Part shown: positions 1 to 64,000 of the stretch, piece after piece
Position numbering within the stretch: the stretch's first letter is position 1
Layout: each line of letters starts with the position of its first letter
Origin: Escherichia coli
Lineage (GTDB): Bacteria > Pseudomonadota > Gammaproteobacteria > Enterobacterales > Enterobacteriaceae
Length of the DNA: 64,000 nt
Reading direction: 5' to 3' (one strand)
Assembly: GCF_044647545.1 (NCBI RefSeq)
Contig: NZ_CP172818.1
The notes under the pieces: model-generated
What the model was told of the DNA's origin: nothing
What the model saw: only the letters and a program-made list of their open reading frames with translations
Database searches by the model: none
Program-made: the position numbers and the translations under genes

Positions 1-39
1 GGCTTTAGAGGGCACAGAGAATAGCACGGAAAGAGAGCA

Positions 40-55
40 AGGAAAACGGTTGCGT
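40..55 (-). promoter_or_regulatory. PurR operator-like site (read on minus strand: ACGCAACCGTTTTCCT) in the purE promoter region; purE itself lies beyond the window start
   Basis: Close match to the PurR box consensus ACGCAAACGTTTTCNT; position upstream of where purE is expected from gene order. Confidence 0.45.
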
Positions 56-85
56 GGCTGTGAAATCAGCAAAGTTGCGGGTTTT

Positions 86-808
86 TTAAAAAGGAAAATG
101 AATCAGCTCAACGTCATCCGCCGTGACTTTTACCATTGAACCTTCAGTATGCCAGGCACCCAGCACGACGCGGAAAGCAGGTTGCTGATTGGCGATAAGT
201 TCATGTACTGCCGGGCGATGGGTATGCCCGTGAATCAGCCATTGCACCTGATGTTTTTCCATCGCACTGACCACCGCGTTTTGGTTAACGTCCATGATCG
301 CCAGCGATTTACTGCTGTTGGCTTCTTTGCTGTTCGCTCGCATTCGCGCGGCAATGCGTTTGCGCACAAACAACGGCAGGGCGAGGAATAGCGTTTGCAG
401 CCAGGGTTTGTGGACTTTGGCGCGAAAAGCCTGATAACCGGCGTCATCGGTGCACAGCGTGTCGCCATGCATAATCAATACCCGGCGACCATACAGTTCG
501 AGCACCTTTTCTTCCGGCAATAACGTCATGCCGCTTTCACGGGCAAAGCGTTTGCCGAGCAGAAAATCACGGTTGCCATGAATGAAATAACAGGGAACAC
601 CGGAATCGGACACCGCTTTGATCGCTGCCGCCATCTGGCGATGGAGTGGGTTGGGATCGTCGTCGCCAATCCACGCTTCAAACAGATCGCCAAGAATATA
701 CAGCGCGTCGGCCTTGCGGGCTTCCCCCGCTAAAAAACGCAGAAAACCGGCGGTGATCGCCGGTTCTTCCGCGCAGAGATGAAGATCTGCAATAAAGAGT
801 GTCGCCAC
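86..808 (-). CDS. lpxH: UDP-2,3-diacylglucosamine hydrolase LpxH
   Basis: 240-aa ORF with calcineurin-like phosphoesterase motifs (DLHL, GDLFE, GNRD, GHTH); recognised sequence. Confidence 0.92.
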
Positions 809-810
809 GA

Positions 811-1305
811 TTACTCGCTAACGGTCACGCTTTCAATGATAACGTCTTCTTTTGGCACGTCCTGGTGCATACCGCTACGACCGGTTGCCACACCTTTGAT
901 TTTGTCTACCACGTCCATGCCTTCAACCACTTCAGCAAACACGCAGTAACCCCAACCTTGCAGGCTTTCGCCAGAGAAGTTCAGGAAGTCGTTATCAACC
1001 ACGTTGATGAAGAACTGTGCAGTTGCAGAGTGCGGTGCCTGAGTACGGGCCATTGCCAGTGTACCACGGGTATTTTTCAGACCGTTGTTGGCTTCGTTTT
1101 TGATCGGTTCTTTGGTGGCTTTTTGTTTCATGCCCGGTTCAAAACCGCCGCCCTGAATCATAAAGCCGTTGATAACACGGTGGAAAATGGTGTTGTTGTA
1201 AAAACCTTCGCGGCAGTAGTCCAGGAAGTTTTTAACTGTTTCAGGTGCTTTATCGTCAAAAGTTTTGATGACAATATCGCCGTGATTGGTGTGGAAAGTA
1301 ACCAT
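811..1305 (-). CDS. ppiB: peptidyl-prolyl cis-trans isomerase B (cyclophilin)
   Basis: 164-aa ORF, cyclophilin family signature; recognised sequence. Confidence 0.93.
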
Positions 1306-1478
1306 TTTTGCATCCTGTTCCGTTTGATTGGTGCTTCAACCCGGTTCGGGTCATATATAGGGTGGTGTTATAGCATAACCGCACGATCGGATCATCACGC
1401 AATGTATGCTGATTCGCGCGGGAAATATGGGTATTATACGCAACTCAATTACCCACACATGTCTAAACGGAATCTTCG

Positions 1479-2864
1479 ATGCTAAAAATCTTCAATACTC
1501 TGACACGCCAAAAAGAGGAATTTAAGCCTATTCACGCCGGGGAAGTCGGCATGTACGTGTGTGGAATCACCGTTTACGATCTCTGTCATATCGGTCACGG
1601 GCGTACCTTTGTTGCTTTTGACGTGGTTGCGCGCTATCTGCGTTTCCTCGGCTATAAGCTGAAGTATGTGCGCAACATTACCGATATCGACGACAAAATC
1701 ATCAAACGCGCCAATGAAAATGGCGAAAGCTTTGTAGCGCTGGTGGATCGCATGATCGCCGAAATGCACAAAGATTTTGATGCTTTGAATATTCTGCGCC
1801 CGGATATGGAGCCGCGCGCGACGCACCATATCGCAGAAATTATTGAACTCACTGAACAACTGATCGCCAAAGGTCACGCGTATGTGGCGGACAACGGCGA
1901 CGTGATGTTCGACGTCCCGACCGATCCGACCTATGGCGTGCTGTCGCGTCAGGATCTCGACCAGCTGCAGGCAGGCGCGCGCGTTGACGTGGTCGACGAC
2001 AAACGCAACCCGATGGACTTCGTTCTGTGGAAGATGTCGAAAGAGGGCGAACCGAGCTGGCCGTCTCCGTGGGGCGCGGGCCGTCCTGGCTGGCACATTG
2101 AGTGTTCGGCAATGAACTGCAAACAGTTGGGTAACCACTTTGATATCCACGGCGGCGGTTCTGACCTGATGTTCCCGCACCACGAAAACGAAATCGCGCA
2201 GTCCACCTGTGCCCATGATGGCCAGTATGTGAACTACTGGATGCACTCCGGAATGGTGATGGTTGACCGCGAGAAGATGTCCAAATCGCTGGGTAACTTC
2301 TTTACCGTGCGCGATGTGCTGAAATACTACGACGCGGAAACCGTGCGTTACTTCCTGATGTCGGGCCACTATCGCAGCCAGCTGAACTACAGCGAAGAGA
2401 ACCTGAAGCAGGCGCGTGCGGCGCTGGAGCGTCTCTACACTGCGCTGCGCGGCACAGATAAAACTGTTGCGCCTGCCGGTGGCGAAGCGTTTGAAGCGCG
2501 CTTTATTGAAGCGATGGACGACGATTTCAACACCCCGGAAGCCTATTCCGTGCTGTTTGATATGGCCCGTGAAGTGAACCGTCTGAAAGCAGAAGATATG
2601 GCAGCGGCGAATGCAATGGCATCTCACCTGCGTAAACTTTCCGCCGTATTGGGCCTGCTGGAGCAAGAACCAGAAGCGTTCCTGCAAAGCGGCGCGCAGG
2701 CAGACGACAGCGAAGTGGCTGAGATTGAAGCGTTAATTCAACAGCGTCTGGATGCCCGTAAAGCGAAAGACTGGGCGGCGGCAGATGCGGCGCGTGATCG
2801 TCTTAACGAGATGGGGATCGTGCTGGAAGATGGCCCGCAAGGGACCACCTGGCGTCGTAAGTAA
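1479..2864 (+). CDS. cysS: cysteine--tRNA ligase
   Basis: 461-aa ORF with class I aaRS HIGH and KMSKS motifs. Confidence 0.95.
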
Positions 2865-2875
2865 TTGCGCTATTG

Positions 2876-2899
2876 CCGGATGCGAGTTTTCGCATCCGG
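2876..2899. terminator. 9-bp stem hairpin (CCGGATGCG / CGCATCCGG) between convergent cysS and ybcI; possible bidirectional terminator or REP-like element
   Basis: Perfect inverted repeat seen in sequence; no strong T-run, so terminator role is tentative. Confidence 0.4.
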
Positions 2900-3421
2900 T
2901 TATCGCCTGCGCCACCACAACATTCCCATCAGTAGCATCCCCGGCAACCACACCCACATTAATTCAGAAATAATCACCTGATGCCCGTACGGCGTGGTGT
3001 AACGAGACAATGCAAACGGCGCGACTTTAATCACCTGCCAGGGAGCGAAAAAGCGTTCATCTGACCACGGCCACAGCCAGCCAACCCCTTTACCGCCAGT
3101 GGTTACCGAATCCAGCAAGCTGTGCGATAGCAACGAGACGGTTAAAAACAGCCAGCAGCGAATCAGCCCAGCCCTGAACCATCGACGTCCAATCAGCACA
3201 CATAACAGCGGGACAACAAACGCAAACACCAACGAATGGGTAAACCCGCGATGACCAAAAACATTGCCGTAAGCAACGCCAAATTTAAATGACAATACGT
3301 CGGCATCGGGCAGCATCGCCAGGACGATTCCGGCAAATAACAGGCGCGGAGGGATGACTTTTGAACCCAACCCTAAACCAATGCAAAGGGGAACGGCGGC
3401 GTGCGTAATAACGGTTGGCAT
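2900..3421 (-). CDS. ybcI: inner-membrane metal-dependent hydrolase family protein YbcI
   Basis: 173-aa hydrophobic ORF; recognised sequence and gene order. Confidence 0.8.
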   Translation of the reverse strand: MPTVITHAAVPLCIGLGLGSKVIPPRLLFAGIVLAMLPDADVLSFKFGVAYGNVFGHRGFTHSLVFAFVVPLLCVLIGRRWFRAGLIRCWLFLTVSLLSHSLLDSVTTGGKGVGWLWPWSDERFFAPWQVIKVAPFALSRYTTPYGHQVIISELMWVWLPGMLLMGMLWWRRR

Positions 3422-3489
3422 GATGATCGCTTCGGCAAAATATCGATGCTATCAGCATGGATGAACGAGGCGTAGGGGGCAACAGTCTG

Positions 3490-3520
3490 AAAAGAGAACC
3501 GGCCTGTTGATACAGGCCGG
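3490..3520 (-). terminator. rho-independent terminator downstream of ybcJ-folD (minus strand)
   Basis: 8-bp GC-rich stem (CCGGCCTG / CAGGCCGG) followed on the minus strand by TTCTCTTTT. Confidence 0.5.
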
Positions 3521-3528
3521 GAAAGGGA

Positions 3529-3741
3529 TCAGGCAACAACCTGTACGCTGTGACCTGCAAAACTTACTGTCTGCCCGGCGACAATTTTGCAGCGTTTGCG
3601 CGTTTCAACCGCACCGTCGACTTTCACCTGGCCTTCGGCAATCGCGATTTTCGCCTGCGCGCCGCTTTCGCTCCAGCCTTCCAGTTTCAGCAAGTCGCAC
3701 AGCTCAACGTGCGGATGTTTACCTAAAGAAAATGTCGCCAT
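3529..3741 (-). CDS. ybcJ: S4-like RNA-binding protein YbcJ
   Basis: 70-aa ORF starting MATFSLGKHPHVEL; the ORF track extends it 18 codons upstream into folD, which is unlikely to be real. Confidence 0.8.
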   Translation of the reverse strand: MATFSLGKHPHVELCDLLKLEGWSESGAQAKIAIAEGQVKVDGAVETRKRCKIVAGQTVSFAGHSVQVVA

Positions 3742-3742
3742 G

Positions 3743-4609
3743 TTACTCACCCTGTGGATCATGATATTCAACGCACGCCTGTAGCGTGTTTTCAATCAGC
3801 GTGGCAACCGTCATCGGGCCAACGCCGCCGGGAACAGGCGTAATGTATGAGGCGCGTTTAGCCGCGTCTTCAAACACGACGTCGCCCACAACTTTGCCAT
3901 TTTCCAGACGGTTGATGCCGACATCAATCACAATTGCGCCTTCTTTGATCCAGTCACCAGGAATAAAGCCCGGCTTGCCGACGGCAACGATCAGTAGATC
4001 GGCATTTTCTACGTGGTGACGCAGATTTTTAGTGAAACGGTGAGTCACGGTGGTGGTGCAACCTGCCAGTAGCAGTTCCATGCTCATCGGGCGGCCAACG
4101 ATATTCGATGCGCCAATCACCACGGCGTTGAGGCCGAAGGTATCAATATTGTAACGCTCAAGCAGCGTGACAATACCGCGCGGGGTGCAGGGACGCAGAC
4201 GCGGCGCGCGCTGGCACAGGCGACCGACGTTATAAGGATGGAAACCGTCTACGTCTTTGTCCGGATGAATACGTTCCAGCACTTTGACGTTATCAATACC
4301 CGCCGGTAACGGCAGTTGAACCAGAATGCCATCGATGGTGTTGTCGGCATTCAGCGCATCGATAAGCTCCAACAGCTCCGCTTCGCTGGTGGTTTCCGGG
4401 AGGTCATAAGAGCGGGAGACGAACCCGACTTCTTCACAAGCCTTGCGTTTGCTTGCGACATAAATTTGCGATGCAGGGTTACTACCCACCAGCACAACGG
4501 CCAGTCCTGGTGCCCGCAGTCCGGCTGCAATACGCGCCTGAACTTTTTGAGCAACTTCAGAGCGCACCTGCTGCGCAATCGTTTTACCGTCAATAATCTT
4601 TGCTGCCAT
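3743..4609 (-). CDS. folD: bifunctional methylenetetrahydrofolate dehydrogenase / methenyl-THF cyclohydrolase
   Basis: 288-aa ORF; recognised sequence. Confidence 0.94.
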
Positions 4610-5080
4610 CAGAGAGAGGATTCCATCTGTTACGTAGGTCGAAGGGGATGCGCCTATTTTGTCAGAAGCGGGGCGCGCTGTCAGGTTTCGTTTCAGATTT
4701 ATCGCGTGAAGCGACCTCTTGCGAAGGTGAGGCGCACCGTCGCTGAGATTGAAAGCTTCATTTTTCGTCCATGATGACGTTGTAAATCTGGAACTGATTT
4801 ATTTCCTTGTCTAAGGATTAAGATAATTTAAGAAATACCTGACAATATAAAAAGAATTTTCAGCCTGGTAATTTACCGCTTCAGGTCTATATTTGTGTTG
4901 AATATATTTTGCGCGGAAATATTCATCTAACGGGGCTCTCTATTTTTTAGAATAGAGTGCATATTTTCAATTAAGACATTCTTAGAGGATAAAAAGGAAT
5001 TTTACTACTATCAGTGTCTTAAATAAAGTAATCGGTTATATACGGATGTGGAGTCGATAAATGAGATTGAAGGAATATAT

Positions 5081-5623
5081 ATGAAATTAAGATTTATTTC
5101 GTCTGCGCTGGCCGCCGCACTATTCGCCGCTACGGGTAGTTATGCTGCCGTTGTAGATGGCGGTACAATTCACTTTGAAGGCGAACTGGTGAATGCTGCC
5201 TGTTCAGTGAATACTGACTCGGCAGACCAGGTTGTCACACTCGGTCAATATCGTACCGATATTTTCAATGCTGTTGGTAATACCTCTGCATTAATTCCAT
5301 TCACTATACAGTTGAACGACTGCGATCCTGTCGTTGCCGCTAATGCTGCCGTTGCATTTTCTGGTCAGGCGGATGCAATCAATGATAATTTATTGGCCAT
5401 TGCATCCAGTACTAATACAACAACAGCAACGGGTGTCGGTATTGAAATACTTGATAATACATCCGCAATTCTCAAACCTGATGGGAATAGCTTCTCAACC
5501 AACCAGAACTTGATCCCCGGGACCAACGTTCTTCATTTTTCTGCACGTTATAAAGGTACCGGTACAAGTGCATCAGCAGGGCAAGCAAATGCTGACGCGA
5601 CTTTTATTATGAGATACGAATAA
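5081..5623 (+). CDS. sfmA: type 1-like fimbrial major subunit SfmA
   Basis: 180 aa from MKLRFISS with signal peptide and fimbrial subunit C-terminus; ORF track begins 11 codons upstream. Confidence 0.85.
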
Positions 5624-5842
5624 TCAAAACCACGTTGTTTTGAATTATATATCACGTCTTATAACAAAGTAATGTACCGGTTGTCTGAAGCGGTATGGTG
5701 GCAATGTAAATCGAAATCACGCTCACTTTGTATCATGCCGCTTTATTAAATGAAAAGGGAATGATGTGTTGTAAGAAACCAAAGCAATCATTTCTTTATA
5801 CTCCTTATTTTTGCCGTCAGGAATACACAAGGCGTATTAACT

Positions 5843-6535
5843 ATGATGACTAAAATAAAGTTATTGATGCTCATTATATTTTATTTAATCATTTCGGTCA
5901 GCGCCCATGCTGCCGGAGGGATCGCATTAGGTGCCACGCGTATTATTTATCCCGCTGATGCTAAACAGACTGCGGTATGGATTAGAAATAGCCATACCAA
6001 TGAGCGCTTTCTGGTCAATTCGTGGATTGAAAACAGCAGCGGTGTAAAAGAAAAGTCATTCATCATTACACCGCCACTGTTTGTTAGTGAACCCAAAAGC
6101 GAAAATACTTTGCGTATTATTTACACCGGTCCACCGCTGGCGGCAGATCGTGAGTCTCTGTTCTGGATGAATGTTAAGACGATCCCTTCGGTAGATAAAA
6201 ATGCATTGAACGGCAGGAATGTTTTGCAACTGGCGATTTTATCACGCATGAAATTATTTCTCCGTCCAATTCAATTACAAGAATTACCCGCAGAAGCGCC
6301 GGACACACTCAAGTTTTCGCGATCCGGTAACTATATCAATGTTCATAATCCATCACCTTTTTATGTCACCCTGGTTAACTTGCAAGTGGGCAGCCAAAAA
6401 CTGGGGAATGCTATGGCTGCACCCAGAGTTAATTCACAAATTCCCTTACCCTCAGGAGTGCAGGGAAAGCTGAAATTTCAGACCGTTAATGATTATGGTT
6501 CAGTAACCCCGGTCAGAGAAGTGAACTTAAACTAA
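5843..6535 (+). CDS. sfmC: periplasmic fimbrial chaperone SfmC (PapD-like)
   Basis: 230-aa ORF with signal peptide; chaperone-usher operon context. Confidence 0.88.
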
Positions 6536-6565
6536 CCGAATCATCTGACAATATCAGAGCTAATT

Positions 6566-9175
6566 ATGAAAATACCCACTACTACGGATATTCCGCAGAG
6601 GTATACCTGGTGTCTGGCCGGAATTTGTTATTCATCTCTTGCCATTTTACCCTCCTTTTTAAGCTATGCGGAAAGTTATTTCAACCCGGCATTTTTATTA
6701 GAGAATGGCACATCCGTTGCTGATTTATCGCACTTTGAGAGAGGTAATCATCAACCTGCGGGCGTGTATCGGGTGGATCTCTGGCGTAATGATGAGTTCA
6801 TTGGTTCACAGGATATCGTATTTGAATCGACGACAGTAAATACAGGTGATAAATCAGGTGGGTTAATGCCTTGTTTTAACCAGGCACTCCTTGAACGAAT
6901 TGGCCTTAATAGCAGTGCATTCCCCGAGTTAGCCCAGCAGCAAAATAATAAATGCATCAATTTACTGAAAGCTGTACCTGATGCCACAATTAACTTTGAT
7001 TTTGCAGCGATGCGCCTGAACATCACTATTCCTCAGATAGCGTTGTTGAGTAGCGCTCACGGTTATATTCCGCCTGAAGAGTGGGATGAAGGTATTCCTG
7101 CTTTACTCCTGAATTATAATTTCACCGGTAACAGAGGTAATGGTAACGATAGCTATTTTTTTAGTGAACTCAGCGGGATTAATATTGGCCCGTGGCGTTT
7201 ACGCAACAATGGTTCCTGGAATTATTTTCGCGGAAATGGATATCATTCAGAACAGTGGAATAATATTGGCACCTGGGTACAGCGCGCCATTATTCCGCTG
7301 AAAAGTGAACTGGTAATGGGAGACGGTAATACAGGGAGTGATATTTTCGATGGCGTTGGATTTCGAGGTGTACGGCTTTATTCTTCCGATAATATGTATC
7401 CTGATAGCCAGCAGGGATTTGCTCCAACGGTACGTGGGATTGCCCGTACGGCGGCCCAGCTAACGATTCGGCAAAATGGTTTTATTATCTATCAAAGCTA
7501 TGTTTCCCCCGGCGCTTTTGAAATTACAGATTTGCACCCGACATCTTCAAATGGCGATCTGGACGTCACCATCGACGAGCGTGATGGTAATCAGCAGAAT
7601 TACACGATTCCGTATTCAACAGTGCCAATTTTACAACGCGAAGGGCGTTTCAAATTTGACCTGACGGCGGGCGATTTTCGTAGCGGTAATAGTCAGCAAT
7701 CGTCGCCTTTCTTTTTTCAGGGCACGGCACTCGGCGGTTTACCACAGGAATTTACTGCCTACGGCGGGACGCAATTATCTGCAAATTACACCGCCTTTTT
7801 GTTAGGGCTGGGGCGCAACCTCGGGAACTGGGGCGCAGTGTCGCTGGATGTAACGCATGCGCGCAGTCAGTTAGCCGACGACAGTCGTCATGAGGGGGAT
7901 TCCATTCGCTTCCTCTATGCGAAATCAATGAACACTTTCGGCACCAATTTTCAGTTAATGGGTTACCGCTATTCGACACAAGGTTTTTATACTCTTGATG
8001 ATGTTGCGTATCGTCGAATGGAGGGGTACGAATATGATTACGATTATGACGGTGAGCATCGCGATGAACCGATAATCGTGAATTACCACAATTTACGCTT
8101 TAGTCGTAAAGACCGTTTGCAGTTAAATATTTCACAATCACTTAATGACTTTGGCTCGCTTTATATTTCTGGTACCCATCAAAAATACTGGAATACTTCG
8201 GATTCAGATACCTGGTATCAGGTGGGGTATACCAGCAGCTGGGTTGGCATCAGTTATTCACTCTCATTTTCGTGGAATGAATCTGTAGGGATCCCCGATA
8301 ACGAACGTATTGTCGGACTTAATGTTTCAGTGCCTTTCAATGTTCTGACCAAACGTCGCTACACCCGGGAAAATGCGCTCGACCGCGCTTATGCCTCCTT
8401 TAACGCCAACCGTAACAGCAACGGGCAAAATAGCTGGCTGGCAGGCGTTGGTGGGACCTTACTGGAAGGCCACAACCTGAGTTATCACGTAAGCCAGGGC
8501 GATACCTCGAATAATGGGTATACGGGCAGCGCCACGGCAAACTGGCAGGCCGCTTACGGTACGCTGGGGGTCGGGTATAACTACGACCGCGATCAACATG
8601 ACGTTAACTGGCAGCTGTCTGGCGGTGTGGTCGGGCATGAAAATGGTATAACGCTGAGCCAGCCTTTAGGGGATACCAATGTTTTGATTAAAGCGCCAGG
8701 CGCAGGCGGTGTACGCATTGAAAATCAAACTGGAATTTTAACCGACTGGCGCGGCTATGCGGTGATGCCGTATGCCACGGTTTATCGGTATAACCGTATC
8801 GCGCTTGATACCAATACGATGGGGAATTCCATCGATGTTGAAAAAAATATTAGCAGCGTTGTGCCGACGCAAGGCGCGTTGGTTCGTGCCAATTTTGATA
8901 CCCGCATAGGCGTGCGGGCGCTCATTACCGTTACCCAGGGCGGAAAACCGGTGCCGTTTGGATCACTGGTACGGGAAAACAGTACCGGAATAACCAGTAT
9001 GGTGGGTGATGACGGGCAAGTTTATTTAAGCGGTGCGCCATTGTCTGGTGAATTACTGGTTCAGTGGGGAGACGGCGCGAACTCACGCTGCATAGCGCAC
9101 TATGTATTGCCGAAGCAAAGCTTACAGCAAGCCGTCACTGTTATTTCGGCAGTTTGCACACATCCTGGCTCATAA
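6566..9175 (+). CDS. sfmD: outer-membrane fimbrial usher SfmD
   Basis: 869-aa ORF; usher family size and operon position. Confidence 0.9.
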
Positions 9176-9187
9176 AGGAAATTATCA

Positions 9188-10195
9188 ATGAAGATAATCT
9201 GCAGATTATTATTGGCGATGGCATGTTTGTGGTTAACAAACATATCCTGGGCTACTGTTTGTGCAAATAGTACTGGCGTAGCAGAAGATGAACACTATGA
9301 TCTCTCAAATGTCTTTAATAGCACCAATAACCAGCCAGGGCAGATTGTTGTTTTACCGGAAAAATCCGGCTGGGTAGGTGTATCAGCAATTTGTCCACCC
9401 GGCACGCTGGTGAATTATACATACCGTAGTTATGTCACCAACTTTATTGTTCAGGAAACTATCGATAATTATAAATATATGCAATTAAATGATTATCTAT
9501 TAGGTGCGATGAGTCTGGTTGATAGCGTGATGGATATTCAATTCCCTCCGCAAAATTATATTCGTATGGGAACAGATCCTAACGTTTCGCAAAACCTTCC
9601 GTTCGGGGTGATGGATTCTCGTTTGATATTTCGTTTAAAGGTTATTCGTCCCTTTATTAACATGGTGGAGATCCCCAGACAGGTGATGTTTACCGTGTAT
9701 GTGACATCAACGCCTAACGATCCGTTGGTTACACCTGTTTATACCATTAGTTTTGGTGGCCGGGTTGAAGTACCGCAAAACTGCGAATTAAATGCCGGGC
9801 AAATTGTTGAATTTGATTTTGGTGATATCGGCGCATCGTTATTTAGTGCGGCAGGGCCGGGGAATCGACCAGCTGGTGTCATGCCGCAAACCAAGAGCAT
9901 TGCGATCAAATGTACGAATGTTGCTGCGCAGGCTTATTTAACAATGCGTCTGGAAGCCAGTGCCGTTTCTGGTCAGGCGATGGTGTCGGACAATCAGGAT
10001 TTAGGTTTTATTGTGGCCGATCAGAACGATACGCCGATCACGCCTAACGATCTCAATAGCGTTATTCCTTTCCGTCTGGATGCAGCTGCGGCAGCCAATG
10101 TCACACTTCGCGCCTGGCCTATCAGTATTACCGGTCAAAAACCGACCGAAGGGCCGTTTAGCGCGCTGGGGTATTTACGCGTCGATTATCAATGA
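9188..10195 (+). CDS. sfmH: fimbrial adhesin-like protein SfmH
   Basis: 335-aa ORF with signal peptide; exact start codon uncertain. Confidence 0.8.
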   Translation: MKIICRLLLAMACLWLTNISWATVCANSTGVAEDEHYDLSNVFNSTNNQPGQIVVLPEKSGWVGVSAICPPGTLVNYTYRSYVTNFIVQETIDNYKYMQLNDYLLGAMSLVDSVMDIQFPPQNYIRMGTDPNVSQNLPFGVMDSRLIFRLKVIRPFINMVEIPRQVMFTVYVTSTPNDPLVTPVYTISFGGRVEVPQNCELNAGQIVEFDFGDIGASLFSAAGPGNRPAGVMPQTKSIAIKCTNVAAQAYLTMRLEASAVSGQAMVSDNQDLGFIVADQNDTPITPNDLNSVIPFRLDAAAAANVTLRAWPISITGQKPTEGPFSALGYLRVDYQ

Positions 10196-10205
10196 GGTAC
10201 GGAGA

Positions 10206-10721
10206 ATGAGAAGAGTACTCTTTAGCTGTTTCTGCGGGCTACTGTGGAGTTCCAGTGGATGGGCAGTTGACCCTTTAGGAACGATTAATATCAATTTGCA
10301 CGGTAACGTTGTTGATTTCTCCTGTACCGTAAACACAGCGGATAAGGATAAGACGGTAGATTTAGGCAGATGGCCTACGACACAATTACTGAGCGCTGGC
10401 GATACCACGGCACTCGTCCCTTTTAGCCTGCGGCTGGAGGGATGTCCTCCGGGTTCAGTTGCGATTTTATTTACGGGAACGCCGGCATCTGATGCCAACC
10501 TGCTGGCTCTGGATGATCCCGCAATGGCACAAACCGTCGCCATCGAATTACGTAATAGCGATCGCTCCCGGCTCGCACTGGGGGAGGCGAGCTCGACTGA
10601 GGAAGTTGATGCAAATGGCAATGTCACACTAAACTTTTTTGCCAATTATCGAGCGTTAGCCAGCGGTGTTCAGCCTGGTGTGGCGAAAGCGGATGCGATA
10701 TTTATGATCAATTATAATTAA
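10206..10721 (+). CDS. sfmF: fimbrial minor subunit SfmF
   Basis: 171 aa from MRRVLFSCF; the longer ORF-track N-terminus overlaps sfmH and is rejected. Confidence 0.8.
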   Translation: MRRVLFSCFCGLLWSSSGWAVDPLGTININLHGNVVDFSCTVNTADKDKTVDLGRWPTTQLLSAGDTTALVPFSLRLEGCPPGSVAILFTGTPASDANLLALDDPAMAQTVAIELRNSDRSRLALGEASSTEEVDANGNVTLNFFANYRALASGVQPGVAKADAIFMINYN

Positions 10722-10723
10722 TA

Positions 10724-11356
10724 TTATATTAATTCATATAATTTGGCGTAGTCGATAAGCTCTACAATTGAATGCAAACCTAGCTTGCCATAAATATTAG
10801 ATTTATGTGCACTAACTGTTTTATTGCTAAGTAATAACTTATCGGCAATTTCTTTATTAGATAATCCGCTAACCAGATAACGTAATATGGTTACTTCACG
10901 ATTAGATAGCACAGTGACCGTTGAACTATTCGTACTACATTTATTGCTTTTTATATAGTTGAGCGTTTCGCTGGGAAAAAAAGTGTATCCGGAGAGAATC
11001 ATCTGAACGGCATGAAAAATATCATTCTGATCATTGCATTTACTGACAAAACCGTTAGCACCAGCTTGTATCGCTCTGCCAGCATAAAAGCATTCTGATT
11101 TCGATGATAAAAATAATACTTTCACTGTACTCTGAATTTGTTTGATCCTTTTTAGGAAGGTAAAACCGTCTGTACCGGGCAAGTCTATATCCATAATGAT
11201 TAAATCAACAGGACGGGTTCGGAGATAATCGATGGTTATGCGGTAATCATCCGTTTTCAGGACAATCTGCAATTCACTGTTTTTTTGCAACAGAACTTCA
11301 ATAGACATTCTGATGATAGGATGAGTATCCATAATGATCACCGACGTTGGTTTCAT
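10724..11356 (-). CDS. fimZ: LuxR/FixJ-type response regulator FimZ
   Basis: 210 aa from MKPTSVIIMD; receiver domain plus C-terminal helix-turn-helix. Confidence 0.88.
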   Translation of the reverse strand: MKPTSVIIMDTHPIIRMSIEVLLQKNSELQIVLKTDDYRITIDYLRTRPVDLIIMDIDLPGTDGFTFLKRIKQIQSTVKVLFLSSKSECFYAGRAIQAGANGFVSKCNDQNDIFHAVQMILSGYTFFPSETLNYIKSNKCSTNSSTVTVLSNREVTILRYLVSGLSNKEIADKLLLSNKTVSAHKSNIYGKLGLHSIVELIDYAKLYELI

Positions 11357-11538
11357 AGTTACCAGTCTCATTGGATCGGACAATTTTCCGTTAGGGCGGT
11401 AAATTGTACTTGATACATGAAAATACGGGTTTTCCTGATTCAGACGCGCAGCGGTGTGCGTTTGTTTGCCGCTATAACGAAATAAATCAGAAAATCAGAC
11501 GCGGTCGTTCACTTGTTCAGCAACCAGATCAAAAGCCA

Positions 11539-11566
11539 TTGACTCAGCAAGGGTTGACCGTATAAT
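11539..11566 (+). promoter_or_regulatory. candidate sigma-70 promoter of argU (-35 TTGACT, 16-bp spacer, -10 TATAAT)
   Basis: Near-consensus hexamers about 30 bp upstream of the tRNA 5' end. Confidence 0.5.
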
Positions 11567-11597
11567 TCACGCGATTACACCGCATTGCGGTATCAAC

Positions 11598-11674
11598 GCG
11601 CCCTTAGCTCAGTTGGATAGAGCAACGACCTTCTAAGTCGTGGGCCGCAGGTTCGAATCCTGCAGGGCGCGCCA
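11598..11674 (+). tRNA. argU: tRNA-Arg (anticodon UCU), ending in CCA
   Basis: 77-nt sequence GCGCCCTTAGCTCAGTTGGATAGAGCAACGACCTTCTAAGTCGTGGGCCGCAGGTTCGAATCCTGCAGGGCGCGCCA; cloverleaf-compatible; recognised argU. Confidence 0.95.
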
Positions 11675-11689
11675 TTACAATTCAATCAG

Positions 11690-12853
11690 TTACGCCTTCT
11701 TTATATCCTCCATAATTCCAGAGTGGGACATATTTGGGACATTATCACCAAAAATGTCGTCTATTTTCCTCGCATGCTCTGTCAAATGATTAGGCGCAAG
11801 GTGAGCATACCTACGAACCATTTCTATGGACTCCCATCCGCCCATTTCCTGAAGCACTGATAATGGGACGCCTGACTGAATCAGCCAGCTTGCCCAGGTG
11901 TGTCTGAGGTCATGGAAACGGAAATCTTCAATTCCTGCACGACGACAAGCTGATAGCCATGATGTCTTGCTGTCGATGCGCATCTTCCTGACCGCAGGCG
12001 TTGATGTTCCATCTGCTCGCTTAGCCGCCTTGGTATGTACAAACACCCATTTGTGATGCTTGCCTATTTGATCACGCAACACTTTACAGGCGGTATCGTT
12101 CAGCGCCACACCAATGGCGCGGTTTGATTTGCTCTCTTCTGGATTCACCCAGGCAACTCGTCGCTGCATGTCGATTTGTTGCCATTCCAGATTTATGATG
12201 TTCGACTTTCTCAGACCAGTTGCCAGCGCAAACTTGACGACAGATTTCAGTGGTTCGGGGCACTCATCAATAAGGCGTTTTGCTTCCTCCTTTTCCAGCC
12301 ATCTGACTCGCTTGTTTCTGACCGCTGGTATCTTGATGACAGGCGCTTTTTCCAGCCACTTCCAGTCGCGTTCTGCAGCACGGAGAATGGCCTTTATCAT
12401 GGCAAGATGCTTTGCCTTTGTCTGAGTTGATACTGGCTTTGGTTCATAAACAGGCAGTTCTTTACCTTTCCTGATGGCGGCCTGAACTTTCTGTTTCCAT
12501 ATTTCTTTCGTCTTTCTGTTATGCATTCTGCTTACAGCAGAGTAAATCTTTGCCTCCGAGATATCTTTAAGCCTTATACCCTCAAAATGTTCAAGCCAGA
12601 ACTCAATCCGGCTTTTATCTGAATCGAGAGATTTTTTATCAGCTTTTTCCTCAAGCCATCTTAGGCAGGCCTCTTCAAAAGTGACATCAGGTAAATCCCC
12701 TAGCTTTTCTACTCGCCAGAGTTCTGCTTTTCGCTTGTCGTGCAACTCCTGAGCTTGCCGCTTGTCCTTTGTGCCAAGAGATTCCTTAATTCGTTTCCCG
12801 CCCGGGAGCGAATACGAGGCATACCATATTTCATTTCTGCGGAAGAGTGACAT
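11690..12853 (-). CDS. intD: prophage tyrosine integrase
   Basis: 387-aa ORF 15 bp downstream of the tRNA; C-terminal R..HxxR..Y catalytic region ([13 protein letters not shown]). Confidence 0.9.
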
Positions 12854-12972
12854 TTTCTTTCCTCTGTTATGCCATCACCCGCGCTCACCTGGACAGTATG
12901 CAGCGGAGACTGAAGCGCCGCAATGCAGGCTTGCCGTGTTGTGAGGTACCCGGATATTATCGTGAGGATGCG

Positions 12973-13311
12973 TCATCGCCATTGCTCCCCAAATACAAAA
13001 CCAATTTCAGCCAGTGCCTCGTCCATTTTTTCGATGAACTCCGGCACCATCTCGTCAAAACTCGCCATGTACTTTTCATCCCGCTCAACCACGACATAAT
13101 GCAGTCCTTCACGCTTCATACGCGGGTCATAGTTGGCAAAGTACCAGGCATCTTTTCGTGTCACCCACATGCTGTACTGCACCTGGGCCATGTAAGCCGA
13201 CTTTATGGCCTCGAAACCACCGAGCCGGAACTTCATGAAATCCCGGGAGGTACGAGTATTGCCGGAAGCGCGGGCTGTATCCGGATGCAGAGTCTTATCC
13301 GTGGAAATCAA
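12973..13311 (-). pseudogene. exoD: lambda exonuclease (Exo) C-terminal fragment
   Basis: 112-aa ORF whose sequence ([50 protein letters not shown]...GFVFGEQWR) corresponds to the C-terminal part of lambda Exo only. Confidence 0.7.
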
Positions 13312-13349
13312 ACGCGCACTACTGGCTGGTTACCAACCTGTATCAGAAC

Positions 13350-13562
13350 ATGCGGGCCAATGCGTTGACTGACGCGGAATTACGGCGCAAGGCTGCCGAT
13401 GAACTGTCCTGTATGACCGCACGAATTAACCGTGGTGAGGCTATACCTGAACCAGTAAAACAACTTCCTGTCATGGGCGGTAGACCTCTAAATCGTGCAC
13501 AGGCTCTGGCGAAGATCGCAGAAATCAAAGCTAAGTTTGGGCTGAAAGGAGCAAGGGTATGA
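13350..13562 (+). pseudogene. peaD: lambda replication protein P C-terminal fragment
   Basis: 70-aa ORF ending ...AEIKAKFGLKGARV, matching the end of lambda P; no N-terminal part present. Confidence 0.6.
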
Positions 13563-13716
13563 CGGGCAAAGAGGCAATTATTCATTACCTGGGGACTCAT
13601 AAGAAATTCTGTGCGCAGGACGTTGCCGCGGTAACAGGCGCAACGGTAATCTGATCTTACCCAGCAATAGTGGACACGCGGCTAAGTGAGTAAACTCTCA
13701 GTCAGAGGTGACTCAC

Positions 13717-14016
13717 ATGACAAAAACAGTATCAACCAGTAAAAAACCCCGTAAACAGCATTCGCCTGAATTTCGCAGTGAAGCCCTGAAGCTTGCTGAA
13801 CGCATCGGTGTTACTGCCGCAGCCCGTGAACTCAGCCTGTATGAATCACAACTCTACAACTGGCGCAGTAAACAGCAAAATCAGCAGACGTCTTCTGAAC
13901 GTGAACTGGAGATGTCTACCGAGATTGCACGTCTCAAACGCCAGCTGGCAGAACGGGATGAAGAGCTGGCTATCCTCCAAAAGGCCGCGACATACTTCGC
14001 GAAGCGCCTGAAATGA
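13717..14016 (+). CDS. insE: IS3 OrfA (transposase N-terminal, helix-turn-helix)
   Basis: 99 aa from [15 protein letters not shown]; recognised IS3 OrfA. Confidence 0.88.
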
Positions 14017-14879
14017 AGTATGTCTTTATTGAAAAACATCAGGCTGAGTTCAGCATCAAAGCAATGTGCCGCGTGCTCCGGGTGGCCCGCAGCGGCTGGT
14101 ATACGTGGTGTCAGCGGCGGACAAGGATAAGCACGCGTCAGCAGTTCCGCCAACACTGCGACAGCGTTGTCCTCGCGGCTTTTACCCGGTCAAAACAGCG
14201 TTACGGTGCCCCACGCCTGACGGATGAACTGCGTGCTCAGGGTTACCCCTTTAACGTAAAAACCGTGGCGGCAAGCCTGCGCCGTCAGGGACTGAGGGCA
14301 AAGGCCTCCCGGAAGTTCAGCCCGGTCAGCTACCGCGCACACGGCCTGCCTGTGTCAGAAAATCTGTTGGAGCAGGATTTTTACGCCAGTGGCCCGAACC
14401 AGAAGTGGGCAGGAGACATCACGTACTTACGTACAGATGAAGGCTGGCTGTATCTGGCAGTGGTCATTGACCTGTGGTCACGTGCCGTTATTGGCTGGTC
14501 AATGTCGCCACGCATGACGGCGCAACTGGCCTGCGATGCCCTGCAGATGGCGCTGTGGCGGCGTAAGAGGCCCCGGAACGTTATCGTTCACACGGACCGT
14601 GGAGGCCAGTACTGTTCAGCAGATTATCAGGCGCAACTGAAGCGGCATAATCTGCGTGGAAGTATGAGCGCAAAAGGTTGCTGCTACGATAATGCCTGCG
14701 TGGAAAGCTTCTTTCATTCGCTGAAAGTGGAATGTATCCATGGAGAACACTTTATCAGCCGGGAAATAATGCGGGCAACGGTGTTTAATTATATCGAATG
14801 TGATTACAATCGGTGGCGGCGGCACAGTTGGTGTGGCGGCCTCAGTCCGGAACAATTTGAAAACAAGAACCTCGCTTAG
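14013..14879 (+). CDS. insF: IS3 OrfB transposase (DDE catalytic domain; normally made as an OrfAB fusion by -1 frameshift)
   Basis: 288-aa ORF overlapping insE; recognised IS3 OrfB. Confidence 0.88.
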
Positions 14880-15189
14880 GCCTGTGTCCATATTACGTGG
14901 GTAGGATCAACCAGCATAAATCAGGCTGCGGCTAAAATGGCACGGGCAGGTCTTCTGGCTATCGAAGGTAAGGTCTGGCGAACGGTGTATTACCGGTTTG
15001 CTACCAGAGAAGAACGGGAAGGAAAGGTGAGCACGAATCTGATTTTTAAGGAGTGTCGCCAGAGTGCCGCGATGAAACGGGTATTGAGGGTATATAAAAG
15101 AACATCAATGGGTACACAATGATGAAACAGGTGAGTTGAGTTCAAACTGTAGTACAATTCTCTCCAGTTTGAACAGGAAAGAATATTCT

Positions 15190-15522
15190 ATGAACCCTTA
15201 TATTTATCTTGGTGGTGCAATACTTGCAGAGGTCATTGGTACAACCTTAATGAAGTTTTCAGAAGGTTTTACACGGTTATGGCCATCTGTTGGTACAATT
15301 ATTTGTTATTGTGCATCATTCTGGTTATTAGCTCAGACGCTGGCTTATATTCCTACAGGGATTGCTTATGCTATCTGGTCAGGAGTCGGTATTGTCCTGA
15401 TTAGCTTACTGTCATGGGGACTTTTCGGCCAACGGCTGGACCTGCCAGCCATTATAGGCATGATGTTGATTTGTGCCGGTGTGTTGGTTATTAATTTATT
15501 GTCACGAAGCACACCACATTAA
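15190..15522 (+). CDS. emrE: small multidrug resistance efflux transporter EmrE
   Basis: 110 aa from MNPYIYLGGAILAEVIGTTLMK, four transmembrane helices, conserved Glu in the first helix. Confidence 0.9.
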   Translation: MNPYIYLGGAILAEVIGTTLMKFSEGFTRLWPSVGTIICYCASFWLLAQTLAYIPTGIAYAIWSGVGIVLISLLSWGLFGQRLDLPAIIGMMLICAGVLVINLLSRSTPH

Positions 15523-15553
15523 AAATAATTTGTTTCTAAACGACTAAAATATG

Positions 15554-15586
15554 GAGGCTCTTATATTTATATGAGCCTCGTTTTAT
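15554..15586 (+). terminator. candidate rho-independent terminator after emrE
   Basis: GAGGCTC / GAGCCTC stem with AT-rich loop followed by GTTTTATGCTTTTT. Confidence 0.45.
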
Positions 15587-15778
15587 GCTTTTTGTTAATG
15601 TCTTTATTTTTTTATGTATTCTTTTGTGCTTTCAAGATTATGGCGTAAGAAAATTGCAATACGATTATTGTTGTATATTCAAGATAATGTGACCTTAATT
15701 GTCTTTTTAAATAAAAATTAAACAAAAATTATATCCCACCACTAAGGTTTATAAAAGCATACGTTAGCAGGTGTCACC

Positions 15779-17305
15779 ATGAAAAAAGCCATAGCATATA
15801 TGCGATTTTCATCACCAGGTCAGATGTCTGGCGACTCATTAAACCGACAGAGAAGACTTATTGCTGAATGGTTAAAGGTAAATAGTGATTATTATCTTGA
15901 TACCATAACATATGAAGATTTAGGATTAAGTGCATTCAAAGGAAAGCATGCACAATCAGGAGCTTTTTCGGAATTTTTAGATGCTATAGAGCATGGTTAT
16001 ATATTGCCAGGAACTACATTGTTAGTTGAAAGTCTGGACAGACTTTCAAGAGAAAAAGTCGGTGAAGCGATTGAACGTCTGAAATTGATTTTGAATCACG
16101 GTATTGATGTTATAACTCTTTGCGACAATACAGTCTATAATATTGACTCTTTGAATGAGCCATATTCATTAATAAAAGCCATACTTATAGCACAAAGGGC
16201 AAATGAAGAAAGCGAGATAAAGTCAAGTCGGGTTAAATTATCATGGAAGAAAAAACGGCAGGATGCACTGGAATCAGGTACGATTATGACGGCGTCTTGT
16301 CCGAGATGGCTCTCCTTAGATGACAAAAGAACGGCTTTTGTTCCAGACCCCGACAGGGTGAAAACTATTGAGCTAATTTTTAAACTCAGGATGGAAAGGC
16401 GCTCATTGAATGCAATAGCCAAGTATTTAAATGATCATGCTGTAAAGAATTTCTCAGGAAAAGAAAGTGCATGGGGACCTTCTGTAATTGAAAAATTATT
16501 AGCGAATAAAGCTCTGATAGGTATATGCGTACCTTCATATCGTGCAAGAGGTAAAGGAATAAGTGAAATCGCTGGCTATTATCCCAGAGTCATATCAGAT
16601 GATTTGTTTTACGCTGTACAGGAAATTCGGTTGGCACCTTTTGGTATTAGCAATAGTAGCAAAAATCCTATGTTGATAAATCTACTTCGAACAGTTATGA
16701 AGTGCGAGGCTTGTGGTAATACCATGATTGTTCATGCGGTATCTGGAAGTTTGCATGGCTATTATGTTTGTCCGATGAGAAGACTGCATCGATGTGACAG
16801 GCCATCAATAAAGAGAGATTTGGTTGATTATAATATCATTAATGAGTTGCTTTTTAATTGTAGTAAAATCCAACCAGTTGAAAACAAGAAAGATGCTAAT
16901 GAAACTTTAGAGTTGAAAATTATTGAGCTCCAGATGAAAATTAATAATTTAATTGCTGCATTATCTGTTGCGCCTGAAGTTACCGCTATAGCAGAAAAAA
17001 TCAGAGTATTAGATAAGGAATTACGAAGGGCTTCTGTATCATTAAAAACTTTGAAGAGTAAAGCGGTGAGTTCACTTGGTGATTTTCATGCTATTGACTT
17101 AACCAGTAAAAATGGGCGAGAGCTATGTCGTACACTTGCCTATAAAACATTCGAAAAAATCATAATCAATACAGATAATAAAACCTGTGATATCTATTTT
17201 ATGAATGGCATTGTTTTTAAACACTATCCTTTAATGAAAACAATATCCGCCCAGCAGGCGATAAGTACTCTCAAATATATGGTTGATGGTGAGGTTTATT
17301 TTTGA
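15779..17305 (+). CDS. ybcK: large serine recombinase family protein
   Basis: 508-aa ORF; N-terminal resolvase-like catalytic motif (AYMRFSSPGQ), central recombinase domain, Cys-rich zinc ribbon (CEACGN...CPMRRLHRCD), C-terminal coiled-coil-like region. Confidence 0.85.
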   Translation: MKKAIAYMRFSSPGQMSGDSLNRQRRLIAEWLKVNSDYYLDTITYEDLGLSAFKGKHAQSGAFSEFLDAIEHGYILPGTTLLVESLDRLSREKVGEAIERLKLILNHGIDVITLCDNTVYNIDSLNEPYSLIKAILIAQRANEESEIKSSRVKLSWKKKRQDALESGTIMTASCPRWLSLDDKRTAFVPDPDRVKTIELIFKLRMERRSLNAIAKYLNDHAVKNFSGKESAWGPSVIEKLLANKALIGICVPSYRARGKGISEIAGYYPRVISDDLFYAVQEIRLAPFGISNSSKNPMLINLLRTVMKCEACGNTMIVHAVSGSLHGYYVCPMRRLHRCDRPSIKRDLVDYNIINELLFNCSKIQPVENKKDANETLELKIIELQMKINNLIAALSVAPEVTAIAEKIRVLDKELRRASVSLKTLKSKAVSSLGDFHAIDLTSKNGRELCRTLAYKTFEKIIINTDNKTCDIYFMNGIVFKHYPLMKTISAQQAISTLKYMVDGEVYF

Positions 17306-17499
17306 GTAATAATCTTTTTTACGTCGTGCTATAGTAAGAAAGTGCAAGACAGAATTAATTATCTTTGACGAAACTTAATGGGTAATTACTTTGTTTGCTC
17401 CCACAAGCGAGTTTTGTACGGCTGTATTGGGGTAGTAAATGAGCTATACAATCTTAATCATTTGTTAGGTGAGAACTCTTGGTCGCAGATTCAAATACT

Positions 17500-17549
17500 G
17501 AAAATACGTGACAAATTATTATGAGCAAAATGGTGTATGTCACGTATTT
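17500..17549. repeat. 13-bp perfect inverted repeat pair (AAAATACGTGACA ... TGTCACGTATTTT) separated by 24 bp
   Basis: Seen directly in the ybcK-ybcL intergenic region. Confidence 0.6.
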
Positions 17550-17762
17550 TGAATGGTAGGTTAAAAAATAACACCGACTTTCGTAGGTATTACTAATAAT
17601 AAAGCAGAGTTTTTAGATAGTATCAATGTGCTTTGTGTATATTGTGGCAAATAATTGGGTTGCTGAGGGGTAGAATGTGATTGCTTTTGCATGAACACTT
17701 TATGCATAATGAGATAAAGGAATATCAAATAAAGAACGATAGGTCATAACAAAGAGGTTTTT

Positions 17763-18312
17763 ATGAAAACACTTATCGTTTCAACTGTATTGGCATTCAT
17801 AACATTTTCTGCGCAGGCTGCAGCATTTCAGGTCACTAGTAATGAAATAAAAACAGGAGAGCAACTTACAACGTCTCATGTCTTTCTCGATTTGGGTGTG
17901 AAGGTGGTAATACATCGCCCTCATTAACCTGGTCTGGTGTTCCTGAAGGTACCAAAAGCTTTGCCGTAACTGTATATGATCCAGATGCACCTACAGGCAG
18001 TGGTTGGTGGCATTGGACTGTTGTTAATATTCCAGCAACAGTAACATATTTTCCGTTGATGCAGGGAGACGTGATGGAACAAAACTGCCGACTGGTGCTG
18101 TTCAAGGCCGAAATGATTTTGGCTATGCTGGGTTTGGTGGCGCATGTCCTCCTAAAGGAGATAAACCACATCATTACCAGTTTAAAGTATGGGCTCTAAA
18201 AACTGAAAAGATTCCTGTAGATTCTAACTCCAGCGGAGCGTTAGTTGGTTATATGCTTAATGCTAATAAAATCGCAACCGCTGAGATAACACCAGTTTAT
18301 GAGATAAAGTAG
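17763..18312 (+). pseudogene. ybcL: periplasmic PEBP/UPF0098 family protein with two frame breaks in this assembly
   Basis: Signal peptide MKTLIVSTVLAFITFSAQA; the protein is recovered across three frames with shifts near 17884 (T-run) and 18054 (C-run); corrected length would be 183 aa. Confidence 0.7.
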
Positions 18313-18321
18313 GGTGAGAGT

Positions 18322-19119
18322 ATGCTGGCAAGAGGTAAGACTAACTTAAAGATCGAAGAAATACGGATGCATAAACATCATGAGATTCATAGGGTTAAGC
18401 CTCTTATGCCAGCTTTGTGTCGTATCCGTCAGGGAAAGAAAGTTATCAATTGGGAGACGCATACTTTAACTGTTGATAATAATCAAATAATATTATTTCC
18501 TTGTGGTTATGAATTTTATATTGAGAATTATCCTGAAGCAGGGCTTTATCTTGCAGAAATGCTTTACTTACCCATTGATTTAATTGAGAGTTTCCAAAAA
18601 CTTTATACGGTAACTGATCAAATACGTAACAAAACAAGTTTCTTTTTACCTCAGAATCCTGAGTTAATATATTGTTGGGAGCAACTAAAAACATCTGTTT
18701 CCCGAGGCTTCTCAACTAAAATTCAGGAGCACTTAGCAATGGGCGTTCTACTTTCGTTAGGAGTGAATCATGTTAATCATTTACTTTTATCATATAGTAA
18801 ACAATCATTGATAAGTCGTTGTTATAACCTGCTGCTATCCGAACCCGGCACAAAATGGACAGCAAACAAGGTTGCTCGATATCTCTACATTTCTGTTTCT
18901 ACATTACATCGCCGTCTAGCAAGCGAGGGGGTAAGTTTCCAAAGTATACTGGACGATGTGAGGTTAAATAATGCGTTGTCTGCTATACAAACGACGGTAA
19001 AACCTATAAGCGAGATTGCCAGAGAAAATGGTTATAAGTGTCCTTCTCGTTTTACTGAAAGATTTCATAATCGTTTTAATATAACACCAAGAGAGATAAG
19101 AAAAGCTTCCAGAGAGTAA
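18322..19119 (+). CDS. ybcM: AraC-family transcriptional regulator
   Basis: 265-aa ORF with C-terminal AraC-type helix-turn-helix. Confidence 0.85.
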
Positions 19120-19235
19120 AAGTGTTTTAAGAAGGAGCAATTCTATCGATTTTGATTTGCGATAATCAACTCGCCATAATCATGTCATCGGAGCCTGAAC
19201 AACTCCGGTGACTTCTGCGCTAAACGGGGACGTTT

Positions 19236-19337
19236 ATGCGCACACACAATCCAAACTCTCTTCTCCCTCCACAGATGCAGAAATGCACCTGCGATATATT
19301 GTATCCAGCGTTTGACCTCTGCGGAGGTGAAGCGTGA
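19236..19337 (+). CDS. ylcH: small prophage ORF (33 aa)
   Basis: Short [36 protein letters not shown] ending 4 bp into ybcN; small size, low certainty. Confidence 0.35.
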
Positions 19338-19789
19338 ATCTCCCACAAGATGGCATCAAATTACATCGCGGTAACTTCACCGCTATCGGTCGGCAGATCC
19401 AGCCTTATCTGGAGGAGGGCAAATGCTTTCGCATGGTGCTTAAACCGTGGCGTGAGAAACGCAGTCTTTCCCAGAATGCACTCAGCCACATGTGGTACAG
19501 CGAAATCAGTGAATACCTCATCAGCAGGGGTAAAACGTTCGCTACTCCAGCTTGGGTAAAAGATGCTCTCAAACACACATATCTCGGTTATGAAACCAAA
19601 GACCTGGTTGATGTCGTAACCGGTGATATCACCACTATCCAGTCGTTACGCCATACCTCCGATCTTGATACCGGAGAGATGTATGTCTTCCTGTGTAAGG
19701 TTGAAGCCTGGGCGGTGAATATTGGCTGCCACCTGACTATTCCGCAGAGCTGCGAGTTCCAGCTGCTCCGCGACAAGCAGGAGGCGTAA
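19334..19789 (+). CDS. ybcN: NinB-like prophage protein
   Basis: 151-aa ORF with apparent GTG start; position ahead of ninE/rusA in a lambda nin-like region. Confidence 0.8.
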
Positions 19790-19959
19790 TGGCTACACCG
19801 CTTATTCGTGTCATGAACGGACACATCTACAGAGTACCAGATCGTCGTAAGCGTAAACCGGAGCTGAAGCCTTCCGAAATACCAACACTGCTCGGATATA
19901 CCGCCAGCCTGGTTGATAAAAAATGGTTGCGACTGGCAGCAAGGAGGAATCATGGCTGA
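19789..19959 (+). CDS. ninE: NinE-family prophage protein (56 aa)
   Basis: [26 protein letters not shown]... overlapping ybcN stop; below ORF-track size cutoff. Confidence 0.6.
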   Translation: MATPLIRVMNGHIYRVPDRRKRKPELKPSEIPTLLGYTASLVDKKWLRLAARRNHG

Positions 19960-20242
19960 TTTGAGAAAAGCAGCGCGTAGTCGGGAATGCCAGGTAAGAA
20001 TCCCTGGCGTATGTAATGGCAACCCTGAAACGTCTGTACTGGCACATATCCGGCTGACTGGATTGTGCGGCACCGGTACCAAACCGCCAGACCTGATTGC
20101 CACCATTGCATGTTCTGCCTGCCACGACGAAATCGACCGCCGCACACATTTTGTCGATGCTGCATATGCAAAAGAATGCGCGCTGGAAGGTATGGCGAGA
20201 ACACAGGTTATCTGGCTGAAAGAGGGGGTTATTAAGGCGTGA
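19952..20242 (+). CDS. ybcO: prophage protein YbcO (Cys-rich, 96 aa)
   Basis: 96 aa from [10 protein letters not shown]; conserved nin-region position. Confidence 0.75.
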
Positions 20243-20601
20243 ATACCTACAGCATCACATTACCCTGGCCTCCGAGCAATAATCGCTATTACCGCCATAA
20301 TCGCGGGCGCACGCACGTCAGCGCAGAGGGGCAGGCATACCGCGATAACGTCGCCCGAATCATTAAAAACGCAATGCTGGATATCGGCCTGGCTATGCCT
20401 GTGAAAATCCGCATTGAGTGCCACATGCCGGATCGCCGTCGCCGTGACCTGGATAATCTGCAAAAAGCCGCTTTTGACGCACTCACTAAAGCAGGTTTCT
20501 GGCTGGATGATGCTCAGGTCGTTGATTACCGCGTTGTGAAGATGCCTGTTACCAAAGGTGGGAGGCTGGAACTGACCATCACCGAAATGGGGAATGAATG
20601 A
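20239..20601 (+). CDS. rusA: Holliday junction resolvase RusA
   Basis: 120-aa [21 protein letters not shown]...; recognised RusA. Confidence 0.9.
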
Positions 20602-20738
20602 TGTTTGAGTTTTATATGGCAGAACGTCTTCGCCACCGCTGGGGGCGTCTGCGCTTATATCGTTTCCCCGGTTCTGTTTTGACCGATTACCGAATACTGA
20701 AGAATTACGCCAAAACCCTGACAGGAGCAGGAGTATGA
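20598..20738 (+). CDS. ylcG: small prophage ORF (46 aa)
   Basis: [26 protein letters not shown]... overlapping rusA stop; verified codon by codon. Confidence 0.45.
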
Positions 20739-20823
20739 AGTCAGAGATAACAATCAACTAATACTGTTTCGTTGATTTTTGCTTGTAATTGGCGTTCTGG
20801 TCTGATTTTTGTGGAGTAAGTTG

Positions 20824-21207
20824 ATGCGTGATATTCAGATGGTTCTTGAGCGTTGGGGAGCGTGGGCGGCTAATAATCATGAAGATGTGACCTGGTCGTC
20901 CATTGCCGCCGGTTTTAAGGGATTAATTACTTCAAAAGTAAAATCTCGCCCACAATGTTGTGACGATGACGCGATGATCATTTGCGGGTGCATGGCCCGT
21001 CTGAAAAAGAACAACAGCGATTTGCATGATTTATTGGTGGACTATTATGTCGGCGGCATGACTTTTATGGCGCTTGCACGTAAGCATGGGCGATCTGATT
21101 GTTGGGTTGGCAGGATGCTTCAGAAAGCTGAGGGCGTAGTGGAGGGTATGCTGATGGTGTTGGATCTCCGATTGGAGATGGATGTCGTTGTTAATAACTC
21201 TAATTAA
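20824..21207 (+). CDS. quuD: Q-family late-gene antiterminator
   Basis: 127 aa from [18 protein letters not shown]; immediately upstream of a hairpin-rich regulatory region. Confidence 0.8.
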
Positions 21208-21229
21208 TATGCCAATTGTTTACTAAAAA

Positions 21230-21390
21230 TTATTAAAAATGGGGCGTTGAGACGCCCCCAAAAATAAAGGGTAATATATAACAGAAGGTTTATATAGTTA
21301 GAAGCAAGGTTGTGCTTCTAAAGGAAGTGGCTTGAGGGAGCCACTTATATGTTGGGGAGGCAACGCCTCCCGCAACATATCTTTTTCGTA
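21230..21390 (+). promoter_or_regulatory. late regulatory region downstream of Q (candidate pR'/qut and short-transcript terminator)
   Basis: Several GC hairpins (GGGGCG..CGCCCC; AAGTGGC..GCCACTT; GGGAGGC AAC GCCTCCC followed by ...CTTTTT). Confidence 0.3.
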
Positions 21391-21458
21391 ATCAGATTAG
21401 AACTGGTAAACCAGACCTACAGCAACGATGTCATCAGTGCTTACACCGAGTGCTTTAG

Positions 21459-22653
<1,195 letters not shown>

Positions 22654-23683
22654 TTAGTGAAGTCATTTTTGTCAAGCAGGTTGATTTTGTAATCAACGAA
22701 AGTAGACATATTTTTGTTGAAGTAATAGGTTGCACCTACATCAACATATTTGACTAAGTCCTGATCGCCCCATACTCCAAGATCCTTACCTTTAGATTGC
22801 AGGTAAGCAACGGACGGACGCAGACCGAAATCGAACTGATATTGTGCAACAGCTTCGAAGTTTTGGGCTTTATTAGCAACGAAGTGATCAGCAAATACAG
22901 TCATATTCTGGGTTTCAGAATAGGTAGTGGCCAGGTAAATGTTGTTAGCGTCATATTTCAGACCTGCGGCCCAAACTTCTGCATTTTTACCGGAAGCAAA
23001 TACTTCAGGAAGAACTTTCCCTGCATTAACTTGAGTGTCGGTACGATCAGATTTCGCATAAGTTGCACCGATACCGAATCCTTCGTATTCATAGGTAGCA
23101 GAGAAACCGAAGCCATCACCGTTACCTTCAGTGTAGTTATCGAAATCGCTACGATCGTTTTTGCCTTGGTACTGAATCGCAAAATCAAGACCATCAACCA
23201 GGCCAAGAAATCATAGTTACGGTAGGTTGCAACACCGTTGGTACGACCATTCATGAAGTTGTCAGCGGAAGCCCAGGAATCGCCACCCCATTCAACTAAC
23301 ATATCGGTATAAGCTGCGGCATCATAAGCAACACCGTAGTTACGGCCATAGTCAAATGACCACTCGTTATATTTCAAACCGGCGAAGGTTAAACGGGTTT
23401 TTTCCTGGTTTTCACCTTCGGGCTTGCTGGCGTCGAGGTTGTATTCAAACTGACCAAAACCAGTCAGTTCGCTGGTGATTTGGGTTTCACCTTTGAAGCC
23501 AAGACGGGCATAAGTAGTATCACCATCATCTGCATCATTAGAGGAGAAGTAGTGCTTAGCATTAACTTTCCCGTACAGATCCAGCTTGTTACTGTCTTTA
23601 TTATAAATTTCAGCTGCCTGAGCAGACATCGCCATTAGTACTGATGCAGCTACAGCAGAAATTGCCACTGTTAATTTTTTCAT
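22654..23683 (-). pseudogene. nmpC: OmpC-family outer-membrane porin, truncated at the 3' end by IS5 and carrying an internal single-base frame break near 23205
   Basis: Signal peptide [23 protein letters not shown]; porin sequence reads YRNYDF then shifts frame, then continues in frame to the IS5 junction (last residues EGANKSLI come from IS5). Confidence 0.8.
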
Positions 23684-24258
23684 CGTGAGCCCTTTTTTTG
23701 AACTATTATTAAAAAATGATGTCACTGCGCGATAAATATTCATCTAATCAATGTGATTATTTCAAGATGTAAGTTTTGGTTTCTCGTTTGATTTGTGAAG
23801 TAGATCTCTATTTTTATCTGAACTTTTTTCTATCGAATCCTATTCATGGCTCTTGGCTGAATAAAAATAAATCTATTAGCCAATTTATATTAACGGCTGT
23901 TATTTATAAGTGCTCTATAATTTGAAGGTTCAATTTAAACCGGCTAAAAATAACACTGGAAATTATTTTTTGGTTATTTGTTGAGATTTGCTTATGTATT
24001 TGTAGTGGTGTTTTCAATACTCGGTAGCATTCTCTCAAATATCATTTAGTGGTTTACGTACGTAAAAAATTGGTTATGCTGTTAAGAGTGGTTACTTCGT
24101 CACACAGCTTAAACCCGCCGTCGAGCGGGTTTTTCCATTTTTTGAGTCTCGATATTAGCTGATAACCCAATACCTGAGTTATTCACTGACTCCGAGTCTG
24201 TTACGTTTCGTAGTATTCCCTCAATTTACACCCATCCGTTATTTGCGGAGGTGAGGCT

Positions 24259-24474
24259 ATGAAATCCATGGATAAGTTAACAACGGGCATTGCCTACGGC
24301 ACCTCCGCAGGCAGTGCTGGCTACTGGTTTTTACAGCTGCTCGATAAAGTCACGCCCTCACAGTGGGCAGCAATAGGTGTGCTGGGTAGCTTGGTATTTG
24401 GCCTGCTGACGTACCTGACAAACCTTTATTTCAAGATTAAAGAAGATAAGCGCAAGGCTGCGAGAGGTGAATAA
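24259..24474 (+). CDS. essD: phage holin (71 aa)
   Basis: Two hydrophobic segments and charged C-terminus; first gene of the lysis cassette. Confidence 0.85.
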
Positions 24475-24971
24475 TGCCTCCATCATTACGAAAAGCCGTT
24501 GCTGCTGCTATTGGTGGCGGAGCAATTGCTATAGCATCAGTGTTAATCACTGGCCCAAGTGGTAACGATGGTCTGGAAGGTGTCAGCTACATACCATACA
24601 AAGATATCGTTGGCGTATGGACTGTATGTCACGGGCATACAGGAAAAGACATCATTCCCGGTAAAACGTATACCGAAGCAGAATGCAAAGCCCTCCTGAA
24701 TAAAGACCTTGCCACGGTAGCCAGACAAATTAACCCGTACATCAAAGTCGATATACCGGAAACAACGCGCGGCGCTCTTTACTCGTTCGTCTATAACGTG
24801 GGCGCAGGCAATTTCAGAACATCTACTCTTCTTCGCAAAATAAACCAGGGCGATATCAAGGGCGCATGTGACCAGCTACGTCGCTGGGCATACGCTGGCG
24901 GTAAGCAATGGAAAGGCCTGATGACTCGTCGTGAGATTGAGCGTGAGGTCTGTTTGTGGGGGCAACAATGA
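24474..24971 (+). CDS. rrrD: phage endolysin (lysozyme family)
   Basis: 165-aa ORF overlapping holin stop; N-terminal signal-anchor-like segment. Confidence 0.85.
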
Positions 24972-25342
24972 GCAGAGTCACCGCGATTATCTCCGCTCTG
25001 GTTATCTGCATCATCGTCTGCCTGTCATGGGCTGTTAATCATTACCGTGATAACGCCATCGCCTACAAAGAACAGCGCGATAAAAAAGTCAGTGAGCTGA
25101 AGCAGGCGACCGCCACCATTACTGACATGCAGCAGCGCCAGCGTGATGCTGATGCACTCGATGCTAAATACACGAAGGAGTTAGCTGATGCGAAAGCTGA
25201 AAATGATGCTCTTCGGCGCAAGCTTGATAATGGTGGTCGGGTGCTCGTCAAAGGAAAATGCCCTGTGCCATCCTCAGCCGAAACCTCCAGCGCCTCCGGC
25301 ATGGGCAATGATGCCACCGTCGAACTCAAAGACCGAGAATAA
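24968..25342 (+). CDS. rzpD: Rz-like inner-membrane spanin subunit (reading frame as it stands in this sequence)
   Basis: N-terminal transmembrane segment [21 protein letters not shown], coiled-coil-like region; frame terminates at 25342 while the following Rz-like C-terminal peptide lies in the +1 frame. Confidence 0.6.
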
Positions 25343-25445
25343 AAACTATCCAGTTAGCGACGAATATCTGGACCCAATTATCGCGACCAAAACAGCACTG
25401 AGAACGCTTCAGGAATTCATCAGGACGCAATGTCCTTCGAGATAG
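25188..25445 (+). CDS. rzoD: Rz1-like outer-membrane lipoprotein spanin subunit, +1 frame inside and extending beyond the Rz frame
   Basis: [12 protein letters not shown] lipobox, proline-rich PKPPAPPAW; true C-terminus uncertain. Confidence 0.45.
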
Positions 25446-25602
25446 CGATTATTTTACTCATCATTCCCTTCACATCTGGCTCTGTAGACAGTTCACTTCT
25501 GAAATCCAATAAACATCTCATTCTGATGCTTGATATTGAGCATTTTGCGCGCGGTAAGGGGCTGCGTTGAGATAAGAACCAGTAAAAATAAACCAGGATT
25601 TA

Positions 25603-25625
25603 GCCTCGCATTCGCGGGGCTTTTT
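25603..25625 (+). terminator. candidate rho-independent terminator of the lysis operon
   Basis: GCCTCGC ATTC GCGGGGC hairpin (7-bp stem with one G-U pair) followed by TTTTT. Confidence 0.5.
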
Positions 25626-25709
25626 ATTGCCATTACAAAAGCCACTTCCTACAGAGTGGCTTTGATAATGGTTTATACCCTACACGGGATAACTTAACTG
25701 ATATCCCTT

Positions 25710-25874
25710 TTAAAGGATAAAGGTATTCAAGCCTGACACATCATGCGCTGTATCGTCGCCGTATTCCCGTATTAACAGAGACCGTAGCCCGACGGGGAAC
25801 TCCTTCTGCGCGAGTGTGCGGGAATAATCAAAAACGATGCACACCGGGGTTACCGGGTACACATATTTCATCAT
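25710..25874 (-). CDS. hypothetical small ORF (54 aa)
   Basis: ORF MMKYVYPVTPVCIVFDYSRTLAQKEFPVGL...; no recognisable family; below ORF-track cutoff. Confidence 0.2.
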   Translation of the reverse strand: MMKYVYPVTPVCIVFDYSRTLAQKEFPVGLRSLLIREYGDDTAHDVSGLNTFIL

Positions 25875-25919
25875 GCCAGCGAGTCCGGTTCTGGCACGGA
25901 AGAAACCGGACGTTATGAT

Positions 25920-26330
25920 TTAGTGCGGAAATATTTGTGTAGTGTTCTGAATGTTCTCAGTAAAGAGTAATGAATTATCAAAGGTATAGTAATACCTTTT
26001 GTTTTCGTGGATATTTGTAATCCATCTGAAAACCCCTGCTGTAGCAAGATTTTTCCTGTATTCGTAAAATGATAACTCTCCTGATTTGAATCCTTTTAAG
26101 GTGGCTTCTATAAGGCATTTATTTTTTGAAAATCTTACATTTACAACCTTACCCTGTCCTTTTATTAAAACCGTATTATCGTTTTCAAGAACAAGATGAA
26201 TATTCTCTGTAGCTAAATAGTAAATGTAATGTGAGACATTGTGACGTTTTAGTTCAGAATAAAACCAGTGATAGTTTAAATTATTTCGCACTTTATCGAA
26301 TATTTGTTTAAAAATGGCAACCTGAGCCAT
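25920..26330 (-). CDS. ybcV: prophage protein YbcV (DUF1398-like)
   Basis: 136 aa from [31 protein letters not shown]. Confidence 0.75.
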
Positions 26331-26662
26331 TGTGGTACCTTCCATGTGATATGAGGGGCGTAGTCTGCACGATTATCTAAATTGCTTCAATCTGGTCTGA
26401 TTTTTGAGAATTTAAATAAGCAGATTAGAAGGGAAACGCTGAAATTCATGTTGTTTTCAATAAACAAAGAATGGACGAAAAATCATAAAGACAATACTGC
26501 CAGGACAGGTTAAAAACTATCTTAATACACATTCGATGGTTAGATGTTTAATCATGTATAGAACATCATACCTAAAATACTAAAAGCAAAAGAAACGAAG
26601 GAATCCTCTATAATTAATCTATCAAAGAAGAGAATACGTATCTGACTAAGAGACTAATCAAC

Positions 26663-26896
26663 TCAGCAATCCTCGTATTTAGGGAATACAATACGTCCAG
26701 TGTCACTCTTTTCTTTGTTTGCTTCAGGAGAAACTCTTTTTTCTGAGCACAGTCTCCGGCGGCAGGCTTCAATGACCCAGGCTGAGAAATTCCCGGACCC
26801 TTTTTGATCAAGAGCGATGTTAATTTGTTCAATCATTTGGTTAGGAAAGCGGATGTTGCGGATTGTTGTTCTGCGGGTTCTGTTCTTCGTTGACAT
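26663..26896 (-). CDS. ylcI: small DNA-binding-like prophage protein (YlcI/DUF3950-like)
   Basis: 77-aa ORF MSTKNRTRRTTIRNIRFPNQMIEQINIALDQKGSGNFSAWVIEACRRRL; start codon uncertain. Confidence 0.5.
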   Translation of the reverse strand: MSTKNRTRRTTIRNIRFPNQMIEQINIALDQKGSGNFSAWVIEACRRRLCSEKRVSPEANKEKSDTGRIVFPKYEDC

Positions 26897-27095
26897 GAGG
26901 TTGTCCCGTATTTAGTGTCGCTGATTTGTATTGTCTGAAGTTGTTTTTACGTTAAGTTGATGCAGATCAATTAATATGATACCTGCGTCATAATTGATTA
27001 TTTGACGTGGTTTGATGGCGTAGATGCACGTTGTGACATGCAGATGATAATTATTATCATTTTGCGGGTCCTTTCCGGCGATCCGACAGGTTACG

Positions 27096-27107
27096 GGGCG
27101 GCGACCT
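27096..27107 (+). other. lambda-type cosN cohesive-end sequence GGGCGGCGACCT
   Basis: Exact lambda cohesive-end 12-mer preceded by GATCCGACAGGTTACG; CGTTTCC/GGAAACG repeats (terminase small-subunit binding elements) lie between it and nohD. Confidence 0.8.
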
Positions 27108-27284
27108 CGCGGGTTTTCGCTATTTATGAAAAATTTCCGGTTTAAGGCGTTTCCGTTCTTCTTCGTCATAACTTAATGTTTTTATTTAAAATACCCTCTG
27201 AAAAGAAAGGAAACGACAGGTGCTGAAAGCGAGCTTTTTGGCCTCTGTCGTTTCCTTTCTCTGTTTTTGTCCGTGGAATGAACA

Positions 27285-27830
27285 ATGGAAGTCAACAAAA
27301 AGCAGCTGGCTGACATTTTCGGTGCGAGTATCCGTACCATTCAGAACTGGCAGGAACAGGGAATGCCCGTTCTGCGAGGCGGTGGCAAGGGTAATGAGGT
27401 GCTTTATGACTCTGCCGCCGTCATAAAATGGTATGCCGAAAGGGATGCTGAAATTGAGAACGAAAAGCTGCGCCGGGAGGTTGAAGAACTGCGGCAGGCC
27501 AGCGAGGCAGATCTCCAGCCAGGAACTATTGAGTACGAACGCCATCGACTTACGCGTGCGCAGGCCGACGCACAGGAACTGAAGAATGCCAGAGACTCCG
27601 CTGAAGTGGTGGAAACCGCATTCTGTACTTTCGTGTTGTCGCGGATCGCAGGTGAAATTGCCAGTATTCTCGACGGGCTCCCCCTGTCGGTGCAGCGGCG
27701 TTTTCCGGAACTGGAAAACCGACATGTTGATTTCCTGAAACGGGATATTATCAAAGCCATGAACAAAGCAGCCGCGCTGGATGAACTGATACCGGGGTTG
27801 CTGAGTGAATATATCGAACAGTCAGGTTAA
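27285..27830 (+). CDS. nohD: terminase small subunit (lambda Nu1 homologue)
   Basis: 181-aa [49 protein letters not shown]...; recognised Nu1 sequence. Confidence 0.9.
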
Positions 27831-28548
27831 CAGGCTGCGGCATTTTGTCCGCGCCGGGCTTCGCTCACTGTTCAGGCCGGAGCCACAGACCGCCGTTGAA
27901 TGGGCGGATGCTAATTACTATCTCCCGAAAGAATCCGCATACCAGGAAGGGCGCTGGGAAACACTGCCCTTTCAGCGGGCCATCATGAATGCGATGGGCA
28001 GCGACTACATCCGTGAGGTGAATGTGGTGAAGTCTGCCCGTGTCGGTTATTCCAAAATGCTGCTGGGTGTTTATGCCTACTTTATAGAGCATAAGCAGCG
28101 CAACACCCTTATTCCAGCTGGCTTCGTGGCTGTTTTCAACAGTGATGAGTCATCGTGGCATCTCGTTGAAGATCATCGGGGTAAAACGGTTTATGACGTA
28201 GCGTCAGGGGACGCGTTATTTATTTCTGAACTCGGTCCGTTACCGGAAAATGTTACCTGGTTATCGCCGGAAGGGGAGTTTCAGAAGTGGAACGGTACAG
28301 CCTGGGTGAAAGATGCAGAAGCAGAAAAACTGTTCCGGATTCGGGAGGCGGAAGAAACAAAAAACAGCCTGATGCAGGTAGCCAGTGAGCATATTGCGCC
28401 ACTTCAGGATGCTGTAGATCTGGAAATCGCAACGGAGGAAGAAACCTCATTGCTGGAAGCCTGGAAAAAATATCGGGTGTTGCTGAACCGTGTTGATACA
28501 TCAACTGCACCTGATATTGAGTGGCCTACGAACCCTGTCAGGGAGTAA
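27805..28548 (+). pseudogene. tfaD: fusion of terminase large-subunit N-terminal fragment to a tail-fibre assembly C-terminal fragment
   Basis: N-terminal ~100 aa match lambda gpA start ([28 protein letters not shown]...), C-terminal part matches Tfa (...[28 protein letters not shown]...). Confidence 0.75.
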
Positions 28549-28602
28549 TCATTGGGATTATGCCGCAGCACGTCTTAAGCAAGAACATGCTGCGGTTGGA
28601 TG

Positions 28603-29187
28603 CTATTTTTTTCCTGAAGCGGAAAACATTACTACAGTACCTTGAACCTTGGTTTTAACATTCTCGAAATGCTCTGAGAGTATATGTGTTAAGCCTTCTT
28701 CGGAATCTTTTGTGTTTGAAAAGATGCCTTTCTGATTGTAAATGCGCATCAGTTTTTGACCGAAGCTATTGTGCACAACTCCATCGCCAAGAATTGTGGC
28801 TCCGTATAGAGTTCCATCGTCAGTTAAGGCCTGCGCCGCATTGCGTATTACACAGCTTTTTGTAGATATATTTCCAGGCAGGCAGTGAAGAAGGTAAGAC
28901 ATGGAAATGGAATCAAATTGACCATGTAACGCCGCGGGATAAGGTTCAAAAACATCATGGCTAATTTTATGTTTAATTTTTGATTCCCCAGCCCTTGTAG
29001 ATGCCGCGTTCAGGCTAGCTTCGTTCAAATCCATTAAAGATATCAGACTACTCTCAGGTACGTGAGTAAGGTAAAACCCAGTTCCAACACCAATATCCAG
29101 ATGGTTGTTACCTAAATGTTCCAGAAAGTGTGGAAGAAGGTGTTCCTTTGTAGGACATCCCCATGCAAGCCGATTTGATACTCCCAA
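28603..29187 (-). CDS. ybcY: SAM-dependent methyltransferase-like protein
   Basis: 194-aa ORF with glycine-rich nucleotide-binding motif (LDIGVGTG); may be a truncated gene. Confidence 0.6.
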   Translation of the reverse strand: MGVSNRLAWGCPTKEHLLPHFLEHLGNNHLDIGVGTGFYLTHVPESSLISLMDLNEASLNAASTRAGESKIKHKISHDVFEPYPAALHGQFDSISMSYLLHCLPGNISTKSCVIRNAAQALTDDGTLYGATILGDGVVHNSFGQKLMRIYNQKGIFSNTKDSEEGLTHILSEHFENVKTKVQGTVVMFSASGKK

Positions 29188-29325
29188 AACCCACCAGTCA
29201 TAAAGCTTTAGGGTAAGTGGTGTGTAAATTCTAGCCCCATCATCTGTGTTTTTTTATTAATTTCACCATGTTATAGTTTTATTTGTGAATTAAATCAATT
29301 ATGGCAATGAATTACAAGGGGTTAA

Positions 29326-29586
29326 ATGCTGCCGCAGCATAGCGATATTGAAATAGCCTGGTATGCTTCAATACAGCAGGAGCCGAATGGCTGGAAGACC
29401 GTCACCACACAGTTCTACATCCAGGAATTCAGTGAGTATATTGCGCCACTGCAGGATGCTGTAGATCTGGAAATCGCAACGGAGGAAGAAAACTCGTTGC
29501 TGGAAGCCTGGAAAAAGTATCGGGTGCTGCTAAACCGTGTGGACACTTCCGTAGCACCAGATATCGAGTGGCTTATTCAACCATAA
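29326..29586 (+). pseudogene. tfaX: tail-fibre assembly protein C-terminal fragment
   Basis: 86-aa ORF whose C-terminal 50 aa closely match the C-terminus of the tfaD fusion. Confidence 0.6.
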
Positions 29587-30131
29587 TAAACAGTATGTAT
29601 ATCATAGGTTATTAATTGTGAGTTTTTTCGGTGTGTTATTTGTTTGTTTGATGTTATGCTTTTGCGCCCCAAAAGGTTGTTTAGATGTATTTTATCAATT
29701 GATTTTCAATGTCGTTTAATAAAGAAAAATTAAGCAAGCTGGATGTTGGTTTTTTGTTAATTGAATGGTTCTAATAATGTTTTTTTACTGTTGTTGAATG
29801 TGACTTGATAAGAAATGCAAGTAAAAATGATACTCTTTTTATTTTAAATTCAAACGGTTGACATATATATAGCAAGAGGTTTCAGGTGCGTTGTAGTGAG
29901 TTTATGTTAATAAAAAGTATAGTAAGCGTTGAAAAATGTAACTTTGAAATACGTTAGAATAAAAAACAATATACATATAATAATTTAATCTTAAATGAAA
30001 TTTATTAAAATTTGCAAACTATAATTTTGTGTATAAAAATATAAATGCACATCATCCTGATTATGATTGTGTATTTAATTGGTTGTTATTTGACTGCTAT
30101 CAACTTGTTTTAATTTTATGATAGGTGCAAG

Positions 30132-30881
30132 ATGGATTATGTTTGCTCCGTAGTTTTCATCTGTCAATCATTTGATTTAATTATAAACAGGAGAGTTATC
30201 TCGTTCAAAAAAAATTCATTGTTTATTGTAAGCGACAAAATTAGAAGGGAGTTACCAGTATGCCCCTCTAAACTAAGAATTGTTGATATAGATAAGAAAA
30301 CATGTTTATCCTTTTTTATCGACGTGAATAATGAGCTGCCTGGCAAATTTACTCTTGATAAGAATGGCTATATTGCTGAAGAGGAACCTCCATTATCGCT
30401 TGTTTTTTCTCTGTTTGAAGGGATTAAAATAGCAGACTCACACTCCCTTTGGTTAAAAGAAAGACTATGTATATCCTTACTTGCCATGTTCAAAAAACGC
30501 GAAAGTGTAAATTCATTTATACTAACAAATATAAATACATTTACCTGTAAAATTACTGGAATAATCAGTTTTAATATTGAGCGGCAATGGCATTTAAAAG
30601 ATATTGCGGAATTGATTTATACGAGTGAAAGTTTAATAAAAAAAAGATTAAGGGATGAAGGAACGTCATTTACTGAAATATTGAGAGATACTAGGATGAG
30701 GTATGCAAAAAAACTCATAACTTCAAACTCTTATTCTATCAATGTCGTAGCCCAGAAATGTGGCTATAACAGTACTTCATATTTCATATGTGCATTTAAA
30801 GATTATTATGGTGTCACGCCATCTCATTATTTTGAGAAAATAATCGGCGTCACAGATGGAATAAACAAAACAATTGACTGA
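30132..30881 (+). CDS. appY: AraC-family transcriptional activator AppY
   Basis: 249-aa ORF with C-terminal AraC helix-turn-helix; AT-rich flanks. Confidence 0.9.
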
Positions 30882-31129
30882 TAATGTTTATTACAAGTTG
30901 CCTACATGTTAATTATAATATTATACAGCGTTTTTTTGATGTGATATTCTGGAACCATTAATTTGTAATTGGGTTGCTGTCGCCTATTTTATACATGCTA
31001 TAATTGATGGTTTTCTATGTGATTTAGTTAATAACCTTCTGGGTTTATTTTAAGGGTTAATTGTTACATTGAAATGGCTAGTTATTCCCCGGGGCGATTG
31101 TCACCTCGGGGAAATTTTAGTTGGCGTTC

Positions 31130-32083
31130 TTAAAATGTGTACTTAAGACCAGCAGTAGTGATGAAGTTATAGTTTTCTATGCCTGCACCATTTTTGCTGT
31201 AGTCTGAAGTGTTATCATTGTGATCATAAAGTGAAGTATTACCTTTTTTATTCGTAACCCGATTCCATGCGCCTTCAACATAAACTTTTGCGTTAGGTGT
31301 TACGTAATAACCTGCATTGACTGCAACAGAATAGTAATTTTGGTCTTTGACTTTACTGCGATAAGTGATTCTTTTTCCTGGGTCATAGTGCTCATCGTTA
31401 TCAGATGCTTCCACCCAGCCGCTGTATTTAAATGTGCCACCTAGCTCAAAATCTTCATAACGATAACTTCCAGTCAAGCCAATGTAGGGCATTTTAAAAC
31501 GTTGTTTGTAGCCGATTGCTCTTTCTCCATTCGGGAAGGAGCCGATATCATCTCTGAATCCCTCCTCAGAACTGTAGATATAGGAACCACCTCTGGCTGT
31601 AAAGCTATAACGGCTTTCCTGATATCCGGCCATGAGTCCCAGGCGGTAATTGGGTTCGTTGAGGAGCCAGCCTTTGATATTCAGATCAAATTCGTTGGCA
31701 TAATTGAGTTGTGTATCAGGGTGCCTACTTTCATCTGTCCAGGTTCCGGGGTTACTGGAATCCATCCAGTCCTGATCGACCATATTGCCACCTCGGCTGC
31801 CGAGAGTAGTCCAGCCCGCAGCCCCAATAGATATCTGGGGCATCAAATCCCAATTAATTGCACCTTTAATAATTGCAGCGTTATTGAATTTCCAGTCGAG
31901 TTGACTGACTTTTCGGCCTCCTTCTTCGGCTAGATAAACACGCTCTTTTGTTTTTCCGCTCAGAGTTCCAAGACTAATGTCCGCATTTATGTTGTCAGGA
32001 GTAAACGATAAAGTCTCGGTAGAAGCAAAAGAGCTGATCGCAATAGGGGTTGTCAGGACTATTCCCAGAAGTTTCGCCCGCAT
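31130..32083 (-). CDS. ompT: outer-membrane aspartyl protease OmpT (omptin)
   Basis: 317-aa ORF; recognised omptin sequence. Confidence 0.93.
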   Translation of the reverse strand: MRAKLLGIVLTTPIAISSFASTETLSFTPDNINADISLGTLSGKTKERVYLAEEGGRKVSQLDWKFNNAAIIKGAINWDLMPQISIGAAGWTTLGSRGGNMVDQDWMDSSNPGTWTDESRHPDTQLNYANEFDLNIKGWLLNEPNYRLGLMAGYQESRYSFTARGGSYIYSSEEGFRDDIGSFPNGERAIGYKQRFKMPYIGLTGSYRYEDFELGGTFKYSGWVEASDNDEHYDPGKRITYRSKVKDQNYYSVAVNAGYYVTPNAKVYVEGAWNRVTNKKGNTSLYDHNDNTSDYSKNGAGIENYNFITTAGLKYTF

Positions 32084-32506
32084 AAAAGTTCTCCATTCAA
32101 TCGTTTTAATGATTGAATATGTATTTTTTATATCTAACTTAATGAGTCAATTACATATTGCTCCACTGTTTATATTTTGTTTAGTATTGAATGATTATCA
32201 CAATGCGCTATCTGTTTTTGGTTTAATTATCTGTTATTGTTTCATATTGCGGTTTTACTGTGTGGTTTTTTTATGCTTTTGTGGTGCTTTTATCTATTTA
32301 AGTGCCATGCCTTTAGAGGCATATAAGCGAAAATAGCATGAGGTTTATCCTCAATTACTATGTTTTTTAGTACAAAAAAGAGGGACAAAACTGAGACACA
32401 TAAGGCCTCACAATGGCTTGCAAGGCTTTACATGTTTTGAGGTAGTGGGACGTGTGAGCGCAGAGATGGCGCGGTAAGTTGTTGACTTAAAATGTCGTTC
32501 TAGGAA

Positions 32507-32551
32507 CTTCTAAGTCGTGGGCCGCAGGTTCGAATCCTGCAGGGCGCGCCA
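32507..32551 (+). repeat. 45-bp direct repeat of the argU 3' end marking the prophage right attachment site
   Basis: Identical to 11630..11674 (CTTCTAAGTCGTGGGCCGCAGGTTCGAATCCTGCAGGGCGCGCCA). Confidence 0.9.
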
Positions 32552-32595
32552 TTTCTTCTTCATTTAATCCCGTCTTATCCGTTCCGCTTTGCTCT

Positions 32596-33357
32596 TCACC
32601 ACATCACTTTTTGTCGCTGTTTGGCGAGATAATTCAACGGTGTCAGGCCGTAAAACGCCTTAAAAACAGAGATAAAGTACGACGTGCTGCTATAGCCACA
32701 TAATTGCGCCACCTGAGTGATATTTTTGTTATCCATCAATAACATCTGTACGGCGTAACGCATACGACACTCTGTGACAATCTGGCTATAGCTGGTATTT
32801 TCGTTTTTTAATTTCTTTTTGAGCAGGCTGGGGCTTAAACATAGCGAACTGGCGACAATTCGCAGATTCCAGTAATGCTGAATATCGCTTTGAATAATGC
32901 GGCAGACGCTGTCGCGGACGCTGCTGCGTAAGATATACATCAGTAGGGCAATAAACCGCGATTGCTCAAGAAAGTTAGACAATACGGTAAAAAGCAATGC
33001 GCGCGTCAACTCCGCTTCGCAGGGTTTGCTGGGTTGCTGCTTGCTGTGGTTGGCGGCTAGCCGGAACACTTCCGGTGTACGGCTATGACAAGCGATAACC
33101 GGGGTTGCCAGCCGCGACCAGGGCTTTATACAGGTTAAGTTCTTATTTAAAAACAACAGATAATCGTTGATGATGTTACGGTTGATGTGGGTGATTAATA
33201 CGTGATTTAACGTTGAGAGTTCAATGACGTTATTGTTGCACGCGAAGGCGGCCAGGTAGTTTTTCGGAAGGGTAAACGTAGCATGGTTATTGACGCTTAC
33301 CTCTACCTCTTTTTCGGTCAGGATCACCACGCAAGGTTCACTGCTGCTCAATTGCAT
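32596..33357 (-). CDS. envY: AraC-family porin thermoregulator EnvY
   Basis: 253-aa ORF with C-terminal AraC helix-turn-helix. Confidence 0.88.
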   Translation of the reverse strand: MQLSSSEPCVVILTEKEVEVSVNNHATFTLPKNYLAAFACNNNVIELSTLNHVLITHINRNIINDYLLFLNKNLTCIKPWSRLATPVIACHSRTPEVFRLAANHSKQQPSKPCEAELTRALLFTVLSNFLEQSRFIALLMYILRSSVRDSVCRIIQSDIQHYWNLRIVASSLCLSPSLLKKKLKNENTSYSQIVTECRMRYAVQMLLMDNKNITQVAQLCGYSSTSYFISVFKAFYGLTPLNYLAKQRQKVMW

Positions 33358-33539
33358 TTCGCACTCCTCAGATATCAGAAACTCCGCTCAAAGGATCTAT
33401 GCTTCCTGCATGAGTGATCGGCCCGTTCGCCGATAACGATCTTCTTTCTTTAGCACGCTTTTTAGCAATTAATCTTGATGGAATTCTGACGAGAGCGAAA
33501 GAGGTAAGCCAGGTCGTACCCGACTTACCTGGAGGAGAT

Positions 33540-34430
33540 TTAATACTCGAGAATGCCGTGCGCGACGGGCAAATAGCGCAGAGAGAAATAGAGCGTGTCT
33601 TTACCGCAAGAGGAACGTTTCGCTAACAGCGAGGCAATTTCTGCGTCCGGTTTCGGTTTCGCTGTAAAGGTTTTGCCTTTGCCGGCGACAAACAGTTCAT
33701 AAACAATGCCGCTTGCTGGGGCGGAGCTTTGGCAATCGGCGCTGGCCTGTAGATAACGTTCACGCTGTTCAGCGGTCAGTTTATCCACGCCGCTGCCATC
33801 CTGTACCCAGACATTAACGCCGGTTGCTTTAACGTGTTCCAGCAGTTGGCGATAGCCATCGGGCGACATGTTTCCGGCGAAAAAACTACTGATATAAACC
33901 GGTTTTGCTGAAACATCGCTAATCAACCGCTGCGCGTTGTTTAACCATGTTAGCAAAGGCTGACGGGCGGCTTCGCTGCGCCAGTTCAGGTCGTCAATTT
34001 CCGCGCTGATGTACCAGCCATCCGGCGTTACGCCAGGTACGGCGCTCCATAATCTGGCTTGCTGGAGATCGGCAGCCAGCAGGCGGTTAAGATAGCTTTC
34101 CAGCGCTGCAGACGACTGTTTCTGGTGCATAAAAAATTCCGGATCGGCATTCAGCCCGACAATCAGCTTCAGGCCAGCCTGTTGCGCAGCTGCGGCACGC
34201 TTAAACAATAACGCGTGCTGTTCTGGCTGGGTGAATGCATCGCCGTAACGAGTCCATTGCAAAACCAGGGTATCGAAGCCTTGCAAACGTAACTGACTCA
34301 TCAGCCCCTGCCACTGGGTATCGGTAACCTGACTATCACGGTTTTGTGGTTGCCAGATAATACCTTTCATCGCAAAGGAAAAAGGGCTGACCAAAAGCAG
34401 TGTCAGCAATACGAAAATGAACTTACGCAT
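33540..34430 (-). CDS. ybcH: secreted DUF4434-family protein YbcH
   Basis: 296-aa ORF with signal peptide; abuts nfrA stop. Confidence 0.8.
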   Translation of the reverse strand: MRKFIFVLLTLLLVSPFSFAMKGIIWQPQNRDSQVTDTQWQGLMSQLRLQGFDTLVLQWTRYGDAFTQPEQHALLFKRAAAAQQAGLKLIVGLNADPEFFMHQKQSSAALESYLNRLLAADLQQARLWSAVPGVTPDGWYISAEIDDLNWRSEAARQPLLTWLNNAQRLISDVSAKPVYISSFFAGNMSPDGYRQLLEHVKATGVNVWVQDGSGVDKLTAEQRERYLQASADCQSSAPASGIVYELFVAGKGKTFTAKPKPDAEIASLLAKRSSCGKDTLYFSLRYLPVAHGILEY

Positions 34431-37403
34431 TTACCAGTGCACTCCAATGGTGAGAAACGCATTGTTGCGCTCTCCGTTACGTTGATTAATCGCCTTAAAG
34501 GTATGTTGATACTCGACGCCGAGACTGACTTTGTGCGGCCAGGCGTCGTAGTGCGTCTCGCCGGTCCAGATATTCCAGCGGACCCCGACACCGCCAAGCT
34601 GCGCGCCCTGAGTGCCTTTATCACGATAGCCGTTGTCCTGAACGTGAGCGTAAGGCTCAATAGTCTGTCCGTTAGCTACCTTCTGATGCCAGCTGACGCG
34701 ATAATCTGCCGTCCACGCCTGAATATCCTGGCGGATATATTGCGCTGCATCGAGGTACAGGTTTTGGGCAAACCAGCCTGAACCGTTCGGGTGCCATTCG
34801 TCGCTGTATTTGCCGCCATTAAAGAATGAGGCGCTGGCGCGCAGCATGGTATCGGATGCGCCATTTTGCCCGTTCAGCGGCAACTGCTGTTCGACGGCGA
34901 GGAAAAAGATCTGATCGCGCAGCGGCTTCCAGCGCAGACCGGTGCCGGACATCGGATTTTTCACCGGCATCATCACCCCGTTTTCTCCAGTATCGGCAAA
35001 TACACGGCTGTAAACCGAGAGCAGGTCGCCTTCCAGCAGCATATTGCGTCCGATGCGATACTCGGCTTCCAGTTGCCCGTAGCTACGATAGCTTTTCCCT
35101 GGCGCTGCGCCGCCGACATTATTGTTAGCGGTACTTATTGCGCCGGAACGCAAGCCGATAGAAGAATCGAAACTGAACGTCCAGCGGCGACCGACCTCCT
35201 CATGCAGACGGCGGAAATTGAAGCGTTGCTGATTTTGCTCTGGGGTCAGTGGGGTTATCAGCGCCTGATTATCAATGTCATCAATCACCAGCCGGGCGTA
35301 GTGCTGCGTCGCAGGCATGTCATCCAGACGCTGGTTCACGTAGGCCAGTTGTCGGATAAGTGCCGGATCGTCCGGTAGCCCTTTATGCGCCTGTTCGAGC
35401 ATTTCCCGCGACTGTGCGATATCACCGCTATCCCACAAGGCGTAACCGAGCGCTGCCTGGGTGTTGCTATTATTCGGTTCCAGTTCCAGCGCGGCGCGCA
35501 AATCACTCACCGCCGCCGGGACATTATGACGTTGGCGATAAATTGTCGCCCGCGCAACGTAAGCGTTGGCAGAAGGCGCAATATTGATTGAGCGCGTGAG
35601 ATCGTTCAGTGCGAGTTCCGGCTGACCAGGAATGTAACGTTGCGCATGCAGCCACCAGTAGAGGGCATTGTTTCCCAGCCCACGTTGTTCTGCCTGCTGA
35701 AGCCAGCGATCGCGAGCCGCACCATTTCCTGCCGCCTGGGCGGTATTGGCAGCAGCAAGCAGATCCTCATTGCTCATGTCGTGAAGACTGATTTTCTGCC
35801 AGGCCGCCAGTGCGGTGGCGTAGTCCTCAACCTGATACGCCTGATAGGCTACCGCACGATGTTGCCAGGCGTTCGGTTGTCGTTGTTCGGCCTGAAGCCA
35901 TGCATACAACGCCACACCGGGTAGCGTGTCCCGATAACACTTTGCCAGACGGTTCCAGGCGGCGGCATCGTAGGAAGGCGACATATCGCCCAGCAAGCGA
36001 ACTATTGCCGGGCAATTATCTGCAATACCCGGCAACTGACTTTGCCACTGACGTTGCTCCGCCAGCGGTAAAGGTTTCGATAAAATCGCCACCTTCGCCG
36101 GCGTTGCCAGGTAAGGATGACTTTCCAGCAGAGACGCCAGTCGCGCCATTAACGTCTGGCTGACACGCGCATCGCCCTGGAAAGGATAGCGTTGCAGCAA
36201 TAAATCGGCAGCTTCGCGTGACTGCTCGTTCTGCATCAGTTGCCAGGTCAGTTGATCCAGGCGGGTAAGATTTGCCGGTTCTTGCTGATACAGCAATCGT
36301 GCCAGACGCAGAGCTTCAGCCTTGTTATGGGTCGCTACGCTAACGGTATAACGCTCCTCAAGCATTTCATTGGCGGGGAGGGTGGCGAGCAGTTTTTGCG
36401 CTGCGTCGTACTGACCTTCTTTTAACAGCACCGGTAGCGTCGCGCCAACAACATACTGGCGGTTATCGGCAAACTGTACCGTATAATTCGCCAACGCCTG
36501 AACGGGGTTGACGCTGTATTTAGATAACAGATAGAGCCAACTTTTCTCTTGTGCGTCCGTGGTAAACAGCGGCTTATTTTCAATGAGATAATGCTGGAGG
36601 CGCGCTTTTTCGCCACGATAAGCCAGCGCGGTCGCGTAAGTAATATATGACTGAGGATCGGTGAAGATCCCCTGTGATTGCAGCGCCAGGATCCGATCAT
36701 CCAGCTGCGCGGCAAGAAGCACGTCAAACCACTGACGGCGTTCTGCCGCGCTTAATGTGTTCTGCTGGCGTGCTTCATTATATAGCGTATCTGCCTGGGA
36801 CCATTGTTTCAGGTAGATTGCGCGTTGCAGCAGATCGGTTCGCAACGTTTTTCCTTCCGGCGATGCAGCAAACGTCGCATCGTTTAGTTGCGCTCTGGCG
36901 ACAGGTAATTGTGCCAGCCGCAGGGCATTCTGCCCGACTTCACTGCGACAACGCAGGGTCGGCGCAGCGTCGCACGCTTTTTGCTGGGCAAGCAGTTCTT
37001 CAACAGTCGTAACGCTTTTCACTTCAACTGGAATAGCCGCCAGACTGCGCTCAAGTCGGGCATCTCCTGGGTGACGTTTCAGTTGATCCTCAAGCAACAG
37101 CCGCGCCCGGTCATCATGACCAAAATGGCGATAGGCTTCCGCAAGGTATAAAGTCAGCGGAATATTATCCGGCACCTGCTGGTGTATATATTCAAATTCG
37201 CGGATGGCGGTTGCTTCGTCGTTATTTTTCTGTGCCTTCAGCGCCTTGTCGAGACGGGGATAAATAACGAAATGGCGATAATCGCTCAGCCCCAGCTCTT
37301 CTGCGCTGGTGCCGATATTGTCTGCGAGTGCGCTGGTACTCAATAAAGACGTCAGCAGTAAACCAGACCATCCGATGACGCGATTAAGGTTATTCTCCTT
37401 CAT
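34431..37403 (-). CDS. nfrA: phage N4 adsorption protein A (TPR-repeat outer-membrane protein)
   Basis: 990 aa from MKENNLNRVIGWSGLLLTSLLSTSALA; overlaps nfrB stop. Confidence 0.9.
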   Translation of the reverse strand: MKENNLNRVIGWSGLLLTSLLSTSALADNIGTSAEELGLSDYRHFVIYPRLDKALKAQKNNDEATAIREFEYIHQQVPDNIPLTLYLAEAYRHFGHDDRARLLLEDQLKRHPGDARLERSLAAIPVEVKSVTTVEELLAQQKACDAAPTLRCRSEVGQNALRLAQLPVARAQLNDATFAASPEGKTLRTDLLQRAIYLKQWSQADTLYNEARQQNTLSAAERRQWFDVLLAAQLDDRILALQSQGIFTDPQSYITYATALAYRGEKARLQHYLIENKPLFTTDAQEKSWLYLLSKYSVNPVQALANYTVQFADNRQYVVGATLPVLLKEGQYDAAQKLLATLPANEMLEERYTVSVATHNKAEALRLARLLYQQEPANLTRLDQLTWQLMQNEQSREAADLLLQRYPFQGDARVSQTLMARLASLLESHPYLATPAKVAILSKPLPLAEQRQWQSQLPGIADNCPAIVRLLGDMSPSYDAAAWNRLAKCYRDTLPGVALYAWLQAEQRQPNAWQHRAVAYQAYQVEDYATALAAWQKISLHDMSNEDLLAAANTAQAAGNGAARDRWLQQAEQRGLGNNALYWWLHAQRYIPGQPELALNDLTRSINIAPSANAYVARATIYRQRHNVPAAVSDLRAALELEPNNSNTQAALGYALWDSGDIAQSREMLEQAHKGLPDDPALIRQLAYVNQRLDDMPATQHYARLVIDDIDNQALITPLTPEQNQQRFNFRRLHEEVGRRWTFSFDSSIGLRSGAISTANNNVGGAAPGKSYRSYGQLEAEYRIGRNMLLEGDLLSVYSRVFADTGENGVMMPVKNPMSGTGLRWKPLRDQIFFLAVEQQLPLNGQNGASDTMLRASASFFNGGKYSDEWHPNGSGWFAQNLYLDAAQYIRQDIQAWTADYRVSWHQKVANGQTIEPYAHVQDNGYRDKGTQGAQLGGVGVRWNIWTGETHYDAWPHKVSLGVEYQHTFKAINQRNGERNNAFLTIGVHW

Positions 37404-39627
37404 TTTCGGACTCCAGTTGCGCAACCTTTTCTGTGTTTAAACCTGCTTTGAGTAATAGTGATTGCATCGAAACTTGTAATTCGCGTTGAATTGTCAGAAC
37501 GCGATCCAACGTTTCCTGGCTGATAACGCCTTCGGTGACCAAAAACTTGCCGAGCGGCAGAGAACTGCGTTCATGGTGCAATAACAACACGTTAATTGCT
37601 GAACGATTAATATGACCGAGCGTGGTCAGTATTTCGGCGAACAGGAACTGATGCGGCACATATTGCCGCCAGATTTCACCGGCCTGCTGTTCCGTGAGCC
37701 ACTGATGCTGAACCGCATTGTACAACATTGCCCGCGGATCGTGACCGCGTCGGCGCGCATACCAGTGGCGTAACCCCGTGACAATTTGTCCCCGCAGAAC
37801 AATGACGTAACGCACTTTGCGTCCGACTTTACGCGTCAGGGCCGCCAGCGAAACCGGGTCAATACCATCTTCACTGCCGACAATTAACTCATCATTTTCC
37901 AGACGCAGCGGCAGCACTGCATAATGCAGCGCCACGGAGGCCGGCATCTCGGCAATCAGTGATGAAGGGATCTGCCAGGCGTCGATCGACTCCCACGCCA
38001 CGCCGTTTTGCTCTGCCAGCGCCTGTGCCAGCTGCTCGGCGCTAATCAGCCCCTGCATCAGCATTGAACCGCCAAGGCGTAGACCTTCGACGCGATTACG
38101 CAGTGCTGTATCGAGTTGTTCTTCAGTGATGACCTGATTTTCCAGCAGAATTTGACCTAACGGGCGCAACGAGCGGGTATCGCCAGTCACGCTGGGGAAG
38201 TCATGCGTTGTTTTATCCCACGCCACGCGACGTGGATCGCCGTGTTGAAGTACCTGTTTTAACGCGCGCCAGTTGGCCATGAAGTTAATCAGGTTGCCCC
38301 AGAAAAGACGCAGGACAGATAGTAGCCCCTGCGTCAGGCCGTAGTAGCCAGTGACGAAAATCACCCGCTGCACGATGCGGTTAACCATCAAGCCAAAGTT
38401 TAGCCACAGCAGGGTCATTAACCATGCGCTGCCGCTGAAAATAGAAAGGAAATGCCAGGCATCGGGCCACAAACTTTCATACGCCAGTAACAGCAAAAGC
38501 TGGATCATCACCAGCATCGCGAGGAAGCTGACAAAGTTACTGATTGCCCCTTTGCGGTCGCGCCAGAGAAAGTAGTTCAGCGTCAGGCTGGAGGTCCATT
38601 TGTGGGTTTTAAAGCCCTGGAAAACAATGCCGATGATCCAGCGAGATTTTTGTCGAACCGCCGTCGAAAAGGTATCGGGGAAATATTCGCGCACGCAGAT
38701 CATGTTTGACGTCCGCGCGTGCTGTAAAAATTTACGCTGCTCGCGTTCTTTGGCTTCGTCCACCACCGGAAAACGGACAAAAATTTCCGTCATACCTTTT
38801 TCTTTCAGGCGGAAACCAATGTCGTAATCTTCAGTAAGACTCTGCACGTCGAAAGCAATACCGTCACCGTCAGCTAACAGTGCGGTCACGGCGCGGCGGC
38901 TGAAACAAGTACCGACACCTGCGCTGGGCACCTGTCCGGCGAGGGCTTCACGCACCGGAACATCTTTGCCATGCAGTTCTGAAAACTCATCAATGTAAGT
39001 CATGCTGGTGAAGTGCGTCCATTCGCGTTCGAATGGGTATACCGGGATCTGAATCAGATCTTTACGCTCGACCAGATAGTTGAACAGACGCAATTCCATC
39101 GGTGAAATTACGTCTTCGGCGTCATGCAGAATAAAACCAGCAAAAGCGAAATTGGCGCTACGCTCAAACTGGGTGATGGCGTCCAGCACGTTGTTCAGGC
39201 AGTCGGCTTTGCTGGTGGGGCCAGGACGCGCGCAGACTACCTTATGCACGTTTGGGAAGCGAGCGCACACTTCGTCAACATCACGCTGAGTATCGGGGTC
39301 GTTGGGGTAGGTGCCAACAAAGATATGATAGTTTTCATAGTCGAGCGTGGTCGCCGCCAGCTCGGCCATATTGCCGATGACGCCCGTTTCATTCCACGCC
39401 GGAACCATAATCGCTAACGGTTTTTCATCTGGTTTATACAGTTCGCGGTAACTCATTCGCGGGTAGCGGCGATAAACACTCAACTTGCGTTTAATGCGGC
39501 GTACCCAGTAGACGACATCAATAAAAAAATCGTCCAGCCCGCTGATGAACATGATGACCGCTAACGTTATCGCGATTACTTTTAAGCCATATAGCCAGGT
39601 TGCAAAAACATCAAGAAGCCAGTCCAC
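37390..39627 (-). CDS. nfrB: phage N4 adsorption protein B (inner-membrane glycosyltransferase family 2)
   Basis: 745-aa ORF with N-terminal transmembrane segments and glycosyltransferase domain. Confidence 0.9.
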   Translation of the reverse strand: MDWLLDVFATWLYGLKVIAITLAVIMFISGLDDFFIDVVYWVRRIKRKLSVYRRYPRMSYRELYKPDEKPLAIMVPAWNETGVIGNMAELAATTLDYENYHIFVGTYPNDPDTQRDVDEVCARFPNVHKVVCARPGPTSKADCLNNVLDAITQFERSANFAFAGFILHDAEDVISPMELRLFNYLVERKDLIQIPVYPFEREWTHFTSMTYIDEFSELHGKDVPVREALAGQVPSAGVGTCFSRRAVTALLADGDGIAFDVQSLTEDYDIGFRLKEKGMTEIFVRFPVVDEAKEREQRKFLQHARTSNMICVREYFPDTFSTAVRQKSRWIIGIVFQGFKTHKWTSSLTLNYFLWRDRKGAISNFVSFLAMLVMIQLLLLLAYESLWPDAWHFLSIFSGSAWLMTLLWLNFGLMVNRIVQRVIFVTGYYGLTQGLLSVLRLFWGNLINFMANWRALKQVLQHGDPRRVAWDKTTHDFPSVTGDTRSLRPLGQILLENQVITEEQLDTALRNRVEGLRLGGSMLMQGLISAEQLAQALAEQNGVAWESIDAWQIPSSLIAEMPASVALHYAVLPLRLENDELIVGSEDGIDPVSLAALTRKVGRKVRYVIVLRGQIVTGLRHWYARRRGHDPRAMLYNAVQHQWLTEQQAGEIWRQYVPHQFLFAEILTTLGHINRSAINVLLLHHERSSLPLGKFLVTEGVISQETLDRVLTIQRELQVSMQSLLLKAGLNTEKVAQLESENEGE

Positions 39628-39776
39628 ACAAAAACCTTACATTAACGCTGGTTATGTTTAGGGTGGCGTATATTAAAGTTTTTTATGAATTGTGACAGCT
39701 TTTTATCATTAATAGGTAGGATTATTGCGGCACGTTATTTTTACACTGGTTATAAAAGTTGCCGATTGCTGAAGGA

Positions 39777-41219
39777 TTAAGCGGGTAGTTTGATCATAAA
39801 CCTTGTTCCCCGCGCATCTGACGTTACTGCAACCGTGCCTTTATGCGCGACAACAATTGATTTCACTATCGCCAGCCCAATGCCGCTACCTTCGCCTTTT
39901 CGCTGGCGGGAAGGATCAACGCGGTAGAAACGGTCAAACAATCGCGGTAAGTGTTCGGGCGCAATGGGCGTACCGGGGTTTTCGACGGAAACTTGCACCT
40001 GGTGATCGACCGTCTGGCAGCGCACAACAATTGCCTCTCCGGGTGGCGTATAACGCAGGGCGTTCGAAAGCAGGTTGCTTAACGCCCGACGCAACATCAG
40101 CGGATCGCCCGCAACCTGACACTCGTCACCAACAAACCGCAACTCCACGCCGCGATCTTCCGCTAACGCCTCGAAAAAATCGAACACTTTGCCGACTTCA
40201 TCCGCCAGGTTGAGCATTTTCTTTTCGGGGATTAACTGGTTGTTATCGGCCTGAGCGAGAAACAGCATATCGCTGACCATTTTCGCCATTCGAGTCAGCT
40301 CTTCGAGATTAGAGTAGAGCACATCTTCCAGCTCCTTCTGACTGCGCGACTGGCTGAGGGCGATTTCCGTTTGCGTTATGAGATTCGTAATCGGCGTGCG
40401 AATTTCGTGAGCGATATCCGCTGAGAAATTGGACTGGCGGGTAAAGACATCCTCGATACGCTCGATCATATGGTTGAACGACAGCACCAGTTGTTCGAGT
40501 TCAATGGGCACGGTCTGTGGATCGAGGCGAACGTCGAGATCTTTCGAGGTAATGTTCTGGATTTGACGGCTGACGCTGCGAATTGGCGCGTGGCCTTTAT
40601 GTACCGCCAGCAGCACGATAAAGACGATCAGGATGCTGATGATCGATGCGGTCATAATAAGTTTATTCATCAAATCATTTATGTAATGAAGATGAAAATC
40701 GATCGAAAGCGCGATGTAGAGCGTATAAATCGGTTTGCCGTCCACCAACGGGCCAACCGGCAAGTTAATCATCCGCCAGTTGCTGTGTTCCATATGCCCG
40801 TGACCGTGGCCTGGCATCATAATCGTCGGGCCGGAAAGGAGATACACCTCGCCACCCTGAGCGTCTTTATCGGGTATGGCGTCACGCGTAAACTCGCGGA
40901 TATCCGGCGCACCGGGGGAGTGATACACCGTTTTGCCGTGGCTATCTGCCAGGGAAATCAACACGTTGGAATAACCACTGACGATATCTTCCAGCGTCAT
41001 TAAGCGTCGGGCTTGCGTCTCGTCAGGATGATTAAGTACCCGTTCAAGGGTGGCGCTAATTTCTTTTAAATCATTAATATCCTGCTCGGCAAAATGCACT
41101 TTCACTGAGTGGATCATGATCCATGCAAAGGCGAAAAACGCCGCGATGGTGGCCAGGCTGATAAAAAAGGTCAGACGGGTTGCCAGCGAAAACGGGCGCT
41201 GAAATGGCTTACTGACCAT
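39777..41219 (-). CDS. cusS: copper/silver-sensing histidine kinase CusS
   Basis: 480 aa from [10 protein letters not shown]; HisKA and HATPase motifs; overlaps cusR. Confidence 0.9.
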
Positions 41220-41892
41220 CCGGCACCTCAAGCATATAGCCCACGCCGCGCACGGTCTGAATCAGCTTCGGCTCAAAGTCGTTGTCGATTTTGCCGCGTA
41301 GCCGCTTCACCGCCACATCAATGGCGTTAGTGTCGCTGTCGAAATTCATGTCCCACACCTGCGAGGCGATAAGCGAGCGGGGCAGCACTTCACCCTGATG
41401 GCGGAGGAAAAACTCCAGCAAAGTAAATTCTTTACTGGTCAACGTGATGCGCGTGCCGCTACGGGTGACTTTGCGGCTGACGAGATCGACCATCAGATCG
41501 GCAACCTGAAACTGACTTTCGATAATCACCGCCGCCCCGCGCCGCAGTAGAGTGCGCACCCGCGCCAGCAGTTCAGCAAAAGCGAACGGCTTAACCAGAT
41601 AGTCATCCGCCCCCAACTCCAGCCCCTTGACGCGATGTTCAATGGTGCCAAGCGCGGTAAGCAACAGAATCGGCATCCCCTTATTGGCGGAACGCAACAT
41701 GCGCACGATATCCCAGCCGTTCACGTCCGGCAGCATAATATCGAGGATTATCAGATCATAATCACCGGTCATCGCCAGATGGTAGCCATTCAGCCCGTTG
41801 TCGGCCAAATCGACCACAAAACCGGCTTCGGTTAACCCTTTGGTCAAGTATTCTCCGGTTTTCTTTTCATCTTCGACAATCAACAGTTTCAT
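41209..41892 (-). CDS. cusR: OmpR-family response regulator CusR
   Basis: 227-aa [19 protein letters not shown]...; receiver plus winged-helix domains. Confidence 0.93.
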
Positions 41893-41957
41893 ATTTCCTC
41901 CGCATGTTGCCCGGGCAATTCTAGAGTAGCGGGATCAGATGGCAATCGCTTATTGGC

Positions 41958-41979
41958 AAAATGACAATTTTGTCATTTT
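41958..41979. promoter_or_regulatory. CusR box palindrome AAAATGACAATTTTGTCATTTT in the cusR-cusC divergent promoter
   Basis: Perfect 22-bp palindrome seen in sequence; matches the known CusR operator. Confidence 0.7.
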
Positions 41980-42048
41980 CCTGTCACCGGAAAATCAGAG
42001 CCTGGCGAGTAAAGTTGGCGGCATAAAATCACCAGAAATTATGAGCCT

Positions 42049-43437
42049 ATGTCTCCTTGTAAACTTCTGCCATTTTGTGTGGCCCTTGCGCTAACCGGTT
42101 GTTCACTGGCACCGGATTATCAGCGTCCGGCAATGCCCGTGCCGCAGCAGTTCTCACTCAGCCAGAACGGCCTGGTTAACGCAGCAGATAACTACCAGAA
42201 CGCGGGCTGGCGCACCTTTTTTGTTGATAATCAGGTGAAGACGCTGATTAGCGAGGCGTTGGTGAATAACCGGGATTTACGCATGGCGGCGCTGAAAGTG
42301 CAGGAGGCACGGGCGCAATATCGTCTGACCGATGCCGACCGCTACCCACAGCTCAATGGCGAGGGCAGCGGCAGCTGGAGCGGTAATCTTAAAGGGAATA
42401 CCGCCACGACACGGGAGTTTTCGACCGGCCTTAACGCCAGCTTTGACCTCGATTTTTTCGGGCGCTTAAAGAACATGAGCGAAGCCGAGCGTCAAAATTA
42501 TTTAGCTACTGAGGAAGCTCAGCGCGCGGTGCATATTCTGCTGGTTTCTAATGTCGCGCAAAGCTATTTCAATCAGCAACTGGCGTATGCGCAAGTGCAA
42601 ATAGCCGAAGAAACGCTGCGTAATTATCAGCAGTCATATGCATTTGTCGAAAAACAACTGTTGACCGGTAGCAGCAATGTTCTGGCGCTAGAACAGGCTC
42701 GCGGGGTGATAGAAAGTACCCGCAGCGACATCGCTAAACGTCAGGGGGAACTGGCGCAGGCGAATAATGCATTGCAACTGTTATTGGGAAGCTACGGCAA
42801 GCTGCCGCAAGCGCAGACAGTAAACAGCGACAGCCTGCAAAGCGTTAAATTACCGGCGGGCTTGTCGTCGCAAATCTTATTGCAGCGCCCTGATATTATG
42901 GAAGCTGAACACGCGTTAATGGCGGCTAATGCCAATATTGGCGCTGCACGCGCGGCATTTTTCCCGTCTATCAGCCTGACCAGCGGAATATCGACCGCCA
43001 GTAGCGATCTGTCGTCATTATTTAACGCCAGCAGCGGGATGTGGAATTTTATACCCAAAATTGAGATCCCCATTTTTAATGCCGGACGCAACCAGGCCAA
43101 TCTGGATATCGCCGAAATTCGCCAGCAGCAGTCGGTGGTGAATTATGAACAGAAAATCCAGAATGCCTTTAAAGAAGTGGCAGATGCGCTGGCATTACGT
43201 CAAAGCCTGAACGATCAAATCAGCGCCCAGCAGCGTTATCTGGCATCGCTGAAAATTACTTTGCAACGGGCGCGGGCATTATATCAGCACGGCGCAGTAA
43301 GTTATCTGGAAGTGCTGGATGCCGAGCGTTCTTTATTTGCAACCCGACAAACTTTACTTGACCTGAATTATGCCCGTCAGGTTAACGAAATTTCTTTATA
43401 TACCGCCTTAGGGGGCGGTTGGCAGCAAAATTTTTAA
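42049..43437 (+). CDS. cusC: outer-membrane efflux lipoprotein CusC
   Basis: 462-aa ORF with lipobox LTGC; OMF family. Confidence 0.9.
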   Translation: MSPCKLLPFCVALALTGCSLAPDYQRPAMPVPQQFSLSQNGLVNAADNYQNAGWRTFFVDNQVKTLISEALVNNRDLRMAALKVQEARAQYRLTDADRYPQLNGEGSGSWSGNLKGNTATTREFSTGLNASFDLDFFGRLKNMSEAERQNYLATEEAQRAVHILLVSNVAQSYFNQQLAYAQVQIAEETLRNYQQSYAFVEKQLLTGSSNVLALEQARGVIESTRSDIAKRQGELAQANNALQLLLGSYGKLPQAQTVNSDSLQSVKLPAGLSSQILLQRPDIMEAEHALMAANANIGAARAAFFPSISLTSGISTASSDLSSLFNASSGMWNFIPKIEIPIFNAGRNQANLDIAEIRQQQSVVNYEQKIQNAFKEVADALALRQSLNDQISAQQRYLASLKITLQRARALYQHGAVSYLEVLDAERSLFATRQTLLDLNYARQVNEISLYTALGGGWQQNF

Positions 43438-43453
43438 CTCCAGGAGAGAATAA

Positions 43454-43786
43454 ATGAAAAAAGCACTGCAAGTCGCGATGTTCAGTCTGTTTACCGTTAT
43501 TGGCTTTAATGCCCAGGCTAACGAACATCATCATGAAACCATGAGCGAAGCACAACCACAGGTTATTAGCGCCACTGGCGTGGTAAAAGGTGTTGATCTG
43601 GAAAGCAAAAAAATCACCATCCATCACGATCCGATTGCTGCCGTGAACTGGCCGGAGATGACCATGCGCTTTACCATCACCCCGCAGACGAAAATGAGCG
43701 AAATTAAAACCGGCGACAAAGTGGCGTTTAATTTTGTCCAGCAGGGCAACCTTTCTTTATTACAGGATATTAAAGTCAGCCAGTAA
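43454..43786 (+). CDS. cusF: periplasmic copper/silver chaperone CusF
   Basis: 110-aa ORF with signal peptide and His/Met-rich metal site. Confidence 0.9.
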   Translation: MKKALQVAMFSLFTVIGFNAQANEHHHETMSEAQPQVISATGVVKGVDLESKKITIHHDPIAAVNWPEMTMRFTITPQTKMSEIKTGDKVAFNFVQQGNLSLLQDIKVSQ

Positions 43787-43801
43787 CCCAGGTTTAATGA
43801 G

Positions 43802-45025
43802 ATGAAAAAAATCGCGCTTATTATCGGCAGCATGATTGCGGGCGGTATTATTTCTGCGGCAGGTTTTACCTGGTTTGCAAAGGCTGAACCGCCCGCAGAA
43901 AAAACGCCGACCGCAGAACGTAAAATCTTATTCTGGTACGACCCGATGTATCCCAATACGCGGTTCGATAAACCAGGTAAATCGCCGTTTATGGATATGG
44001 ATCTGGTGCCGAAATATGCCGATGAAGAGAGTTCTGCGTCTGGTGTACGCATTGACCCGACCCAGACGCAGAATCTGGGGGTGAAAACGGCGACCGTCAC
44101 GCGCGGGCCGCTGACTTTTGCCCAGAGTTTCCCGGCGAATGTCAGTTACAACGAGTATCAGTATGCCATTGTGCAGGCTCGCGCTGCCGGGTTTATCGAT
44201 AAGGTGTATCCGCTTACCGTGGGCGATAAAGTACAAAAGGGCACACCGCTTCTCGACCTGACCATTCCCGACTGGGTGGAAGCGCAGAGTGAGTATTTAC
44301 TGCTGCGCGAAACCGGCGGTACGGCGACCCAGACTGAAGGCATTCTTGAGCGGCTGAGACTGGCGGGAATGCCGGAGGCGGATATTCGCCGCCTGATCGC
44401 CACGCAAAAAATCCAGACTCGCTTTACGCTCAAAGCGCCCATTGATGGCGTGATCACCGCGTTTGATCTGCGCGCGGGAATGAATATCGCCAAAGATAAC
44501 GTGGTCGCGAAAATTCAGGGTATGGACCCGGTGTGGGTCACTGCTGCGATCCCGGAGTCCATCGCCTGGCTGGTGAAAGATGCCTCGCAGTTTACGCTCA
44601 CCGTTCCGGCGCGACCTGATAAAACACTCACCATTCGCAAATGGACGCTGCTACCCGGCGTGGATGCCGCGACCCGCACGCTGCAACTGCGTCTGGAAGT
44701 CGACAACGCCGACGAGGCGCTAAAACCGGGCATGAACGCCTGGTTGCAACTCAATACCGCCAGCGAACCGATGCTGCTCATTCCGTCACAGGCGCTGATT
44801 GATACCGGCAACGAACAGCGGGTGATTACCGTTGATGCTGACGGGCGCTTTGTACCGAAACGCGTTGCCGTTTTCCAGGCATCGCAAGGCGTCACCGCGT
44901 TACGCTCTGGTCTGGCGGAAGGTGAAAAGGTGGTTTCCAGCGGCCTGTTCCTGATTGATTCTGAAGCCAATATTTCTGGCGCACTGGAGCGGATGCGCTC
45001 TGAAAGTGCTACCCATGCGTATTGA
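43802..45025 (+). CDS. cusB: membrane fusion protein CusB
   Basis: 407-aa ORF; operon position. Confidence 0.9.
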   Translation: MKKIALIIGSMIAGGIISAAGFTWFAKAEPPAEKTPTAERKILFWYDPMYPNTRFDKPGKSPFMDMDLVPKYADEESSASGVRIDPTQTQNLGVKTATVTRGPLTFAQSFPANVSYNEYQYAIVQARAAGFIDKVYPLTVGDKVQKGTPLLDLTIPDWVEAQSEYLLLRETGGTATQTEGILERLRLAGMPEADIRRLIATQKIQTRFTLKAPIDGVITAFDLRAGMNIAKDNVVAKIQGMDPVWVTAAIPESIAWLVKDASQFTLTVPARPDKTLTIRKWTLLPGVDAATRTLQLRLEVDNADEALKPGMNAWLQLNTASEPMLLIPSQALIDTGNEQRVITVDADGRFVPKRVAVFQASQGVTALRSGLAEGEKVVSSGLFLIDSEANISGALERMRSESATHAY

Positions 45026-45036
45026 GGGAATAACCA

Positions 45037-48000
45037 ATGATTGAATGGATTATTCGTCGCTCGGTGGCGAACCGTTTTCTGGTGCTGATGGGCGCGTTGT
45101 TTCTGAGCATCTGGGGCACCTGGACCATCATTAACACGCCAGTGGATGCGCTGCCGGATCTCTCTGATGTACAGGTGATTATTAAAACCAGCTATCCCGG
45201 TCAGGCACCGCAAATCGTTGAAAATCAGGTGACTTATCCGCTAACCACCACCATGTTGTCGGTACCTGGCGCGAAGACAGTGCGCGGTTTCTCGCAGTTT
45301 GGCGACTCTTATGTGTATGTCATTTTTGAAGATGGCACCGATCCGTACTGGGCGCGCTCGCGGGTGCTGGAGTACCTCAATCAGGTACAGGGGAAGCTGC
45401 CTGCGGGAGTCAGCGCCGAGCTGGGGCCAGACGCCACGGGCGTTGGCTGGATCTATGAATATGCACTGGTAGATCGCAGCGGTAAGCACGATCTGGCCGA
45501 TTTACGCTCATTGCAGGACTGGTTTCTCAAATATGAGCTAAAAACCATCCCTGACGTTGCGGAAGTGGCGTCGGTGGGCGGTGTGGTGAAAGAGTATCAG
45601 GTGGTTATCGATCCTCAGCGCCTGGCGCAGTATGGCATCAGTCTCGCCGAAGTAAAAAGCGCGCTGGATGCTTCAAACCAGGAAGCGGGCGGTTCGTCGA
45701 TCGAACTGGCGGAAGCGGAATATATGGTGCGCGCCAGCGGATATCTGCAAACGCTCGACGACTTTAATCACATCGTTTTAAAAGCCAGTGAAAATGGCGT
45801 GCCCGTTTATCTGCGTGATGTTGCGAAGGTCCAGGTTGGCCCGGAGATGCGCCGGGGCATTACCGAACTGAACGGCGAAGGCGAAGTGGCGGGCGGGGTG
45901 GTGATCCTGCGTTCCGGCAAAAACGCCCGTGAAGTGATCGCTGCCGTGAAGGACAAACTGGAAACGCTGAAAAGCAGTCTGCCGGAAGGCGTGGAGATAG
46001 TTACAACATACGATCGCAGCCAGCTCATTGACCGCGCCATTGACAACCTCAGTGGCAAGTTGCTGGAAGAGTTTATTGTGGTGGCGGTAGTCTGTGCGCT
46101 GTTTCTCTGGCATGTGCGCTCGGCGCTGGTGGCGATTATTTCGTTGCCGCTGGGGTTGTGTATTGCTTTTATTGTCATGCACTTTCAGGGACTGAACGCC
46201 AATATTATGTCGCTGGGCGGTATTGCGATTGCCGTCGGGGCGATGGTCGATGCCGCTATCGTCATGATCGAGAATGCGCATAAACGGCTGGAAGAGTGGC
46301 AGCACCAGCATCCTGACGCCACGCTGGATAATAAAACGCGCTGGCAGGTGATTACCGATGCATCTGTTGAAGTGGGGCCGGCGCTGTTTATCAGTCTGCT
46401 GATTATCACGCTGTCGTTTATCCCGATCTTCACCCTGGAAGGGCAGGAAGGTCGTCTGTTTGGCCCGCTGGCGTTCACCAAAACCTATGCGATGGCGGGC
46501 GCGGCGCTACTGGCGATCGTAGTGATCCCGATCCTGATGGGCTACTGGATCCGTGGCAAAATTCCGCCGGAAAGCAGTAACCCGCTCAATCGCTTTTTGA
46601 TTCGTGTTTATCATCCGCTGTTGCTGAAAGTACTGCACTGGCCGAAAACCACGCTGTTGGTGGCAGCGCTTTCGGTGCTGACGGTACTCTGGCCGCTCAA
46701 TAAAGTTGGCGGGGAATTTTTACCGCAGATCAATGAAGGCGACTTGTTGTATATGCCATCGACGCTGCCGGGGATTTCCGCAGCAGAGGCGGCGAGCATG
46801 CTGCAAAAAACCGACAAGCTGATTATGAGCGTACCGGAAGTGGCGCGGGTATTTGGCAAAACCGGGAAAGCGGAAACCGCCACCGATTCAGCTCCACTGG
46901 AGATGGTAGAAACGACTATCCAGCTTAAGCCACAAGATCAGTGGCGGCCAGGCATGACGATGGACAAAATCATTGAGGAACTGGATAACACCGTGCGTCT
47001 GCCGGGGCTGGCGAATCTGTGGGTGCCGCCAATTCGTAACCGTATCGATATGCTCTCGACTGGCATTAAAAGCCCTATCGGCATTAAAGTTTCCGGCACT
47101 GTGCTGGCGGATATCGACACGATGGCGGAGCAAATTGAAGAAGTGGCGCGAACGGTGCCAGGCGTAGCTTCTGCTCTTGCCGAGCGGCTGGAAGGTGGGC
47201 GCTATATCAACGTTGAGATTAACCGTGAAAAAGCCGCGCGTTACGGTATGACGGTGGCGGATGTGCAATTGTTTGTGAAATCTGCGGTGGGCGGGGCGAT
47301 GGTTGGCGAAACGGTGGAAGGGATTGCCCGTTATCCAATTAATCTGCGTTATCCGCAAAGCTGGCGCGATAGCCCGCAGGCACTGCGCCAGTTGCCGATC
47401 CTCACGCCGATGAAGCAGCAAATCACCCTGGCAGACGTGGCCGACGTTAAAGTCTCTACCGGACCGTCGATGCTGAAAACCGAGAATGCGCGCCCGACGA
47501 GCTGGATTTATATCGATGCCCGCGATCGTGACATGGTGTCGGTGGTTCACGATCTGCAAAAAGCGATAGCTGAAAAAGTGCAGTTAAAACCGGGCACCAG
47601 CGTGGCATTCTCCGGGCAGTTCGAGCTACTGGAGCGCGCCAACCATAAGCTGAAACTGATGGTGCCGATGACGCTGATGATCATCTTCGTGCTGTTGTAC
47701 CTGGCGTTCCGTCGGGTGGGCGAAGCGTTGCTGATTATCAGCAGCGTACCGTTTGCGCTGGTGGGCGGCATCTGGTTGCTGTGGTGGATGGGCTTTCATC
47801 TTTCCGTGGCGACGGGCACCGGTTTTATTGCCCTTGCCGGGGTCGCCGCCGAATTTGGCGTGGTGATGCTGATGTATTTACGTCACGCCATAGAGGCCGA
47901 GCCGTCGTTGAATAATCCGCAAACATTCAGCGAGCAGAAGCTGGATGAGGCGTTGTATCACGGCGCGGTCCTGCGCGTGCGCCCGAAAGCGATGACGGTG

Positions 48001-48180
48001 GCGGTGATTATCGCTGGTCTGCTGCCGATTCTGTGGGGAACGGGAGCAGGTTCAGAGGTGATGAGCCGGATTGCCGCGCCGATGATTGGCGGCATGATCA
48101 CCGCGCCTTTGCTATCGCTGTTTATTATCCCGGCGGCGTATAAGCTGATGTGGCTGCACCGACATCGGGTACGGAAATAA
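45037..48180 (+). CDS. cusA: RND-family copper/silver efflux pump CusA
   Basis: 1047-aa ORF, 12-transmembrane RND architecture. Confidence 0.93.
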
Positions 48181-48281
48181 AAGCAGGATACCCCGTTTAA
48201 CCGTGTGGATTGTGTCTTGCGACGATGGGCACTAAATGTTAAAAGGTGCCCCTCAACAAAAAAGACACACAGGGGAAAGGC

Positions 48282-49658
48282 GTGAAAAACGCGTCAACCG
48301 TATCGGAAGATACTGCGTCGAATCAAGAGCCGACGCTTCATCGCGGATTACATAACCGTCATATTCAACTGATTGCGCTGGGTGGCGCAATTGGTACTGG
48401 TCTGTTTCTTGGCATTGGCCCGGCGATTCAGATGGCGGGTCCGGCTGTATTGCTGGGCTACGGCGTCGCCGGGATCATCGCTTTCCTGATTATGCGCCAG
48501 CTTGGCGAAATGGTGGTTGAGGAGCCGGTATCCGGTTCATTTGCCCACTTTGCCTATAAATACTGGGGACCGTTTGCGGGCTTCCTCTCTGGCTGGAACT
48601 ACTGGGTAATGTTCGTGCTGGTGGGAATGGCAGAGCTGACCGCTGCGGGCATCTATATGCAGTACTGGTTCCCGGATGTTCCAACGTGGATTTGGGCTGC
48701 CGCCTTCTTTATTATCATCAACGCCGTTAACCTGGTGAACGTGCGCTTATATGGCGAAACCGAGTTCTGGTTTGCGCTGATTAAAGTGCTGGCGATCATC
48801 GGTATGATCGGCTTTGGCCTGTGGCTGCTGTTTTCTGGGCACGGCGGCGAGAAAGCCAGTATCGATAACCTCTGGCGCTACGGTGGTTTTTTTGCCACCG
48901 GCTGGAATGGGCTGATTTTGTCGCTGGCGGTGATTATGTTCTCCTTCGGCGGGCTGGAGCTGATTGGGATTACTGCCGCTGAAGCGCGCGCTCCGGAAAA
49001 AAGCATCCCGAAAGCAGTGAATCAGGTGGTGTATCGCATCCTGCTGTTTTATATCGGTTCACTGGTGGTTTTACTGGCACTCTATCCGTGGGTGGAAGTG
49101 AAATCCAACAGTAGCCCGTTTGTGATGATTTTCCATAATCTCGACAGCAACGTGGTAGCCTCTGCGCTGAACTTCGTCATTCTGGTAGCATCATTATCGG
49201 TGTATAACAGCGGGGTTTACTCTAACAGCCGCATGCTGTTTGGCCTTTCTGTGCAGGGTAATGCGCCGAAGTTTTTGACTCGCGTCAGCCGTCGCGGTGT
49301 GCCGATTAACTCGCTGATGCTTTCCGGAGCGATCACTTCGCTGGTGGTGTTAATCAACTATCTGCTGCCGCAAAAAGCGTTTGGTCTGCTGATGGCGCTG
49401 GTGGTAGCAACGCTGCTGTTGAACTGGATTATGATCTGCCTGGCGCATCTTCGTTTTCGTGCTGCGATGCGACGTCAGGGACGTGAAACACAGTTTAAGG
49501 CGCTGCTTTATCCGTTCGGCAACTATCTCTGCATTGCCTTCCTCGGCATGATTTTGCTGCTGATGTGCACGATGGATGATATGCGCTTGTCAGCGATTCT
49601 GCTGCCGGTGTGGATTGTATTCCTGTTTGTAGCATTTAAAACGCTGCGTCGGAAATAA
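48282..49658 (+). CDS. pheP: phenylalanine-specific permease PheP (APC family)
   Basis: 458 aa from an apparent GTG start (VKNASTVSED...); ORF-track N-terminal extension rejected. Confidence 0.85.
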   Translation: MKNASTVSEDTASNQEPTLHRGLHNRHIQLIALGGAIGTGLFLGIGPAIQMAGPAVLLGYGVAGIIAFLIMRQLGEMVVEEPVSGSFAHFAYKYWGPFAGFLSGWNYWVMFVLVGMAELTAAGIYMQYWFPDVPTWIWAAAFFIIINAVNLVNVRLYGETEFWFALIKVLAIIGMIGFGLWLLFSGHGGEKASIDNLWRYGGFFATGWNGLILSLAVIMFSFGGLELIGITAAEARAPEKSIPKAVNQVVYRILLFYIGSLVVLLALYPWVEVKSNSSPFVMIFHNLDSNVVASALNFVILVASLSVYNSGVYSNSRMLFGLSVQGNAPKFLTRVSRRGVPINSLMLSGAITSLVVLINYLLPQKAFGLLMALVVATLLLNWIMICLAHLRFRAAMRRQGRETQFKALLYPFGNYLCIAFLGMILLLMCTMDDMRLSAILLPVWIVFLFVAFKTLRRK

Positions 49659-49689
49659 GGCATTCACGCTACATCCGACAAAACGATGT

Positions 49690-49723
49690 CCGCTCTCATC
49701 CATTCGATGAGAGCGGTTTTTTT
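49690..49723. terminator. bidirectional rho-independent terminator between convergent pheP and ybdG
   Basis: CCGCTCTCATC / GATGAGAGCGG stem followed by TTTTTTT. Confidence 0.7.
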
Positions 49724-49725
49724 AA

Positions 49726-51021
<1,296 letters not shown>

Positions 51022-51080
51022 TTATGCAAATCAGGAGAATCTGAGGGGAAATAGCCGGGCAGATGCCCGGCAAGAGAGAA

Positions 51081-51734
51081 TTACACTTCGGTTAAGGTGA
51101 TGTTTTGCGGCAGACGAGATTTCGGCAGCGTAGCGTTAAAATCTTCAACGCTGTGATGACCCACCGGAACAACTACCAGACTGGTGTAGCCTTTCTCTTT
51201 CAGACCAAATTCTGCATCGAGGATTGCGGCGTCAAAACCTTCGATGGGTACCGCGTCCAGACCCAGCGCCGCCACGCCGAGCAGGAAGTTGCCGACGTTG
51301 AGATAAACCTGTTTTGCCATCCACTCTGCATCATCATGCAGATCTTTACGGTGCATATCGGCGAAGAACTTGCGACCTTTATCGTTCGCGGCTTTCGCTT
51401 CCGGCGTGGCAAAGCGGCCATCGGCATCTTCCTGGTCAACAACCAGCTTCAGCCAGGCATCGTCCATCGCGGTTTTTGCACAGAACACCACGACGTGCGA
51501 GGCATCAAGCATTTTACGCTCGTTGAACACGTAATTACCGGCAGCGGATTTGGCAACACGCGCTTTACCTTCTTCCGTGCTGGCAACAATAAAATGCCAC
51601 GGCTGGGAGTTGGTGCTGGATGGGCTGTATTGCAGTAGCGTTTTTATCTGCTCGGCCTGTTCCGGGGTAAGTTTTTTGCTGGCATCAAATGCCTTAGTGG
51701 AATGACGCTTTAAGGCGACAGAAATGATATCCAT
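51081..51734 (-). CDS. nfsB: oxygen-insensitive NAD(P)H nitroreductase NfsB
   Basis: 217-aa [20 protein letters not shown]... Confidence 0.93.
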
Positions 51735-51812
51735 AAAGACTCCATGTGAAAGTAATTTTGCGTGCCAGCAGATTACAAGGATCGAGATGAAATGGTAAGC
51801 GAGAAAAATGCG

Positions 51813-52196
51813 CTATTGATTTACGGTTGAGTCAGGACGCACTCTTTTTTGATCGCGTTTAGCCAGACCATCAACCACCAGATTCCACGAATCGTTGATC
51901 AGATCGCGAAGTAACGCTTCGGAGATTTCCTCGCCGGGATACACCGAAATCCAGTGCTTTTTATTCATGTGATACCCTGGCTTGATGCTTGGGTATATTT
52001 GCTGATTTAGCAGGGATTTTTGTGGATCGGACTTCAGATTGATAAAGGGGACGCCGCGCAGCTCCGACGACAGCATAAAAATCTTGCCGCCAATTTTAAA
52101 AACATCGAACTCCGGGCCAAAAGGCCAGCAAAGCTCGACAAAGGGTAACTCAAGAGCCAGGCGTTTCGCCGTTTCGTGCAGTGATTGCTTATCCAT
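51813..52196 (-). CDS. ybdF: uncharacterised protein YbdF
   Basis: About 127 aa from [21 protein letters not shown]; start codon uncertain. Confidence 0.7.
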
Positions 52197-52260
52197 AAAC
52201 GTTCCTTTAGGCGAAGGAGAATAAGCAAAGTATGCCGCGAAGTTCGGCGATAATCGACGT

Positions 52261-52509
52261 TTAATCCGCCAGCGAGAACCAGCGTCGCCAGATAAAGCGC
52301 AGAACAAAATACTCAATAGCGCCCAGCACTAAAAACCACAGACAAAACAATAAAGTGTAAAGCTGGCTAAGATCCATCAGATGGAACGTGGTCACCAGTT
52401 TTTGTGCCAGCGTCAGCCCCAATGCGGGGGCGGGAAGCAGCAGGCAAGAGAGGAAAGCCATCAGCAAAATGCCTGCTGCGGTGGTCAAGGTTTCTAAAGG
52501 GTGTTTCAT
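52261..52509 (-). CDS. ybdJ: small membrane protein YbdJ
   Basis: 82-aa ORF with two hydrophobic segments. Confidence 0.7.
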
Positions 52510-52574
52510 AACATTGTTAAATGTAAGTTAAAACACCATTGTCAGGGATATTCTTCTGTAAGGCAATTCCCGGC

Positions 52575-53702
<1,128 letters not shown>

Positions 53703-54044
53703 TTATGTTGGCGTTTTCTATTCAGTATAGAAGTGGGAGCGACTGGGCGAGATGCGGAAGTTCTGGAATATTTCTTTTTTTGGTGATGGTGAACTGATTG
53801 TGAGTGAAGCAATTTAGCTACTTTTTCAATGTGGCAAGTTATGGCACAGCTGGCTGGTGGCGAAGAATTTTGACGATTGAGGCATGCAGAAAAAACGGGC
53901 TCAGCTTCAGTTGATCAAATGGGGAGTGAGAAGTCCGAAACAGGATTCACTGTATAAATAAACAGCTATTTTGCTGAGGAAGCGTAAGATAACGGCGGGT
54001 GCCTGAAGCTTTCCGGTTTCAGGTTAACTCTGAGGTCTGGAAAG

Positions 54045-54233
54045 ATGAAGCCCCAGGACGATATTTCTATCAACCCTGGGGCTGCCACTCCAAACCCGAA
54101 CAATTTGGATGGTAGTCCCTTCTTCGCATGGAGGCAATATAAACATGCTGACGAAATATGCCCTTGTGGCAGTCATAGTGCTGTGTTTAACGGTGCTGGG
54201 ATTTACGCTTCTGGTCGGCGACTCGCTGTGTGA
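54045..54233 (+). CDS. mokE: mok-like overlapping reading frame of the hok locus
   Basis: 62-aa ORF overlapping the hok start in another frame, as in hok/mok/sok loci. Confidence 0.35.
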
Positions 54234-54297
54234 GTTTACGGTGAAGGAACGTAATATTGAGTTTAAGGCTGTTCTCGCTTACGAACCGAAGAAGTAG
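54145..54297 (+). CDS. hokE: Hok-family type I toxin (50 aa)
   Basis: [50 protein letters not shown]; single transmembrane helix; GC hairpin in 3' UTR. Confidence 0.85.
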
Positions 54298-54418
54298 CCG
54301 TTGTGCGGGGAGCAATCCCCGCATATCCGGTTGTCAGGTCAGGATGGTAAGGCACCTGCTTTACACTTTCGCCCGTGGTCAGTGATGGCTGCGGGCGAAT
54401 CGTACCAGATGTTGTCAA

Positions 54419-55048
54419 TTAATCGTGTTGGCACAGCGTTATGACTATTTTTTCTTTTATCTGCCAGTGCACAGCAAACTGCTCATCCTCTAGTCGAATG
54501 ATGATCTGCTGTTTATTCCAGCTAATTATCTGATAATCCAGAAAACCTTGAGCGGCCTGTATCTTGCTTGCCTTAAATGCGCTTTCTTTGGCGGAAAATG
54601 CCAGTGTCAGCGCCAGAGAAAAGGTTAAACCGCATTCTGCGAGTCGCTCGTGTTCTGCTGGTGTAATAATGTTGTCTGTCAATTCTCTTGCGGTTTGTAC
54701 AGAGAAAATCTCTTCGATATCAATGCCAATCGGTTGACGAGATACCACGGCTAATGCCGTAGTCCCACAGTGACTAATGCTGCCGTATACCCCCGCAGGC
54801 CACACAGGTTGGCGTAGCTCGCCGATTGCGGGCACACATTTATAGCCATATTCCCGCAGCGCATAAACTGCAGCGATCCGTCCGGCTAAATGCTCTGTTT
54901 TACGTTTACGTCCAGCGTGTTGCAGTTGCGCGTAGTGTGGCAGCCAGAGTAAATCCTGCTCACAAAAACTCGCCGGATCAAACTCAACAAAATGCAGCGT
55001 ATGTCCTACAAAGGGGAGGGCGGTATGCGTAGTTTTCATGTCGACCAT
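54419..55048 (-). CDS. entD: enterobactin synthase 4'-phosphopantetheinyl transferase EntD
   Basis: 209 aa from MVDMKTTHTALPFVGHTLHF; ORF-track extension across the REP element rejected. Confidence 0.88.
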   Translation of the reverse strand: MVDMKTTHTALPFVGHTLHFVEFDPASFCEQDLLWLPHYAQLQHAGRKRKTEHLAGRIAAVYALREYGYKCVPAIGELRQPVWPAGVYGSISHCGTTALAVVSRQPIGIDIEEIFSVQTARELTDNIITPAEHERLAECGLTFSLALTLAFSAKESAFKASKIQAAQGFLDYQIISWNKQQIIIRLEDEQFAVHWQIKEKIVITLCQHD

Positions 55049-55076
55049 ATTAGAGACTGATGACAAACGCAAAACT

Positions 55077-55174
55077 GCCTGATGCGCTACGCTTATCAGG
55101 CCTACGTGGTCCTGCAATATATTGAATTGGCAAGATTTTTGTAGGCCGGATAAGGCGTTCACGCCGCATCCGGC
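55077..55174. repeat. REP/BIME-type repetitive extragenic palindromes between fepA and entD
   Basis: GCCTGATGCGCTACGCTTATCAGGCCTAC and GTAGGCCGGATAAGGCGTTCACGCCGCATCCGGC in inverted orientation. Confidence 0.8.
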
Positions 55175-55213
55175 ATGAACGACGCGCACTTTGTCAACAA
55201 TCTGACGTTAGCA

Positions 55214-57454
55214 TCAGAAGTGAGTGTTTACGCTCATATACCACGTACGTCCCGGCTCGTTATAGGTATACGCCCCGGCACCTGCGATATAGTTGGCTCC
55301 TGCCAGATCGCCCGTGGTCTGGGCATTACCCGCACGCCACAAACGTTTGTCGAACAGGTTGTCCACGCCGCCGGTCAGACTGACATTCTTCGTCACATCC
55401 CAGGTCGCGCTCAGGCCAACAATGCTGTACGGGCTGATTTCTTTGGTTTCCGGTCCAACCGCTGGCTGACCTTTATAGTTGTACTTCTTCGGCTGCTGCT
55501 TGCCGTACCAGGTGAAGGTTGTTTGCATCGACAAATCTTCCCGTGCCTGCCAGCTCAGCGTTGAGTTCAACGTATACTCCGGGATGATCGACAAACGGTC
55601 GCCCGTGGTTTTGTTTTCACTCTTCAGCATATAAGTGATGTTATTGGTCCACATCACCGTTTCGCTAACCGGTACGTTTAACGATCCTTCCAGACCTTCA
55701 ACCACCGCTTTCGGTACGTTATCCCACTGATAGAGATCGGTGCCGACTGCGTTTTGCCCTACAGCCACATAGCCCGCTTCAATCTTATTGCGATAATCGT
55801 TACGGAACCAGGTGACGCCCGCCAGCCAGCCGTCGCGTTTGAACTCCAGACCAATCTCTTTGTTGATGCTGGTTTCCGCTTTCAGGTCATCATTACCTTG
55901 CAGATAGCAGCCGCCCGCGCTGGCATAGCAACCCTGACCTTTACTGTAGAGAATGTAGTTCGGGTTAGTCTGGTACAGGCTCGGTGCTTTATAGGCGCGG
56001 GCAATGCCCATTTTCAGCGTGAAGTCATCGCCTAAACCTTGCGATATGTTCAGCGCCGGGCTCCAGTTATTGCCAACAATGCTGTGATGATCGAAACGCA
56101 GCCCCGGCGTTACGATGGTGCTGTCAGTCAGCTCCATATTGTTTTCGGCAAATAGCGAGAAAATTTCTGCTTTTGAATACGGGCTACGGTCGGTGGCACT
56201 CACACCATCAATAGCACCGCCAGTATTCGTCCCAGTGAGCGCCTGGGTGTTGGAACTTAAATCCTTCATCCGCTGCTGATTCCACTCCGTACCCAGCGTC
56301 AGCGTCTGGTTAACGAGGAAATCAATCGGCAGGTTAACTTCGCTGTGCAGCATCACGTCATCGAGATCGATATCGACGAAATCCTGTGTCGCTTTTTCGT
56401 TAAATTTCCCTTCGGTACCGCCCGCCAGACCTTCCGGAATACGCGAGTTACGGGTGTGTTCGTACTGCACCCAGTTGCTGGTGGTCACGCCGTTATCCCA
56501 GCCACCGTTCCAGGTCAGCGAGTAGTTCTGGCGATACAGGCGGTTGGTTTCATCGCCATATTTCGAGCGAGTGTAAGCGTCAGAGTTGGTGTTCTGAGTA
56601 TCACCCGCATACAGGTTACCCTGGCGGCTGTAGCCCGCTTCCAGTTCGAGTGATTGCAGAGGCGCGAAGTCCCAGCGCACTACGCCATTAATATCTTTGT
56701 TAATTACCCCTTCGCGCCCGGCTGGTAACGTCGTGGCATACGTTCCGGCACGCGCGGACTGATGGCCCTGGTTGATATCCCACGCGTCAGCCTGGGTTTT
56801 GTCGAGGTTGCCATACAAGCGGAAGCTGAATTCGTCGCCCAGCGGACCGGTCAGGCTGAAGTTGGTGCGTTTGGTGGCACCTTCCTCTTTATGTTCTGGC
56901 GCATTGAAATAAGCATCCCAGGAGCCGTGCCACTCACCGCTGCCTTTTTTGGTAATGATGTTAACCACGCCGCCCGCCGCGCCGTTGCCATAACGCGCAG
57001 CTGCCGGACCACGCAGAACTTCAATACGTTCAATCATTTCAGGTGGCACCCAGGAGGTATCACCACGGGTATCGCGCTCGCCACGCCAGCCCTGACGCAC
57101 TGAGTTACGGCTGCTTACCGGCTTGCCGTCAATCAAAATCAGCGTGTTTTCCGGACCCATGCCGCGAATATCAATCTGGCGGTTATTCCCACGCTGACCA
57201 CTGGTGGAGTTACCGGTCAGGTTAACGCCTGGCATGGTACGGATGATCTCCGACACATCACGGGCAACGGGGTTTTTGCGGATTTCATCTGCGGTGATGG
57301 TCGAAACGCCAGGCGCCTGCAAGTTCTGCTCGGCGGCGGTAACGACAATGGTATCGTCATGTGAAACAGGAGTATCGGTCGGCTCTTGTGCCTGTGCTAC
57401 CCCATAAATCCCCAGATTGACCAACAAGGCCAGGGAATGAATCTTCTTGTTCAT
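55214..57454 (-). CDS. fepA: TonB-dependent ferric enterobactin outer-membrane receptor FepA
   Basis: 746 aa from MNKKIHSLALLVNLGIYGVAQA; TonB box DTIVVTA; C-terminal aromatic residue. Confidence 0.94.
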   Translation of the reverse strand: MNKKIHSLALLVNLGIYGVAQAQEPTDTPVSHDDTIVVTAAEQNLQAPGVSTITADEIRKNPVARDVSEIIRTMPGVNLTGNSTSGQRGNNRQIDIRGMGPENTLILIDGKPVSSRNSVRQGWRGERDTRGDTSWVPPEMIERIEVLRGPAAARYGNGAAGGVVNIITKKGSGEWHGSWDAYFNAPEHKEEGATKRTNFSLTGPLGDEFSFRLYGNLDKTQADAWDINQGHQSARAGTYATTLPAGREGVINKDINGVVRWDFAPLQSLELEAGYSRQGNLYAGDTQNTNSDAYTRSKYGDETNRLYRQNYSLTWNGGWDNGVTTSNWVQYEHTRNSRIPEGLAGGTEGKFNEKATQDFVDIDLDDVMLHSEVNLPIDFLVNQTLTLGTEWNQQRMKDLSSNTQALTGTNTGGAIDGVSATDRSPYSKAEIFSLFAENNMELTDSTIVTPGLRFDHHSIVGNNWSPALNISQGLGDDFTLKMGIARAYKAPSLYQTNPNYILYSKGQGCYASAGGCYLQGNDDLKAETSINKEIGLEFKRDGWLAGVTWFRNDYRNKIEAGYVAVGQNAVGTDLYQWDNVPKAVVEGLEGSLNVPVSETVMWTNNITYMLKSENKTTGDRLSIIPEYTLNSTLSWQAREDLSMQTTFTWYGKQQPKKYNYKGQPAVGPETKEISPYSIVGLSATWDVTKNVSLTGGVDNLFDKRLWRAGNAQTTGDLAGANYIAGAGAYTYNEPGRTWYMSVNTHF

Positions 57455-57609
57455 TGTTTTATTCCTGCATTTTTGCCACGAATTGCAACTGTCGGGCATG
57501 GTCGTCATCAATACGACGCACCCCGCTACCGCGAAAACCTTTGATCCTGAAAGACACGCAGTGCAGTTGGTTAATTAATGTCCGCGCTTCCCACGGCGCG
57601 CCATTACGC

Positions 57610-57650
57610 TATTGCAAATGCAAATAGTTATCAATAATATTATCAATATA
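57610..57650. promoter_or_regulatory. Fur box-like AT-rich repeats in the divergent fepA-fes promoter region
   Basis: AATAGTTATCAATAATATTATCAATAT resembles overlapping GATAAT hexamer Fur sites. Confidence 0.55.
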
Positions 57651-57696
57651 TTTCTGCAATCAATGAAAAATTGCACAGTAAACATGGGGTTATGGT

Positions 57697-58899
57697 GTGA
57701 CGGCGTTAAAAGTAGGAAGTGAGAGCTGGTGGCAGTCGAAACATGGCCCGGAATGGCAGCGTCTGAATGACGAAATGTTTGAGGTCACTTTCTGGTGGCG
57801 TGATCCCCAAGGTTCTGAAGAATACTCGACGATAAAGCGCGTATGGGTCTACATCACTGGTGTGACCGATCACCATCAGAACAGCCAGCCCCAGTCGATG
57901 CAGCGAATTGCAGGCACCAACGTCTGGCAGTGGACGACACAGCTCAATGCCAACTGGCGCGGCAGCTACTGCTTTATTCCCACCGAACGCGATGACATTT
58001 TTTCTGCACCATCCCCCGATCGCCTCGAATTACGTGAAGGCTGGCGAAAACTATTACCCCAGGCGATAGCCGATCCGCTGAATCCACAAAGCTGGAAAGG
58101 CGGGCGAGGGCACGCTGTTTCTGCACTCGAAATGCCGCAAGCGCCTCTGCAACCGGGATGGGATTGTCCGCAAGCGCCAGAAACGCCTGCCAAAGAAATT
58201 ATCTGGAAAAGTGAACGGTTGAAAAATTCACGCCGTGTATGGATTTTTATCACCGGCGATGCAACAGCAGAAGAACGCCCGCTGGCAGTTTTGCTTGATG
58301 GTGAATTTTGGGCGCAGAGTATGCCCGTCTGGCCTGCGCTAACTTCGCTGACCCATCGTCGGCAACTTCCTCCCGCCGTGTATGTGTTGATCGATGCTAT
58401 CGACACCACGCACCGCGCCCACGAACTGCCGTGTAATGCGGATTTCTGGCTGGCAGTACAGCAAGAGTTATTACCCCTGGTGAAAGCTATTGCCTCTTTT
58501 AGCGATCGCGCCGATCGCACCGTGGTCGCCGGGCAGAGTTTTGGTGGGCTTTCCGCGCTGTATGCCGGACTGCACTGGCCTGAACGCTTTGGCTGTGTAT
58601 TAAGCCAGTCAGGATCGTACTGGTGGCCGCATCGGGGCGGGCAGCAAGAAGGTGCTTTACTTGAGCAACTTAAAGCTGGTCAAGTTAGCGCCGAAGGTCT
58701 GCGCATTGTGCTGGAAGCGGGTATTCGCGAGCCGATGATCATGCAGGCCAATCAGGCGCTGTATGCGCAATTACACCCCATAAAAGAATCCATTTTCTGG
58801 CGTCAGGTTGACGGCGGACATGATGCGCTTTGTTGGCGCGGTGGCTTGATGCAGGGGCTAATCGACCTCTGGCAACCACTTTTCCATGACAGGAGTTGA
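57697..58899 (+). CDS. fes: enterobactin esterase Fes
   Basis: 400-aa ORF from an apparent GTG start; a shorter form from an internal start is possible. Confidence 0.85.
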   Translation: MTALKVGSESWWQSKHGPEWQRLNDEMFEVTFWWRDPQGSEEYSTIKRVWVYITGVTDHHQNSQPQSMQRIAGTNVWQWTTQLNANWRGSYCFIPTERDDIFSAPSPDRLELREGWRKLLPQAIADPLNPQSWKGGRGHAVSALEMPQAPLQPGWDCPQAPETPAKEIIWKSERLKNSRRVWIFITGDATAEERPLAVLLDGEFWAQSMPVWPALTSLTHRRQLPPAVYVLIDAIDTTHRAHELPCNADFWLAVQQELLPLVKAIASFSDRADRTVVAGQSFGGLSALYAGLHWPERFGCVLSQSGSYWWPHRGGQQEGALLEQLKAGQVSAEGLRIVLEAGIREPMIMQANQALYAQLHPIKESIFWRQVDGGHDALCWRGGLMQGLIDLWQPLFHDRS

Positions 58900-58901
58900 A
58901 T

Positions 58902-59120
58902 ATGGCATTCAGTAATCCCTTCGATGATCCACAGGGAGCGTTTTACATTTTGCGCAATGCGCAGGGGCAATTCAGTCTGTGGCCGCAACAATGCCTCTTA
59001 CCGGCAGGCTGGGACATTGTGTGTCAGCCGCAGTCACAAGAGTCCTGCCAGCAGTGGCTGGAAGTCCACTGGCGTACTCTGACACCGGCGAATTTCACCC
59101 AGTTGCAGGAGGCACAATGA
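58902..59120 (+). CDS. ybdZ: MbtH-like protein YbdZ
   Basis: 72 aa from MAFSNPFDDPQGAFYILRNAQGQFSLWP; overlaps entF start. Confidence 0.85.
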   Translation: MAFSNPFDDPQGAFYILRNAQGQFSLWPQQCLLPAGWDIVCQPQSQESCQQWLEVHWRTLTPANFTQLQEAQ

Positions 59121-62100
59121 GCCAGCATTTACCTTTGGTCGCCGCACAGCCCGGCATCTGGATGGCAGAAAAACTGTCGGATTTACCCTCCGCCTGGAGC
59201 GTGGCGCATTACGTTGAGTTAACCGGAGAGGTTGATGCGCCATTACTGGCCCGCGCGGTGGTTGCCGGATTAGCGCAAGCAGATACGCTGCGGATGCGTT
59301 TTACGGAAGATAACGGCGAAGTCTGGCAATGGGTCGATGATGCGCTGACGTTCGAACTGCCAGAAATTATCGACCTGCGAACCAACATTGATCCGCACGG
59401 TACTGCGCAGGCATTAATGCAGGCGGATTTGCAACAAGATCTGCGCGTCGATAGCGGTAAACCACTGGTCTTTCATCAGTTGATACAGGTGGCGGATAAC
59501 CGCTGGTACTGGTATCAGCGTTATCACCATTTGCTGGTCGATGGGTTTAGTTTCCCGGCCATTACCCGCCAGATCGCCAACATTTACTGCGCATGGCTGC
59601 GTGGCGAACCTACGCCTGCTTCGCCGTTTACGCCTTTCGCTGATGTAGTGGAAGAGTACCAGCAATACCGCGAAAGCGAAGCCTGGCAGCGTGATGCGGC
59701 ATTCTGGGCGGAACAGCGTCGTCAATTGCCGCCGCCCGCGTCACTTTCTCCGGCACCTTTACCGGGGCGCAGCGCCTCGGCAGATATTCTGCGCCTGAAA
59801 CTGGAATTTACCGACGGGGAATTCCGCCAGTTGGCTACGCAACTTTCAGGTGTGCAGCGTACCGATTTAGCCCTTGCGTTGGCAGCCTTGTGGCTGGGGC
59901 GATTGTGCAACCGCATGGACTACGCTGCCGGATTTATCTTTATGCGTCGACTGGGCTCGGCGGCGCTGACGGCTACCGGACCCGTGCTCAACGTTTTGCC
60001 GTTGGGTATTCATATTGCGGCGCAAGAAACGCTGCCGGAACTGGCAACCCGACTGGCGGCTCAACTGAAAAAAATGCGTCGCCATCAACGTTACGATGCC
60101 GAACAAATTGTCCGTGACAGCGGGCGAGCGGCAGGTGATGAACCGCTGTTTGGTCCGGTACTCAATATCAAGGTATTTGATTACCAACTGGATATTCCTG
60201 ATGTTCAGGCGCAAACCCATACCCTGGCTACCGGTCCGGTTAATGACCTTGAGCTGGCCCTGTTCCCGGATGAACACGGTGATTTGAGTATTGAGATCCT
60301 CGCCAATAAACAGCGTTACGATGAGCCAACGTTAATTCAACACGCTGAACGCCTGAAAATGCTGATTGCCCAGTTCGCCGCGGATCCGGCGCTGTTGTGC
60401 GGCGATGTCGATATTATGCTGCCAGGTGAATATGCGCAGCTGGCGCAGATCAACGCCACTCAGGTTGAGATTCCAGAAACCACGCTGAGCGCGCTGGTGG
60501 CAGAACAAGCGGCAAAAACACCGGATGCTCCGGCGCTGGTTGATGCGCGTTACCAGTTCAGCTATCGGGAAATGCGCGAACAGGTGGTGGCGCTGGCGAA
60601 TCTGCTGCGTGAGCGCGGCGTTAAACCAGGCGACAGCGTGGCGGTGGCATTACCGCGCTCGGTCTTTTTGACCCTGGCGCTACATGCGATTGTTGAAGCT
60701 GGTGCGGCCTGGCTACCTCTGGATACCGGCTATCCGGACGATCGCCTGAAAATGATGCTGGAAGATGCGCGTCCATCGCTGTTAATCACCACCGACGATC
60801 AACTGCCGCGCTTTGCCGATGTTCCAGATTTAACCCGCCTTTGCTATAACGCCCCGCTTATACCACAGGGCAGTGCGCCGCTGCAGCTTTCACAACCGCA
60901 CCACACGGCTTATATCATCTTCACCTCCGGTTCCACCGGCAGGCCGAAAGGGGTAATGGTCGGGCAGACGGCTATCGTTAACCGCCTGCTCTGGATGCAA
61001 AACCACTACCCGCTTACAGGCGAAGATGTCGTTGCCCAAAAAACGCCGTGCAGTTTTGATGTCTCGGTGTGGGAGTTTTTCTGGCCGTTTATTGCCGGGG
61101 CTAAACTGGTGATGGCTGAACCGGAAGCGCACCGCGACCCGCTCGCTATGCAGCAATTCTTTGCCGAATATGGTGTAACAACCACGCACTTTGTGCCGTC
61201 GATGCTGGCGGCATTTGTTGCATCGATGACGCCGCAAACCGCTCGTCAGAGTTGCGCGACGTTGAAACAGGTTTTCTGTAGTGGTGAGGCCTTACCGGCT
61301 GATTTATGCCGCGAATGGCAACAGTTAACCGGCGCGCCGTTGCATAATCTGTATGGCCCGACGGAAGCAGCGGTAGATGTCAGCTGGTATCCGGCCTTTG
61401 GCGAGGAACTGGCACAGGTACGCGGCAGCAGTGTGCCGATTGGTTATCCGGTGTGGAATACGGGCCTGCGCATTCTCGATGCGATGATGCATCCGGTGCC
61501 GCCGGGTGTGGCGGGAGATCTCTATCTCACCGGTATTCAACTGGCGCAGGGGTATCTTGGACGACCCGATCTGACAGCCAGCCGCTTTATTGCCGATCCT
61601 TTTGCGCCAGGTGAACGCATGTACCGTACCGGAGATGTTGCCCGCTGGCTGGATAACGGCGCGGTGGAGTATCTCGGGCGTAGTGATGATCAGCTAAAAA
61701 TTCGCGGGCAGCGTATCGAACTGGGCGAAATTGATCGCGTGATGCAGGCGCTGCCGGATGTCGAACAAGCCGTTACCCACGCCTGTGTGATTAACCAGGC
61801 GGCAGCCACTGGTGGTGATGCGCGTCAGTTGGTGGGCTATCTGGTGTCGCAATCAGGTCTGCCGTTGGATACCAGCGCATTACAGGCGCAGCTTCGTGAA
61901 ACATTGCCACCACATATGGTACCGGTGGTTCTGCTGCAACTTCCACAGTTACCACTTAGCGCCAACGGCAAGCTGGATCGCAAAGCCTTACCGTTGCCTG
62001 AACTGAAGGCACAAGCGCCGGGGCGTGCGCCGAAAGCGGGCAGTGAAACGATTATCGCCGCGGCATTCTCGTCGTTGCTGGGTTGTGACGTGCAGGATGC

Positions 62101-62998
62101 CGATGCTGATTTCTTTGCGCTTGGCGGTCATTCGCTACTGGCAATGAAACTGGCAGCGCAGTTAAGTCGGCAGTTTGCCCGTCAGGTGACGCCGGGTCAG
62201 GTGATGGTCGCGTCAACCGTCGCCAAACTGGCAACGATTATTGATGGTGAAGAAGACAGCACCCAGCGCATGGGATTCGAAACCATTCTGCCGTTGCGTG
62301 AAGGTAATGGTCCGACGCTGTTTTGTTTCCATCCGGCATCCGGTTTTGCCTGGCAGTTTAGCGTGCTCTCGCGTTATCTCGATCCACAATGGTCGATTAT
62401 TGGCATCCAGTCGCCACGCCCTCATGGCCCCATGCAGACGGCGGCAAACCTGGATGAAGTCTGCGAAGCGCATCTGGCAACGTTACTTGAGCATCAACCG
62501 CACGGCCCTTATTACCTGCTGGGTTATTCGCTGGGCGGTACGCTGGCGCAGGGTATTGCGGCGCGGCTGCGTGCCCGTGGCGAACAGGTGGCATTTCTTG
62601 GCTTGCTGGATACCTGGCCGCCAGAAACGCAAAACTGGCAGGAAAAAGAGGCTAATGGCCTGGACCCGGAAGTGCTGGCGGAGATTAACCGCGAGCGCGA
62701 GGCCTTCCTGGCGGCACAGCAGGGAAGTACTTCAACGGAGTTGTTTACCACCATTGAAGGCAACTACGCTGATGCTGTGCGCCTGCTGACGACTGCTCAT
62801 AGCGTACCGTTTGAAGGTAAAGCGACGCTGTTTGTTGCTGAACGCACGCTTCAGGAAGGTATGAATCCCGAACGCGCCTGGTCGCCGTGGATTACGGAGC
62901 TGGATATCTATCGTCAGGATTGTGCGCATGTGGATATTATCTCGCCGATGGCGTTTGAAAAAATAGGGCCGATTATTCGTGCGACGCTAAATAAGTAA
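59117..62998 (+). CDS. entF: enterobactin non-ribosomal peptide synthetase EntF (C-A-PCP-TE)
   Basis: 1293 aa from MSQHLPLVAAQPGIWMAEKLS; adenylation motifs (FTSGSTGRPKG), PCP Ser motif (LGGHSLLAMKL), thioesterase GYSLGG. Confidence 0.93.
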   Translation: MSQHLPLVAAQPGIWMAEKLSDLPSAWSVAHYVELTGEVDAPLLARAVVAGLAQADTLRMRFTEDNGEVWQWVDDALTFELPEIIDLRTNIDPHGTAQALMQADLQQDLRVDSGKPLVFHQLIQVADNRWYWYQRYHHLLVDGFSFPAITRQIANIYCAWLRGEPTPASPFTPFADVVEEYQQYRESEAWQRDAAFWAEQRRQLPPPASLSPAPLPGRSASADILRLKLEFTDGEFRQLATQLSGVQRTDLALALAALWLGRLCNRMDYAAGFIFMRRLGSAALTATGPVLNVLPLGIHIAAQETLPELATRLAAQLKKMRRHQRYDAEQIVRDSGRAAGDEPLFGPVLNIKVFDYQLDIPDVQAQTHTLATGPVNDLELALFPDEHGDLSIEILANKQRYDEPTLIQHAERLKMLIAQFAADPALLCGDVDIMLPGEYAQLAQINATQVEIPETTLSALVAEQAAKTPDAPALVDARYQFSYREMREQVVALANLLRERGVKPGDSVAVALPRSVFLTLALHAIVEAGAAWLPLDTGYPDDRLKMMLEDARPSLLITTDDQLPRFADVPDLTRLCYNAPLIPQGSAPLQLSQPHHTAYIIFTSGSTGRPKGVMVGQTAIVNRLLWMQNHYPLTGEDVVAQKTPCSFDVSVWEFFWPFIAGAKLVMAEPEAHRDPLAMQQFFAEYGVTTTHFVPSMLAAFVASMTPQTARQSCATLKQVFCSGEALPADLCREWQQLTGAPLHNLYGPTEAAVDVSWYPAFGEELAQVRGSSVPIGYPVWNTGLRILDAMMHPVPPGVAGDLYLTGIQLAQGYLGRPDLTASRFIADPFAPGERMYRTGDVARWLDNGAVEYLGRSDDQLKIRGQRIELGEIDRVMQALPDVEQAVTHACVINQAAATGGDARQLVGYLVSQSGLPLDTSALQAQLRETLPPHMVPVVLLQLPQLPLSANGKLDRKALPLPELKAQAPGRAPKAGSETIIAAAFSSLLGCDVQDADADFFALGGHSLLAMKLAAQLSRQFARQVTPGQVMVASTVAKLATIIDGEEDSTQRMGFETILPLREGNGPTLFCFHPASGFAWQFSVLSRYLDPQWSIIGIQSPRPHGPMQTAANLDEVCEAHLATLLEHQPHGPYYLLGYSLGGTLAQGIAARLRARGEQVAFLGLLDTWPPETQNWQEKEANGLDPEVLAEINREREAFLAAQQGSTSTELFTTIEGNYADAVRLLTTAHSVPFEGKATLFVAERTLQEGMNPERAWSPWITELDIYRQDCAHVDIISPMAFEKIGPIIRATLNK

Positions 62999-63212
62999 AT
63001 TTATATTATCTATAAACCCATAATTACAATAAATGATTATGGGTTTATTATTTATTTAATTTATCAATTTAACGGATATTTCTCTGAAATAGAGTGAATG
63101 TTGCATTCAGTGGGAGGAATTTACAAACTTCAGCTTCGGATAAATCTCACCAACTGGTAAAGTGGGGGCCGTGGAGATTTACTCTTATTGGACCCATTTC
63201 AGGTTATACCGC

Positions 63213-64000
63213 ATGTCATCACTGAATATTAAACAGGGAAGTGACGCTCATTTTCCCGAGTATCCTCTGGCGTCGCCCAGTAATAATGAAATTGATTTAC
63301 TTAATCTAATCGACGTTTTATGGCGGGCAAAAAAAACGGTCATGGCGGTCGTTTTTGCGTTTGCCTGCACAGGATTGCTGATCTCTTTCATCCTGCCGCA
63401 AAAATGGACCAGCGCGGCGGTTGTCACGCCTCCAGAACCTGTTCAGTGGCAAGAACTGGAGAAAACATTCACTAAGCTTCGTGTGCTGGATCTGGATATC
63501 AAAATTGATCGTACAGAAGTATTTAACCTGTTTATCAAGAAGTTTCAGTCTGTTAGCTTACTAGAAGAGTACCTGCGCTCATCACCTTATGTGATGGACC
63601 AATTAAAAGAGGCGAAAATCGACGAACTGGATTTGCATCGAGCTATCGTCGCATTGAGCGAAAAAATGAAAGCGGTTGATGACAATGCCAGTAAGAAAAA
63701 AGATGAACCGTCACTGTATACCTCCTGGACGCTAAGTTTTACCGCGCCAACCAGTGAAGAGGCGCAGACCGTTTTGAGCGGGTATATCGATTATATCTCT
63801 GCGTTGGTGGTGAAAGAGTCGATAGAAAACGTCCGTAATAAACTGGAGATCAAAACCCAGTTTGAAAAAGAAAAACTGGCTCAGGATCGCATTAAAACGA
63901 AAAATCAACTTGATGCAAACATTCAGCGCCTCAATTATTCACTCGACATTGCCAACGCGGCAGGAATTAAAAAGCCCGTTTACAGTAATGGTCAGGCCGT
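63213..64000 (+). CDS. fepE: ferric enterobactin transport / LPS O-antigen chain-length regulator FepE, 5' part only (continues beyond window)
   Basis: ORF from MSSLNIKQGSDAHFPEYPLASP... runs to the window edge. Confidence 0.75.
   Translation, partial: MSSLNIKQGSDAHFPEYPLASPSNNEIDLLNLIDVLWRAKKTVMAVVFAFACTGLLISFILPQKWTSAAVVTPPEPVQWQELEKTFTKLRVLDLDIKIDRTEVFNLFIKKFQSVSLLEEYLRSSPYVMDQLKEAKIDELDLHRAIVALSEKMKAVDDNASKKKDEPSLYTSWTLSFTAPTSEEAQTVLSGYIDYISALVVKESIENVRNKLEIKTQFEKEKLAQDRIKTKNQLDANIQRLNYSLDIANAAGIKKPVYSNGQA

Follow-up and report, generated by a model that had tools for sequence, protein, structure and literature searches.

The CusR operator between cusR and cusC in Escherichia coli and a candidate third half-site at the cusC promoter

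The cus locus and its genes

The stretch of Escherichia coli DNA considered here, called the window below, is 64,000 nucleotides long in full and carries the genes of a copper and silver efflux system. Two operons leave a common spacer in opposite directions. One encodes a two-component regulatory system, and the other encodes the efflux proteins. The genes are arranged as follows.

39777..41219, minus strand: cusS, Cu(I)/Ag(I) sensor histidine kinase (NF007345, 982 bits, profile positions 1-480 of 482)
41209..41892, minus strand: cusR, OmpR/PhoB-family response regulator of 227 aa (NCBIfam equivalog NF007346, 507.9 bits, positions 1-227 of 227)
42049..48180, plus strand: cusCFBA efflux operon, with full-length NCBIfam matches (NF007347, NF007348, NF007303 and TIGR00914 cover cusCFBA)
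42049-43437, plus strand: cusC, full length
43454-43786, plus strand: cusF, full-length NCBIfam match
43802-45025, plus strand: cusB, full-length NCBIfam match
45037-48180, plus strand: cusA, full-length NCBIfam match

In the NCBIfam profile search, all six cus open reading frames span their family profiles from end to end. The CusR protein is 100% identical (a rounded tblastn value) to the annotated CusR of E. coli FDAARGOS_497. For cusS, the open reading frame made by the program reaches 41231, where it begins with TTG; the start equivalent to that of E. coli K-12 gives a protein of 480 aa. Gene order follows the K-12 layout and agrees with annotated E. coli records, with nfrB upstream and pheP downstream of the cus genes.

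Some parts of the locus differ between strains. In K-12, cusC and cusF are separated by an additional 126 bp (locus L039, 8960-9131), an insertion that resembles an ERIC/IRU element and may be one. The window has no such insertion at the corresponding place (43420-43454), and its spacer there is 16 bp long. CusC has 457 aa in K-12, as a result of a TGG-to-TGA change, compared with 462 aa in the window. Upstream of cusS, FDAARGOS_497 has vgrG (type VI secretion) and Rhs genes (L001, 1-4135), whereas nfrB is found there in the window (37390-39627) and in K-12. On its left side, then, the cus locus does not have the same boundary in all E. coli.

A reading of this DNA made from the sequence only had pointed to a palindrome between cusR and cusC, and had taken it as confirmation that the copper/silver regulon is intact. 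The locus is indeed intact at the level of its open reading frames, but this is shown by the full-length genes and not by the palindrome. E. coli O19:H7 strain 730V1 illustrates the difference (L042, 3100-5900). It retains the box, although IS903B has entered the DNA about 25 bp downstream and cusC is split by ISKpn26. Since 730V1 keeps the box with cusC disrupted, the box alone is no proof of an intact regulon; the strain offers a natural example of an operator that has lost the operon it serves.

The inverted repeat as a CusR operator

The spacer between cusR and cusC occupies 41893-42048 (156 bp). The reported 22-mer, AAAATGACAATTTTGTCATTTT, is located exactly at 41958-41979, with 65 nt on the cusR side and 69 nt on the cusC side. 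Its description as centred between the two genes holds, the box being 2 bp off the midpoint. Its description as a perfect 22-bp palindrome holds for the two 10-nt arms, which are 100% complementary, but not for the central T41968 and T41969, which are unpaired, so that 20 of the 22 positions pair. The element is thus a 10-2-10 inverted repeat that differs from its own reverse complement only at these two bases. Pairing does not continue beyond the arms, where C41957 stands opposite C41980. The parts of the box are these.

41958-41967: left arm of the CusR/HprR box, AAAATGACAA, a perfect inverted arm
41968-41969: centre of the box, TT, non-complementary
41970-41979: right arm of the box, TTGTCATTTT, a perfect inverted arm

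An inverted repeat of this quality is more than chance would produce. Perfect inverted repeats whose arms measure 10 nt or more and are no more than 4 nt apart occur at three loci in the 64 kb, against 0.4 expected (the mean of 100 first-order Markov simulations). The pattern AAAATGACAANNTTGTCATTTT has one copy in the window, even if three mismatches are allowed, and no match in 100 shuffles of the window that preserve dinucleotide composition. Further CusR boxes above chance are absent from the window, whether they are sought with the 22-mer (up to three mismatches), its 14-mer core (up to two) or the 6-4-6 core (up to two). In this strain, the 64 kb of the window contain a single copy, and a 30-mer searched in E. 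coli genomes is found at a median of one place and a maximum of two.

The window also contains other inverted repeats. The longest perfect one, TTGAAAGTCTGGACAGACTTTCAA at 16026-16049, has 11-nt arms and lies within an open reading frame of 508 aa (15779-17305, plus strand). Another, CCGGATGCGAGTTTTCGCATCCGG at 2876-2899, is rich in G+C and has 10-nt arms around a 4-nt loop.

An inverted repeat may act as a nucleic-acid hairpin, in the form of an RNA stem-loop, a terminator or a DNA cruciform, instead of as a protein-binding site. The predicted RNA fold of 41950-41990, at -10.8 kcal/mol and with a z-score of -3.0 against shuffled sequences, appears at first to speak for such a role. Yet this z-score is a trivial consequence of the inverted repeat itself, and the stem is rich in A and U. 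The scan for terminators gives no terminator-like site here, and Rfam gives no match at E<=1. The repeat also lies upstream of both predicted transcription starts, so that it would not be transcribed. Finally, it is the sequence of the arms that is conserved, and compensatory changes are absent from the loci compared. A hairpin or terminator role was rejected on these grounds, and there is hardly any probability left for it.

The interpretation as a binding site for CusR, the regulator of the copper/silver two-component system, starts from the published box. The 22-mer had been said to match the CusR operator, and comparison bears this out: AAAATGACAATTTTGTCATTTT agrees with the published CusR box AAAATGACAAnnTTGTCATTTT at 20 of 20 specified positions, without a mismatch, at 41958-41979. 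One general point counts against a CusR reading of a symmetric site, namely that regulators of the OmpR/PhoB family usually bind direct repeats. The structures considered include no solved CusR-DNA complex; the closest are the DNA-binding domain of PcoR (2jzy) and other regulators of the OmpR/PhoB family.

The published CusR box is placed between cusRS and cusC(F)BA (PMC11195947), and later papers attribute the CusR box of E. coli K-12 to Yamamoto & Ishihama 2005. The K-12 box has the same bases throughout and the same position within a cusR-cusC spacer of the same 156 bp. Compared with the K-12 spacer, the window differs at a single base, C for T at 41980, directly after the box.

Several kinds of experiment have been published for this spacer. 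In K-12, ChIP-chip with CusR gave the cusR-cusC spacer as the sole chromosomal peak (bioRxiv 10.1101/2020.08.17.251918), and in gSELEX both CusR and its paralogue HprR bound the spacer (PMC8249747). Phosphorylated CusR is described as turning on both operons from the CusR box (PMC10920338). The copper-dependent activity of the cusC promoter has been recorded in published reporter assays and by Reg-Seq. Binding and copper-dependent activation have thus been shown by others for K-12, whose box is identical in sequence to that of the window. What is established here is the identity of the box sequence, its position, its conservation and the intactness of the cognate genes.

The reading as a CusR site is supported because the 22-mer fits the published consensus, lies in the expected place and stands beside full-length cognate genes. 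The stretch 41958-41979 is almost certainly the operator of the copper/silver regulator CusR, also recognised by HprR. As such, a CusR box between cusR and cusC is a textbook operator and already known.

Conservation of the box

Within E. coli, the spacer is nearly universal. It is present at 95% identity or more in 5333 of 5426 complete genomes. Of 5334 matching E. coli records, 5148 have the box and 8 nt of its left flank without any change, 184 have one mismatch and 2 have two mismatches; in the single one-mismatch record that was inspected, the change is at 41957, outside the box. An example of a rare variant within the box is strain N96, in which AAAATGACAGTATTGTCATTTT carries A41967G and T41969A, so that the last base of the left arm before the centre and one of the two central bases are changed. 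The neighbouring position 41980 is more variable. For a 42-nt core, 3335 of the 5334 records are identical to the window (with C41980), and 1999 differ by one or two bases; the variants inspected have T at 41980.

To follow the box beyond the species, the arm pattern was scanned through one genome per species, in about 100,000 species. The 20 arm bases have 37 exact matches. Because these loci were selected for exact arms, they cannot be used to measure how far the arms diverge. For 14 of the 37, a CusR homologue (61-100% identity) is encoded a few kb away at most; these loci belong to Escherichia, Citrobacter, Shimwellia, Providencia (six loci), Psychromonas, Acinetobacter and a Rhodocyclaceae genome. 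Absence from homologous loci had been named in the sequence-only reading as evidence that would speak against the site; instead, both arms are found unchanged beside cusR homologues in several genera. The central dinucleotide of these cusR-linked boxes varies (TT, AT, CT, CG, CA and AA), as the “nn” of the consensus predicts. At least two further matches adjoin copper-type genes, a multicopper oxidase and a CusB-like gene, and another (L036) adjoins a Met/His-rich open reading frame without a Pfam match.

The box does not always occupy the same place. In Shimwellia (L006, 5520-5541) and Acinetobacter (L038, 1803-1824) it lies downstream of cusS, not in a divergent cusR-cusC spacer, and in Shimwellia it precedes, on the same strand, a DUF305 gene and cusF-, cusB- and cusA-like genes. 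In Citrobacter koseri NCTC10786 (L035, 3257-3773), the cusR homologue appears as two tblastn pieces that cover about 173 of 227 residues; this may reflect a frameshift or a truncation.

Other matches raise the question of whether the same palindrome could belong to another family of regulators, such as a LacI-type repressor, or be a chance product of AT-rich sequence. Three matches with a CG centre, AAAATGACAACGTTGTCATTTT, adjoin LacI-family genes in a Comamonadaceae metagenome-assembled genome, Xylophilus and Klebsiella spallanzanii, and an unrelated regulator family may use the identical palindrome at these sites. The remaining matches are mostly in AT-rich metagenome-assembled genomes, whose flanking open reading frames are listed without a protein-family assignment. 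In the window, no LacI-family gene stands beside the site, its neighbours being cusR and cusC, and the centre is TT, not CG. A chance palindrome would not explain the lack of matches in the 100 shuffles of the window, nor the fact that the site is conserved in 5333 E. coli genomes and is kept next to cusR in particular in other genera. For the box of the window, either origin is extremely improbable.

The use of the 20-base arm pattern as a universal marker of copper loci was considered and rejected, given the LacI-linked matches and the matches in AT-rich genomes without copper context. Since the same arms occur in such places, the 20-mer alone is not diagnostic, and it is the context that decides.

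A candidate third half-site at the cusC promoter

The spacers of Escherichia, C. koseri, a sil plasmid and Providencia were aligned. Four invariant blocks stand out amid diverged flanks: the box, a TGTCA at +11, TAnnnT and, on the minus strand, TAGAAT. The elements of the two promoters in the window are the following.

41918..41945, minus strand: sigma-70-like promoter of cusR, with a -35 hexamer TTGCCA (41945-41940), a 16-nt spacer and a -10 hexamer TAGAAT (41923-41918)
41971..41988, plus strand: Pho-box-like direct repeat TGTCATTTTCCTGTCACC, which combines the right arm of the box with the third half-site
41982..41987, plus strand: third half-site TGTCAC, a direct repeat of the TGTCA of the right arm, 11 bp downstream on the cusC side
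42010..42015, plus strand: putative -10 hexamer of cusC, TAAAGT, 22 nt past the third half-site, assigned from aligned conservation

On the cusR side, the predicted promoter has 10 of 12 consensus matches in the consensus scan, and its -10 hexamer, which reads ATTCTA on the plus strand, is the same in all aligned spacers from Escherichia to Providencia and in the sil plasmid. Transcription of cusR would start near 41911, with the box centre about 57 bp upstream of this predicted start. On the cusC side, transcription would start near 42022. With this start, the centre of the box would fall at about -53.5, and the third half-site would span roughly -40 to -35. A literature search returned no published start sites for cusC or cusR, and both starts are placed by promoter consensus and conservation.

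The third half-site, TGTCA at 41982-41986, is invariant in the spacer alignment, and NGTCA occurs in the same register in about ten lineages. It has no symmetric counterpart on the cusR side, where the corresponding hexamer is CAATAA. A further repeat lies in the same part of the spacer: a 20-nt direct repeat of 80% identity, in two copies 45 bp apart, TCACCGGAAAATCAGAGCCT at 41984-42003 and TCACCAGAAATTATGAGCCT at 42029-42048. Its second copy ends at the ATG of cusC, and in the alignment it is present in Escherichia spacers only.

The same layout is found in a set of 14 promoters, which includes silC, silE, a probable pcoE promoter, hiuH of K-12 and promoters from distant genera. A 16-bp inverted-repeat core is followed by 5 nt, a hexamer of the form NGTCAN or TGTAAG, 22 nt and a -10 hexamer. 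In 12 of the 14 promoters compared, the distance from the third half-site to a TAnnnT hexamer is exactly 22 nt. The pcoE promoter is called probable because it was assigned by its position downstream of pcoS, at a locus without an annotated pcoE gene.

Comparison with related operators shows what the cus site shares with them and where it differs. The core of the cus box, ATGACA-ATTT-TGTCAT at 41961-41976, fits the 6-4-6 consensus ATKACANNNNTGTMAT without a mismatch. This is the consensus of the AgrR box of Cupriavidus metallidurans and of the CopR/PcoR inverted-repeat sites; the cus core, ATGACAATTTTGTCAT, fits it exactly. The E. coli box differs from the AgrR, CopR and PcoR sites in its longer conserved A/T arms (AAA...TTT).

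On plasmids, the cores at silR-silC, silE and the probable pcoE promoter are ATGACAACATTGTCAT, ATGACAAAGATGTCAT and GTGACAAAAATGTCAT. All three promoters show the cus-like succession of 5 nt, half-site, 22 nt and -10 hexamer. The sil plasmid box at silC differs from the 22-mer by one arm base, with TTAT instead of TTTT. The sil and pco promoters are served by SilR and PcoR, which are paralogues of CusR, and CusR has been reported to control pcoE directly.

Another relative is the HprR/CusR box between hprR and hiuH, CATTACAAAATTGTAATG, at a locus outside the window. Like the cus box, it has 6-4-6 symmetry and a divergent layout of regulator and target; a third half-site is likewise in phase, and the TAnnnT -10 hexamer follows after 22 nt. 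Its half-sites, however, read TTACA/TGTAA compared with TGACA/TGTCA at cus. HprR has been reported to recognise the CusR sequence with a different affinity.

One property of the third half-site concerns the protein that reads it. Its sequence follows the type of the arms: it is TGTCA at cus, sil and silE, AGTCA at the probable pcoE promoter and TGTAA at hiuH. That it tracks the arm type suggests that the CusR/HprR-type regulator itself reads it.

A different reader is PhoB. Together with the right arm, the third half-site forms two exact TGTCA repeats 11 bp apart (TGTCA-N6-TGTCA), TGTCATTTTCCTGTCA at 41971-41986. The resulting TGTCATTTTCCTGTCACC is a good match to the Pho box and corresponds to the PhoB site TGTCATTTTTCTGTCACC found at cusR/cusC by ChIP-seq in K-12 (PMC10294691). 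In the same study, cusC had 208 reads in the wild type compared with 50 in a phoB deletion, about 4-fold lower. The K-12 site has T where the window has C at 41980, inside the spacer of the repeat.

These observations could be taken to mean that the site is mainly a PhoB operator, on which phosphorylated PhoB would activate cusC under phosphate limitation, and that the palindrome is incidental. The Pho box shares just the right arm with the CusR box, however, and a reading by PhoB only leaves the left arm, equally invariant across genera, unexplained. The Pho-box-like site ends 21 nt upstream of the predicted -10 hexamer of cusC, about one helical turn farther than in classic pho promoters. 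The TGTAA of hiuH repeats the arm sequence of its own box, which points to a reader of the CusR/HprR type. The published binding of CusR and HprR and the copper dependence of the cusC promoter also stand against it. A purely PhoB-directed site is very unlikely, and PhoB is better regarded as a further protein that uses the site than as an alternative to CusR. The likeliest reading is that regulators of the CusR type would recognise the third half-site in their own right, with PhoB making use of these bases at cusC as well.

A precedent for such an arrangement is AgrR, a related regulator of the same subfamily, for which activation needs an in-phase, promoter-proximal direct repeat beside the 6-4-6 inverted repeat (PMC7380067). 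AgrR targets and cusC both carry this extra repeat. The need for it has been shown for AgrR, and by analogy it may apply at cusC. The literature consulted contains no description of a three-half-site geometry for CusR of E. coli. Because of the AgrR precedent, such a result would be incremental even if true.

The elements can be combined into a model for CusR. Periplasmic Cu(I) or Ag(I) activates CusS, which phosphorylates CusR. Phosphorylated CusR binds the symmetric box, halfway along the 156-bp spacer, activating cusCFBA to the right and probably reinforcing cusRS to the left. The near-consensus sigma-70 promoter of cusR would supply basal expression. The third half-site may extend the operator toward the -35 region, where the promoter-proximal protomer could contact RNA polymerase, and a regulator seated on three half-sites would form a mixed assembly, both head-to-head and head-to-tail. 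The third half-site and the right arm together would make up the PhoB site, giving a phosphate input.

Under this model, the functional operator of cusC would be larger than the 22-bp box. It would consist of three half-sites at a fixed distance of 22 nt from the -10 hexamer, would be shared across promoters and would double as a PhoB site. This proposal is tentative, and is held with slightly less than even confidence.

For annotation, the box says no more than that this is a standard chromosomal E. coli cus locus with an unaltered regulatory region. A single point looks further ahead, the third half-site with its rigid spacing, which the cus, sil, pco and hiuH promoters have in common, and this is a modest lead. 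If regulators of the CusR family need this half-site, the published box under-describes their operator. A larger operator, if true, would matter for the prediction of copper and silver regulons and for cross-talk with PhoB and HprR. One short element at cusC would then integrate copper/silver, oxidative (through HprR) and phosphate signals.

Follow-up and report, generated by a model that had tools for sequence, protein, structure and literature searches.

The fepA-entD spacer and its repeat element

The window, a stretch of 64,000 nt of Escherichia coli DNA, carries around the site studied here the genes ybdK-hokE-entD-fepA-fes, with entD and fepA both on the minus strand. A query covering 54350-55350 (1,001 nt) was 100 % identical to strain WB61 and had matches in 5,425 of 5,426 complete E. 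coli genomes. The genes fepA and entD have been described as an operon with a Fur-regulated promoter (PMC10763504). With the RefSeq starts of K-12 and WB61, the spacer between them comprises 174 nt (55040-55213). In the order of transcription, the following features are present:

55214..57454, minus strand: coding sequence of fepA, the ferric enterobactin outer-membrane receptor (RefSeq, 2241 nt in K-12 MG1655 (b0584) and in WB61)
55216-55214, minus strand: stop codon TGA of fepA, read from the sequence
55176..55213, minus strand: 5' part of the spacer, single-copy, holding TAA 55210-55208 and GTG 55189
55141..55175, minus strand: Y-type REP, on the mRNA strand UGCCGGAUGCGGCGUGAACGCCUUAUCCGGCCUAC, identified by an exact consensus match and a hairpin
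55106..55140, minus strand: L linker of BIME-1, 35 nt, identified as a dispersed repeat and by Rfam RF02751
55076..55105, plus strand: Z1-type REP, inverted with respect to the Y unit, reading GUAGGCCUGAUAAGCGUAGCGCAUCAGGCA in the mRNA, identified by an exact match and a hairpin
55040..55075, minus strand: 3' part of the spacer and leader of entD, without a Shine-Dalgarno sequence, including the legacy ATG 55048-55046
54419..55039, minus strand: coding sequence of entD, the 4'-phosphopantetheinyl transferase of enterobactin synthase, 206 aa (RefSeq; K-12 b0583, 621 nt)

Some observations were made on the surroundings of the two genes. Just downstream of entD lies the toxin-antitoxin locus hokE/sokE (53997-54297 in the window; 508-1852 and 1296-1684 in the comparison loci L001 and L002), where the Rfam sok model (RF01794) scored 79.4 bits at 53997-54153 on the plus strand. 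K-12 MG1655 has an IS186B between hokE and entD that is absent from the window, strain WB61 an extra Hok/Gef copy, and the Escherichia lineage L003-L005 two hok genes. Antisense to the 3' end of fepA, an ORF of 129 aa (55175-55564, plus strand) has its ATG at the edge of the Y REP; it is probably spurious.

The earlier note on this DNA had placed two inverted REP units in the spacer, at 55077..55105 and 55141..55174, and both were recovered there as exact matches. On the plus strand, the Z1 sequence GCCTGATGCGCTACGCTTATCAGGCCTAC (29 nt), which we take to be the consensus of this type, matched 55077-55105 with 0 mismatches; on the minus strand, the Y consensus GCCGGATGCGGCGTGAACGCCTTATCCGGCCTAC (34 nt) matched 55141-55174, also with 0 mismatches. 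By chance, 0 matches were expected, and none occurred in 100 shuffles for each unit. Both units terminate in ...GGCCTAC, presenting the terminal REP tetranucleotide GTAG/CTAC. They are imperfect palindromes able to form stem-loops, detected as the inverted-repeat pair I3, with folding energies of -21.3 kcal/mol (z -5.3) for the Y hairpin and -12.9 kcal/mol (z -3.3) for the Z1 hairpin. The arms 55092-55105 and 55141-55154 are 93 % complementary (pair I2). Folding energies were -44 kcal/mol (z -5.6) for the isolated BIME and -72.1 kcal/mol (z -5.3) for the RNA of the whole spacer. The Y sequence coincides over 34/36 nt with the consensus that the RepRanger authors give (PMC12306157). No further REP core was found anywhere in the 64-kb window. 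The repeats are extragenic, lying downstream of the fepA stop (55214) and upstream of the RefSeq start of entD (55039).

On the mRNA strand, the element reads Y REP, 35-nt L linker and inverted Z1 REP. BIME-1 elements are defined as a single-copy pair of a y and a z1 REP, inverted relative to each other and joined by a long conserved L linker that often holds an IHF site (PMC3333891). With BIME-1, also named RIB or RIP elements, the fepA-entD element shares the inverted y and z1 REPs, the single-copy arrangement and the long conserved linker with an IHF-like motif, and it likewise lies within a transcription unit, at a gene's 3' end. A structural difference was not observed; the IHF-like motif is one mismatch off WATCAANNNNTTR. 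The spacer repeat is one single-copy BIME-1 element at 55076-55175, flanked within the spacer by single-copy stretches of 38 nt and 36 nt. The RefSeq record of K-12 has no repeat_region feature at this spacer.

The 1-kb locus query occurred at a median of at least 39 places per E. coli genome, and the BIME is its only repeated part. Among the matches listed for this query, one was on a plasmid and was restricted to query positions 792-826, the Y unit. The 41-nt flank 55176-55216, upstream of the BIME on the mRNA, had a median of one place per E. coli genome. The outer parts of the spacer contain an inverted pair (I4, 55190-55203 versus 55054-55067) with 86 % complementarity. A larger mobile unit with this pair as terminal inverted repeats was considered and rejected, the upstream flank being single-copy in E. 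coli.

A 61-nt query centred on the linker, including no more than 13 nt of each REP, had matches in 5,425 of the 5,426 E. coli genomes, with a median count of 23 per genome. The Rfam family ES036 (RF02751, a 43-nt model) scored 42.2 bits at 55098-55139 (minus strand), its gathering score being 37.6. Since the linker query recurs and ES036 matches above its gathering score, the L linker is itself a conserved repeat. The family naRNA4 (RF02564) matched a part of the Y REP (55144-55185, plus strand). A discrete small RNA of the ES036 or naRNA type, processed from the fepA-entD transcript and exerting a function of its own, would agree with these two matches, the first of which is on the transcribed strand. 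We consider it improbable: the ES036 model coincides with the BIME-1 linker, and because this linker recurs about 23 times per genome, the match indicates membership in a repeat and not a locus-specific gene. Moreover, the naRNA4 match of 38.4 bits remained below the gathering score of 59.5, and the spacer has no promoter-like site. Both ES036 and naRNA4 overlap portions of the BIME, which means that certain sRNA families in Rfam describe REP/BIME repeats.

At the DNA level, the L linker may be a candidate IHF site. The IHF-like motif ATTCAATATATTG (55115-55127, minus strand) agrees with WATCAANNNNTTR in 12 of 13 positions and in 8 of 9 specified bases; the window contains about 1.6 matches of equal quality per kb, and at this frequency the motif by itself is no proof.

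The entD reading frame and its start codon

The program-made list of open reading frames presents entD as 54419..55189 on the minus strand, an ORF of 256 aa with a GTG start, in agreement with the earlier note, which had described a six-frame ORF running through the REP units to 55189. Upstream of GTG 55189, the frame is closed by TAA 55210-55208 and, before it, by TGA 55216-55214, the stop of fepA. The genes fepA and entD share their frame, and TGA followed by TAA one codon on forms a double stop ahead of the extension. A read-through from fepA into entD, suggested by the shared frame, was rejected because these two stops intervene. The ORF is open back to GTG 55189 because the BIME is without a stop codon in the entD frame. 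In the same ORF list, fepA is a second inflated call, adjoining that of entD: the mechanical ORF (55214..57511, minus strand) has 765 aa from a TTG at 57511 and is 19 aa too long, RefSeq FepA having 746 aa from 57454 (MNKKIHSLALL...).

The earlier note had held the extension of entD to be almost certainly untranslated and had proposed an alignment of EntD homologues and an inspection of the ribosome-binding site. The alignment (A1, 19 sequences) revealed conservation only from Met51 of the 256-aa ORF (ATG 55039) onwards. The EntD proteins of Citrobacter (207 aa) begin at the equivalent of Met51, and longer calls in other species have unrelated residues upstream. The N-terminus aligned among orthologues fits a start at 55039 and neither the 247-aa nor the 256-aa form. 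The limits of the domain models agree with this alignment. In the 256-aa ORF, Pfam PF17837 (4PPT_N) covered residues 87-150 and PF01648 (ACPS) residues 153-253; the NCBIfam equivalog model for EntD, NF007604, covered residues 48-256 with 424.1 bits versus a cutoff of 169. Residues 1-47 had no match to any domain model of Pfam or NCBIfam. Compared with the known Sfp-type PPTase EntD (NF007604, PF17837, PF01648), the ORF thus consists of a matching part, residues 48-256, and a leading part that matches nothing.

It is the dispersed repeat, present at dozens of places per genome, that encodes the extension. The AR Bank #0349 strain, one of 59 E. coli genomes without the BIME, has an EntD with the same accession as that of WB61 (WP_000858746.1). 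The 256-aa frame was open in seven of the eight BIME-bearing alleles examined; in the eighth, of strain A35 (L014), a T-to-A change at the equivalent of 55071 introduces an in-frame TAG into the extension. The fepA gene of A35 is annotated as a frameshifted pseudogene, so this TAG is weak evidence. Taken together, alignment, domain limits, RefSeq annotation, repeat nature, BIME-less alleles, the A35 TAG and the stable RNA structure around both upstream GTG codons support the view that the 42-50 additional residues are an artefact of ORF calling, not a part of EntD, and very probably untranslated, as the earlier note had it.

An N-terminally extended EntD that is really synthesized, starting at GTG 55162 (247 aa) or GTG 55189 (256 aa) and with a partly coding REP, is extremely improbable. 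Such a protein would be in line with the frame open across the BIME in most alleles and with the forms called by automated pipelines and deposited. Among the in-frame candidate starts, GTG 55162, located in the loop of the Y REP, also has the best, still weak, pairing to the anti-Shine-Dalgarno sequence (-3.7 kcal/mol). However, homologues other than those of BIME-bearing E. coli do not conserve the extension, it lies outside all domain models, and the same sequence resides at many intergenic places per genome. Both GTG codons are in or beside very stable RNA hairpins, the identical 206-aa EntD is encoded where the BIME is absent, and the frame is interrupted by the TAG in A35.

With the extension regarded as untranslated, two ATG codons nine nucleotides apart remain as candidate starts. 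The earlier note had put the conserved EntD N-terminus at 55048; this was off by 9 nt, the conserved and RefSeq-annotated start being 55039. RefSeq gives EntD with 206 aa from 55039 in K-12, WB61, AR_0077, AR Bank #0349, Nissle, O157:H7, A35, 7A and WCHEC96200, hence in every genome inspected. In alignment A1, Met51 is invariant and the only invariant initiator among the 19 sequences. The inspection of the ribosome-binding site upstream of 55048 was carried out and was nearly uninformative: a Shine-Dalgarno sequence was sought before ATG 55039 and before ATG 55048 and found at neither. As both codons lack a real Shine-Dalgarno sequence, this inspection cannot decide between them. The calculated duplex energies with the anti-Shine-Dalgarno sequence were -2.2 kcal/mol for ATG 55039 and +0.9 kcal/mol for ATG 55048. 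The only solved structure named EntD, 7bcz, aligns from residue 56 on and was uninformative on the N-terminus.

A start at ATG 55048 would yield the legacy form of 209 aa (MVDMKTTH...) and would also leave the BIME untranslated. This ATG is present in all eight BIME-bearing alleles examined, the NCBIfam EntD profile is 209 positions long and was aligned from ORF residue 48, and a 209-aa version of the exact protein is in GenBank. Against this start, BIME-less E. coli alleles and the Escherichia lineage L003-L005 carry ATA at this codon, Citrobacter has no aligned ATG, and 55048 lacks the invariance of Met51, the consistent use in RefSeq and any SD-like pairing. We therefore consider the 55048 start unlikely and a start of EntD at ATG 55039 probable, on the basis of the comparison and of RefSeq practice. 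The difference of three residues leaves the main conclusion, an untranslated extension, unaffected.

The exact EntD protein has been deposited in versions of 206, 209, 247 and 256 aa. The 256-aa form is in GenBank as ETE13210.1, and the 247-aa calls begin at ORF residue 10, GTG 55162. In the 90 % cluster that contains all four versions, the 247-aa form is the representative. A stop-free REP or BIME in the frame of a neighbouring gene misleads gene callers that rely on the longest ORF and on scoring of the ribosome-binding site. Inflated EntD calls can distort protein families, statistics on start sites and the clustering of pangenomes. A further EntD variant of NCBI source (P0010, 236 aa, from a cluster of 999 members) has the N-terminus MVDM... 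and a C-terminus that diverges after ...HWQIKEK into unrelated sequence, perhaps because the 3' end of entD has undergone an insertion or rearrangement in certain strains.

Spacers without a BIME

A BIME-less spacer of 49 nt was present in 59 of 5,426 complete E. coli genomes; the BIME-bearing state, recognized by its unique flank, was present in 5,355 genomes, about 99 %. The Escherichia lineage L003-L005 and the Citrobacter loci L006 and L008 likewise have short spacers, of 48-51 nt. The BIME-less fepA-entD spacers lie at the following coordinates of the comparison loci:

L011, 1291-1339: BIME-less spacer
L010, 913-961: BIME-less spacer
L003, 1152-1200: BIME-less spacer
L006 and L008: BIME-less spacers as well

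In an alignment of the two kinds of spacer, 156 nt comprising the BIME and its flanks stand opposite about 31 nt in the BIME-less alleles. The stretch of about 31 nt forms a G+C-rich hairpin of 12-13 bp with a predicted energy of -23 to -29 kcal/mol. Its purine-rich 3' arm, GGGGGAGG, is located just upstream of entD. In C. farmeri, the hairpin is followed by the T-run TTTTGGTTTT and was scored as terminator-like in the scan. The sequence of the hairpin varies between lineages and the pairing is kept. Since pairing is kept in the lineages despite the change in sequence, a stable intercistronic hairpin after fepA has to be seen as a conserved feature. In eight diverse BIME-bearing alleles, the spacer length was constant and 2 of 100 BIME positions varied.

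The comparison shows that the BIME-bearing spacer, as far as can be read from the aligned alleles, has replaced an older and simpler intercistronic hairpin and did not arise by a clean insertion, and that both states still segregate in E. coli. In most E. coli, BIME-1 now supplies the predicted intercistronic hairpin after fepA. The polymorphism of BIME-bearing and BIME-less alleles offers a simple natural comparison. We put forward tentatively that, if the segregating alleles differ in the stability of the fepA mRNA or in EntD output, they would be a natural allele pair for gauging the effect of a BIME-1 within an operon.

The two states also bear on the view of the BIME as a neutral passenger, meaning a repeat of selfish or hitch-hiking nature in a tolerant spacer, with no measurable effect on the expression of fepA or entD. 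Both states persist in E. coli with near-identical flanks and identical EntD, the spacer scan gave no terminator- or promoter-like site, and the IHF motif is imperfect, all in accordance with neutrality. However, an intercistronic hairpin was kept in every lineage examined despite the turnover of sequence, which suggests that the structure matters. The predominance of the BIME-bearing state and the low variation within the BIME also argue against a neutral passenger, as do the other REP/BIME loci published as mRNA stabilizers or attenuators (PMC3333891). We regard the neutral reading as less likely than not.

Proposed role in the operon and comparison with known systems

Our overall explanation, which we hold with high confidence, comprises a BIME-1 in the fepA-entD spacer, a start of EntD at 55039 or less likely at 55048, an extension that is an artefact, an ancestral hairpin that was replaced, and a role as stabilizer or attenuator that is inferred. 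Judged by analogy, the most likely role of the spacer structure would be to stabilize the mRNA and to attenuate downstream expression. The genes fepA and entD would share a transcript made from the Fur-controlled fepA promoter, and in this transcript the REP hairpins would form a very stable structure. By blocking 3'-to-5' exonucleases, this structure would stabilize the fepA segment of the message. The same structure may partly attenuate or uncouple the expression of entD, a gene without a Shine-Dalgarno sequence. The expected outcome, abundant FepA and scarce EntD, would fit a receptor on the one hand and, on the other hand, an enzyme that acts catalytically and of which little is needed.

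The scan of the spacer detected no promoter-like site, by which an internal entD promoter is neither supported nor excluded. The same applies to an intrinsic terminator: no G+C-rich hairpin with a T run was detected in 54900-55400. For REPs at other loci, roles as terminators or attenuators, as mRNA stabilizers and in IHF binding have been reported (PMC3333891).

The BIME-1 in the fepA-entD spacer and the inflated EntD call belong to already known biology. A literature search on REPs between fepA and entD or on the EntD start codon revealed nothing relevant in the collection covered. Only two points are mildly new: how many alleles lack the BIME, and that an ancestral hairpin was replaced. The main value of the analysis is annotation hygiene; it does not change the current understanding.

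For K-12, Armstrong et al. 1989 (Mol Microbiol) and Coderre and Earhart 1989 (J Gen Microbiol) reportedly described REPs in the fepA-entD spacer, together with weak expression of entD, when these genes were sequenced. A ribosome stalling induced by REPs is said to occur at a distance of roughly 15 nt (Liang, Rudd and Deutscher 2015); the first REP of the fepA-entD spacer begins 38 nt past the fepA stop, farther away than this distance. The REPs of malE-malF and hisJ-hisQ are said to act as intercistronic stabilizers or attenuators, according to Higgins, Newbury, Stern and co-workers and to Espeli et al. 2001. Like these, the fepA-entD hairpins are located within an operon and separate an upstream gene that is highly expressed from a downstream gene that is weakly expressed. 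The locus adds to the textbook examples of an intercistronic BIME at the boundary of a strongly expressed gene and a weakly expressed one.

Follow-up and report, generated by a model that had tools for sequence, protein, structure and literature searches.

We are highly confident that positions 57605 to 57652 of the 64,000-nucleotide stretch of Escherichia coli DNA analyzed here, hereafter called the window, constitute a single Fur operator that serves two divergent units, fepA-entD and fes-ybdZ-entF. The Fur-controlled bidirectional promoter between fepA and fes is a textbook element and was already known; what we add are motif statistics, a conservation profile across Enterobacteriaceae, and an account of how the promoter hexamers of both directions overlap the operator, each of which is an observation of the present analysis.

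Results

The operator lies in the spacer between two divergent genes

The two genes and the spacer that separates them are as follows.

55214..57454, minus strand: fepA coding sequence, encoding the ferric enterobactin outer-membrane receptor (open reading frames and RefSeq annotation)
57455..57696, no strand: fepA-fes intergenic spacer, 242 bp (open reading frames and RefSeq annotation of an identical genome)
57697..58899, plus strand: fes coding sequence, encoding the 400-aa enterobactin esterase, with a GTG start (open reading frames and RefSeq annotation)

The left edge of the spacer is the fepA ATG and its right edge is the fes GTG. E. coli FDAARGOS_497 is 100% identical over a 446-bp query around the spacer, and its RefSeq limits for fepA and fes coincide exactly with those given here, which confirms the spacer coordinates and gene names of the initial annotation. 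Most of the same query is present in 5414 of 5426 complete E. coli genomes. Relative to K-12 MG1655 the spacer carries 2 substitutions only, at 57512 and 57521, both of which fall in the fepA leader and outside the operator. A terminator scan of 57355..57800 found none, and Rfam covariance models searched against both strands of 57300..57850 gave no match with E ≤ 1.

The initial annotation had treated the entire spacer, taken as 240 bp, as a control region. This holds for about 48 bp of shared operator and promoter, whereas the left 146 bp are transcribed as the fepA 5′ untranslated region (5′UTR).

Published Fur binding maps to the AT-rich block

Literature on an identical sequence has established protection by Fur, expression that depends on Fur, and the 5′ end of fepA. 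The operator and the sequence elements within it are listed here.

57605..57652, no strand: Fur operator (published DNase I footprint on the identical K-12 sequence, coinciding with an almost invariant block)
57614..57650, no strand: four overlapping Fur sites in a 6-bp register, 37 bp in all (position weight matrix, PWM: 8.1 bits at 57614, 13.4 at 57620, 2.2 at 57626, and 5.0 at 57632)
57620..57638, no strand: strongest Fur site, GCAAATAGTTATCAATAAT, 13.4 bits (PWM, rank 7 in the window)
57614..57625, plus strand: tandem hexamers GCAAAT GCAAAT (read directly from the sequence)
57628..57636 and 57640..57648, plus strand: two copies of the 9-nt direct repeat TTATCAATA, 12 bp apart (repeat search)

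Table 3 of Chen et al. 2007 (PMC2189734), citing Hunt 1994, gives the fepA-fes DNase I footprint as NC_000913.2 611868-611915. The same authors predicted 4 sites in a 37-bp cluster, the strongest of them at 611889, -172 from fepA and -149 from the fes start annotated at the time. Because the offsets from fepA and from the old fes start fix the mapping, the footprint can be placed at 57605..57652 of the window, where the K-12 footprint sequence is identical to ours. Our PWM cluster at 57614..57650 was found independently and, at 37 bp, has the same length as the published one. Footprint data had been proposed in the initial annotation as a check on its reading, and with coordinates taken by way of Chen et al. 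2007 they bear that reading out: the AT-rich repeats it had noticed at about 57620..57650 lie inside the DNase I Fur footprint and among four phased Fur sites.

In addition to this binding evidence, ChIP-seq combined with expression data shows fepA-entD to be one of the operons that Fur both binds and regulates (PMC4676285), and a fepA transcription start that escapes detection in the wild type appears when fur is deleted and also in vitro (PMC10301672).

A caution applies to older coordinates for this locus. Values such as the -149 from fes in Chen et al. 2007 count from the former fes ATG at window position 57775, which began a 374-aa version of the protein and lies 78 nt inside the present 400-aa frame.

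The Fur motif exceeds background when scored as a cluster

The classical consensus GATAATGATAATCATTATC has no match in the spacer at 3 or fewer mismatches. Its best spacer match, at 57614, has 6 mismatches, and 59 site-and-strand scorings in the window are equal or better; at the operator, mismatches to the textbook 19-bp consensus number 6-8. Because the textbook consensus is thus at background level in the spacer, we built an independent PWM, a palindromic 19-bp model obtained by expectation-maximization and trained on 15 other MG1655 Fur sites with fepA-fes left out; these sites were located by converting footprint positions given in Chen et al. 2007 to NC_000913.3.

With this PWM, which amounts to the scan proposed in the initial annotation, the only positive scores in the spacer are those of the four phased sites, in agreement with the overlapping Fur sites that had been suggested there. 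The best site (57620, 13.4 bits) ranks 7 among about 64,000 positions in the window, where the phased four-site sum of 28.7 bits ranks 2. When the spacer, its AT-rich part, or just the footprint is shuffled with dinucleotide content preserved, the observed scores are reached in 0.6-1.6% of cases. The Fur motif therefore exceeds background, and the cluster does so more clearly than the single site. The expectation of a motif above background is thus upheld by the PWM or the cluster score but not by the textbook consensus alone.

A score of 13.4 bits falls below those of 12 of the 15 training sites. Since several of the footprinted training sites themselves score low (tonB at 12.5 bits, exbB at 13.6 bits), a close match to GATAATGATAATCATTATC does not appear to be strictly required.

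The top Fur-motif match of the window lies elsewhere, at 27040..27064; it scores 21.2 bits and departs from the classical consensus at 3 positions. A DLP12-like prophage carries it, a short distance upstream of a lambdoid cos site, GGGCGGCGACCT, whose core is at about 27097..27108; nohD and a terminase gene follow downstream. We take this flank to be the cosQ side of cos, and it is unlikely to be a promoter under Fur control. Because a prophage cos flank gives the highest score in the window, a motif score by itself does not prove a Fur site.

Repeats and symmetry in and around the operator

Beyond the repeats listed above, the region contains an imperfect 40-bp palindrome whose arms, 57619..57639 and 57638..57658, are 71% complementary about a center at approximately 57638/57639. 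It is flanked by the mirror-image motifs ATTGCA (57611) and TGCAAT (57655). The latter also opens an inverted repeat, TGCAAT-N9-ATTGCA (57655..57675, plus strand), a potential 6-bp hairpin in the putative fes leader that is weakly conserved across species.

One E. coli genome shows an expansion in this region. The bat isolate A20 (NZ_CP028755.1) has five TGCAAA units where the window has two (57613..57624), an in-register gain of 18 bp within the Fur operator that would move the -35 and -10 of the fes promoter apart and interrupt the proximal promoter of fepA. In a search that covered the five-unit allele, A20 alone carried it among 5413 matching genomes.

The operator block is nearly invariant across Enterobacteriaceae

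For comparison between species we searched species-representative genomes with FepA residues 1-250, which yielded 80 loci from about 80 Enterobacteriaceae species. The fes gene lies divergently upstream of fepA in 79 of these 80 loci, so that two divergent genes sharing one spacer is the conserved arrangement, with Fes identity ranging over 51-98% and spacer length over 133-318 bp. Mean identity to the window base across 57605..57652 is 0.955, compared with 0.43-0.46 in the fepA leader and 0.61 on the fes side; even the first 30 nt of the two coding sequences (fepA 0.80, fes 0.64) fall below the operator block.

The 19-mer at 57620..57638 is nearly invariant in the 80 species and scores 11.7-22.5 bits. 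Every one of the 80 has a site of at least 11.7 bits together with 3-4 phased positive sites, and none of 160 control 400-nt coding segments contains a site at or above that score. The score of the main site is below 13.4 bits in a single species and higher in about a third; where the 19-mer varies, its Fur score usually goes up, to as much as 22.5 bits. The center of the 19-mer stays about 66-69 nt from the fes start and lies anywhere from 68 to 250 nt from the fepA ATG. Within E. coli, the operator 61-mer at 57598..57658 is identical in 4860 of 5413 genomes, a comparison that mainly reports allele frequency and adds little.

Promoter hexamers of both directions overlap the operator

Hunt is said to have described, in 1994, one fes promoter and two tandem fepA promoters. 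The hexamers assigned in the present sequence are as follows.

57612..57640, plus strand: candidate fes promoter, with -35 TTGCAA at 57612..57617, a 17-bp spacer, -10 TAATAT at 57635..57640, and a probable start at about 57647 (best plus-strand hexamer pair)
57634..57663, minus strand: distal fepA promoter, with -10 TATTAT at 57639..57634 and a start at about 57627 (consensus scans and PMC10301672)
57600..57635, minus strand: candidate proximal fepA promoter, with -35 TTGATA at 57635..57630, an 18-bp spacer, -10 TAGCGT at 57611..57606, and the 5′ end at 57600 (suggested by sequence)

Two -35 hexamers are available to the distal fepA promoter: TTGATT at 57663..57658, from the consensus scan and with an 18-bp spacer, or TTGCAG at 57659..57654, with a 14-bp spacer. 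The second corresponds to the fepA promoter TTGCAG-14-TATTAT, which maps to window 57659..57634 and which the ROSE paper (PMC10301672) reports to be active in vitro and in cells deleted for fur. For the proximal promoter, primer extension places the predominant fepA 5′ end at -146, equivalent to window 57600 (PMC11979758), and the putative -10, TAGCGT, is weak (3/6). We infer the exact fes start from the hexamers; the likely fes and distal fepA starts are about 20 bp apart, which agrees with the 19 bp between fes and fepA starts attributed to Pettis 1988 in the quotation given by PMC4469952.

The candidate -10 hexamers of fes and of the distal fepA promoter overlap at 57634..57640, one on each strand, and the hexamer sets assigned to fes (57612..57640) and to fepA (57600..57663) all lie in the Fur block or overlap it. 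The earlier suggestion of iron-repressed bidirectional promoters is supported both by the overlap of the operator with sigma-70 hexamers of both directions and by the Fur dependence recorded in the literature.

The remainder of the spacer is leader sequence

Outside the operator, the spacer is accounted for by two leaders.

57455..57600, minus strand: fepA 5′UTR, 146 nt, a structured leader and translation initiation region that is a target of small RNAs (PMC11979758)
57647..57696, plus strand: putative fes 5′UTR, about 50 nt, with a conserved Shine-Dalgarno-like GGGG(TT) at 57686..57691 (conservation profile)

The fes start deserves comment in view of its reannotation. Because GGGG(TT) is conserved before the GTG, and GTG occupies the aligned fes start in 56 of the 80 species, the 400-aa start is supported.

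The fepA leader corresponds to the 146-nt small-RNA hub of Solchaga Flores et al. 2024 (PMC11979758), apart from the two substitutions relative to K-12 at 57512 and 57521. These authors probed its structure, which consists of stem-loop I and a three-way junction, II-a/b/c, and found that seven small RNAs repress, three of which need the far-upstream stem-loop II-b; conservation of the leader was not a topic of their study. Folding of our sequence also predicts a 5′ hairpin, CGCGC/GCGCG, equivalent to stem-loop I, together with two internal hairpins. The predicted stability of the leader is no better than that of shuffled sequences (z = 0.14). The 5′ hairpin is 90% paired in 51 sequences, with weak covariation, and RNAalifold on 52 leaders returned no consensus structure because the leader alignment is too divergent. 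Among the 80 species the length of the fepA 5′UTR, as we estimate it, runs from 39 to 221 nt and its middle aligns poorly; the operator-to-fes distance is fixed.

Both substitutions fall in a predicted hairpin that we map to stem-loop II-c. Position 57521 is C here and T in K-12, which converts an A·C mismatch into a G-C pair, and 57512 is in the loop. Only a minority of E. coli genomes share the leader allele of the window: 57490..57550 is identical in 319 of 5393.

Discussion

Comparison with related systems

The closest counterpart is the K-12 fepA-fes region itself (Pettis 1988; Hunt 1994; Escolar 1998; Chen et al. 2007, PMC2189734), which has the same element, footprint, 242-bp spacer, and genes. 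The window comes from a non-K-12 strain, and nothing functionally notable differs. Two further Fur-controlled loci of the enterobactin cluster, fepB-entC and fepD-entS, both of which lie outside the window, resemble fepA-fes in having divergent iron-repressed promoters with clustered, phased Fur sites; fepB-entC has two separately protected regions, one per promoter, whereas fepA-fes has one footprint for both directions.

In Klebsiella pneumoniae, fepA and fes are arranged as in E. coli, their overlapping bidirectional promoters are likewise described as containing a Fur box, and mutations in this Fur box abolish iron repression of both genes (PMC12485182). The homologous region acquired 12 independent mutations during a K. 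pneumoniae outbreak, and Fur-box mutations made fepA and fes expression constitutive, with increases of up to 500-fold (PMC12485182). The Klebsiella species in our 80-species set keep the 19-mer, at 13.4-16.5 bits, but their loci differ in having spacers of 266-312 bp and another leader sequence.

Alternative readings of the conserved block

The near-invariance of about 46 bp invites the question of whether Fur and three promoters are enough to explain it. A composite site, in which a further regulator or a DNA-structural need also constrains the block, would fit its 95.5% identity, higher than that of the first 30 nt of either coding sequence, and it would fit the left edge at 57598..57613, which is conserved yet not covered by the PWM sites. 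Mutations outside the promoter determinants reportedly lowered both transcripts, according to the abstract of the 1994 work by Hunt, and this too counts for a composite site. Against this, a Fur site, a -35 or -10 hexamer, or a start of one of the three promoters already accounts for almost all bases of the block, so that the known overlapping constraints may suffice, and no second motif was identified in the block. We therefore regard a composite site as unlikely overall, and consider it a shade less likely again that the invariance of 57605..57650 specifically reflects an extra constraint such as a second regulator or a DNA geometry needed for switching between the two directions.

It seems highly improbable that the AT-rich repeats are mere promoter or UP-like DNA, or a site for a nucleoid protein such as H-NS, with a likeness to Fur sites that arises from base composition. 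The block is indeed only 21% G+C, the textbook consensus matches it at background level, and AT-rich prophage DNA in the window gives PWM matches that are comparable or better. However, composition-preserving shuffles seldom reach the observed score, the four matches keep a strict 6-bp register, and the published Fur footprint coincides with them. Moreover, AT-richness by itself would not fix individual bases, whereas the 19-mer hardly varies over 80 species and its changes rarely lower the Fur score.

Finally, a minus-strand small protein encoded in the spacer can hardly be credited. In some strains, among them 23AR0922, PGAP does annotate a 66-aa "hypothetical protein," WP_001174912.1, at the equivalent of window 57459..57659 (minus strand), but this frame needs G rather than C at 57609 to stay open and has a TAG stop here and in K-12. 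It would also cross both the operator and a 5′UTR whose length differs between species, from 39 to 221 nt, and whose sequence is 43-46% conserved. We therefore reject this small open reading frame for the present sequence and consider it very likely a spurious PGAP call.

A shared iron switch

Returning to the shared Fur operator, the evidence is consistent with a simple model. When iron is sufficient, Fe2+-Fur dimers would occupy about four overlapping 19-bp sites that follow one another every 6 bp across 57614..57650. Within the same approximately 48 bp, or overlapping them, are the -35 and -10 hexamers of all three promoters, one for fes and two in tandem for fepA, and since these hexamers coincide with the Fur-bound segment, bound Fur would be expected to keep RNA polymerase from both directions simultaneously. 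This exclusion of polymerase, which we infer from the overlap, is supported by the title of Escolar 1998 as it is cited in Chen et al. 2007 (PMC2189734). Under iron scarcity Fur would leave, and both fepA-entD and fes-ybdZ-entF would be transcribed. The remainder of the spacer is leader, with about 50 nt before fes and the 146-nt structured fepA 5′UTR (57455..57600), the latter adding a second, post-transcriptional layer of control through small RNAs.

The locus is useful mainly as a positive control and has value for calibration, in that a plain consensus test would nearly discard a true, footprinted site. Consensus-only scoring proves both insensitive and non-specific here, whereas the combination of cluster or phase scoring with phylogenetic footprinting separates the true site cleanly. 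Biologically, this element is the iron switch for the uptake and hydrolysis of enterobactin.
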